Virus record (IMG/VR): IMGVR_UViG_3300043447_000220
Coordinates: 1 to 39,501 of that record
From: a virus
Lineage: Duplodnaviria > Caudoviricetes
Length of the DNA stretch: 39,501 nucleotides
Reading direction: 5' to 3' (one strand)
Part shown: positions 1 to 39,501 of the stretch, in pieces
Layout: the number at the start of each line of letters is the position of its first letter
Position numbering within the stretch: the stretch's first letter is position 1
Position numbers and translations under genes: made by a program
The notes under the pieces: model-generated
Told to the model about the DNA's origin: nothing
The model's input: the letters and a program-made list of their open reading frames with translations, nothing else
Database searches by the model: none

Positions 1-1252
1 GCCCAGTGCACCAGAGAGTGCCGTCAGTTTTGACAAGCATCGAGTGTGCGTAATCGTACGCAGCAGGGTAGACTTTAGCGACACCAGAGGCGACTTTCAG
101 AGGTGTACTCTGCGCCGTTCCAGCAGTTGCGCCTGTACCAAGGTGACCGTAGTAGGTCGTACCCCAAGCATACAAGTCGCCGTTTGTAGCCAACGCAAAG
201 CAGCCGTAGGCAGTTGGAAACATCTCAGTGATTACAATGCTGTTCGTCACAAAGTACGAAATAGCTGTCGGAATGTTTGCCTGAGTGGTGTTACCGTTGC
301 CAAGCTGGTATTCGCTGTTGTAACCCCACGCATACGGAACACCCGCAGAGGTGAGTGCATAATACGTAGTGTAGCGTTCGCGACTAGCGTAAATCTTGGA
401 GATGTTAGTGAGTACGGGGAGTTCAGCGAACACGTTGCGCTGCACAGTGTCACCTTGACCAAGCTGTCCGTAGCCGTTGTAACCACAGGCGTGGACTTTA
501 CCATCAGAGGTCAACACACAAGTGCTTGGGTAGTTCTCTGGAGAAAGTGTTTGGGCAACAGCGGTGACTGTCTTACCAATCAACGAGCCATAGTCGCTAG
601 AACGCACAGGGACGAAGCGGTTGGTCGTGTCATTCACACCAAGGTTTCCGTAGCCGTTGTAACCCCACTGCCAGAGCTTACCAGTGTTGTCGATTGCTCG
701 CGCACCTACATCGCCATAACCAATATACAGCTTGTCAACGCCAGAGAAACCAAAAGGAAACGCCACACGTTGAGGAGAGGTCTTTGCGTTTGTACTATTG
801 CCAACACCTAAGCTGTAAGAATCGTTTGCACCCCAACCACGCACAGAGCCATCTTGCATGATGACCAGTTGCTTACGGTAAGAGATACTGCGGTGCTCCA
901 ACAGCTTTTTGACTTTGACACCAGAGCGAACCTCAGGCAAACCCCAGACGGGTAAACCAGTTACGTTGTCAATTTTCAACACCTGACCAGTAGTACCTTT
1001 CGGTAAACGGGTCAAAGTAGTACCATTAAAATAAATCAAGTCACCAGCAGCTTGACCGATGCTGGCAGAACCTTGGGCAAACAATTGCCATTTGGAAGTA
1101 TCAGTAGGGAGAGAACCTACGACTGTATCAACGATACAAACGTAGGAGTCTCCGTTATAACTGACCACATCCTGTTTTGTGTAAGTTGTTCCCGCCGCAT
1201 ACGCGCCTTTCCACGAGAAAGCAATCTTACCTAGAGAAACAGTAGAGGGCAT
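1..1252 (-). CDS. RCC1/BLIP-II repeat beta-propeller tail or receptor-binding protein, partial (runs off the window)
   Basis: Not in the ORF track. Translated by hand from ATG at 1252: MPSTVSLGKIAFSWKGAYAAGTTYTKQDVVSYNG..., with repeated RCC1-type motifs (GKLWQWGYNGYGNLG, GKVHACGYNGYGQLG, PYAWGYNSEYQLG, GDLYAWGTTYYGHLG). Frame stays open to the edge. Confidence 0.85.
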   Translation of the reverse strand, partial: MPSTVSLGKIAFSWKGAYAAGTTYTKQDVVSYNGDSYVCIVDTVVGSLPTDTSKWQLFAQGSASIGQAAGDLIYFNGTTLTRLPKGTTGQVLKIDNVTGLPVWGLPEVRSGVKVKKLLEHRSISYRKQLVIMQDGSVRGWGANDSYSLGVGNSTNAKTSPQRVAFPFGFSGVDKLYIGYGDVGARAIDNTGKLWQWGYNGYGNLGVNDTTNRFVPVRSSDYGSLIGKTVTAVAQTLSPENYPSTCVLTSDGKVHACGYNGYGQLGQGDTVQRNVFAELPVLTNISKIYASRERYTTYYALTSAGVPYAWGYNSEYQLGNGNTTQANIPTAISYFVTNSIVITEMFPTAYGCFALATNGDLYAWGTTYYGHLGTGATAGTAQSTPLKVASGVAKVYPAAYDYAHSMLVKTDGTLWCTG

Positions 1253-1261
1253 TTTATATCC

Positions 1262-2935
1262 TTAGAATCGAATGAATTGAGGTGTGGCTGTGTTTTCTCC
1301 GTCGTCATCGCCGTTCATGCTGTAATCACCAGCACCAGAACACACAACACGACCTTGATCATCCAAAGCGTAAATGCAGTTTACGCCAGTTGCTTCGTAG
1401 CGCATACCGCCAAAGCAGAAGTCTACGATTGGGCGCTCATGGATGAAGAAGCTGTTTGGGAACGTGTTATCAGCGCTCCACGCACTGCCGTCGCCTTTTA
1501 CGCCTTGCATATTGCCACCCCAAACAACCAATTGACCGTCAGAGCGCAAAGCAGCAGCCGTACTACCGTATTGACCACCCATCATTTCAAGCTTGGTGAT
1601 GTTAGTGAGGAAGCTCCCACCGATGGTTGCCCACGTAGTGGTGTTAGCAGCAGCCCCTGCAATGTTACCGTTAATACCGTAACCACCGTAGCCTTTAGCT
1701 TGAATGGTTCCATCGTTCATCAGCGCAATAGCTGTTTGGTAGCCACCGCCTTGAACCCAGATGTCTTTGACACCCGTGTGGAATGGCATCGTGAAGGCGC
1801 TATTGTTACCCCCCATTGTCCACCCATTTCCATCCATACCTGTCTGACCAGCACCAGTGCCGCGAAGGTAAACTTCGCCGTTTTCAAATAGGATGCCAGA
1901 AGTCCAGTCGTACTGAGAGCCAGCAACCCAATGCTGATCATTTTCGTCCCAGAACATTTTCTTGACTGCACGCCCTCCAAGATCGAGGCGCTGATGAACA
2001 GAAACAGAACCAGCAGCGGTATGCCACGCCAGAGAGTTGTCACCACAAACCCACGCATTACCTGCGTAGTCGATCAAACACGATGCACCGTAGTAGTTTC
2101 CGTTGACCATAATGCTCTTGATCGGCACTGTAGCTGTGAACGGTACAAGAGTGGCTGTTGCTGTGGCAGAGCCGTTGTTGACTCCCAAGCATCCACTTTG
2201 ATTATAACCCCAAGCGTACACACGCCCTTGGCTGTCCAAAGCCAATGCTTCGGTGTAACCGTAGTAGCCATAAGAAGCCATTACATCTACGATTTTTGCA
2301 TTTGCAGGGATGCCAGAATTACCATTAAGCAATACTGGCGTTCTGATAACGCCACTCAAACCACGACCACTCATATAGTTGCCGTCGTTGCCTCCAGAAT
2401 ACCAAAGACCACCGTTTGTATCGATGTAGAAGGTGTTCGTCCAAGTGACAATCACGCGCGAGATGAGTACGCCCTTAGGAAACGCTGCTTCACCTGCATT
2501 GTAACGAGAGGTATCACTGTTACCGCCGTCACCCATTTGACCGTTGTTACTGCGCCCAATACAGCGCACAGAGCCGTCAGTCATTACGAACATACCAAAG
2601 CGGTTCGATGCGTAAGGCACTCTGTGGTTCTGCACAGTGTCCATGAGACGCGCTACGGTAGTGCCGTTGCGGTCACCCATGAAGCGAAACTCGATAGAGT
2701 CATTGGAGTTGGCGTGGAGCACCATCGCTCCCACACCACCAACACTCACACCACCAGTAAGCAGGTGACCCTTCAGGATTGCATCCTGTTGCCCCAGAGC
2801 AAATGCCTGAGGCGTACCGTTGCGAATGACGTGTGCACCACCATCCTTGAACACCACGTCACGTTCTTTGTACGCGATGTTGGGGGAGTACACACCTTTC
2901 CAACGATAACCAATAGAATCAATATCAATTTTCAT
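1262..2935 (-). CDS. RCC1/BLIP-II repeat beta-propeller tail or receptor-binding protein (557 aa)
   Basis: Repeats DGSVRCIGRSNNGQMG, QGRVYAWGYNQSGCLG, DGQLVVWGGNMQG; lies directly after the tail fibre gene with overlapping stop/start. Confidence 0.8.
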   Translation of the reverse strand: MKIDIDSIGYRWKGVYSPNIAYKERDVVFKDGGAHVIRNGTPQAFALGQQDAILKGHLLTGGVSVGGVGAMVLHANSNDSIEFRFMGDRNGTTVARLMDTVQNHRVPYASNRFGMFVMTDGSVRCIGRSNNGQMGDGGNSDTSRYNAGEAAFPKGVLISRVIVTWTNTFYIDTNGGLWYSGGNDGNYMSGRGLSGVIRTPVLLNGNSGIPANAKIVDVMASYGYYGYTEALALDSQGRVYAWGYNQSGCLGVNNGSATATATLVPFTATVPIKSIMVNGNYYGASCLIDYAGNAWVCGDNSLAWHTAAGSVSVHQRLDLGGRAVKKMFWDENDQHWVAGSQYDWTSGILFENGEVYLRGTGAGQTGMDGNGWTMGGNNSAFTMPFHTGVKDIWVQGGGYQTAIALMNDGTIQAKGYGGYGINGNIAGAAANTTTWATIGGSFLTNITKLEMMGGQYGSTAAALRSDGQLVVWGGNMQGVKGDGSAWSADNTFPNSFFIHERPIVDFCFGGMRYEATGVNCIYALDDQGRVVCSGAGDYSMNGDDDGENTATPQFIRF

Positions 2936-3834
2936 TATAGGTTCACCACTAGGTTATTTTTGTCCACGCTGTACGAGATGTTTTCAGAAAGAGTCCAAGT
3001 AGCGTATGCAGTGGAATCAAAGTCTGCATCACGACCTTTGGTCAAAATCAATTCAGTACCATCAGCGGACAAATTGAATCCATGAAACACTGGAGCAGCC
3101 ACAGACTGCACAAGCTCGTAGCCAGTGGCATCAGCCTTGACCTGCAAGAACTCTTTGGCGTGACCAGCGAGACCTGTAGGAATCTTTGCAGCATTCAGCG
3201 CATCAAGTGTGTCAGTATACGCATCGGCAGCAGCAGCGGCACTTGCCGCAGATTCCACAGCCTTCGCAGTAGCTTGGTTCTTCTGGCTGGTTGCCTCAGT
3301 CGCCTGAGCAGCCGCTAGGTTCTTCTGGTTGAGTGCCTCAGTAGCCTGTGCAGCAGCCGTAGAAGCGCTTGCAGCGGCAGCAGCGACAGAAGCCGCAGTC
3401 TGAGCAACCAAGAATTGTTTGTTGACCGCATCAGTGTTGTTTACTGGGTCAGCGACGTTCTTGATGACACGGCTCTGAGCGTCGAACTTGCCGTCCACGC
3501 CCTTACCGATTGTCTCAGATGTTTTGTCAACGGCTTCTTGAGCAGCGTTGAACACCTGAATGAAAGCTTTGTCCAAATCCTCCTCAGACAGCACAGAGCC
3601 GTTGATGAAGTCCACCGCTCGCTCTTCTAGGTCAGTAGCTCGCGCAATACGCACGATGGAGCCGTTAGCAGGTGCTGTGGTGAGTGCCACAGTGTTGGAC
3701 GATGTAAAAGTGTAAGCAGTAGTTAGAGTGCCATCCACGTAGATGGAAATCTCAGCAGTGTCTGCGTACACAAAAGGAATGTTGAAGGTCTTCGTGAGAC
3801 CGTCACCATTAAATTCGCGATAGGAATAAGCCAT
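2935..3834 (-). CDS. Tail fibre / adaptor protein with T7 gp17-like N-terminal domain (299 aa)
   Basis: N-terminus FNGDGLTKTFNIPFVY...VDFINGSVLSEEDLD...RVIKNVADPVNNTDAVNK is typical of the gp17 attachment domain; followed by an Ala-rich coiled coil; position after internal virion proteins. Confidence 0.85.
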   Translation of the reverse strand: MAYSYREFNGDGLTKTFNIPFVYADTAEISIYVDGTLTTAYTFTSSNTVALTTAPANGSIVRIARATDLEERAVDFINGSVLSEEDLDKAFIQVFNAAQEAVDKTSETIGKGVDGKFDAQSRVIKNVADPVNNTDAVNKQFLVAQTAASVAAAAASASTAAAQATEALNQKNLAAAQATEATSQKNQATAKAVESAASAAAAADAYTDTLDALNAAKIPTGLAGHAKEFLQVKADATGYELVQSVAAPVFHGFNLSADGTELILTKGRDADFDSTAYATWTLSENISYSVDKNNLVVNL

Positions 3835-3843
3835 AAGCCCCTC

Positions 3844-3874
3844 AAAAGAAAACGAGGGGCATTAAGCCCCCCGC
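3844..3874 (-). terminator. Intrinsic terminator after the internal virion protein D gene
   Basis: Minus strand GCGGGGGGC-TTAAT-GCCCCTCGT-TTTCTTTT. Confidence 0.7.
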
Positions 3875-6800
3875 TTATTGGTCAGTGAAAGCGTCAGCAA
3901 GCGCGTTGTTCACGATTGCCATTGGGTAGAAGTTTTGGAGCGGAACCATGCGTAGCCACGCACGAAGTTCATCCTCTTTGAGTTCCTTGTCTCCTACAGT
4001 GATGCTCGCAATACTCTTGCCCATCTTGTTGACGTTTTGAATCAAGTCGATGGTTGGGTTCGAGATCAAGCTGTTGCCGTTGAAACGCTGGATAGCCGTG
4101 GAGTACATCGAGAGCATACCCATGTACCCTAAAGTACCTTCAAATACGAAAGACGTAGGGTCGAGTTTCTTCTCAAGGTATTCCTGCTTTGCCATGTCAC
4201 TCTTGCCCTGAGCATTGATCAGAGTACGGGTGTAGTACACCATACTCGACACGAATGCTGCGCCAGCAGTGATACGGAAGATGGAACCAAGGTCACCATG
4301 CGTTGCGCGGACAGCCAAGCGCTGCAACTGCTGTTCCTGAGCAGCTAGGGTGTAGCTGAGGAACTGACCTAGGGTTTTGCCCCAAGGTGTTCGCAGTGTG
4401 CGGTTCAACGACCCTAGGTTGGGGTCTTGTACCGATTGCATAGCGTGGCGGTAGCCAGACATCTTGAATGCGTCAGCAGCCTTCGTACCGTCTGCACCAG
4501 ACTTGCTCCAATCATCGATGTTGAGTGCAACCAGCTTACCGTCTTCGTACTTGGCGTACTTGTTGATCATTTGCATGATCGACGTGCCAGTTTGCTCATC
4601 GATGCCGAGTTGCTCCATCTTGATGTTCTTGAAGGGAGCCTTGTACTTCCCAGACTTAGAGAACGCCTTTGCAGCCGCTTCCCAATCGTAGGCGTAGAAC
4701 ATTCCGTCAGCGCGACGAAGCACAGCAGTCACTGGCAACATACCAGACAGCATGGACACCTTGGTTCGCCCGTAGGCGAGCGCCTTGTCCACTTTGGTGT
4801 AATCACTACGGATGAAGTCAGTCTCAATCTCGTCCCAGTTGGTTCGAGCGCGACCTGTCCACACGTCCATGCCCACACCGAAGGCGTGTTGCATTTCACG
4901 CAGCAGTTGGTTGTCGAGGTTACCGTCCTTCGCCTTCTTGATCAGATTACGCATCTCAGGGAGGTTCTTCGCGATGGTCTTCACGTTGTGATCCATCAGC
5001 ACGTTGGCTGCTTCGACCATACTGGAGAGACCAGAGGAACCCATCGAGGTGATGTAGTTGTAGTCACGAATACGACGGAGGATCGCCTCACCAGTGTCAC
5101 CAATCGAATGCTGGTGAGCCAACTGACCAGTGATACCGTCGTACATGAACTTCAGCGCATCCAACTCTTCTTGGAGCTTTCCTGTAGGGATGCGATTACC
5201 AGTGGCGTTGCGATCAGCAATCTTCTGGAGAATCGTTTCGATGCTGTCGCCGCCCTCAACCTCAAGCCCGTTACGAGCCAACCCGATAGCACCACCCATT
5301 TGGAAGGTGTACATCGTGTGTAGGTCTTCCACGTCGTTGACCAAGAGGTCTTCGAAGGAAAGCTGCGAGCCATCAGGAAGCGTGATTGCGTGAGTCTCAT
5401 CGAGGTCGATGCGGGTACGCGAGCGAGCGACACCTTCACCAGTAGGCTTCGTAGGGACAGCACGTTCAAGTGCGCCCATGAGTTCGTCTACTTTAGCGTC
5501 GTCATTGAGTTTGCTTTTAAGTGCGTCTCGCAGTGCTTCGAGGGTGTCTTCTTTAATGCCGAGCTTAACGACCATACCATTAGGTAAAGCAGAGCGAGCA
5601 GCGCGAGTTTCAATACCATGCAAATATCCATCAGCGATTGTCTCCGCGATGTTGTCGTCGATTGTTTGTTTCTTGAGGATAGCCTCTTTGACCAATCGTA
5701 CGATTTCAGCGCGACCAGCCTTTTGAGAGGCGGCATCGATCTTCGCATGATCATGGATGCGAGGTACGTAGGTTTCTTTCTCCACTTCTTTGCCAACAAA
5801 ACCACGGGCTTTGTATTTGACTGCTTGGTCGTGGAGACCAGAGAAGCTTTCACGGAATTTCTGCCCAGAGCGGAGCACGTCAGAGTCACCGTCGAGGAGA
5901 CCACGGCGCAATGCCTTCGTCACCATCTCGTTGAACTCAACCTTGTAGCCCTCAGCCTCCATCGGATTCCACACCTTACCGTAGGTGCGCTGCATCCACC
6001 CATCACGGGCGTGTTGGAGATCGGGAACCACACGCGCAGTCTCAGATGCCTGTAGGTAGCTTTGAATCTCGTTTGCGCCAAAACCCACCGCGCTGCGGTT
6101 GGAGTTGCCAGCAGAGTTCAAGCCAAACTTAGGCGCGAGAGCGCGAACGTCGCCGTCTTCAGATGCCATAGCGCGAGCTACAGCAGAGATTTTCCCGCGC
6201 ATACCGAATGCGAGGAAGTTACTGCCCAACTGTGTGGGCGCGTTGTCATTCTCACCTACCTTGAAGCTAGGCACTTCAACACCTGCATCGATACCCGAAG
6301 GTGTTTTCTCAGTGTGCCGCTCGATGGCTGTGGTGAGGTTGCGGTCTTTGATGATGCTACCAAACATCTCCTCTTCCTCAGCGGTGAGGGGGATGCCAGA
6401 AGCCATACGCTTGTCATACACAGTCGCGAGCTTTGCTCTGCGCCATGCAGCAGCGCCGCCAGACGTGGTAGCACCTAGTGCACCGCCAAAGGCGACGTAG
6501 AGGGGAAGATTGGAAGCGTCCGCATCAGGTTGATACGCTGCACGGATGCCTTCAAAGATAGCCGCCTCAGTCATACCTTGCACACCGCCCATCTTGGCGT
6601 TGCGAGCCACATCGGTGAAGCGTTTGACTTTCGTCGCCTTGCTTACAGCGTCCGCTGCCTTCACACCTTTGTAGGCTGCATACATCCGATCAGGGATCGT
6701 ACCCAGACCAGCGGTAGTTGCGGTGACCGCTGCAATCTCTACAGGGTCAAAGAGAGAAGCCAGAATGTAGGATGCAGATTTATCCCATCCAGATTGACTC

Positions 6801-7132
6801 AGCTTCTCCATTGTTGCTTGACGGCTAAGGGCGATCTCACGGCGCTCTGCTGCCTCTTGTTCAGAGCCAGCTTTGAGCACGTAGTCGCGAAGCTCAGGTG
6901 TACTTAGGTCACCAGCAAGGCTTTTCGCCTTCTCACCATCAAGTGCCCACCCCTTGTCGTTTGTCGCCTTAGGAGAGTTTGCAATCAGGGGGTAGATGTG
7001 GTTTTCACGCACCCCTCGCTGTGCGGCTTCGAGATAGCCGATTTCTCTTTCAGGCTGAGGGAGAGGTGTTGCACCCTTCGGAAGAAGGGGATCAGAAAAG
7101 CCCTCTAGGGAGCCTTCGTATACGTCGAGCAT
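3875..7132 (-). CDS. Internal virion (ejection) protein D, gp16-like (1085 aa)
   Basis: Size and synteny (largest internal protein, just before the tail fibre); YVPRIHD motif; helical composition. Confidence 0.7.
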   Translation of the reverse strand: MLDVYEGSLEGFSDPLLPKGATPLPQPEREIGYLEAAQRGVRENHIYPLIANSPKATNDKGWALDGEKAKSLAGDLSTPELRDYVLKAGSEQEAAERREIALSRQATMEKLSQSGWDKSASYILASLFDPVEIAAVTATTAGLGTIPDRMYAAYKGVKAADAVSKATKVKRFTDVARNAKMGGVQGMTEAAIFEGIRAAYQPDADASNLPLYVAFGGALGATTSGGAAAWRRAKLATVYDKRMASGIPLTAEEEEMFGSIIKDRNLTTAIERHTEKTPSGIDAGVEVPSFKVGENDNAPTQLGSNFLAFGMRGKISAVARAMASEDGDVRALAPKFGLNSAGNSNRSAVGFGANEIQSYLQASETARVVPDLQHARDGWMQRTYGKVWNPMEAEGYKVEFNEMVTKALRRGLLDGDSDVLRSGQKFRESFSGLHDQAVKYKARGFVGKEVEKETYVPRIHDHAKIDAASQKAGRAEIVRLVKEAILKKQTIDDNIAETIADGYLHGIETRAARSALPNGMVVKLGIKEDTLEALRDALKSKLNDDAKVDELMGALERAVPTKPTGEGVARSRTRIDLDETHAITLPDGSQLSFEDLLVNDVEDLHTMYTFQMGGAIGLARNGLEVEGGDSIETILQKIADRNATGNRIPTGKLQEELDALKFMYDGITGQLAHQHSIGDTGEAILRRIRDYNYITSMGSSGLSSMVEAANVLMDHNVKTIAKNLPEMRNLIKKAKDGNLDNQLLREMQHAFGVGMDVWTGRARTNWDEIETDFIRSDYTKVDKALAYGRTKVSMLSGMLPVTAVLRRADGMFYAYDWEAAAKAFSKSGKYKAPFKNIKMEQLGIDEQTGTSIMQMINKYAKYEDGKLVALNIDDWSKSGADGTKAADAFKMSGYRHAMQSVQDPNLGSLNRTLRTPWGKTLGQFLSYTLAAQEQQLQRLAVRATHGDLGSIFRITAGAAFVSSMVYYTRTLINAQGKSDMAKQEYLEKKLDPTSFVFEGTLGYMGMLSMYSTAIQRFNGNSLISNPTIDLIQNVNKMGKSIASITVGDKELKEDELRAWLRMVPLQNFYPMAIVNNALADAFTDQ

Positions 7133-9213
7133 TATTTCCTCTTTGCATTATTTTTCGCAGCTTGGGTGTCCCAATACCACTTAGAAATGGTACGAGCATC
7201 CACAGCATAGGATTCCCCACCAAACACCTCAGACACCTTAGTGCCGTCAGTGGTTTGCATCAGGAAATACCCGTGGCGATATGGGTGGGTCGTCAACGAC
7301 ATACTCGTCTTCGACAAATCCACGCCTTGATCTTTACCGCGCTTCACGATGTCCGCTTTCCATGCGACAGCGAAGTCATCGAGGGCGTTGAGGTAGTTCT
7401 CTTCAGAATTGAATAGACCGCGCACAGCAGGGTTTCCTGTGTGCACATAGGCGTGACCCTTAGGAGATACCTTATGGCTCTCTGTGAAGCGTCGTACGAC
7501 TTCAGCTTGCGCTGTAGATTGGTCGAGACCAGACAACCGCATCAACTGTTCAGTACCCTCAGAGATGTACTTGCGTACGTACCCTGCGTTGGTAGCGTCA
7601 TTCTCAAACCAAGTGAGTGGGTTGATGTTGTTGCGATTCAGTACCGACTTGACAGAGCTTTCCACGCGCTTGTGATCTACGGTGACTTTGGTGTCCCCGC
7701 GAGACGCTAAGGATGTGGCGATGTGATCTACGGAGTACCCAAGCTTGCTTAGGGTGTACATTGCTTCGTACTTGTTCCGCATCCCCTCGTTGGGAAGCTG
7801 AACAGCCGCAGCGTACTCACCACCAGCATCACGAATACGAGTGTATTCAGCAAAGCCAGCCTTCAATAGCTGCATAGAGCGAGTAGTCGTAATCTTCTTA
7901 CCGTCGTCAGTCTTGATCTCGATCTTGTTGGGATCAGTAGTGACCATACCCATCGCGGCGATACCAGCTTCCATCTTCTCAGCAATCTGAGGCACACGGA
8001 CTTTGGTAGCGACGTTGGCGTAGAACGCATCGACGTTGGGCTTGTCACCAGACAGGTAACGCTTGATGCCGTAGTCAGCGACTTGGCGCTCAATCTCATT
8101 CTGAGAGAGGTAGCGTGTTTCGCCGTTCTCTGTGGTGTACGGAACCTTGTCTACAGGAACCACACCAGTGTTGATCACCGTAGCGACAGCAGCGTCATAA
8201 GCAGCTTTCTTACTAGCCGCAGCAGCCCACTTACGATCTCGCGCTTCGACTTGTCCAAGTAGGTAGCGACGAGCATTGTTGTTGAGGTACTTGCTGCCTC
8301 CGTTGTCCCATTCTTTCTGGAACATCTGCTCGACAGTCTTCTTAGACCAACCCTTCTGGATACCGTCTTCCATGCGGCGGTCAAAGTCGATTTGCTTCGC
8401 CTCTGTTTCGGCAGGAGTAAGCGTATTCAGCTTGTGGCGAATACGGTCACGGCTGGCGTTGTACTCAGGGTTTTCTGTAGCGAGGAGCTTGCGACGATCA
8501 AGGTGTTCCAAGATCGTGGTGTCCCACTTATCGCGAGGTACGTTCTTAGATTGTGCATCTTCAAGACCTGTCTCTTGGACAGACAGCATACGCTTGACCA
8601 TCTCTTTGGGGTCAAGTCTTCCCTTGTTCATTTTAAACAAGGAATCTAGTTCGCTATCGATCTCTTCGGGCGTTGCACCACGATCTTTTAGTTTCTTCGT
8701 AGTTGCAGCCACAGTGATTGCAAAATCACCGTACTTCTTCTCTTCAGCAGCCGCAGCAGCATCACGCTGGCGCTTCACAAAGCGAGCTTGGAGTGTGTCC
8801 TCCATCAGAGAGGTGAGTGCGAACGCCTTCATGCGGTCGCCTTCTGCACCGAACTTCTGAGTAAAAGCTTGCTTTACTGCGTTGCCATACTCTGCCTCAG
8901 GGAGCGATTCAAACTTCTCAGCGTTCTCGCTCCACCAAGGGTAGAAGTCGCCGTGAGCAGCCATAACTGCTTCAACCTTTTGCTCTTTACTGCGTAGGTC
9001 GCGTTGCTCTTCAACTTGCTGTTTGAATACTTGCTCAACTGGGCGAGACATCGCCTCCAAGTTGTTCTCTAGAACTTTGGCTTTGAAGGCGGTCTCAGTT
9101 ACCCCGCTTTGATCTGGGGTTGCAAATGTATTTACAGGGTTGGCAACTGGGCGTAATTGTTCTTGGTTTTGTTGGGGGTCACCCACAAAAGCCCCGATAC
9201 CTTTTCGAGCCAT
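7132..9213 (-). CDS. Internal virion protein C, gp15-like (693 aa)
   Basis: Synteny and size; N-terminal LRPVANPVNTF motif; GGAG RBS. Confidence 0.65.
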   Translation of the reverse strand: MARKGIGAFVGDPQQNQEQLRPVANPVNTFATPDQSGVTETAFKAKVLENNLEAMSRPVEQVFKQQVEEQRDLRSKEQKVEAVMAAHGDFYPWWSENAEKFESLPEAEYGNAVKQAFTQKFGAEGDRMKAFALTSLMEDTLQARFVKRQRDAAAAAEEKKYGDFAITVAATTKKLKDRGATPEEIDSELDSLFKMNKGRLDPKEMVKRMLSVQETGLEDAQSKNVPRDKWDTTILEHLDRRKLLATENPEYNASRDRIRHKLNTLTPAETEAKQIDFDRRMEDGIQKGWSKKTVEQMFQKEWDNGGSKYLNNNARRYLLGQVEARDRKWAAAASKKAAYDAAVATVINTGVVPVDKVPYTTENGETRYLSQNEIERQVADYGIKRYLSGDKPNVDAFYANVATKVRVPQIAEKMEAGIAAMGMVTTDPNKIEIKTDDGKKITTTRSMQLLKAGFAEYTRIRDAGGEYAAAVQLPNEGMRNKYEAMYTLSKLGYSVDHIATSLASRGDTKVTVDHKRVESSVKSVLNRNNINPLTWFENDATNAGYVRKYISEGTEQLMRLSGLDQSTAQAEVVRRFTESHKVSPKGHAYVHTGNPAVRGLFNSEENYLNALDDFAVAWKADIVKRGKDQGVDLSKTSMSLTTHPYRHGYFLMQTTDGTKVSEVFGGESYAVDARTISKWYWDTQAAKNNAKRK

Positions 9214-9224
9214 AGTTTCTCCAA

Positions 9225-9842
9225 TTAGTTAGTCCAGAGCTTCGCGCCTGTACCCTTGCCGAACATCTTGTCTGTGCCTCGGTTGAACGCATCTTTTCCA
9301 AAGACGCTATCGCCCTCTTTGAGACCAGAAGAAGCCATCATGTAGGTAGTACCCACATTGGCTGCGATACCTAGCCCTGCGTCGAATGCAGATGGGGCGT
9401 AACCCTTCTGGACGCTGTTTACACGGCTCTTAAAAGTTGTCGCAGTACCAGCACGTTCATTTTCAAGCTGATTCTTGATGTTGTCGAAGTTTCGATTGAT
9501 TGTACCTTGATTGACGGCGTTAGCTCGCTCGTACTGATCAAAGATGTTTTGGACGGAGTTTCCAGAGATACCTGCTTCACCAGCAGCCACTTGGATCGTC
9601 CCTTGTTTCTTCATGCCGTCGATGGTGTTAGCCAGCGATTTCTGCGCCTTTGCCTCGGCTTCCTGATCCTGTCTTAGGTTCAGTTGACGTACGTCATTAA
9701 GCTGCGCGTCCTTGGCGTTCTGTGCATTCTGGAGGTACAAAGCATTCTGTTGGTTTGCCTGTTCCACAGCCATGTTCTGCTTTTGAACACCCTGATACAC
9801 ACTCATAGCCATCATAGCGATTGTTATTGGATCACCGCACAT
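9225..9842 (-). CDS. Internal virion protein B, gp14-like (205 aa)
   Basis: MCGDPITIAM start, Gln/Ala-rich coiled coil, AAGEAGISGNSV motif, synteny. Confidence 0.8.
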   Translation of the reverse strand: MCGDPITIAMMAMSVYQGVQKQNMAVEQANQQNALYLQNAQNAKDAQLNDVRQLNLRQDQEAEAKAQKSLANTIDGMKKQGTIQVAAGEAGISGNSVQNIFDQYERANAVNQGTINRNFDNIKNQLENERAGTATTFKSRVNSVQKGYAPSAFDAGLGIAANVGTTYMMASSGLKEGDSVFGKDAFNRGTDKMFGKGTGAKLWTN

Positions 9843-10304
9843 TTAGTTTCCTTTATGTCGTGCAAATTCAATGAAAGGCGCGGGGTTCACCCCGAAGTCA
9901 TCAATTTGACGGATGAAACTGAAGCCTAGCCATTTTAACCAGCGAATGCTGGTGGTATTTTTTGCGTATACGAAATTGAAGAGGAGGTCGTAGCGTTGAT
10001 TTACTCTATCGAGCCATTCTCTTGATTGTGGAATGAATTCTTTTGCAATTTTAGGAAGCTCATCAGAGCCGAGCAACCAAGGGATGCCGATGTTGGGAGC
10101 GTACTCACCAACACCGAACATACCAATAACTTTTCCATCGTCCGAAATAATAGAGTTGGCTTCTACCGCCCTCTGAAAGGAAAACACCAGCGCTTCAAAA
10201 GGCTGCATTCCATGCGAATGCCAAATTTCTTGGATGTCTTGCTTTCTCATGGTGGATGCGAGTTCATCGCAATCCAAAAGTATAGAGGGACGGTAGTGTG
10301 CCAT
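9843..10304 (-). CDS. Internal virion protein A-like / GNAT-fold protein, gp13-like
   Basis: Start moved to ATG 10304 (TAATG overlap with gp12 stop); GIPWLLGS, NFVYAKNTTSIRWLKWLGF motifs. Confidence 0.8.
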   Translation of the reverse strand: MAHYRPSILLDCDELASTMRKQDIQEIWHSHGMQPFEALVFSFQRAVEANSIISDDGKVIGMFGVGEYAPNIGIPWLLGSDELPKIAKEFIPQSREWLDRVNQRYDLLFNFVYAKNTTSIRWLKWLGFSFIRQIDDFGVNPAPFIEFARHKGN

Positions 10305-12598
10305 TATTGTCTCCGAGAACGAAGCTGGTAGAAGCCCTCCCATTCAGCCGATTGGAACGCGCAGGGTAGATAGGAATCAGAAATGATTTCAATGTAGACC
10401 TGATCGCTCTTCGACATTACGGGAATCTTAAATGTCCCGTATTCGAGAGGAATTTTACCTAGGGTGTTGTTAATCGATCCAACCACGCGCCCAGTAAAGC
10501 GGGTCACGTATGGATCACGGTTCTTTGGATAAATCCAAGCCTCGAACAGACCAGTGTCGTAGTACACCAGAGACAAATTGCGAAGCTGCAAGCGCCCAAT
10601 TGTGATTGGTTCGTTTTCAGTCTTCATAACAATCTCAGAAAACCTGTAGCGGAACCTGTAGGGTACTCCAGCGTACACCGCGCCCTGCGTGAGATACGTT
10701 GGTACTTCATCCAGTGTGATGATCTTACCCTTGTACGTGACGTACTGGAGAGCAGCGTCAGTGTAGGGCACGGTAGTCATACCACCTGTCTGAAGCTTCA
10801 CACGACGATCAAGGTGCACTGGGAAGCCAGTAGCGGTCACCGCACGAGCATCATCACGAGAGAGGTTGATACGCTCAAGGTACACACCATCAGTACGCTG
10901 GATGAGCGCGTAGATGTCACTCATGTTGAAATCTACGTTCAGCACCTTGCCGCTGAATGTCCAACGAGACCAAGAGCTTTGCAGCTTCTCGCTCGCAGAC
11001 CAGTAGTAGCGGTACACGTAAACAGCGTTGGGGTCGTTCTCAGTGATTGCCAATAGTGTTTCCTCGTTGGAGGAAGCCACGAGCTTCTTGACCTCACCAG
11101 AGATGTACCGTGGGACGTGTGCGGTGATCTCCAAGGCGTTGGTGTTCGAGTCAGTCGTTTGTTCAACGTAGTACTCACGCACACCAGACCACGCTCCACG
11201 ACGGAACGCGAAGAACACGAAACGACCAGCACCCACAGGCTTCGCTCGAAGCGAGGCTTCAAACTGCGTAGACACGTCGATAGAGACGCTCTCAGGGGTC
11301 AGGAGGTCACCAGCCTTCACCACGAACTGCGTGAGGTCAGAGAACACCAGAAGCGACTCATTGAACGGCACAGCGTGTTTCAAGATCGACACTTGGTTGT
11401 TGGACACAGCCACGTCGATAGGGTTGCTATCGAGACCAGTGAGGGTCGTCTTGAGGAAGAAGTTGGTGTACTCACCAGCCTCAGAGAAGATTACGTTCTC
11501 GTCACTGAGGAAACCCAAGCGGTTGCGGTGGAAGAAGATGTCATTCAGCTTGCCACCAGTGAAGCTAGGGAAGGGGTTGGTGAAGTCATCACCCACGGTG
11601 CGATCATCCCAACCTGCCTGTTCAAGTTTGAAAGAGCCATCAGGCTGCTTCACAAGCTGGTGAGGCATCGTAGCCTTATCGAAGCCAAGCTCCATGTTGG
11701 ATGCAAGGTCTTCACGCCAAATCAGCGAGCCGTTACCTTGAGGGTCTTGTAGGGAGACGTAGTAGTCATCCTCTTGGTCTTTCGCGCTTCCCATCACTTT
11801 GACTTTGAAGCCGAGCTTGCCTGTAGGAGGCAGGTCGAGGAAGTCAGGTGCTTGCCCTTTGAAGCCTTTGATGAAGGTGTTACCGCGAGAGTCTTCAACG
11901 GTCATGGTGAAGTCACCTAGCCCGTCTTTACGCTTGATGTAGATGACGTTCTGGTAGATTTCGAAATCGAAGATACTTGTAGGCGTGTTAGCAACGAGTG
12001 CCGTACGCAGGTCGTTCGCAATCTTGTTTGTCTTCACGTCACTCTGGTTCGCTGCAACGCTCGCATCGAGAGTTGTCTTTGCGATGGTGGCGTTACCAGT
12101 GCCCCAGTTCAGGTTGATCTTGTAGTCCGTGAGGTAATCACCTTGACGGATGTAGACCAATGCCTCTGGAGCACGAGCCTCAGACTTAGCAGTACGCTTC
12201 GCAACGGTCTTTGTTTTGTTGACGATGAAAGTGTAGTCAGCAATCGAGGTTGCGGTGATCTGATTGAGTGGGTCAGTAAGACCAGCAAAGTAAGTAGCGT
12301 CGCCAGTGACTGTGCGCTGATTACCGTCCTTGTCATACACCAGCACCTGTGTGGGGGTGATGATCAGAACGTAGAATTCTTTTTCATCGCGACGGATTGT
12401 GTGGATAAATGCGTTGTCCAGAGCAGTGACACCCGCAAGCTTTGCGACGTGTTCAGTTGGAGGGCGCTTCCGCAATCCATCGACGACAGTGGACAGCCCG
12501 TTCTCTTGAACCTCAGCCTGAGTCTTCAGACGGAGCGATGGGGGCTGTTGAGACACCCCGTTGATCAAGTTGGGGATGGATTCGGAAATAAGCGACAT
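10304..12598 (-). CDS. Tail tubular protein B (nozzle), gp12-like (764 aa)
   Basis: SIPNLINGVSQQP start, FFHRNRLGFLSDENVIFS, QSSWSRWTF, SAEWEG motifs. Confidence 0.93.
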   Translation of the reverse strand: MSLISESIPNLINGVSQQPPSLRLKTQAEVQENGLSTVVDGLRKRPPTEHVAKLAGVTALDNAFIHTIRRDEKEFYVLIITPTQVLVYDKDGNQRTVTGDATYFAGLTDPLNQITATSIADYTFIVNKTKTVAKRTAKSEARAPEALVYIRQGDYLTDYKINLNWGTGNATIAKTTLDASVAANQSDVKTNKIANDLRTALVANTPTSIFDFEIYQNVIYIKRKDGLGDFTMTVEDSRGNTFIKGFKGQAPDFLDLPPTGKLGFKVKVMGSAKDQEDDYYVSLQDPQGNGSLIWREDLASNMELGFDKATMPHQLVKQPDGSFKLEQAGWDDRTVGDDFTNPFPSFTGGKLNDIFFHRNRLGFLSDENVIFSEAGEYTNFFLKTTLTGLDSNPIDVAVSNNQVSILKHAVPFNESLLVFSDLTQFVVKAGDLLTPESVSIDVSTQFEASLRAKPVGAGRFVFFAFRRGAWSGVREYYVEQTTDSNTNALEITAHVPRYISGEVKKLVASSNEETLLAITENDPNAVYVYRYYWSASEKLQSSWSRWTFSGKVLNVDFNMSDIYALIQRTDGVYLERINLSRDDARAVTATGFPVHLDRRVKLQTGGMTTVPYTDAALQYVTYKGKIITLDEVPTYLTQGAVYAGVPYRFRYRFSEIVMKTENEPITIGRLQLRNLSLVYYDTGLFEAWIYPKNRDPYVTRFTGRVVGSINNTLGKIPLEYGTFKIPVMSKSDQVYIEIISDSYLPCAFQSAEWEGFYQLRSRRQ

Positions 12599-12600
12599 CC

Positions 12601-13197
12601 TTAACCTCGTCGAATAGAAGTAGAGATATTTCGATTCAGTACACGCGAAACGGCGTAGTTATCGAAAATGGTGTAGTCACCAGTGTCAGCCTCAGCGTCC
12701 TTCATTTCCACCAGTGCCCACGTTTCATCCTTCTCTTGGAAGCCATGAAGTGTGTCGGAGCCAACTGTGCGGTCTTGGAAGGTGCGGGAAGCTTTGACGG
12801 TGATGTAGTGTCGTGCCGCCTCAGGCAGCAGTTCAAAATCGAGGAAGACAACAATGTCGAGTTCGACAGTCTTTCCGATGGCGTACGAGTGCGATAGCAG
12901 GTCGTACATTCTGTTACCACGCTGCACGAGGTCAAACTCACCTGTCTCAACGCTAAGGTCAGCCTTAAGAGCGTTCGAGGGTAGAATGATTTCGCCAGAG
13001 GTGGTCGCAGGGGTGATGCGATATTTCTTTTCGGTATTGAACTTCCACCCACGGGACTGAATTTCTCGGCTGGTTGCGTTGAGAATCATTTCAGCCATCT
13101 CAGCGTCTACCAAGCCAGACTCCAAGCTGTTTACGGGTGTCTCGCCAATACTCGAAAGCATGATGTTGATTGCTTCAAGTGTAGAGGTAGGGGTCAT
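12601..13197 (-). CDS. Tail tubular protein A (adaptor), gp11-like
   Basis: Start at ATG 13197 (MTPTSTLEAINIMLSSIGETPVNSL); IQSRGWKFNTE and FELLPEAARHYI motifs. Confidence 0.92.
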   Translation of the reverse strand: MTPTSTLEAINIMLSSIGETPVNSLESGLVDAEMAEMILNATSREIQSRGWKFNTEKKYRITPATTSGEIILPSNALKADLSVETGEFDLVQRGNRMYDLLSHSYAIGKTVELDIVVFLDFELLPEAARHYITVKASRTFQDRTVGSDTLHGFQEKDETWALVEMKDAEADTGDYTIFDNYAVSRVLNRNISTSIRRG

Positions 13198-13213
13198 AAA
13201 AATTCCAATATCG

Positions 13214-13249
13214 AAAAAAAAGGGAGACCCCATTTCTGGAGTCCCCCTT
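13214..13249 (-). terminator. T-phi-like terminator after the major capsid gene
   Basis: Minus strand AAGGGGGACTCC-AGAAAT-GGGGTCTCCC-TTTTTTTT; same position as T7 T-phi. Confidence 0.9.
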
Positions 13250-13253
13250 AGTT

Positions 13254-14279
13254 TTAGGCAGACAAAATTGCCTGAGCGCAAGCAGGGCGCAGGATGTTGT
13301 GACCCATCGCGTACTTCGCGACGATCAGCGTACCCTGACGCTCGATCTGGTACTCAGACTCAACGCCCAAGTCCATCAGCTTAACGGTAGCGGCTGCATC
13401 AGGAGTGAAGATCAAACCCTTCACCTTGCTGAAGTCAGCTTTGTACTTACCAGCGCGGCTAGTAGTGATTGGAGCCTGATCACCGTCAGACAGAGTAGTG
13501 CTCTGGTTGCTCTGAGGGAGGTGGTTAGACATCATCACAGGCAAGCCAGCGATCATAGGAACCATGCGACCAGCAACAGAGCCAGCACCGCCAACGTCCT
13601 TATGCAACCAAGTAGCCTTGGTCACGTCAGACACGTTCAACAGTGCGTAGTACTGCTCAGGAGCCAACACCACAACGGCGTTCTCGAAGGGGATGTTCTT
13701 CTTAGAGAACTCTTCGACAGCCTTGTAGATCGCAGAAACGATCTTGTTAGGGTCTGTAGCGTCACCAGCAACAGTACCGATGGTCTGGTTGGCGGTGTAA
13801 GACTCGTCGTCGAATGCAGTACCAAATTCGGCAGCAGCCTTGGTAGCGTCAGTGATGAACGCAGCCTTAGCGATGGTACGGAACACGTTACGGTCAGCCT
13901 GACGTGCCAAAGCAGCGCCGCTTTCCTTCGCGTAGATACCGCGCACATCGTAGTGGTTCATTGCCTCGTCGATGTTCGCGATGAACACAGGGCTGATCAG
14001 CAAGTCGTCGATAGTCACAACGCGCTCGCCATGCTTGACTTTCTTAGGGTCAATCATTGCGCCAGCGGTGTGGTATTCAGCAGTTGCGTAACCAGTCAGA
14101 GGGAACGATGCGGATTTGCCTTTGCTGATCGTACGGTTACGATGCAGGGGCATACCAATGTTAGTGTGCTCAAATGCGGTGAGAACTTCACCAGCAAAGA
14201 GTTTGAGGAACAACTCGCGATCATCACCAGCAGCGTTGAACTGACCAAGGCGAGACGGAGCGTAATCGGGCAAAGCCAT
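13254..14279 (-). CDS. Major capsid protein, gp10-like (341 aa)
   Basis: LFLKLFAGEVLTAF, RTISKGKSASFP, IDDLL...IDEAMNHYDVR, KYAMGHNILRP motifs. Confidence 0.96.
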   Translation of the reverse strand: MALPDYAPSRLGQFNAAGDDRELFLKLFAGEVLTAFEHTNIGMPLHRNRTISKGKSASFPLTGYATAEYHTAGAMIDPKKVKHGERVVTIDDLLISPVFIANIDEAMNHYDVRGIYAKESGAALARQADRNVFRTIAKAAFITDATKAAAEFGTAFDDESYTANQTIGTVAGDATDPNKIVSAIYKAVEEFSKKNIPFENAVVVLAPEQYYALLNVSDVTKATWLHKDVGGAGSVAGRMVPMIAGLPVMMSNHLPQSNQSTTLSDGDQAPITTSRAGKYKADFSKVKGLIFTPDAAATVKLMDLGVESEYQIERQGTLIVAKYAMGHNILRPACAQAILSA

Positions 14280-14422
14280 ATTAGCTTCCTTTCAAAAAGT
14301 TTGTACTAAGAATGGAAACGATTGTTTCCGTGGTTAGAACAACAACTTCTTTCTCGGTTTCATTCAGGATTATCCACCGCAGTGGGTCGAGAGTTACTTC
14401 TTTGAATTCTTGTCATTGTCTG

Positions 14423-14444
14423 AAAAGAGACCCCCGAAGGGGTC
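14423..14444 (-). terminator. Intrinsic terminator between the scaffold and capsid genes
   Basis: Minus strand GACCCC-TTCG-GGGGTC-TCTTTT (cUUCGg tetraloop). Confidence 0.7.
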
Positions 14445-14459
14445 AAAGGGATCAGGAAT

Positions 14460-15245
14460 TTACAGGATGTTCGAGTTGCGGAGTTTATTCGCAACTGTCG
14501 ATCTGTACGCAGGGTCAGTCTCGTATCTCGGATCACTCATGTCCTTAGTAAGTTGCGCCAAGGATTGATAAGAACCTGCCGAGTTACCGCCGCTCTGTCC
14601 TTGGACAAAGTTAGGCATGGTTCCAACGTCGGAACGATAACGAGCTTGTAGACCACGGATTGCGAAAATCGCCTGATCAAGGTCTTGGGTTTCCAAAGAG
14701 GCGTTGTAAGCCGCGATCTCACCTTCGGTAAGATTGGCTTGTGCCCATTGGACGATTTGTGCGTATGCTTGTTCGCCGCCTACAGAGGACAAAGCGGTGT
14801 TTCGAATTTGCGACGCGATTGCGGTTTGACCTTCGATGTAGGTGTCCACAATCTTGCGATGGATGCCAGCCTGTTCAAGCGCTTGATACGCTTCGTTAGA
14901 CAGCCCACCTGTTTGCAGTACTTCCTGAGCAAAGGCATCAAAGTTCAAGCCCTTGTCATCAAGGAATTGAGCAGCCTCACCCATCGAGAATTGGTTCGGA
15001 TCATTCTCACCAGTGACATCTGGTTCAGCATTTTGCTGACCCAAACGACTCTCTAGTTCAGAATAGGCTTTTGCCAAATCTTCTGCGGATTGAAATTTCT
15101 CTGGGAGCCATTGAGGACGGTCACCAGCAGCAGCAGGGTTGCCAGACTGAGGAGGCGTTTGCCCCTCAGCCTTGGCGATCATTGCAGCAGCATGGTTAGG
15201 GTCTTCTGTGGTTTCACCTTGAAAAGTGTTTACAGTGTCTACCAT
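14460..15245 (-). CDS. Capsid assembly scaffolding protein, gp9-like (261 aa)
   Basis: RPQWLPEKFQSAEDLAKAYSELE, VGGEQAY..IVQWA, MSDPRYETDPAYR motifs. Confidence 0.93.
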   Translation of the reverse strand: MVDTVNTFQGETTEDPNHAAAMIAKAEGQTPPQSGNPAAAGDRPQWLPEKFQSAEDLAKAYSELESRLGQQNAEPDVTGENDPNQFSMGEAAQFLDDKGLNFDAFAQEVLQTGGLSNEAYQALEQAGIHRKIVDTYIEGQTAIASQIRNTALSSVGGEQAYAQIVQWAQANLTEGEIAAYNASLETQDLDQAIFAIRGLQARYRSDVGTMPNFVQGQSGGNSAGSYQSLAQLTKDMSDPRYETDPAYRSTVANKLRNSNIL

Positions 15246-15263
15246 GTATTTTCCTGATCTATT

Positions 15264-16160
15264 TTAATATCTACTTGTCCAGAAACCGCCAGTACCTGTT
15301 CGTACAGCTTTTCCAGAACCATCACGCACAAAATTCAAACCTTGTGCTTTGATCTTCTTCCACTCATTGAAGCCAGCGATGTCTTTTGCATCACCGCCGT
15401 CAGCTTTGAAGCCTTCGAAGTTCTTGATTTCAGCGTCAAACTGAGGGTCTGGGCGCATCTGCTCGTGCTCAGGAATATCCATGTTGCCGCTACCTTGAAC
15501 GGACACAGAATTATTCTGAGACGACACTACTGCCGCTGGAGCTTTTTCAGGCTCTGCTTCAACCTTCTTGGTCGAACCAGTACCAACTCTGGTGGTGCGT
15601 CCATTACCTAGGACTTTCACAGAGGCTGCTGGCTTCACTTCAGGAGTGTCAGCGACCTCCGAGGTGTCCACAGTGGGAGCCTCAGCTTTCTGAGAAGAAC
15701 CAGCAAGCTGCGCTGTACTGGTGATAGTAGCAGCTTTGCCTACCATGTCCTTGAGCTTGGACGGCGTAGCAGCATACTTAGGGTCGATGGTTTTCTTACC
15801 TGTGACGGTCACTGCGCGAGAACCCTGAGTTGCCAAAGGGTAGTTTGGCAGACGAGCCGTACCAGACGAATCGACCTTGATCGAGCCACCAGCACTAGGC
15901 TTTGGAACTGCTTGACCAGCCCGACTTACCGTACCCGCAGAGTCAACTACGAAGTCTGGTTTAGACGGGGCTTCTGGTTTTTTGAAATAGGACTTTGCAG
16001 CACCTACAGCATCGTCAGCGAGTTCCTTACCTTTGGTTGCCGCTTTGGAAGCGTATTTACTTCCAGCGGCTAAGGCGGTTGCCCCGTAGCGTTTTACTGC
16101 TTGACCTGCGGCTGTCCTAGCGACGGTTAAACCTAACGCCATTGCAAGAGGGAGAGCCAT
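15264..16160 (-). CDS. Hypothetical Ala/Lys/Thr-rich protein between portal and scaffold (298 aa)
   Basis: Long ORF with TAATG coupling to the portal stop; no recognisable domain. Confidence 0.75.
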   Translation of the reverse strand: MALPLAMALGLTVARTAAGQAVKRYGATALAAGSKYASKAATKGKELADDAVGAAKSYFKKPEAPSKPDFVVDSAGTVSRAGQAVPKPSAGGSIKVDSSGTARLPNYPLATQGSRAVTVTGKKTIDPKYAATPSKLKDMVGKAATITSTAQLAGSSQKAEAPTVDTSEVADTPEVKPAASVKVLGNGRTTRVGTGSTKKVEAEPEKAPAAVVSSQNNSVSVQGSGNMDIPEHEQMRPDPQFDAEIKNFEGFKADGGDAKDIAGFNEWKKIKAQGLNFVRDGSGKAVRTGTGGFWTSRY

Positions 16161-17710
16161 TATTGTTCACCTTGTTGTTGTTTCATCATCCCCTGAACTA
16201 CGTGAGGAGCCGACTTCCCAATCACATCTTTCATCATGTCCTGCATCTGAGCGGCATTCTGGCGAGCCATTGCAGCTTGCTGTTCTGCCATCTTCTGTTC
16301 AGGAGTTTTGATAAGACCATCGGTGTCGATACCTAGAGACGCGCCAAGGCGGTCAATGTAGTCACCAATGTTGAGTTCCTGAGCGATAATGTCAGGGCTG
16401 AGAGGTTGGAGGAACTTCAGGAATGTCGCGAGCTTGTTCAGGTCTTGACCACGACCAAGCGCCTCCATGCCTGTGATGATTTGGGGCTTCAAAGTGCCCT
16501 TTGGCATCATCGGCATCTTGCCTTGCATTTCGAGGCGAGAGAGGATGTTTGCGATCAGCGGAAGCTGGAGTTCTTGGGATAGAATGGAATACACACCGCC
16601 GAGGGCGCTTTCGAGTTCCTGAGCCATGTAACGGACTTCTTCAGCCGTCACACGTTCAGCGTCACGCTGTACGGATGTGTTCAAAAGAAACGCGAAGGCG
16701 AGGCGTTCAGCGATGGACTTTGCCGTCTCTTGGGCAATCCGAAGGTCGGCTTGCTTTTCCAATTGGAGGACAGTCACATCGTCTTTATTGCCTTGCACGA
16801 ACGCACCGTTGGGCGCATCCGCTAGTACCTTCATCTTGGTAGTACCGTTGGGTCGTACCAAGAACAAGATTTTTGCAGCCGCAGCGCTGCCTTCGACGAT
16901 TGCTTGCGAGAGTGCTTCGAGAGACGAGAGGTCACCAAAGTACTCTTCAATGTACCCGCGACCATAGTCTTCACCATCCACGCGAATGAATCGCAGCGGG
17001 ATGAATGGACATTTGTCCACGGGAACCTTACCCATGCTATCTGGGACGACTTTGCCGTCAACTTCTTGGAGCATATTCCAGAAGCCGTTTTCAAGATAAC
17101 AGTAGGTGTATAAATCTAAATTGCGTTGCCCTTTATCGTTTGGATCAGTCAGCAGAGCCTTCGCCGCCTGTGGGAGCATTTGAGGCGATACGCTTTCTTT
17201 GGTAGCAATCTCAAGGACGTTACCCATAGCGTCGCGCTTCACCACGAAGCGATCTAAGCGGAATACCCTGATACCACCCGCAGGAGGCACATACATGAGC
17301 GCATTACCAGCTACAATAAGCTGGCGCAGTGCTTCATAGGTAGGGACACGCATTGCAGAGGTTTCGATCTCTTGCATTGCAGTCCGCTCAATCTTGGCAA
17401 GCCCCTTTTCCATAGCTCCGCGCTTGTTCTGAGCGATGAGGGCTTGGGTAGCCTCGTCGATACTCAGACGGAAGAACGGGGAGTTAGGGGGGAGCAGGGC
17501 TAGGAGAAGCTTAGAGGCGAGGTTGTTCACGCCACGCGCCCCCACAGCCTGAAAAGGTGTGGGGAAGTCGCTAGACGAAGTGTGACCAGCCTTAGGGAGC
17601 AAGGAAGGGATTGTGAGTTCCGCAGACTTACGACCACGGCTCAGGAATACTTCACGCTCGGCTTCAAGTTGACTGTAACGATGAGCAACCGATTGGGTTG
17701 CTTGATTCAT
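16160..17710 (-). CDS. Head-tail connector (portal), gp8-like (516 aa)
   Basis: PFQAVGARGVNNLASKLLLALLPP, GEDYGRG, ERVTAEEVR, ELESALGGVYS motifs. Confidence 0.96.
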   Translation of the reverse strand: MNQATQSVAHRYSQLEAEREVFLSRGRKSAELTIPSLLPKAGHTSSSDFPTPFQAVGARGVNNLASKLLLALLPPNSPFFRLSIDEATQALIAQNKRGAMEKGLAKIERTAMQEIETSAMRVPTYEALRQLIVAGNALMYVPPAGGIRVFRLDRFVVKRDAMGNVLEIATKESVSPQMLPQAAKALLTDPNDKGQRNLDLYTYCYLENGFWNMLQEVDGKVVPDSMGKVPVDKCPFIPLRFIRVDGEDYGRGYIEEYFGDLSSLEALSQAIVEGSAAAAKILFLVRPNGTTKMKVLADAPNGAFVQGNKDDVTVLQLEKQADLRIAQETAKSIAERLAFAFLLNTSVQRDAERVTAEEVRYMAQELESALGGVYSILSQELQLPLIANILSRLEMQGKMPMMPKGTLKPQIITGMEALGRGQDLNKLATFLKFLQPLSPDIIAQELNIGDYIDRLGASLGIDTDGLIKTPEQKMAEQQAAMARQNAAQMQDMMKDVIGKSAPHVVQGMMKQQQGEQ

Positions 17711-17711
17711 T

Positions 17712-17960
17712 TTAGCCCCTAGGTTGAGGGATATTCAGACCAGTTGCGCCATTGCCGCCCACGTTGGCGACAGAGACATCAACCCGCATATTCTTACGGG
17801 CATCGGCACGACGGCTACCGCGCTGCTGCGCTGCCGAGGAAGTACCTTCACCTGCTGTTTGAGGGGTTGGAGCGCTTGCTGGAGTTGGTGCAACAGCTAC
17901 TGCTGCTGCGGGGTTTGCTTTGGGTTGCGATTGACCGCCACCACCACCACCACCACACAT
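17712..17960 (-). CDS. Small virion protein, gp7.3-like
   Basis: MCGGGGGG start, basic C-terminal half ending GLNIP; GGAG RBS; immediately before portal. Confidence 0.7.
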   Translation of the reverse strand: MCGGGGGGGQSQPKANPAAAVAVAPTPASAPTPQTAGEGTSSAAQQRGSRRADARKNMRVDVSVANVGGNGATGLNIPQPRG

Positions 17961-17970
17961 AGTTTTCTCC

Positions 17971-18180
17971 TTAGGTTGGGATATTCAGACCGCTCAATCC
18001 GTTAGGAGAGGCTGTGGAATCTACACGGTACTTCTTTGTACCTTTGGCTTTGCTGCTAATTTCCTCCGAACGACGCTTGGTCTTCGTGGACAACTCCAAG
18101 TCAGGCGGTGCTGCGGCAGGAGCGGCAGGAGCGGCTGGTTCGGGAGTAGCAGGGGCGCTAGGTGCATCTGCGAGGCACAT
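17971..18180 (-). CDS. Small virion protein, gp6.7/gp7.3-like
   Basis: Start ATG 18180 (MCLADAPSAP), Pro/Ala-rich, basic, ends GLNIPT; AGGA RBS. Confidence 0.7.
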   Translation of the reverse strand: MCLADAPSAPATPEPAAPAAPAAAPPDLELSTKTKRRSEEISSKAKGTKKYRVDSTASPNGLSGLNIPT

Positions 18181-18181
18181 A

Positions 18182-18358
18182 TCAATTTTCCTGTTCAAAT
18201 AGGTCGAGTAAGAATTCCACTACACTCCGTTGTCCTTGCAGGTAGCGGAGACGCTCAACTGAAATGGCAGGATCGGTGGGGAGTTTGTTCGGAAAACTCT
18301 CGTCCAGATAATTAAGTAACTCCTTGGATAAAGGAGGCTTTCTTTGGCGTTCACTCAT
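18182..18358 (-). CDS. Conserved small protein at the gp6.5 position (58 aa)
   Basis: Start ATG 18358; LLNYLDESFP...LRYLQGQRSVVEFL pattern. The ORF-track extension runs through the tRNA and was discarded. Confidence 0.7.
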   Translation of the reverse strand: MSERQRKPPLSKELLNYLDESFPNKLPTDPAISVERLRYLQGQRSVVEFLLDLFEQEN

Positions 18359-18395
18359 AAAAACGTCCGATAACGATGAAAAATAGAAAAAGGGG

Positions 18396-18469
18396 CATAG
18401 GGGGAGGGATTCGAACCCCCAACCTACGGTTTTGGAGACCGTCGCTCTGCCAATTGCAGCTACCCCCAC
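18396..18469 (-). tRNA. tRNA-Trp(CCA), atypical; 3' CCA not encoded
   Basis: Cloverleaf: acceptor GTGGGGG/CCCCTAT, anticodon arm ACGGT-CTCCAAA-ACCGT, T arm GGGGG-TTCGAAT-CCCTC, discriminator G. Confidence 0.85.
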
Positions 18470-18476
18470 ACTTGTT

Positions 18477-19430
18477 TTACCAGCCCCACTCGCCACTCAT
18501 TCCAGCGGCGTTGTAGTCCGTGACGGTTCCCTCGAAGAAGTTCTTAAGGGAATCACCGTTGACGACCCAATCGAGCCACGGAATCGGGTTCGTCTTGACC
18601 CCGAAGTTACCTTTGAGTCCGAGCTGGATAAGACGACGATCTGCGATGTAGCGGATGTAGTCTTTGACTTCTTGCTGTTTGAGACCTTCGATTTCGCTTT
18701 TCTCACTATAAGCCAAGTCGATAACCTTATCCTCCAGAGCCACAGCATCGCGGAACATCTGGTAAATAGACTTCTTGAACTCATCAGTGACTACCTTTGG
18801 GTGCTCATTACAAAACTCACGGAACAACCGTGTCATACCCTCGACGTGCATAGACTCGTCGCGGATAGACCATTCGACAATCTCGCACATCCCCTTCATC
18901 TTGCCCACGCGCTGGTAGTTCAGCAGCATGATGAAGGCTGAGAACAAGCTCATGCCCTCATTACAGGCTGACTGCGCCAGTGCCTTGCCCAACCCATGAA
19001 GGGTGTGGGTGTCGGCATCTTGCATGAATTCGATTTTGGTCTTCAGTTCTTCGTATTCGAGGAACGCTCGATACTCTTCCTCAGGGAGACCTAGGGTGTC
19101 GTTCAGCAGCGCGTAGGCGCGTTGATGCACGAACTCTCGGTTCACGAAGCTGGTGAGCATGGCACGAATCTCGTTGTTCTTGAATTTGGGCAAGAACAGG
19201 TTGATGTAGTTTGTGCCCACCGCCACGTCAGACTGAGTGAAGAGACGCAGAATTGAGGTGATGTGGTTCTTTTCTTCTGGGGTGATTTGACCACCCTTCC
19301 ATTGGGCTACATCTTCATGCAGCTTGGCTTCCCACTCGCCCCAATGGATTTTTTCGTGGGATGTCGCGAAGTCCACCGCCCAAGGGTACTTGAACGGTTT
19401 GTACGCTGTTGATTCAGTTTGTAGGCTCAT
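18477..19430 (-). CDS. nrdB: Ribonucleotide reductase class Ia beta subunit
   Basis: YKPFKYPWA, FTQSD, REFVHQRAY (radical Tyr), EGMSLFSAF, SIRDESMH, NFFE; start ATG 19430. Confidence 0.95.
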   Translation of the reverse strand: MSLQTESTAYKPFKYPWAVDFATSHEKIHWGEWEAKLHEDVAQWKGGQITPEEKNHITSILRLFTQSDVAVGTNYINLFLPKFKNNEIRAMLTSFVNREFVHQRAYALLNDTLGLPEEEYRAFLEYEELKTKIEFMQDADTHTLHGLGKALAQSACNEGMSLFSAFIMLLNYQRVGKMKGMCEIVEWSIRDESMHVEGMTRLFREFCNEHPKVVTDEFKKSIYQMFRDAVALEDKVIDLAYSEKSEIEGLKQQEVKDYIRYIADRRLIQLGLKGNFGVKTNPIPWLDWVVNGDSLKNFFEGTVTDYNAAGMSGEWGW

Positions 19431-19432
19431 AT

Positions 19433-21175
19433 TTATCCATGACACGCAAGGCACTCATCGGAATCCTTCAGAGCATCCCTGACAATTTTTTGGGAAATTT
19501 TATCGGCTGACACACCAGCAGTGGTGCGGAGGTAGTACAGCCCTTTCAAGCCGCTCTTCCACGCCCGTAAGTGTACAGCATTTACGTAAGCCTTGTCCGC
19601 GCCAGCAGGGAAGAACAGGTTCACGCTCTGACCTTGGCAGATGTACTGCTGACGGTGCGCGGCGTGATCCACCACCCACCCTTGGTCAAGCTCGAAGGCT
19701 GTCTTGAATACGTCCTTCTCCCAATCTGAGAGGAACTCCAAGTGTTGGACGCTGCCTTCACCCAGAATGATCGACTGCCACACCTCGTCAGTGTTCTGCC
19801 CCTTCTCGATCAGCAAACGCTCAAGGTGAGGGTTCTTGACCAAGTGAGCACCAGCACGAGTGCGGTGGGTGTATGCGTTCGACTTCATCGGTTCGATAGA
19901 AGGCGAGCAGCCCACGATGATCGAGCTATTGGCGTTGGGAGCAATCGCCAGCAAGTGTGCGTTACGCATTCCAGTGCCCCACAGGTCTTGTGGTTCACCT
20001 TCGAAGTGCGCGAGGTACTTGGAGGCTTGCACCGCAGCTTCTTTGATTTCCTTGAAGATGCGGCGGTTGAGAGAGACAGCCAATGGAGATTCCCACGGCA
20101 GCATATTCTTCTGGAGCAACGAGTGGAAACCCATCGCGCCCAGACCCAACGAGCGCTCACGCTCTGCACTGTATTTAGCACGATCAAGCACACTTGGAGC
20201 ATGATCGATGAAATACTGGAGCACGTTGTCGAGGAAGACGATCAAGTCGCCCACCATCTTCGTGTTCTTCCAATCGTCGTAGAACTCAAGGTTCACGCTC
20301 GATAGGCAGCACACCGCAGTGCGGTCTTCGTCAGTTACGAGGTGGATTTCGTTGCAGAGGTTTGATCCACGGATGCGGAGTCCCTTTGCCTTTTGAGCGG
20401 GGTTGAGGGCTTTGTTGGCGGTGTCAATGAAGTTGAGGTAGGGTTCACCTGTGCGGAAGCGAACTTCGATGATGCGCTGCCATAACTCTCGCGCCTGAAT
20501 CGTTTCACGAACAGTAGCATCGTTGGGGTCAATCAAATCCCACTTCTGGTCATGCACCACAGCTTCCATGAAGTTGTCTGTGATGTTGATCGCATTGTGG
20601 AGGTTAAAGCACTTACGGTTGGGGTCACCACCAGTAGGTACTCGGATGTTCAAGAATTCGATGATGTCAGGGTGCGACACATCGAGGTAGGCAGCATAGC
20701 TACCCTTGCGTGTTTTGCCTTGGCGATACGCCGTCATGTCGGCATCGACTGTCTTGAGGAAAGGAATTGGGGAGGGGGCAACGTCAGACGTAGAACGTAC
20801 GTCAGACCAGTGACCACCCACCCCTCCACCTTTAACAGACAACCACCGCAACTCTGCGGTATGGTCGATGAGACCCTCAAGGCTGTCTGGCACGTAAGCC
20901 AGAAAGCACGAGATGGGCAAGCCGCGAGGCTTCTCATTTGGAAGCGGGGCATTCGACAGTACAGGCGAGGCAAACATAAACCAGCCTTTGGCAGCGTATT
21001 CGTAGATGCGCTGCGCGAGTTCCATGTCACCGTAGCTATACGCTACAGCAGCACGTGCGTAGGCGTGGTCGGGGGTAGGCTCCTCAGGACGCATATAGTA
21101 GTCCTTGAGAAGCTTAGAAGCCTGATCCGTGAAGGGGAATTGTTGTTCTTGTAGTTGAATGCCCAGATAGTCCAT
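19433..21175 (-). CDS. nrdA: Ribonucleotide reductase class I alpha subunit, compact, no ATP cone (580 aa)
   Basis: ISCFL, SNLCNEI, AVCCLSS, AIAPNA, QGQSVNLF, GLKGLYYLR, C-terminal CLACHG. Confidence 0.95.
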   Translation of the reverse strand: MDYLGIQLQEQQFPFTDQASKLLKDYYMRPEEPTPDHAYARAAVAYSYGDMELAQRIYEYAAKGWFMFASPVLSNAPLPNEKPRGLPISCFLAYVPDSLEGLIDHTAELRWLSVKGGGVGGHWSDVRSTSDVAPSPIPFLKTVDADMTAYRQGKTRKGSYAAYLDVSHPDIIEFLNIRVPTGGDPNRKCFNLHNAINITDNFMEAVVHDQKWDLIDPNDATVRETIQARELWQRIIEVRFRTGEPYLNFIDTANKALNPAQKAKGLRIRGSNLCNEIHLVTDEDRTAVCCLSSVNLEFYDDWKNTKMVGDLIVFLDNVLQYFIDHAPSVLDRAKYSAERERSLGLGAMGFHSLLQKNMLPWESPLAVSLNRRIFKEIKEAAVQASKYLAHFEGEPQDLWGTGMRNAHLLAIAPNANSSIIVGCSPSIEPMKSNAYTHRTRAGAHLVKNPHLERLLIEKGQNTDEVWQSIILGEGSVQHLEFLSDWEKDVFKTAFELDQGWVVDHAAHRQQYICQGQSVNLFFPAGADKAYVNAVHLRAWKSGLKGLYYLRTTAGVSADKISQKIVRDALKDSDECLACHG

Positions 21176-21177
21176 AT

Positions 21178-21615
21178 TTACCTTTTGTCACCGTTGCCTT
21201 TGAGTACGCCGCGCTCCTGACGGTCACGCAGTTTCTCCAAATTCATTCGTCCAATATCTGCTAGGTCGTAACCTAACTCCTTTGCGAGCAATGCACAGAA
21301 CCAAAGGATGTCTCCAATTTCATGTGCTGTCTCTTCTGCGTCGAGCGCTGCGTCCTTGCGGAAGGTCTTCGCGACCTTCGAACACAATTCACCTACCTCA
21401 CCTGCAATACCAGTGGAGAGGTATTCCAACGCACGGCGCTCTGGGTAGATGGCTGTCTTTTGTGCACCCAATTGATATTCGTTCAAACCGAAATCCATCA
21501 GGTCAAGCTGCTGCTCACTTACAGCCTTTATTTTCGCAGGTGAAACATTCTGAGCGTACAGTTCGTCCAACTTTGACGGCTTCACCGTGTTGAATGGGGG
21601 AACGTGTCCTTGCAT
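21178..21615 (-). CDS. mazG: MazG-like nucleotide pyrophosphohydrolase
   Basis: GIAGEVGE...EIGDILWF...NLEKLRDRQERGVLKGNGDKR; start ATG 21615 after AAGGA. Confidence 0.85.
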   Translation of the reverse strand: MQGHVPPFNTVKPSKLDELYAQNVSPAKIKAVSEQQLDLMDFGLNEYQLGAQKTAIYPERRALEYLSTGIAGEVGELCSKVAKTFRKDAALDAEETAHEIGDILWFCALLAKELGYDLADIGRMNLEKLRDRQERGVLKGNGDKR

Positions 21616-21916
21616 CTTCTTTTCCTTTAAGATCAAACCAGAGTAAAAACATCAAGCAGCAAATAGCGTGGGAGAGGTGGCTGTTGCCCGTCTCAGGGTC
21701 GCGCTTCTCGCCTTCCCACCATGCAGTGAGGTGACGCAGCGTTGCGTCGTAGTAGCGAGTACGCGCCTCTGGGACGTACATCCAGTTGTCAGGGGCATAC
21801 TTCATCGCCCCCTTTGTCAGCACATCAACAACGTCAGCCATCACACCTTGTGGCACGAGAGACCACTTAGGCTTTGCCTTGTCAAATTTCACTCCGAGAG
21901 TACTGGTGGGTTCCAT
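21515..21916 (-). CDS. dATP/dGTP diphosphohydrolase-like (DUF5664-type) protein
   Basis: GVKFDKAKPKWSLVP...GAMKYAPDNW...RHL..WWEGE..DPETGNSHLSHAICCLMFL. Confidence 0.8.
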   Translation of the reverse strand: MEPTSTLGVKFDKAKPKWSLVPQGVMADVVDVLTKGAMKYAPDNWMYVPEARTRYYDATLRHLTAWWEGEKRDPETGNSHLSHAICCLMFLLWFDLKGKEDARTRSPIQHGEAVKVGRTVRSECFTCENKGCK

Positions 21917-22665
21917 AAGCGTGGTTCATTCGTAACGTGGTTGTACTCACCAGCACGTAGGATACGAGCCAAGCGAGCGTTCAAAAGCGCATCCTCAGGC
22001 GTTTGCTTTGCCTTGGTGTACGCACCGATAACAGCCTTCCACATCGCCTCTTCATTCAGCGGGTCGATACCAGCCAGCACCTTTGCAGCGCCTACAGCGC
22101 CCACGTTGTGAGCACCCTTGTAGTTGTCTGTGGTGTCCCCTGTGAGGGTCTGCATGAAGAAGTGGTAGTTTGCCTTTGCCTCAGTGACGTTGATCCACTC
22201 ACGATTTTTTGGAACGTAGTGGGTCGAAGGGACAGTCATCATGTCCTTGTCGTCAGAGATAAGCGCGTATTCGTAGCGCGAATCTGAGGCGAGTATGCCC
22301 ATAGTGTCATCAGCTTCGAGGTTGTCGTAGATGATAGTAGGGTACTCGTTGAGCAGCCATTCACGAAGTGGACGGAAGCACAAAGGCTTGCGAACGTCTT
22401 TACGGTTCGCCTTGTAGTCAGGGTAGAGTTCCTTGCGGAAGTTGCTTGTGTGGGAGAGGACAATCTCAACTGAGTCAATGTCAGTGAGAAACTTCATGTG
22501 CTCGATGTACTGTTGAGCGCTGAGGTAGCACTCTTCTTCGAAACTATGAAGCGTCCACAACCCGCCTCCCCAATTCACTGGGTGTTCTTTTGAAGCAGAT
22601 ACACGCCAGCAAATTAGGTCACCATCAAGGAGAAGCTTTGAGACCTTCTTGTGCTTATTTGACAT
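21889..22665 (-). CDS. 5'-3' exonuclease, gp6-like
   Basis: LLLDGD, NFRKELYPDYKANR, LEADD, SDDKDM, LTGDTTDNYKG, ARLARILR; start ATG 22665. Confidence 0.93.
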   Translation of the reverse strand: MSNKHKKVSKLLLDGDLICWRVSASKEHPVNWGGGLWTLHSFEEECYLSAQQYIEHMKFLTDIDSVEIVLSHTSNFRKELYPDYKANRKDVRKPLCFRPLREWLLNEYPTIIYDNLEADDTMGILASDSRYEYALISDDKDMMTVPSTHYVPKNREWINVTEAKANYHFFMQTLTGDTTDNYKGAHNVGAVGAAKVLAGIDPLNEEAMWKAVIGAYTKAKQTPEDALLNARLARILRAGEYNHVTNEPRLWNPPVLSE

Positions 22666-22837
22666 AGGGGTTCTTTTTCTTATCAATCATCAGCGCCAAA
22701 CCTACAACGCCGAAAAGCATCAGGGTCGCAATGACTACAGCGATGATGGAAGGCAGGAACACCAACCACCACGACCAATCGATGAGTGTAAGAATCTTCG
22801 CGCAAACGAAGATGATTGTCAGTAAATGCAGCCACAT
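22655..22837 (-). CDS. Small membrane protein (60 aa)
   Basis: Hydrophobic, IDWSWWLVFLP motif, strong AAGGAG RBS. Confidence 0.75.
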   Translation of the reverse strand: MWLHLLTIIFVCAKILTLIDWSWWLVFLPSIIAVVIATLMLFGVVGLALMIDKKKNPYVK

Positions 22838-22851
22838 ACGTAGTTTCTCCT

Positions 22852-23292
22852 TTAGCGTATGGTTTTAAGTGTGCGAATAGCGGTGATGACATCGATGTCA
22901 AACCACTCACCACGGCGATCATACGCAGCGGCTTCGAGCAGCTTGTGCGCTTGCTCTTCTGCCTCAGCAGCGTTCTCAGCGAACACCACGTATTCGACAC
23001 GGTAGTCACGGTAGGGGTCACCAGTGTTCAAACTGTTGCAGCGGTCATACGCATCCACTGCGCGTCCGCACTTCACCCATCCGTCGAATGCAGGGTTTGT
23101 GATGAGGTAGACATAGCCCACCTTACACGCCTCATACATTGCCAGAGTTGCCTTGCGGATTTGCGCGGCAGTGGCTTCAGGGTCGATCAAACCCATCGCG
23201 ATGAAGACAGCCTCATGTCCCCCATCGAGGTACACATTGTGAAAGGGATGGTTGGGGTTGCCTACGCGATACCGACGACCTTGAATGGTCAT
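22852..23292 (-). CDS. T5orf172 / GIY-YIG domain protein (start uncertain; frame open to 23439)
   Basis: GYVYLITNPAFDGWVKCGRA...RCNSLNTGDP...E..AH..L...RGEWF. Confidence 0.75.
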   Translation of the reverse strand: MTIQGRRYRVGNPNHPFHNVYLDGGHEAVFIAMGLIDPEATAAQIRKATLAMYEACKVGYVYLITNPAFDGWVKCGRAVDAYDRCNSLNTGDPYRDYRVEYVVFAENAAEAEEQAHKLLEAAAYDRRGEWFDIDVITAIRTLKTIR

Positions 23293-23320
23293 GCGGGTGC
23301 GATCTTCGAGGTGACGGCTC

Positions 23321-25084
23321 TTAGTGAGTTTCAGCCCAATTCGATCCAAACTTGTATTCGCCGTCGAGCGGCAAACGGAAGTCGTAGTATTCACCTGCGA
23401 GCTTGATTGCTCGTATACAGAGTTGTCCAATGAGTTCACTATGTTCTTTCTTTACGAGCACTTGTACTTCGTCGTGTACGTAGGCTACCTGTTGGTAATC
23501 TATGCCATCGACAAAGCCGTGCTCTTTCAGCAGTTGATGAAATGTCACAACCCAACGCTTGCAAATAATAGCGCCAGCACCTTGAAGTAGAGTATTGAGA
23601 GCAGCATGGCTACTCCGAATAGGCATAATGCGCCCGTCCAGAGCACGGATGAATCCACGGTCTGCGGCTCTTGAAACTCCAGATTTGAGTTTATCAAGAG
23701 CAGGGGTTTTCGCGAGGAAAGCTTCTTTGAGTCTCTTTCCTTCCTTAGCGCCCTTCCCGATAATCTTGCCAATCTTCTCGTCGCCAGCCCCGTAGAGGTA
23801 GGCGTAGATGAAAGTCTTGGCGTTGTCGCGAGTCGGTAAGCCAGCCGCTTCTTGGTTCGCGCTATGGATGTCGCCTTCGAGCAAGATTTTTCCGTAGGCT
23901 CCGTCGTCGTAGCGAGCCATGAAATGGGCAAGACAGCGTAGTTCGAGACCTGATACATCGCACCCCATGAGTGTATATCCTGATGGAGCGTAGAAAAGGG
24001 AACGACAGTCTTTGCCATATGGAGCCTTTACCGAAGGCACTTGTGCCATGTTGGGGTTTTGGTGGGTACAACGGGAGGTCACCGCGCCCATAGTCGTTAC
24101 TTGACCATGAATGCGCCCTTCCTTTTCAAGCTTGAGCCACGATTGTCGTCCCTCAGCAACCTGCCCTATGCGCTTATCGATGAGTAGATATTCGCACAGC
24201 AGTTTAGCTTCTGGGTACGGCAGCGTGTTCAGTACAGCTTCGTCCACCTGTGGTTGGTTTGTCTCTGTGAAGACCTTAGGTTTCCAGCCCTTCTCCATGA
24301 GCTTCTTCGCAATGTGTGCGCGGCTCGATGGATTGAACGTCACCCGTGAAATCTTCGTCATTGGGCTACCAGCAGTGTAGTGCCCACGAGAGACCTTTGG
24401 GATGAACTCACCTTCTGACTCCCACCAAGAGCCAAAGGCTGCTTCGAGGTCTTTTCGAAGAGCTTCGCGTTTGTCTTGGAGGACAGCGTAGAGTTCAACA
24501 GCCTTGCGAACATCGAGCGGAAACCCGTGCGCTGTTTGCTGTAGGCATATGCGATGAATGTCATGCTCAAGTTGAATGGCATCTTGCGAGTATTCTTTAC
24601 CCTCGATGCGCTTGAACAATTCTGTTGTCACCTCAACGTCAGTCTCACAGTAGTCCAGCATCTCAGGCGTGAACTCTTTCCAATCAGTCGTCTCGTTGAA
24701 CGACCCCTTGAGTTTACCCATGCGGATACCCCAAGACTTCAGGCTGTGAGAGCCGATGATTGACGACGGAATCTTACCCTTACGGTGAGAGTCGTAGTCG
24801 CGTTCTTTGAGGTCTGACCAGATCAATCGAGAGATTACTAGGGTGTCAGTCACCTTACCGTAGTACTTCCAACCAGTGACCTTTTCCAAAGCCACCATGT
24901 CGTAAGCCATGATGTTGTGACCAATCAGTTCCTCAGCGTCACTCAGCAAACTGAGCGCATTCTCAATCTGGGTAGGATCAAACCTATAAGTGGTATTTGA
25001 ATCAGGGTCATGCGCCACCAAACAGTGGATCGTTGACACCTTGTCTAAGAGACCGTTGGTCTCGCAATCGAATATAAGTCGCAT
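23321..25084 (-). CDS. DNA polymerase family A, gp5-like (587 aa)
   Basis: 3'-5' exonuclease FDCETNG, motif A DVSGLELR, motif B RDNAKTFIYAYLYGAG, motif C VHDEVQ. Confidence 0.97.
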   Translation of the reverse strand: MRLIFDCETNGLLDKVSTIHCLVAHDPDSNTTYRFDPTQIENALSLLSDAEELIGHNIMAYDMVALEKVTGWKYYGKVTDTLVISRLIWSDLKERDYDSHRKGKIPSSIIGSHSLKSWGIRMGKLKGSFNETTDWKEFTPEMLDYCETDVEVTTELFKRIEGKEYSQDAIQLEHDIHRICLQQTAHGFPLDVRKAVELYAVLQDKREALRKDLEAAFGSWWESEGEFIPKVSRGHYTAGSPMTKISRVTFNPSSRAHIAKKLMEKGWKPKVFTETNQPQVDEAVLNTLPYPEAKLLCEYLLIDKRIGQVAEGRQSWLKLEKEGRIHGQVTTMGAVTSRCTHQNPNMAQVPSVKAPYGKDCRSLFYAPSGYTLMGCDVSGLELRCLAHFMARYDDGAYGKILLEGDIHSANQEAAGLPTRDNAKTFIYAYLYGAGDEKIGKIIGKGAKEGKRLKEAFLAKTPALDKLKSGVSRAADRGFIRALDGRIMPIRSSHAALNTLLQGAGAIICKRWVVTFHQLLKEHGFVDGIDYQQVAYVHDEVQVLVKKEHSELIGQLCIRAIKLAGEYYDFRLPLDGEYKFGSNWAETH

Positions 25085-25106
25085 AGTCCTCTCGCTGGAG
25101 TAACAG

Positions 25107-25138
25107 AAAAGAACGGAGGTCAGGTTGTGACCCCCGTT
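25107..25138 (-). terminator. Terminator-like hairpin upstream of the DNA polymerase gene
   Basis: Minus strand AACGGGGGTCA-CAACC-TGACCTCCGTT-CTTTT. Confidence 0.55.
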
Positions 25139-25156
25139 TGTGTGGGCGATAACGCT
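25136..25156 (-). promoter_or_regulatory. Conserved intergenic motif AGCGTTATCGCCCACACAAAC (putative phage RNAP promoter)
   Basis: Near-identical copies at 28812-28832 and 33047-33067, all intergenic and in the same orientation. Confidence 0.7.
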
Positions 25157-25395
25157 TACAAAATGCGCGAAGCCAAGAAGGTGACCATAGCCTCCTTCGA
25201 GTTGAATTCGTGCTTGACGGTCTTACCGCCTTCGTTCAGCGCCACGGTGAAAGCGTGAGGTGGTCGCTTTGCAATTACAGCCACAGGAATCTCCTTTGGC
25301 TCAACCGCTGCAAGCTGCGCGACTGCCTCTTCCTTTTCTACCTTGGTAATCTTCTTTGTCATTTCTAACCCTTTGTTGATAATCTTCTTGAACAT
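25156..25395 (-). CDS. Hypothetical protein (79 aa)
   Basis: TGATG coupling with the primase stop; fills the gap. Confidence 0.65.
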   Translation of the reverse strand: MFKKIINKGLEMTKKITKVEKEEAVAQLAAVEPKEIPVAVIAKRPPHAFTVALNEGGKTVKHEFNSKEAMVTFLASRIL

Positions 25396-27002
25396 CAGTA
25401 GTCCTCGTTGGTGGACTCGTCACCGAAGCCGCCAACCTCAGTCATTCGCCCAGTATCTCGACTGTATGCGAGGGAACAGGCAATACCTGTGTCACCTGTC
25501 CAGCGGTTCTTCAAAACACGCAGGGTGGTAACGTCAGAGTCTTCGCCTTGCTGATCGCGCTCCGCACCAATCACTATGTCACTCAACTGCCCAATGGCAG
25601 CGGAGCCACGTAGTTGTGCGAGGCTGGTTTGAGCACCTTCTTCATGCCCCTTACCTTGCGGAGGGCGCTTCAAATGCGACACGAGAATCATGCCACACTT
25701 CACTTCCTCAACGAGGGCGCGGAGCTTTGTCATGGTGTTGTCGATGAGGCGACGTTCGTCACCTTCTTCAACGCCACTCACGACAATCGACAAGTGATCA
25801 AGCACGATGAAGTCGCAGTCGCAGCCTCGAACGAGGTAGCGAATACGGTTCATCAGGTTGTCACTGTCTGTGCTGCCCCAGTGGTCATACAGTTCTACAC
25901 TGGGAGCGAGCGCATCGAAGTGCTCCTTGTACTGCTCCATGTTTTCATGGGTCAGATGCAAGAGCTTGTTGGCACGAATGCTCATCAAGCCAAGCGATGT
26001 ACGCTCAATGCTTTCTTCAAGTGCGATGTAGCCAATCTTCTGTCCCTGCTCGATCAGGTGGTACGCCACCTCTCGACAAATCTGGGACTTACCAATGCCC
26101 GAACCAGCGGTGACCGTGACGATCTCACCCTTGCGGATGCCAGCCGTCTTTTCGTTCAACCCTTGGAACGGGTACTGGAATGATGTGGCTGTCTTTGGTG
26201 TGACGATGCGCTCCCAGATGTCACTCATGGCAACGATGCCATCAGGTCTGAAAGTCTTCGCGCTCCACATGGCGTTGATCAACTCAGTAGAGCGACCAGC
26301 CACAAGCATCTCGTTTGCATCCTTGAGAGGAAGCGAGGCGATCTTTGCTTTGTTTGGTGGGAGGAGTGCAGCGCACTCTTTCGATGCCGCGATACCATGC
26401 TCGTCATTGTCGAACATGAACACCACGGTTTCAAACTTACACAACCATTCGAGATTCTTTTGGATCGCCTTCTTCGCACCTTTAGCGCCTGTAGGGATGG
26501 AGACGACTGCCCACTTGTTGCCCTGTACCTGTGACAGAGACAGTGCGTCGATCTCCCCCTCAACAACGGTGACCATCTTGCCACCATCGCGCCAGAGGTG
26601 CATCCCGTACAGACCAGCGTTCTTGGTGTCACCAAGGAACACGAAGTCTTTGTTGGGGAAGCGTACTTTCTGGGCTACCGTTGCGCCTTGCGCGTCTTTG
26701 TAATTCGCAATTTGAACCGTTTGACCATTGTACTTACCCACAACGTAATCCCAGATACGGCACGTTTCAGCCGTGAGATTGCGCTTAGATAACTCGCGTG
26801 GAAAGCCAGCCACAAAGCCAGCACTCGTGCTCGTATATTCTTCTTGAGTTTCGTGATCATCAGTCATAGTACCTTTGGAATGTTTTGTGCACACGAAACA
26901 GTATGTGTGCCCGTCTGAGTATACAGCTTTGCCGTCACTCGATCCGCAGTCATCACACGGCTCGTGCCTTAAGAAGTTTGATTCATCTTTGTCGTCCACC
27001 AT
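25395..27002 (-). CDS. DNA primase/helicase, gp4-like (535 aa)
   Basis: Zn finger CDDCGSSD..YCFVC, TOPRIM VEGEIDALS / FDND, Walker A AGSGIGKS, LDHLSI, LRGS, KNRWTG. Confidence 0.97.
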   Translation of the reverse strand: MVDDKDESNFLRHEPCDDCGSSDGKAVYSDGHTYCFVCTKHSKGTMTDDHETQEEYTSTSAGFVAGFPRELSKRNLTAETCRIWDYVVGKYNGQTVQIANYKDAQGATVAQKVRFPNKDFVFLGDTKNAGLYGMHLWRDGGKMVTVVEGEIDALSLSQVQGNKWAVVSIPTGAKGAKKAIQKNLEWLCKFETVVFMFDNDEHGIAASKECAALLPPNKAKIASLPLKDANEMLVAGRSTELINAMWSAKTFRPDGIVAMSDIWERIVTPKTATSFQYPFQGLNEKTAGIRKGEIVTVTAGSGIGKSQICREVAYHLIEQGQKIGYIALEESIERTSLGLMSIRANKLLHLTHENMEQYKEHFDALAPSVELYDHWGSTDSDNLMNRIRYLVRGCDCDFIVLDHLSIVVSGVEEGDERRLIDNTMTKLRALVEEVKCGMILVSHLKRPPQGKGHEEGAQTSLAQLRGSAAIGQLSDIVIGAERDQQGEDSDVTTLRVLKNRWTGDTGIACSLAYSRDTGRMTEVGGFGDESTNEDY

Positions 27003-27403
27003 TTCTCCACGTCAAAAGTAGGACACGCTCGCCCCTTATCGAAGTCACAGTGACCACGTACTTTTGCGTCGGGGTAGAGAGCCTTGAGTTGATAAATTAC
27101 AGTGGCGAGTGACTCCCACTGCTTGTCCGTGAAGTTTGTCTCAGGCTTCCCTGCTTCGTCGATACCACCAACCATACAAACACCAACAGTGTTTGCGTTG
27201 CGGTTTAGAACGTGTGCTCCAACCTCATCGATGGCTCGACCAATCTCCACTTCGCCACTACGACGAATGACGAAATGATACCCGATCTTCAGCCACCCGC
27301 GCTGGCGATGCCACTGGTCAATTTCTTTTCGACCAATATCCATTGAAGGTTTCGTTGCGGCACAATGTACGACGATGTAATCAGTAGATTTACGTTTGCT
27401 CAT
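26969..27403 (-). CDS. N-acetylmuramoyl-L-alanine amidase (T7 lysozyme, gp3.5-like)
   Basis: IVVHCAAT, WHRQRGWLKIGYHFVI, VGAHV, GHCDF..RACPTFDV; start ATG 27403. Confidence 0.93.
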   Translation of the reverse strand: MSKRKSTDYIVVHCAATKPSMDIGRKEIDQWHRQRGWLKIGYHFVIRRSGEVEIGRAIDEVGAHVLNRNANTVGVCMVGGIDEAGKPETNFTDKQWESLATVIYQLKALYPDAKVRGHCDFDKGRACPTFDVEKWWTTKMNQTS

Positions 27404-27812
27404 TGATCCATGCTTTCGGTATGCGACCATCTGCATATTGGAAGCCGTACTTCTCGCACCATTCTGCATTGGTCATTTTTGAACCCTGCACTTTTCCTTT
27501 AAGGTTTTGGAAAACCATTCGGATGTCTTTGTCAGGGTGTTGTTCTTTAACGGCTCGCATTTTACGTTGGTCGTCAGACTTGAACCAGCCTTTGGTCTCC
27601 ACAAGGATACCGTTGTCTAGTTCGAAGTCTGGCTTGTAGTCACGGAGTACAGCGTACCTGAGCCTTTTGCTCTCGTACTTGAACCCCGCTCCTTGCATTG
27701 TAAGAAGGCGAGCCACCTCCTTCTCGAAACCCGACTTGTACGCTGGCTTAGTAGTCGCCGTCGTCGTCGCCGCTTTCGTCCGAGAAGTGCTCGTCCTTTT
27801 TACTGTTGCCAT
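27390..27812 (-). CDS. Endonuclease I (Holliday junction resolvase), gp3-like
   Basis: YKSGFE, YKPDF.L.NGILVETKGWF, HPDKDIRMVF, WCEKYGF. Confidence 0.95.
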   Translation of the reverse strand: MATVKRTSTSRTKAATTTATTKPAYKSGFEKEVARLLTMQGAGFKYESKRLRYAVLRDYKPDFELDNGILVETKGWFKSDDQRKMRAVKEQHPDKDIRMVFQNLKGKVQGSKMTNAEWCEKYGFQYADGRIPKAWINEQT

Positions 27813-28425
27813 TCTTTGCCTTTGGTTCGTCGTCCTTCACCTCGTAGCCTTCATCTTCTTCCTCGAAGTAGTTGCCACCCCCTGCGAATGCTTCGAGCTT
27901 CACAACTTGCAAAGCGCGGAGACGCAGCGACACACCAGCGGTTTTGCTGGATGCCATGAAGTACTTGCGTGGTTCGAAAGCGATCTTGACAACAGAGCCA
28001 TTGCCAATGCGAAAGCCGTCATTGGTAACGTCACCGTCTTCGTCGAACTTCAGGATGGGGTTACCCTTTGAGTCCACGACAGCGGGGCGCTGGTTGTAAA
28101 TCTTGCCTTCTTTGGTTTTGCCTTGGGCTTTGAGCTTGAACTTGAACTTAATCTCGCCTGTCTCGTTGCCGTCGTCGTCTGTGCAGACTTCGTAGGCAGG
28201 TGCGGTCAGAGGTTTGCGCTTCGGATTTTCTTCGATAGCTTCATTCTTTGCCTCTTCAACTAGGTCGTCTAGTTTGGCGCACATCTCCTGAACTTCAGGA
28301 TCGTCAGCTTTCAGGTACAGGTCGGTTGAGTAGATGCCAGCCTTGTCAAACTTGAAGTCAGGTGTGACAACTTTAGCCCACTCAGCGCGTCCTTTGGGGG
28401 TACGAATAAATTTGCTCACTCGCAA
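27748..28425 (-). CDS. Single-stranded DNA-binding protein, gp2.5-like
   Basis: TPKG.AEW, PD.KF, IGNGS.VK, GVSLRLRALQVVKL, acidic tail ending DDDGDY; TTG start after AGGAG. Confidence 0.92.
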   Translation of the reverse strand: MRVSKFIRTPKGRAEWAKVVTPDFKFDKAGIYSTDLYLKADDPEVQEMCAKLDDLVEEAKNEAIEENPKRKPLTAPAYEVCTDDDGNETGEIKFKFKLKAQGKTKEGKIYNQRPAVVDSKGNPILKFDEDGDVTNDGFRIGNGSVVKIAFEPRKYFMASSKTAGVSLRLRALQVVKLEAFAGGGNYFEEEDEGYEVKDDEPKAKNGNSKKDEHFSDESGDDDGDY

Positions 28426-28431
28426 TTTCTC

Positions 28432-28587
28432 CTAAATCGTATATTTTCGAATGTAAAAATCCACGTCGATGCCCTCTGCTACGAGCTTCATGTGGAAATC
28501 AAGGGGGATTGGTTCTTCTAATTCCAAAAGAGAAATCAGAAAATCAATCATCAGGTCAATTTGATACTCACTCAAGGTCTTCTCCAT
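28432..28587 (-). CDS. Hypothetical protein (51 aa)
   Basis: Likely start ATG 28587; IPLDFHMKLVAEGIDV motif. Confidence 0.6.
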   Translation of the reverse strand: MEKTLSEYQIDLMIDFLISLLELEEPIPLDFHMKLVAEGIDVDFYIRKYTI

Positions 28588-28801
28588 ACGAGTAATTTGC
28601 CATTTCCAGAACACGCAATGCTCGCTCTAGTTGGGCGCGTTTGAAGTAAACCTCGCCAATATCACCACCGAAATCCAGAATAACGATTGAGTCGTCTTCT
28701 CGATCCACAGTGGCAACCACGTCCATGCCACTTTCAAATTCAACAGTGTCTCCGTTGATTTTGTAGCGCGGGATGTACACGTCTGTTGCTACCTTTGCCA
28801 T
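28568..28801 (-). CDS. Hypothetical protein (77 aa)
   Basis: GGAGG RBS directly downstream of the conserved motif. Confidence 0.75.
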   Translation of the reverse strand: MAKVATDVYIPRYKINGDTVEFESGMDVVATVDREDDSIVILDFGGDIGEVYFKRAQLERALRVLEMANYSYGEDLE

Positions 28802-28811
28802 AGAACCTCCG

Positions 28812-28832
28812 TTTTGTCTGGGCGATAACGCT
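28812..28832 (-). promoter_or_regulatory. Conserved motif AGCGTTATCGCCCAGACAAAA (putative phage RNAP promoter for the replication cluster)
   Basis: Repeated intergenic motif; precedes the SSB-endonuclease-lysin-primase block. Confidence 0.7.
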
Positions 28833-28833
28833 A

Positions 28834-29055
28834 CTAAATTGAATTGGGCTTCTTGAGGGGGTGCACCTCAGCCCAACCTGCGATGTGGATGATGTTGCCC
28901 ATCATGTCTTTGCAGTACGAATACATCCCATCCAGATGGTCGAAGAACAGCACGTCCTTTGTCGCCACCAATTCGACCCAAGTCATGGGTTCAACCTTGT
29001 ACAGTTCCTGAATCGGGAGCCGTTCCCAATCCGCAATATCTACTTCACTGATCAT
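28834..29055 (-). CDS. Hypothetical protein
   Basis: Likely start ATG 29055 after AAGGAAG; FFDHLDGMYSYC motif. Confidence 0.65.
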   Translation of the reverse strand: MISEVDIADWERLPIQELYKVEPMTWVELVATKDVLFFDHLDGMYSYCKDMMGNIIHIAGWAEVHPLKKPNSI

Positions 29056-29239
29056 GTGCTTCTTCCTTTTCAAGTTTCACAGCGCCGTTTCGCGCCATAA
29101 GTTTGATTGTTTCCGTCAGGTTCGCCATGACCATCATGCTGACGGATTCATCTGGCTTGTCTGTGCAGTCGTTGCTGCCCCAATAGGCTTTGCAGCGCAC
29201 CCCTTGCGGGGTGTCTTCAATTGTGAGCAGTGCTTTCAT
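29045..29239 (-). CDS. Hypothetical protein (64 aa)
   Basis: ATGA overlap with the thyX stop (MKALLTIEDTPQG...). Confidence 0.6.
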   Translation of the reverse strand: MKALLTIEDTPQGVRCKAYWGSNDCTDKPDESVSMMVMANLTETIKLMARNGAVKLEKEEAHDQ

Positions 29240-29859
29240 AGGAGTCCGATCACGTCGGGGTAGTGCTGCGCCAAGGCGACCTTGATTTGCTGCGCTACTT
29301 CGCGGTGCTCTTTCTGCGTCGAGGGGTCGAGGCGTACTTTGAGGTAGTGCAGCCAGCTTCGGAGGTTTCCCGTCATGTACATACGGCTCATTGTGTTGCC
29401 CTCTGGGAGCACAACACGAGCGCATTCCTTGGCGATGCCATTGGTGAGCGCCCAATTGTAGGCTTCCAATGCAACCTCAGTGGCGCGTTGCTGCTTGCGT
29501 ACCCACTCGTCTTGAAGCTCGCGGTCTTGCACCTCGATGCTGTTCTGGCGGTTCTTGTTGTCCTGCATTCGGCATTCGCGAACTGCGAACTGCGTTGCCA
29601 CTGCGTAGCGTTGGCTGAACTCTTGGAAAGAGAACGAGCGGTGACGCAGAATCTGACGTGCAATGTCGCGAGGCGTTTCAATCTCAACACAAGCGCTGAC
29701 CATCTCAAGCGGTGACCAATGCTCATGTTCAATGAGGTACTTGATCAGCTTGCTGCCAGTTGCCTTGTTGTCTTGGTTCGATGGGTTGCTCACACGAGCG
29801 ATGTATGCGGTCAGGTCTTGACCATTGGGCGTTGCCCAGATGAGTTTGACTTTGTTCAT
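29236..29859 (-). CDS. thyX: Flavin-dependent thymidylate synthase
   Basis: ARVSNP, HEHWSPLE, signature RHRSFSFQEFSQRY, KECARVVLP, TQKEHR; start ATG 29859. Confidence 0.95.
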   Translation of the reverse strand: MNKVKLIWATPNGQDLTAYIARVSNPSNQDNKATGSKLIKYLIEHEHWSPLEMVSACVEIETPRDIARQILRHRSFSFQEFSQRYAVATQFAVRECRMQDNKNRQNSIEVQDRELQDEWVRKQQRATEVALEAYNWALTNGIAKECARVVLPEGNTMSRMYMTGNLRSWLHYLKVRLDPSTQKEHREVAQQIKVALAQHYPDVIGLL

Positions 29860-30002
29860 TTCAGATTTAGGTAGAGTCCAATTTGTGCGAGGGCGTAACC
29901 GACCCACATGAGTCCGTTGCCCATTGCTCCTTTGTGCCATTGGAGGACACCTACGGTGAGGTATCCAATGCCAGTAGCGCTCACAATCAGCTTCTCAATC
30001 AT
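29856..30002 (-). CDS. Small membrane protein (48 aa, below the ORF-track cutoff)
   Basis: MIEKLIVSATGIGYLTVGVLQWHKGAMGNGLMWVGYALAQIGLYLNLK; AAGGAGG RBS; ATGA overlaps at both ends. Confidence 0.7.
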   Translation of the reverse strand: MIEKLIVSATGIGYLTVGVLQWHKGAMGNGLMWVGYALAQIGLYLNLK

Positions 30003-30208
30003 ACGTCCTCCTTAGGGACGTATTTGGTGTTGAGGGTAACAAAGCTGCCGTCTTTGTTGCGACGGATTACTCGCGAGGTTCGCACCATCCCACAACCAAG
30101 GTGTGGGTGGTCGAGGGCAAGCACACTTGCAACGATTGCCGCTGTACCGTGCCAATTGAAAAACTTAGGTTCTCCCGCGAAACGAACGATTGGTCTTATT
30201 TTTTTCAT
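29999..30208 (-). CDS. Hypothetical protein (69 aa)
   Basis: Start ATG 30208; LDHPHLG...VRTS.V......FVTLNTKY. Confidence 0.65.
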   Translation of the reverse strand: MKKIRPIVRFAGEPKFFNWHGTAAIVASVLALDHPHLGCGMVRTSRVIRRNKDGSFVTLNTKYVPKEDV

Positions 30209-30312
30209 AAAGGACTTTCTGGTAATTGCTGTCGCTGTTGTTGCTCGTATTCCTTGATCTGTTTTGCAGTCCAAGGCACAGCGCCTGTTGCTGGTGGGAA
30301 TGGGAATGTCAT
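30205..30312 (-). CDS. Small hypothetical protein (35 aa)
   Basis: MTFPFPPATGAVPWTAKQIKEYEQQQRQQLPESPL; AAGGA RBS; ATGA overlaps on both sides. Confidence 0.55.
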   Translation of the reverse strand: MTFPFPPATGAVPWTAKQIKEYEQQQRQQLPESPL

Positions 30313-30557
30313 TTCGTTTTTCCTTCAGCCAACATGAACTTGCCCAAGGCATGGAGCAGGTAGTCAGCCTCGGAGTAATCGAGGCACACGTAGTTGTCCT
30401 GCTGTGCTGAACTGAATGACGGAAAATGGGCGATGTACCCATTCTCCGTGTCCTTGACGGTGGCGAGGATTTCACCCTTCACGTTGCTGCACCACGAGCC
30501 GTGTTTGTGTGCGCGGATGATCACCTTGTTGCGCTTTTTCTTGATTGAATACTCCAC
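30309..30557 (-). CDS. Hypothetical protein (82 aa)
   Basis: GTG start with CAGGAG RBS immediately after the RNAP gene. Confidence 0.7.
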   Translation of the reverse strand: MEYSIKKKRNKVIIRAHKHGSWCSNVKGEILATVKDTENGYIAHFPSFSSAQQDNYVCLDYSEADYLLHALGKFMLAEGKTK

Positions 30558-30582
30558 TGTAGTTTCTCCTGTATCGTAACAA

Positions 30583-33027
30583 TTAAGCGAAGAAGAATTG
30601 AGAGTCCAAGACCTGATTCAGGTCGAGCTTCCCTTTGGATGGAACCTCAGGCACGTCATCAACAACCTCTAGGGCGTTCTGGCGGTACTGCTCCAGCACA
30701 TCGTTCTCCGTGTACATCTCGACGAAAGCCACGCGAATCAAACGAGCCAAGACAGGGGTGTCTGCGGCGTGTGTGCCGTAGCTGTCGTGAATCATTGCGA
30801 AGTCGTTGATGCCTTCTTTGATTGCTTTGGTGATAGTAATCGTCATTGCCGCAGCGTCCATTGAGTGAACGAAGTTGGGTGACGAGCCTTGCACTGCGCG
30901 GCGCTTGTCCAGTTTCTCCAAGTCAAGCTCGTTGAGCGTTGGCATGATGAGCGTGTTGTCGATGTAGGTCTTGATGCGGCGCTCCTCGACTGAGGGGTAC
31001 TGCTGCTGCACCACGAACCCAGATGGTGAAGTCCAGATGAGTGGGAGGTTGAGCTTTGACACTCGCGCTGCCACGTCTTGAATCCAATCCATTGCCTTGC
31101 GAGCAGACACCACGACTTCGCTGATCGCTTCCCACACGTACCCTGTGAGGTACTGCGAGGGTTTGAACAGGTCTTCGCCCCAAGGTGACTCGTGCCCATC
31201 CTCCATGCGCTCGATGATGTACTCCTCGATGTATGCGCGGCATGAGAACCGCTGCCCACCGTAGGGTACGACCATCACGGGGCGCTTGCAGGTCTTGCGG
31301 CTGATACCGAAGGCAAGCCACTGACGTGCCATCTCTGCATTCTCGCCGCTGCCCTCAGCATCATGCTTCACGTGCTCGATGACACGATTGGCGACGACTT
31401 GGTAGATGTCCTGTGGCTTCTCAAACGGGATGAGGTTGGTGGCAGCACCGCCCACTTCGTCCAGCAGTTGAGCGCTGAAGTGTTGCAAGCCGTTGTTGCT
31501 GCCGTCCATGCCGATGGGCAAGCTTGACATGAAGCCGAAGCCCTCGCGTGTGTACCCTGCCCACTCGAAGCAGAATGCGAGGAACATCCAAGGGTCATCA
31601 GCTTCCAACCACCAGCGGTTCTGCATGGGGTCATCAGCACACGCCACGATGCGGTCAGTGTTCGAGTACACGAACAGTTGGCGGTCAGTGAAGGACACCT
31701 TGTCGTTGCCGAAGCTGTTTGCGCCGTGGATTGCCAGCCAGCCAGCTTGCTCTTCGTTCTCGATGGGCTTGCCCTCAGCGAAGTGAAGCAGTGCCTTCGC
31801 GTAGGAGGTTCCCTGAGGGGACAGGAAGGGCACTACGGCGTACTTACGACCACGGAAGTCCATCTGGTACGGGAAGTAGAACTGGTCGTACTGTGAGAAG
31901 CGTTGAGCCAATTGCAGTGTACGTGCGAACTGGATGCGCTTGCTTTTGATGCGAGCGTTCTGCTGGTGCACACGCGAAGCCATGTGCTTCCATGCGACAA
32001 AGCGCTGGCGCTGGTCATCGGTCATCTCGTCCTTGTCCATGTTTGGGAATGGCGAAGGAGGAATCACGTTGTCGTTGCGCTGCGGCACACCCTTCCAAGG
32101 CTGTCCGCTTTCCCATGCTTGGTTCATCACATCCAAGAGGCGCTTGTTGACCGCCCACTTGGTGCGTTGCAGTGCGTTCACTGCTTCGTACTCCAGAGGC
32201 ATATCGTGGCTACGCATCTCTTCCACGTACTTGCGGTTGTACGTCTTGATGAGCGGCAGGGGGCGCAGGGTGTGGTAGTGGTAGCCGCCACCAGTAGGCT
32301 CAGTCCAATCCTTTGGAGGAACTACAGTAGGCAGAAAGAACGGGGACAGGAGTTCGCCATTGCGATTCACCTTTTCAATCCAATCAAGAGTCTTTTCAGT
32401 TGCAGACACATAGGTCTGACGGTGCTTGCGCCCGTACACCTGAGTCTTGACTTCGATGATACCCGTTTTCGACACCAGCAAATCGATGAGCTTACAGCCC
32501 AAGGACAGCTTGTCGGTCTTGCTCCACGGCTCGTACTCCACGAGCGCTTTCTTGTTCATCGTGTGGATGATTGCGTAGCGTCTGAAGTGACGATTTGAGG
32601 TGCGCTTGGTCACTTCGTTTCGAATGACACGAAACCAAGCTTTCTCTTTCTCTTCGAAGATGGAGAACTTGAACTCGTCCTCCAGTGCGCCGCCAATGGT
32701 CATAGCCACCTTGGTGAGGGAGCTACGGTTGGAGACACCATCGATCACCATCTTCAAGGTCAGGAATGCTGCCTTGTGAGGGTCGAGGCTGTTGAGCATA
32801 GGCGCAGTGAGGTGAGACCTCCCCTTACCGCCTTTGAAAGCGTCTTCTAAGAACTCTTTGATACCGTCTACTACTGCTTCAACTGAGTGTTTCATCAGAG
32901 TAATACCGTATAAGGTACTAGATTCAGACTTACTAGACTTAGCTTTTTCTAAGTTCTTATAGTAAGAATGTACTGTTACGTCTTTCATCTCTTCTTCTAG
33001 AGACTTCTGTTCATCCCATAAGTTCAT
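30583..33027 (-). CDS. Single-subunit DNA-directed RNA polymerase, gp1-like (814 aa)
   Basis: DFRGRKY, motif A DGSNNGLQH, motif B RKTCKRPVMVVPYG, PNFVHSMDA, motif C IHDSYG, C-terminal FFFA. Confidence 0.98.
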   Translation of the reverse strand: MNLWDEQKSLEEEMKDVTVHSYYKNLEKAKSSKSESSTLYGITLMKHSVEAVVDGIKEFLEDAFKGGKGRSHLTAPMLNSLDPHKAAFLTLKMVIDGVSNRSSLTKVAMTIGGALEDEFKFSIFEEKEKAWFRVIRNEVTKRTSNRHFRRYAIIHTMNKKALVEYEPWSKTDKLSLGCKLIDLLVSKTGIIEVKTQVYGRKHRQTYVSATEKTLDWIEKVNRNGELLSPFFLPTVVPPKDWTEPTGGGYHYHTLRPLPLIKTYNRKYVEEMRSHDMPLEYEAVNALQRTKWAVNKRLLDVMNQAWESGQPWKGVPQRNDNVIPPSPFPNMDKDEMTDDQRQRFVAWKHMASRVHQQNARIKSKRIQFARTLQLAQRFSQYDQFYFPYQMDFRGRKYAVVPFLSPQGTSYAKALLHFAEGKPIENEEQAGWLAIHGANSFGNDKVSFTDRQLFVYSNTDRIVACADDPMQNRWWLEADDPWMFLAFCFEWAGYTREGFGFMSSLPIGMDGSNNGLQHFSAQLLDEVGGAATNLIPFEKPQDIYQVVANRVIEHVKHDAEGSGENAEMARQWLAFGISRKTCKRPVMVVPYGGQRFSCRAYIEEYIIERMEDGHESPWGEDLFKPSQYLTGYVWEAISEVVVSARKAMDWIQDVAARVSKLNLPLIWTSPSGFVVQQQYPSVEERRIKTYIDNTLIMPTLNELDLEKLDKRRAVQGSSPNFVHSMDAAAMTITITKAIKEGINDFAMIHDSYGTHAADTPVLARLIRVAFVEMYTENDVLEQYRQNALEVVDDVPEVPSKGKLDLNQVLDSQFFFA

Positions 33028-33046
33028 GTACTCTCCTGTTACTGGG

Positions 33047-33067
33047 GTTTGTCTGGGCGATAACGCT
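33047..33067 (-). promoter_or_regulatory. Conserved motif AGCGTTATCGCCCAGACAAAC directly upstream of the RNAP gene
   Basis: Third copy of the motif, ending about 20 bp before the RNAP ATG. Confidence 0.7.
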
Positions 33068-33082
33068 GATCAATTGAAAACC

Positions 33083-33346
33083 CATGCCACGTTGTACGCC
33101 ACATGGGGGTGTCGAGCCACAAAATCTGTACGGTATCGTAACGATTCAGTGAAGCGACATCCTGCGAAGAATTATAGCAGAGATTTCAATCGTTTGGGGA
33201 ATATGTACGCAAGAGAAAGGTTGTGGCAGTGGATTTTGAGTCTGGTGCGGGTGGTCGGATTCGAACCGACACGCTTGAAAAGCAAGGGTTTTTGAGACCC
33301 TCGTGTCTACCGTTCCACCACACCCGCGCCACATCCAATGCCACAA
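33083..33346. other. Putative attP region: GCCAC(A) arm-type repeats and an IHF-like site around tRNA-Leu
   Basis: GCCAC-N7-GCCAC pairs at 33086-33102 and 33328-33344; single copies at 33116 and 33221 (inverted); IHF-like TTTCAATCGTTTG at 33184-33196; lies between integrase and RNAP. Confidence 0.6.
33243..33327 (-). tRNA. tRNA-Leu(CAA), complete with CCA
   Basis: GCGGGTG acceptor, anticodon arm AGGGT-CTCAAAA-ACCCT, long variable arm, GTCGG-TTCGAAT-CCGAC T arm, ACCA end; 85 nt. Confidence 0.93.
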
Positions 33347-33363
33347 CTTGGGCGCGTTAGATT

Positions 33364-34341
33364 TTAATCTAGCACCCGAATCGCGTCCACAAGATTGGAT
33401 GGAGCGAGGTGGGCATAGCGCATTGTCATCTGGATTGTCGAGTGGTTCAGCAGCTTGCTCACGGTCTGGATGGGGATGCCCCGCTGGACAAGTCGTGAGG
33501 CGAAGGTGTGACGCAGTGTGTGCAACGACACATCCTCAAGCTGTAGATGCTCCACAGCCCTGCTAAAACGCTTCTGGAGCGCGTCGTAGGGGGTTGGGAA
33601 TAGCTTACCCGCACCATACTCCGAAATGCGCTTTTGGATGATAGTTGAGGCTCGCTTGGTGAGAGGGATGGTGTGCTCCTTCCCGTTCTTGGTGTCCCAG
33701 ATGGTGACCTGACCATTGCGAACGTCCTTACCCTCCAACTTCATCAGTTCCCCACAGCGCATCCCTGTGTCGAGCAGCACCGCGCAGCACTCGAAGAGGT
33801 CATGGTCTGACCATTGGATGGCAATTAGCTCGATAAGGGTGTCCTCCTCACCCTTTGTAAGGAAACGCAAACGCCCTTGGCTTTCCTTCTGGCGAGGGAT
33901 GTAGGGCAGTTTGTCGAGCGCCTCGGATTGCATCGCATACTTGAGAACCTTGGACAGCGCCGACAGCTTGCGGTTGACCGTACCATTGGAGTTGCGCTGG
34001 TTCTTAAGATGTTCGATGTACATAGCGACACGTTGCGTAGTAATTTCGCTTACGTACACATTGCGACCAAAAAATGAGAGGGCAGCGGTGCAGTTCAGCG
34101 CCACCGACTTCTCGCCTTTGGTGTCTTTCCAGTGGGCTGCATGGCAGCGATCCACGGCTTGCAAAAGTGTCCAATCCTTGGAGCCGATTACTTGAGGAGC
34201 CTCCCTGCCCTCCAAGATAGCCAGTTTGGTTGCCGCTTTCCAACGCTCTGCCTCGTCGCGTGTGGGCAGAATGCGGCGTTTACGTACCCCATTCACCGCA
34301 ACATATGCCTCGAATCCCTTACCTCGTGCTGTGATGCTCAT
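33364..34341 (-). CDS. int: Tyrosine recombinase / integrase (325 aa)
   Basis: Catalytic R (TGMRCGEL), K (DTKNG), HxxR (HTLRH), H (LLNH), Y (MRYAH) all intact. Confidence 0.95.
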   Translation of the reverse strand: MSITARGKGFEAYVAVNGVRKRRILPTRDEAERWKAATKLAILEGREAPQVIGSKDWTLLQAVDRCHAAHWKDTKGEKSVALNCTAALSFFGRNVYVSEITTQRVAMYIEHLKNQRNSNGTVNRKLSALSKVLKYAMQSEALDKLPYIPRQKESQGRLRFLTKGEEDTLIELIAIQWSDHDLFECCAVLLDTGMRCGELMKLEGKDVRNGQVTIWDTKNGKEHTIPLTKRASTIIQKRISEYGAGKLFPTPYDALQKRFSRAVEHLQLEDVSLHTLRHTFASRLVQRGIPIQTVSKLLNHSTIQMTMRYAHLAPSNLVDAIRVLD

Positions 34342-34688
34342 CCTATGATCTCCTGAAGTGTTTGAAGCACCCGCTTACCCTTGGGGGTGAGCGTGATGCG
34401 CTTGCGAACTCTGAACATTGGGTCTTCCACTGTCTCCAGTAGTCCATGCCCTCCCTGTGATTTTACACCAAATTCCGTCAGCTTGCTGATGTTTCGTGAA
34501 GCAGCCGCTGACGACACATCGAGAGCCTCGCCAATGTCCTTGATGGACACGCCTTCGGGCTTGTCAGCGAGACTCGCGGTGTAGAGGAACGACAGTACCG
34601 TTTGTACAGGCATCTCAGGGTCAAACTTCCTGAACTCCTCGACTGCTCTGATGAGCCTTTGGAGTGCCTTGCGGTCTATTTGTGCCAT
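34338..34688 (-). CDS. MarR-family winged-helix transcriptional regulator
   Basis: Start ATG 34688; SIKDIGEALDVSSAAASRNISKL HTH and EDPMFRVRKRITLTPKG wing; ATGA coupling to int. Confidence 0.88.
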   Translation of the reverse strand: MAQIDRKALQRLIRAVEEFRKFDPEMPVQTVLSFLYTASLADKPEGVSIKDIGEALDVSSAAASRNISKLTEFGVKSQGGHGLLETVEDPMFRVRKRITLTPKGKRVLQTLQEIIG

Positions 34689-34816
34689 GACATTACCATG
34701 AGGTAGTGGAGGAAGTGCACGTACAGGTCGTTGCCGTCCCATTCGTACGCTACTACATATCTTACGCTACCGCAACGAGTGATTGACAGGTCTACTATGC
34801 GTGTGGTGATGAACAC
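34676..34816 (-). CDS. Small hypothetical protein (46 aa, below the ORF-track cutoff)
   Basis: GGGAGG RBS then GTG 34816: MFITTRIVDLSITRCGSVRYVVAYEWDGNDLYVHFLHYLMVMSWHK; overlaps the marR start. Confidence 0.5.
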   Translation of the reverse strand: MFITTRIVDLSITRCGSVRYVVAYEWDGNDLYVHFLHYLMVMSWHK

Positions 34817-35048
34817 TTGTGCCTCCCAGTTGGAGGAGGCGTTTTAGGCGTAGGAGTCTAATAATCTGTTGACGATGATTTCTGACCCAGATCAGATTTT
34901 TGAAATTTGAAATTTGGAAAGGAGTCAAACTCTGGGGGCAGAAAATAAAGCACCCCCTGTACCCCATGATAGTATTGCCCTCGTAGCCCTAGCGCGAAGC
35001 GCTCACTTGTGGCTGTTGGCGAGCGTAGCGAGCGCCAATCTGGAGCAG

Positions 35049-35079
35049 AAAAAAACCCAAGCCGAAGCTTGGGCTTTTT
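35049..35079 (-). terminator. Intrinsic terminator ending the early cluster (possibly bidirectional)
   Basis: Minus strand CCCAAGC-TTCG-GCTTGGG-TTTTTTT; a T-run also follows the hairpin on the plus strand. Confidence 0.85.
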
Positions 35080-35173
35080 ACTTGCGACGGATCATGTCAA
35101 TGATGCCGAGTGCAAGGAAGATGAAGCATATAATCCAATAGATTATTGTGAAGCCTTGTTTGTCAATGAGCAT
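35078..35173 (-). CDS. Small membrane peptide (31 aa)
   Basis: MLIDKQGFTIIYWIICFIFLALGIIDMIRRK; overlaps the upstream stop. Confidence 0.5.
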   Translation of the reverse strand: MLIDKQGFTIIYWIICFIFLALGIIDMIRRK

Positions 35174-35819
35174 GGTAGGAGATTGTGTGAATCTCCCTGT
35201 TCCAACAAGCGCGGCAGTCTTTGCATTGGTTGCCCTGATACGGAGCGCGGCATTCGAAACCAAGCGGCTCGTTAGTGTGAACCACTGATGAGTGCTTGAA
35301 GCGTCGAGGAGCGCGTTCGCCTATTTGGTGCGCGGATACACGCACAATGAGGTTGTCAGGGAAGTCGCCAAACTTTGCAATGAATTGGTCAATGGTACGG
35401 AACTCACGTGTAGGCAACCAGTGGGTGACCTGAGGTGTGAGTTCAGCAACTTTGACAATTTTGAGCAAGTGACCGAGCGATTGAATGTCGCCGCTGTCGT
35501 GCCATCTGAAGTAGTCATTGCCTGTTGAAGCAATGAGCGAAGCCATTGCGTACTCCCATCGAGGGTCGTCGATAGAAGCAGCGCGACGCTGCATTGCAGC
35601 TTGCACGTTGGGGAACACATAGCGTCCCTTGAGTGCGTAGCACTTAGAGCATACCGAGTTTTCGACGTAGCGCAGCACTGAACCAGTGATGCACATCTTG
35701 GCAGGGATGCTGTAGCCGTGGCACGGCATTTTGCTTGGAGCAGAGAGTGTACCGACAATAGATTCGGCTTGTTTGCGAGTGAAGTGCATAGGCACGATAG
35801 AGATAGACTGTTGCATCAT
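35163..35819 (-). CDS. Gp88-like Cys-rich (radical-SAM-like) phage protein (218 aa)
   Basis: LSAPSKMP..YSIPA..C..G......SVCSKCYA.KG.Y, YFRWHDSGD, HWLPTRE, C-terminal C..QC..CRACW. Confidence 0.75.
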   Translation of the reverse strand: MMQQSISIVPMHFTRKQAESIVGTLSAPSKMPCHGYSIPAKMCITGSVLRYVENSVCSKCYALKGRYVFPNVQAAMQRRAASIDDPRWEYAMASLIASTGNDYFRWHDSGDIQSLGHLLKIVKVAELTPQVTHWLPTREFRTIDQFIAKFGDFPDNLIVRVSAHQIGERAPRRFKHSSVVHTNEPLGFECRAPYQGNQCKDCRACWNREIHTISYHAH

Positions 35820-36013
35820 GCCACCTGCTTGATGCTATAGCCCTCTGGTGCGAGTGCATTCCATACGGAGTAGTCTGGGTCGAGGCGTGAAGCCATGCTA
35901 TGCAGTGCTTGGCGCTGCTCACGACCACGAGTCCATTCGCTGTGGCTGTCGGAGTACTCGAACGTCCAATCGTGACGAGCGAGTGCTGTTTTGTATTGTT
36001 CCATATCTGACAT
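35816..36013 (-). CDS. Early hypothetical protein (65 aa)
   Basis: AGGAG-AACTATC-ATG start; LARHDWTFEYSD motif. Confidence 0.75.
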   Translation of the reverse strand: MSDMEQYKTALARHDWTFEYSDSHSEWTRGREQRQALHSMASRLDPDYSVWNALAPEGYSIKQVA

Positions 36014-36038
36014 GATAGTTCTCCTAGTTGGTTGGTGA

Positions 36039-36260
36039 TTAAGCTACGATTTCTACTTCTGCTTCGGTCTGAATCCAGACGTGAGCACCGCAAGAGAGCG
36101 GTTTATCAGGCGAGTACACGATGGATGACTCGCCATGAATCTTGACTTTGTGTGCATAGGTGTTTGACTTGTAGGTCTTGACTGTGAGCACTGGATTGTT
36201 TTCGCCATTGGCGCGATTGGCTTTGATGACGTGTTGGTTGACGTGAATGATAGTTTTCAT
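36039..36260 (-). CDS. Early hypothetical protein (73 aa)
   Basis: GGAGG RBS; IHVNQHVIKAN...PLSCGAHVWI. Confidence 0.75.
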   Translation of the reverse strand: MKTIIHVNQHVIKANRANGENNPVLTVKTYKSNTYAHKVKIHGESSIVYSPDKPLSCGAHVWIQTEAEVEIVA

Positions 36261-36451
36261 TTGAGTGCCTCCACATCAGCGGTGACCTGAGCGAGCACCG
36301 CATCGCGTGTGCCGCGATAGCCCATATCTTTGAGAATAGCGTACGCTGTACGTCCGCGACTGACGCGCATACCGCGCAGTTCTAAGCGCAATGCGGAGCG
36401 CAGCGTAGCGAGGCGAAATGTGTTGATTTGATCACCGACGAGGACGCTCAT
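36257..36451 (-). CDS. Early hypothetical protein (64 aa)
   Basis: GGAGG RBS; ATGA couplings. Confidence 0.7.
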   Translation of the reverse strand: MSVLVGDQINTFRLATLRSALRLELRGMRVSRGRTAYAILKDMGYRGTRDAVLAQVTADVEALK

Positions 36452-36627
36452 ACAGCCTCCACACGGTACTCACGCTTGATAGCGCGACGGATGATGATCA
36501 TTGTGCCAAATACAGGGTCGTGTAGACCAGAAGCTTTGGCAGCTTTGAGAGTTTTGAAGGTGTGCTCGACACCATCTTGTTTGATAACCCAAACGACACG
36601 TTTGGTAGTTTTTTGCAGATCGTACAT
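36448..36627 (-). CDS. Early hypothetical protein (59 aa)
   Basis: GGAG-AACTATC-ATG at 36627. Confidence 0.7.
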   Translation of the reverse strand: MYDLQKTTKRVVWVIKQDGVEHTFKTLKAAKASGLHDPVFGTMIIIRRAIKREYRVEAV

Positions 36628-36677
36628 GATAGTTCTCCAATGAAGTGACTGAATGGGAGCCGAAGCTCCCGTGAATT

Positions 36678-37052
36678 TTACCACCAAGAATCGTAGTAAA
36701 CCTCTTGACCCGCATTGAGCGCAGTGAGTGCTTTGCCAATGAAGGTGTATGTTTCTTCAATGTCTTCGGGATAGATTTCCTGTGTGCCAAAGAAGAAACC
36801 TTGGCATGGCGTGAGACGATTGAGGATGATGTCCTGTTGCAGGTTGAACAGATCAGCTTTGTGCAGACGCAATGGTTGGCAATTGAAGTCACCAGTGCCA
36901 CCACGACGTTCGAATAGCTGCTGCATCCAGCCATGCAGCGCATTGAATTTACGCCAGTAGGCAATGTCTTCGCGTTCGACACCCTCAGCGATAGAGAGTT
37001 CGGTGTTGTCAGGGTTGTTAGCCACTGCGTATGCGTACATATCGAGACCCAT
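36678..37052 (-). CDS. Conserved phage early protein (MGLDMY...YWRK.N.LHGW...YYDSWW type)
   Basis: AAGGAG-CACTATC-ATG at 37052; recognisable motif pattern. Confidence 0.8.
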   Translation of the reverse strand: MGLDMYAYAVANNPDNTELSIAEGVEREDIAYWRKFNALHGWMQQLFERRGGTGDFNCQPLRLHKADLFNLQQDIILNRLTPCQGFFFGTQEIYPEDIEETYTFIGKALTALNAGQEVYYDSWW

Positions 37053-37063
37053 GATAGTGCTCC

Positions 37064-37348
37064 TTAAGCGTAGGTGATGATTTCGTTGCCGCACTTGAGG
37101 CGTTTGACGTTGCCAGCTTTGAAAGCACGGATGCAGTCGTCTTTGCCGTTGCGGTGGAGCAGATTGTTTTCGAGCACTGGGTAGTGACCGCGAATCATCT
37201 GAGGTGTGTAGAGAGTCTTGCAATTGAGCGTACGCTCGCGACCATCAACAGTGATGAACGTGATGGAGAAGATGCGACCACGTGTGTTACGCAAGAAGAT
37301 GAAGACAGATATGATTTTCTTGATCTGTTCGATACGAGATGAAAACAT
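37064..37348 (-). CDS. Early protein, possible SH3/WYL_2-like fold (94 aa)
   Basis: GRIFSITFITVDGRERTLNC...IRAFK pattern; AAGGA-ACTATC-ATG. Confidence 0.65.
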   Translation of the reverse strand: MFSSRIEQIKKIISVFIFLRNTRGRIFSITFITVDGRERTLNCKTLYTPQMIRGHYPVLENNLLHRNGKDDCIRAFKAGNVKRLKCGNEIITYA

Positions 37349-37376
37349 GATAGTTCCTTAGAAGTAGTTAGTACGA

Positions 37377-37610
37377 TTAAGCATCAACAAAGTCACGAAG
37401 CTTCATTTGTGCTTCGGTGTATTCCAGACGCACCCATTTGTTGTCGATGAGTACGGCTGCAATGTCGTGAGCATAGATAGAACCTGTCTCGGTGTAGTGA
37501 CCTTCGACAGTAGCCATGCGGATGTTGCCTTTGCGATTGTCTTCGATGGTTGCTTCCCAACCGTTGCGAAGGACGATACGCATACCTTTTTTCAAGTCGT
37601 TCGTTTTCAT
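37377..37610 (-). CDS. Early hypothetical protein (77 aa)
   Basis: GAGG RBS; ATGA coupling. Confidence 0.7.
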   Translation of the reverse strand: MKTNDLKKGMRIVLRNGWEATIEDNRKGNIRMATVEGHYTETGSIYAHDIAAVLIDNKWVRLEYTEAQMKLRDFVDA

Positions 37611-37882
37611 TTTGTTTCCTCAGAAGTGAGTTGTTTCTCGATAGCAGCACGTTTGGCTGCGCGTTTGGCAGCTTCGTAGCTGTCGTCGAGAGCAGCTTTG
37701 AAGCTCGACACTTGCAGTGGTTCGTCTTTGGAATAGAAGAACGACTTGCCGTCGTCGTAGTGATAGTCAACCGCAGCTAACTCTGAAGCCATGCCGATGA
37801 AGGCGCGGGTGTCGTCAAGTGTCCAGTGCGAAGGCACTTTGAACTTGGTGTAGCCGATAGAAACAACGATGGATTTGGTCAT
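37607..37882 (-). CDS. Early hypothetical protein (91 aa)
   Basis: AAGGAG RBS. Confidence 0.7.
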   Translation of the reverse strand: MTKSIVVSIGYTKFKVPSHWTLDDTRAFIGMASELAAVDYHYDDGKSFFYSKDEPLQVSSFKAALDDSYEAAKRAAKRAAIEKQLTSEETK

Positions 37883-37886
37883 GGTA

Positions 37887-38057
37887 TTACTCCTTGAAAA
37901 GACCGACGAGCGCTGCTGAGGAAAGAATGCACGAGATGGCAGCGAAGAGCATCAAGGCATTACGATACGGGTTGAAGCCCGTGATCATATCGGTTGCGAA
38001 CCAGAGTCCTGCGATAAACAAGACGACGGCGAGTAAGTCTTTGAGGCGTGTGAACAT
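37887..38057 (-). CDS. Early two-TM membrane protein (56 aa, below the ORF-track cutoff)
   Basis: AGGAG-CTACTATC-ATG; MFTRLKDLLAVVLFIAGLWFATDMITGFNPYRNALMLFAAISCILSSAALVGLFKE. Confidence 0.7.
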   Translation of the reverse strand: MFTRLKDLLAVVLFIAGLWFATDMITGFNPYRNALMLFAAISCILSSAALVGLFKE

Positions 38058-38075
38058 GATAGTAGCTCCTATGGG

Positions 38076-38096
38076 AAAAAAGGCTCAGAGAGCCTT
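38076..38096 (-). terminator. Intrinsic terminator after the first early gene
   Basis: Minus strand AAGGCTC-TCT-GAGCCTT-TTTT; contains the stop codon of the 87-aa gene. Confidence 0.6.
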
Positions 38097-38348
38097 GGAT
38101 GCTGCGCGGTACAGCTTACGCAATGTGTCGCGTTGGGCGATTGCCTCGTCGAGGATCGATTGGAGGTTAGCCACGTAGTCATCGTTCATGTCACGCTCGA
38201 TAGCGGTGTTGAGTTTCTCTTCGAACTCGAACACACGCTCGGCAGATTTCTTGCCCCAGAATTCACAATTTTTCAAAAAGCCAGTGAGCATCACCTTCTT
38301 GGTGAAGTCGTCAGCGCCGTCGATGATAGTCAGGATGTCTTGGTTCAT
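38085..38348 (-). CDS. First early gene, helical hypothetical protein (87 aa)
   Basis: CGGAG RBS, ATG start, own terminator; its 5' end is the target of the long inverted repeat. Confidence 0.75.
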   Translation of the reverse strand: MNQDILTIIDGADDFTKKVMLTGFLKNCEFWGKKSAERVFEFEEKLNTAIERDMNDDYVANLQSILDEAIAQRDTLRKLYRAASKAL

Positions 38349-38654
38349 TTGGAATCTCCGTGTTGGTTAATGTGCCGCGTAGCGGTGGATACCAACTAAA
38401 AACTGAGACAAGCACGGAGCGCAGCGGAGAACAAAAAAGTTTATGAGTAGAGGAGGAGCGAAGCGACGAGCAACGGAAAGTGGAGCGTAGCGGAACGGTA
38501 AAGTTTTTTGTGGTGCTTGGCTTAGTTTTAACGGAGCGCAGCGGAGTGATAGTTGGTATACAGTTTACCACATTAGCCAACACGGAGATTCCATATTAGG
38601 TGAACCAAGACATCCTGACTGTCCGCGCTGATGACTTCGCCAAGAAGGTGTTGC
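38288..38654 (+). promoter_or_regulatory. Long nested imperfect inverted repeat; candidate Frpo-like single-stranded DNA promoter
   Basis: Arms 38288-38374 and 38569-38654; inner stems 38389-38415 with 38513-38559 and 38431-38444 with 38498-38511; GCGNAGC mini-hairpins at the junctions. Confidence 0.6.
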
Positions 38655-39149
38655 GGTGGTCGCACGGCGCAGCGCGTTAGGGATTGAAACCCGAAGGGCT
38701 GAGACACCGTAGGTGGCTCGGTGCGTAGCATGAAAGCCCGACCAAGCGCCGAAGTCATAGCGCCCTAGGCGCATGGCTGAGACCGCGCAGGGAACGCCCA
38801 AAAGAGACAGATGATAGTTGTGGTGTCGGGATGTGTGCAGGAGCGCATAGAGTGAGCATAGAGGCACACTTGAGGTCAGCTTGAGGGTAAGCCAAGGGTG
38901 TGCACGTACAGTGGCGTATTGAGGCTGTGTTTGAGGTTAGTACTTAATGGTATGTCAACGACATCAATGTCGTCGAGTTGAGGATGACTTGAGGTGATAG
39001 TTGAGGATGACCTGAGGTGTACTGAGGTGTGAGCGAAAAAATTGATGGGAAGACAAAGAGACACGAACACTGCGGTGAGCGCGTAGACACTTTAGGAACA
39101 CCTTAGGTATCCTGCGGATGAGATTCACAATCCGATGCGAGGCTATATA

Positions 39150-39191
39150 AATCAATGACTTACGAGTACCTGTGGCGTAGCTTGTGGCATG
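39150..39191 (+). promoter_or_regulatory. IHF consensus site plus second arm-type repeat pair
   Basis: AATCAATGACTTA (perfect WATCAAnnnnTTR) at 39150-39162; TGTGGCGTAGCTTGTGGCATG at 39171-39191, 17/21 identical to the reverse complement of 33083-33103. Confidence 0.65.
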
Positions 39192-39332
39192 ACTAGGGTG
39201 TGTGGAGGTCGGCGAGAGGGAAAGCCCAACGGCATATGGGGGGAAGTTGCGTCCCCGCAATCCGAGGAGGGATTTCATATTTTTGCACCAAATATCGACA
39301 CCCCAGTACACCTGAGGAACACCTGAGGTCTG

Positions 39333-39351
39333 CAATTTGTCAGCGTTATCG
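39333..39351 (+). promoter_or_regulatory. Oppositely oriented partial copy of the conserved motif (CAATTTGTCAGCGTTATCG)
   Basis: 17/19 match to minus-strand CAATTGATCAGCGTTATCG upstream of the RNAP gene; followed by TAGGGAGGG. Confidence 0.55.
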
Positions 39352-39501
39352 TAGGGAGGGGGATACTTAAAGGTATCTAAAGGACAACCTAAAGTGAACC
39401 TATAGGTGTCTATAGTATGTACTGTAAGATAGACGTAGTAGGAGTATCCTATATATCTATTCTATGTAAGTCATCTATAGACACCCTATAGGTAAGCTTT
39501 A

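Follow-up and report, generated by a model that had tools for sequence, protein, structure and literature searches.

The window examined here is the whole stretch of 39,501 nucleotides that makes up virus record IMGVR_UViG_3300043447_000220. Its minus strand carries a T7-like gene set comprising an RNA polymerase, an integrase, a winged-helix regulator, a tRNA and small early genes up to position 38348. The single T7-type RNA polymerase (30583–33027) has ~41% identity to the polymerases of the nearest cultured phages, and the phage encodes its own primase-helicase. No N4-type virion RNA polymerase was found among the large ORFs scanned in this record, which is 95% complete. The phage proteins scanned include no relaxase, none was identified as a nickase, and the gene set is T7-like, not that of a conjugative leading region. 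In a close relative the terminase gene comes just past the equivalent of 39501, which places the structure described below (the rod) ~0.6–1 kb from the left genome end. This end presumably enters the cell first, as in T7, and if so the plus strand is the strand with its 3' end there.

Most sequencing runs that contain the region are freshwater metagenomes, and the runs listed include no RNA data set with it. Nucleotides 38000–39501 have no match in 50,697 phage records; queried separately, 38640–38810 gave three weak matches in phage records. No prophage or chromosomal copy was found in GTDB, either by protein profile or by one inner-rod pattern. Elsewhere in the window, a 20-nt motif occurs in three intergenic copies on the minus strand (33042–33067, 28807–28832 and 25131–25156) and is a candidate promoter of the phage RNA polymerase.

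The first early gene (38085–38348, minus strand) encodes a protein of 87 amino acids predicted to form a helical hairpin (pLDDT 90), for which we found no PHROG or Pfam family, no fold match at E ≤ 0.001 and no Atlas match above threshold. Ten homologues were found, and DNA was obtained for five of them (L001 and L006–L009). The stop codon is overlapped by a hairpin followed by a T run (38076–38096, minus strand), which the preliminary description of this DNA had taken for the gene's own terminator; the hairpin is seen by eye and is conserved with altered loops in all five relatives, although the terminator scan did not list it. Codons 1–20 are 92–95% identical in L006, L008 and L009, compared with 72–76% for codons 21–87.

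A predicted fold of the template strand over the first early gene

The plus strand of 38288–38654 (367 nt) folds with DNA parameters into one rod of −113 kcal/mol (z −18.95; 0 of 100 shuffles as good). The preliminary description had proposed a plus-strand rod of ~370 nt, and the rod is real: its arms are recovered as inverted repeats (38288–38317/38625–38654, 38325–38347/38601–38623, 38347–38374/38569–38596 and 38399–38415/38513–38529). A sliding fold of 300 nt overlooked it because the arms are 307 nt apart. The fold had also been called strand-specific, and the plus strand is indeed favoured, but the minus strand, at −92.4 kcal/mol (z −14.2), also folds far beyond chance, so that the preference is a bias and not exclusive. 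RNA energies give the same preference (−189 for plus vs −155 for minus). Rfam contains no credible family for the rod.

The 5' arm (38288–38374) is the template strand of a 26-nt leader, the RBS and codons 1–20 of the 87-aa gene, and the 3' arm (38569–38654) is a non-coding mirror of the same elements; alignment of gene and mirror bears out the earlier reading of 38569–38654 as an inverted copy of leader, RBS and the first ~20 codons. The mirror was considered as a small ORF and rejected, its frame being broken by a 7-nt deletion in two of five sequences (L008 and L009). Inward from the 5' arm lies the template side of a bubble (38375–38388) with a 4-bp C-GNA-G mini-hairpin at 38375–38385, whose middle loop base is T or A in relatives. 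The 5' side of the inner stems (38389–38415) pairs with 38550–38559 and 38513–38529 to form what are predicted to be a spacer and a −35 duplex, and the apex (38416–38512) holds an A-tract/T-tract stem and three GCGNAGC mini-hairpins. The returning strand carries the candidate −35 hexamer TTGGCT (38517–38522; TTGTCT in L007–L009 and TTGCAA in L006), then a 20-nt loop-out (38530–38549) with one GCGNAGC mini-hairpin, then the candidate −10 region (38559–38568; TACAGT, or GACAGT in L006), of which the first base is paired and the rest is an unpaired bubble.

The window and its four close relatives L006–L009 were treated as one clade of five sequences. Covariation in related phages had been suggested as a check, and it was found: compensatory changes keep the rod in the four relatives, with 19 of 147 consensus pairs changed on both sides across the clade. 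The mirror tracks changes of codon 4 and of the RBS in the clade alignment, and in L006 both spacer stems are replaced while their pairing and the ACAGTT bubble are kept; ACAGTT is invariant in 5/5 sequences. Bulges and bubble stand at fixed places in the relatives. Contigs from eight sequencing runs contain the same compensatory haplotypes together with new wobbles. The pair 38310/38632 is an exception, being disrupted in L007 and six of the eight runs. Inversion joints were absent from these contigs, a search that rare forms would escape.

Changes in the stem also have a direction. Across the 79 pairs of the outer stem, the plus strand shows G.T at 12 positions and A.C at one (p 0.002 vs 1:1), a clade bias that is borderline when set against local composition (p 0.057). 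The preliminary description held that most substitutions were A>G or C>T. In the window these make up 3 of 7, the other 4 being transversions, but none is G>A or T>C, and all transitions are therefore one-way. These observations support a rod that is maintained in evolution and that favours the template strand.

A functionless old inverted duplication, its arms homogenized through template switching or gene conversion and its G.T excess produced by strand-biased mutation, might leave a similar trace. Palindromes can self-correct, and the template strand has a GC skew of +0.11 to +0.26 in the first 4 kb, where cultured relatives are mostly near 0; within the window the plus-strand skew is +0.09 to +0.21 over 35001–39300 vs about 0 elsewhere. 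Such an origin does not fit the inner non-coding part, which is 94% identical where the 3' part of the gene is 72–74% identical (over L006, L008 and L009 the inner part is 81–94% identical), nor the fixed places of bulges and bubble, the constrained stem codons, or the bias of the distant locus L074, which exceeds composition (see below). Conservation thus appears largely to refute a functionless duplication, which we regard as very improbable.

GCGNAGC occurs seven times on the plus strand of 38288–38810 and never on the minus strand; the shuffle mean is 0.44, and none of 2000 shuffles reached seven. The middle base varies in relatives. d(GNA) triloops are described as very stable in DNA, even with two G–C pairs (as reported in PMC3201870), and the mini-hairpins favour a fold formed as DNA in the window clade. 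Two more GCGNAGC mini-hairpins occur on the plus strand at 34990–35080, next to a strong hairpin of terminator type, in a position upstream of the genes for regulator and integrase.

The triloops bear on the alternative that the fold works as RNA, with the hairpin of an antisense plus-strand transcript hiding or releasing the anti-RBS arm, or undergoing RNase III processing. The plus-strand preference of the RNA energies agrees with this, the G.T bias fits antisense–sense RNA equally well, and in distant subfamilies the mirror is retained where neither mini-hairpins nor promoter hexamers were seen. In the window clade, however, GNA triloops whose middle base is free to vary are a mark of DNA, and a source for such a transcript is hard to place: the best plus-strand sigma70 site in 37300–38700 scores only 6.2 bits. 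No copy of the candidate phage promoter lies there either. We consider an RNA function unlikely. A phage-polymerase promoter within the rod was rejected as well, the repeated candidate (33061, 28826, 25150) being without a copy there.

Mirrors in distant subfamilies and a Flavo-1-like neighbour

Mirrors of a first early gene extend beyond the clade. In L001 the mirror is shorter, with a different inner part and a template-strand G.T:A.C count of 2:0. A terminase search yielded 80 loci, 46 of them with ≥1.5 kb after the gene; eight loci were folded and read by eye. Nested G.T-biased repeats were found in 4 of the 46 (L060, L074, L075 and L078); absence elsewhere is weak evidence, as the repeat scan overlooked the short mirror of L062. 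L074, L075 and L078 have 75% terminase identity and a first gene of 131 amino acids, whose protein shows a weak alignment to the 87-aa family (hhalign E 2e-5, probability 77). At L074:7730–8740, and likewise in L075 and L078, a degenerate non-coding mirror covers the entire 131-aa gene and its terminator. Template-strand G.T outnumbers A.C by 39:3, 40:3 and 38:3 in L074, L075 and L078, a near-identical trio that counts as one case, and the bias of L074 persists after composition is allowed for (p 3e-6 to 1e-5). In L140, which represents a third protein subfamily, the mirror runs from −22 to +15 (3:0; alignment score 45, where 20 shuffles reached 38 at most), and the template strand again folds better (−175 vs −153).

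Template-strand pairing of RBS and start codon is the feature common to all four subfamilies. The −35/−10 pair in the register of the window was not seen by eye in L001, L074 or L140. There is no mini-hairpin cluster in L074 after the terminase or in the genome of L001, and the region of L140 that was folded lacks GCGNAGC; the DNA signature is limited to the window clade and does not cover the distant subfamilies. Judged by this distribution, the mirror appears older than the promoter-like core. Eight cultured T7-like relatives contain no comparable rod. In the early region of Desulfovibrio phage ProddE (L023:1090–1202), a perfect 25-bp inverted repeat without strand bias lies over a promoter-like sequence, and in L123, 1.8–2.6 kb after the terminase, a perfect ~19-bp palindrome stands in three operator-like copies before early genes. 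Even if the promoter reading developed below should fail, a co-evolving mirror of the first early gene in four subfamilies is an unexplained control element.

Next to the rod, at 38672–38802 on the plus strand, lies a structured element (element B) that resembles Flavo-1 and is supported by plasmid matches and an HMM. By blastn it matches 532 plasmid records, 422 of them conjugative. The preliminary description had proposed a search for similarity to plasmid leading regions, and the outcome is divided: element B matches plasmids, but in the 72,556 plasmids searched nothing resembles the rod in sequence, Frpo/ssi included. In an IncN plasmid three copies were read, all on the strand that is presumably transferred and each preceding a leading-region gene of the opposite strand. 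A pattern scan found 31 viral loci with element B. Neighbouring genes encode ArdC, ArdA, RadC, methylase, G2P-type Rep and terminase, the element lying upstream of those for ArdC, ArdA, RadC and methylase; 36 of the 59 neighbouring proteins scanned have no family.

Flavo-1 figures in PMC2864571 as a Bacteroidetes RNA with no assigned function, and its matches are reported to fall independently of transcribed regions (PMC9723704). Element B has the conserved base helix and flanks of Flavo-1 members. Of nine loci scanned with Rfam Flavo-1 (RF01705), two match and one, L036, a copy of the same pattern, is above threshold (51.6 bits). The window copy, unlike these, has a branched insert and gives no RF01705 match, falling below the gathering threshold. 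With an HMM built on 23 copies at 20 other loci, the window copy is detected (E 8e-10) and so are copies in L006–L009, but there is no match in L001, L074, L078, L140 or the eight cultured phages. Judging by the contexts collected here, members of the Flavo-1 'RNA' family may function in the form of single-stranded DNA. For example, L014:1480–1580 has a Flavo-1-like element on the coding strand of a contig judged microvirus-like from its proteins by eye, where it may be the complementary-strand signal.

Fold-backs accompany such elements elsewhere. Six records of 5–9 kb (L034, L042, L045, L048, L049 and L059) carry a Flavo-1-like element together with a 20-bp fold-back at the start of a ~330-aa gene, on its template strand; in L034 and L048 the gene belongs to the G2P-type Rep family, and gene, fold-back and element follow one another in the same order as in the window. 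In the IncN leading region L002:5720–6110, a small ORF and a Flavo-1-like copy are separated by a fold-back that has GCGAAGC loops and no annotation.

Rod, mirrors, mini-hairpins and element B together point to folded template-strand DNA. In one alternative to a promoter, rod and element B would be signals on single-stranded DNA at the leading end, a priming site that restores the second strand or a replication roadblock that delays it, with gene expression secondary. Frpo transcripts can prime, and F ssp2 blocks complementary-strand synthesis, according to the preprint bioRxiv 10.64898/2026.01.09.698686; element B occurs in the microvirus-like contig and beside G2P-type Rep genes, and the strand evidence is the same as for a promoter. 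A role in priming or blocking does not account for a mirror that, in all four subfamilies, spans RBS and start codon, and the phage has a primase-helicase of its own; we think it improbable as the main function.

The rod as a proposed promoter on single-stranded DNA

In the candidate hexamers, TTGGCT (38517–38522) and TACAGT (38559–38564) are 36 nt apart in the linear strand and 16 after 38530–38549 loops out, with an unpaired bubble at 38560–38568. The sequence thus has the geometry previously described for it, namely the 36-nt gap, the 16-bp folded spacer and the bubble. As had also been stated, the ordinary duplex in the same register reads TTGTCT-N16-TCCACC, scores 0.8 bits and has no usable −10. 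The −35/−10/bubble geometry is kept in 5/5 clade members. Scored with an E. coli weight table, the fold promoters reach 6.2 bits in the window, 6.7 in L007–L009 and 4.8 in L006. Across 22 segments of 900 nt, the highest score arising by chance is 4.9–9.4 bits; the fold promoters lie within this background, and the hexamers alone therefore prove little. The argument for a promoter rests on geometry: a paired first base, the invariant A and T unpaired, and a template mini-hairpin opposite. Fork junctions of this kind favour polymerase binding.

Fold, covariation, strand bias, mini-hairpins and the neighbouring element B are shown by the sequence analysis. Our preferred reading of them, to which we give a probability of roughly 0.45, is that the rod is a Frpo-like single-stranded DNA promoter of the first gene and is backed up by a lock on the translation of read-through RNA. 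Host RNA polymerase would use the rod as a promoter when the plus strand is single-stranded. The 3' arm would stand in as the non-template strand, offering a paired −35, a spacer of 16–17 bp and a pre-opened −10 that the template-side mini-hairpin would keep open, with transcription predicted to start near 38371–38372. The mirror past the start would serve as downstream duplex for the polymerase, and its re-closing would free the RBS of the new mRNA. In the ordinary duplex the gene would be off twice, as there is no −10 in the register and read-through RNA would hide its own RBS. The Frpo-like proposal of the preliminary description thus gains from the evolved fold, the template-strand bias, the DNA mini-hairpins and the adjoining element B, and loses from background-level scores, the lack of plasmid homology and hexamers that were not seen in distant subfamilies.

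The second of these controls could be the whole function. Read-through RNA from an upstream duplex promoter might pair over RBS and start codon. The best ordinary sigma70-like site upstream (38811–38839, minus strand; TGCACA-17-TATCAT, its −35 not conserved) outscores the fold promoters at 8.6 bits. The unpaired probability from RBS to AUG is 0.09 on an RNA from 38803 and 0.55 on one from 38372, and read-through RNA would therefore be translationally shut. That the mirror always covers RBS and AUG, and that the minus-strand fold has a z of −14, also agree with a translational lock alone. Yet the wobbles gather on the other strand, 39:3 in the case of L074, and so weaken the RNA fold of the lock instead of tuning it; a lock as the sole function seems quite improbable; it can act beside the single-stranded DNA promoter.

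Frpo was reportedly the subject of a study by Masai and Arai in 1997. Promoters that act on single-stranded DNA have been described in conjugative elements, whose DNA is single-stranded on entry. The Frpo/ssp elements of F and other conjugative leading regions, as outlined in PMC11541004 and bioRxiv 10.64898/2026.01.09.698686, resemble the rod in having a long imperfect template-strand stem directly upstream of a gene, a −35 and −10 built only on folding (predicted here) and, in element B, a neighbour of leading-region type. They differ from it in sequence, with no similarity detectable, and in setting, the rod being found in a tailed T7-like phage without a relaxase or known single-stranded stage; its mirror also reaches past the start to codon 20, and in L074 takes in the entire gene. 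The phage element would work like Frpo yet is not classed as a member, because it lacks the homology and the conjugative setting.

The hairpin promoters of the N4 virion RNA polymerase are likewise short template-strand hairpins with a 3-nt loop just upstream of the start, here the predicted one; the phage differs in that the scan of its large ORFs turned up no virion polymerase of N4 type and that the middle base of the loop varies. The literature search, which covered subscription journals thinly, found no description of a single-stranded DNA promoter, a fold-back or a nicked early region in T7-like phages. A single-stranded state is not expected in a double-stranded T7-like phage. If the promoter works, the leading end of a 'double-stranded' genome would be programmed to become single-stranded, or the phage would sense attack there.

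ACTATCA and a possible source of a single strand

The weakest step of the proposed mechanism is how the leading end would become single-stranded, possibly by removal of the coding strand through resection or through loss of pieces between nicks at ACTATCA. In the window, ACTATCA is found 16:0 and CTATCA 17:0 in favour of the minus (coding) strand, a pattern noted for 34967–39001. CTATCA is the most enriched hexamer of the last 4.3 kb, with 12 sites spaced 150–430 nt apart. Minus-strand ACTATCA sites lie inside the 5' arm (38324–38330), at the end of the loop-out (38547–38553; absent in L006), upstream of element B (38812–38818) and nearest the genome end (38995–39001). In three whole mirror-bearing records the counts are 10:0, 10:0 and 20:0 (G001, G002 and G003), densest near the end, whereas two control records have two sites and one. 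CTATCA stands at 8–12:0 in L006–L009, L060, L074, L078 and L140 and at 2:0 in the short L001, compared with 0–2 sites in the eight cultured phages and 0–5 on either strand in 34 other terminase loci (near-duplicates left out). A reversed-pattern control is void because ACTATCA reads the same backwards, and many heptamers reach 14:0 through coding bias. Six of the 12 early sites in the window lie directly before a start codon; in L074 one of eight has TG next. ACTATCA is a candidate nick site, Chi-like site or translation-start tag.

ACTATCA is similar to the sites at which some phages are nicked, and the single strand might arise from it. In phage tf the top strand carries 14 nicks, 11 of them in the left half, at a consensus confined to one strand, and their function is described as unknown (PMC3517423). 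Nicks are also present in some Autographiviridae (10.1101/619015). As outlined in these two sources, the nicks of tf and of LUZ24-like, phiKMV-like and T5 phages also use a short one-strand motif dense in the left part of the genome, and the LUZ24/PaP3 site has the core ACTAT in common with ACTATCA. In contrast, the nicks reported for phiKMV-like phages are in the non-coding strand, unlike ACTATCA in the coding strand (PMC3517423; 10.1101/619015). Differences further lie in the ACTATCA sequence, in its greater density (12 sites per 4.3 kb) and in its frequent position over start codons, all of this for a site that is a candidate from sequence. Its one-strand distribution may connect it, in a way open to testing, with phage nicks, to which PMC3517423 assigns no known function.

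Nicks would be insufficient by themselves, since the duplex (about −516 kcal/mol) far outweighs the rod (−113), and a helicase or exonuclease would be needed. The coding strand of the early genes is G-poor at two-fold third-position sites (0.62 A vs 0.42–0.45; p 2e-5); together with the GC skew described above, this may reflect deamination of an exposed plus strand, or codon choice. The fuller scenario, in which a temperate T7-like clade has its coding strand cut at ACTATCA every 150–430 nt over the first 4 kb and removed once the DNA has entered, the template folds, host polymerase fires the first gene in the manner of conjugative plasmids and element B directs restoration of the second strand, is speculative and in our judgement rather unlikely as a whole.

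Two further sequences lie toward the genome end. Positions 39150–39162, among short repeats of the CCTNAGG type, fit the IHF consensus and are conserved in the six clade members, and near 39345 there is a partial copy of the candidate phage-polymerase motif in the opposite orientation.
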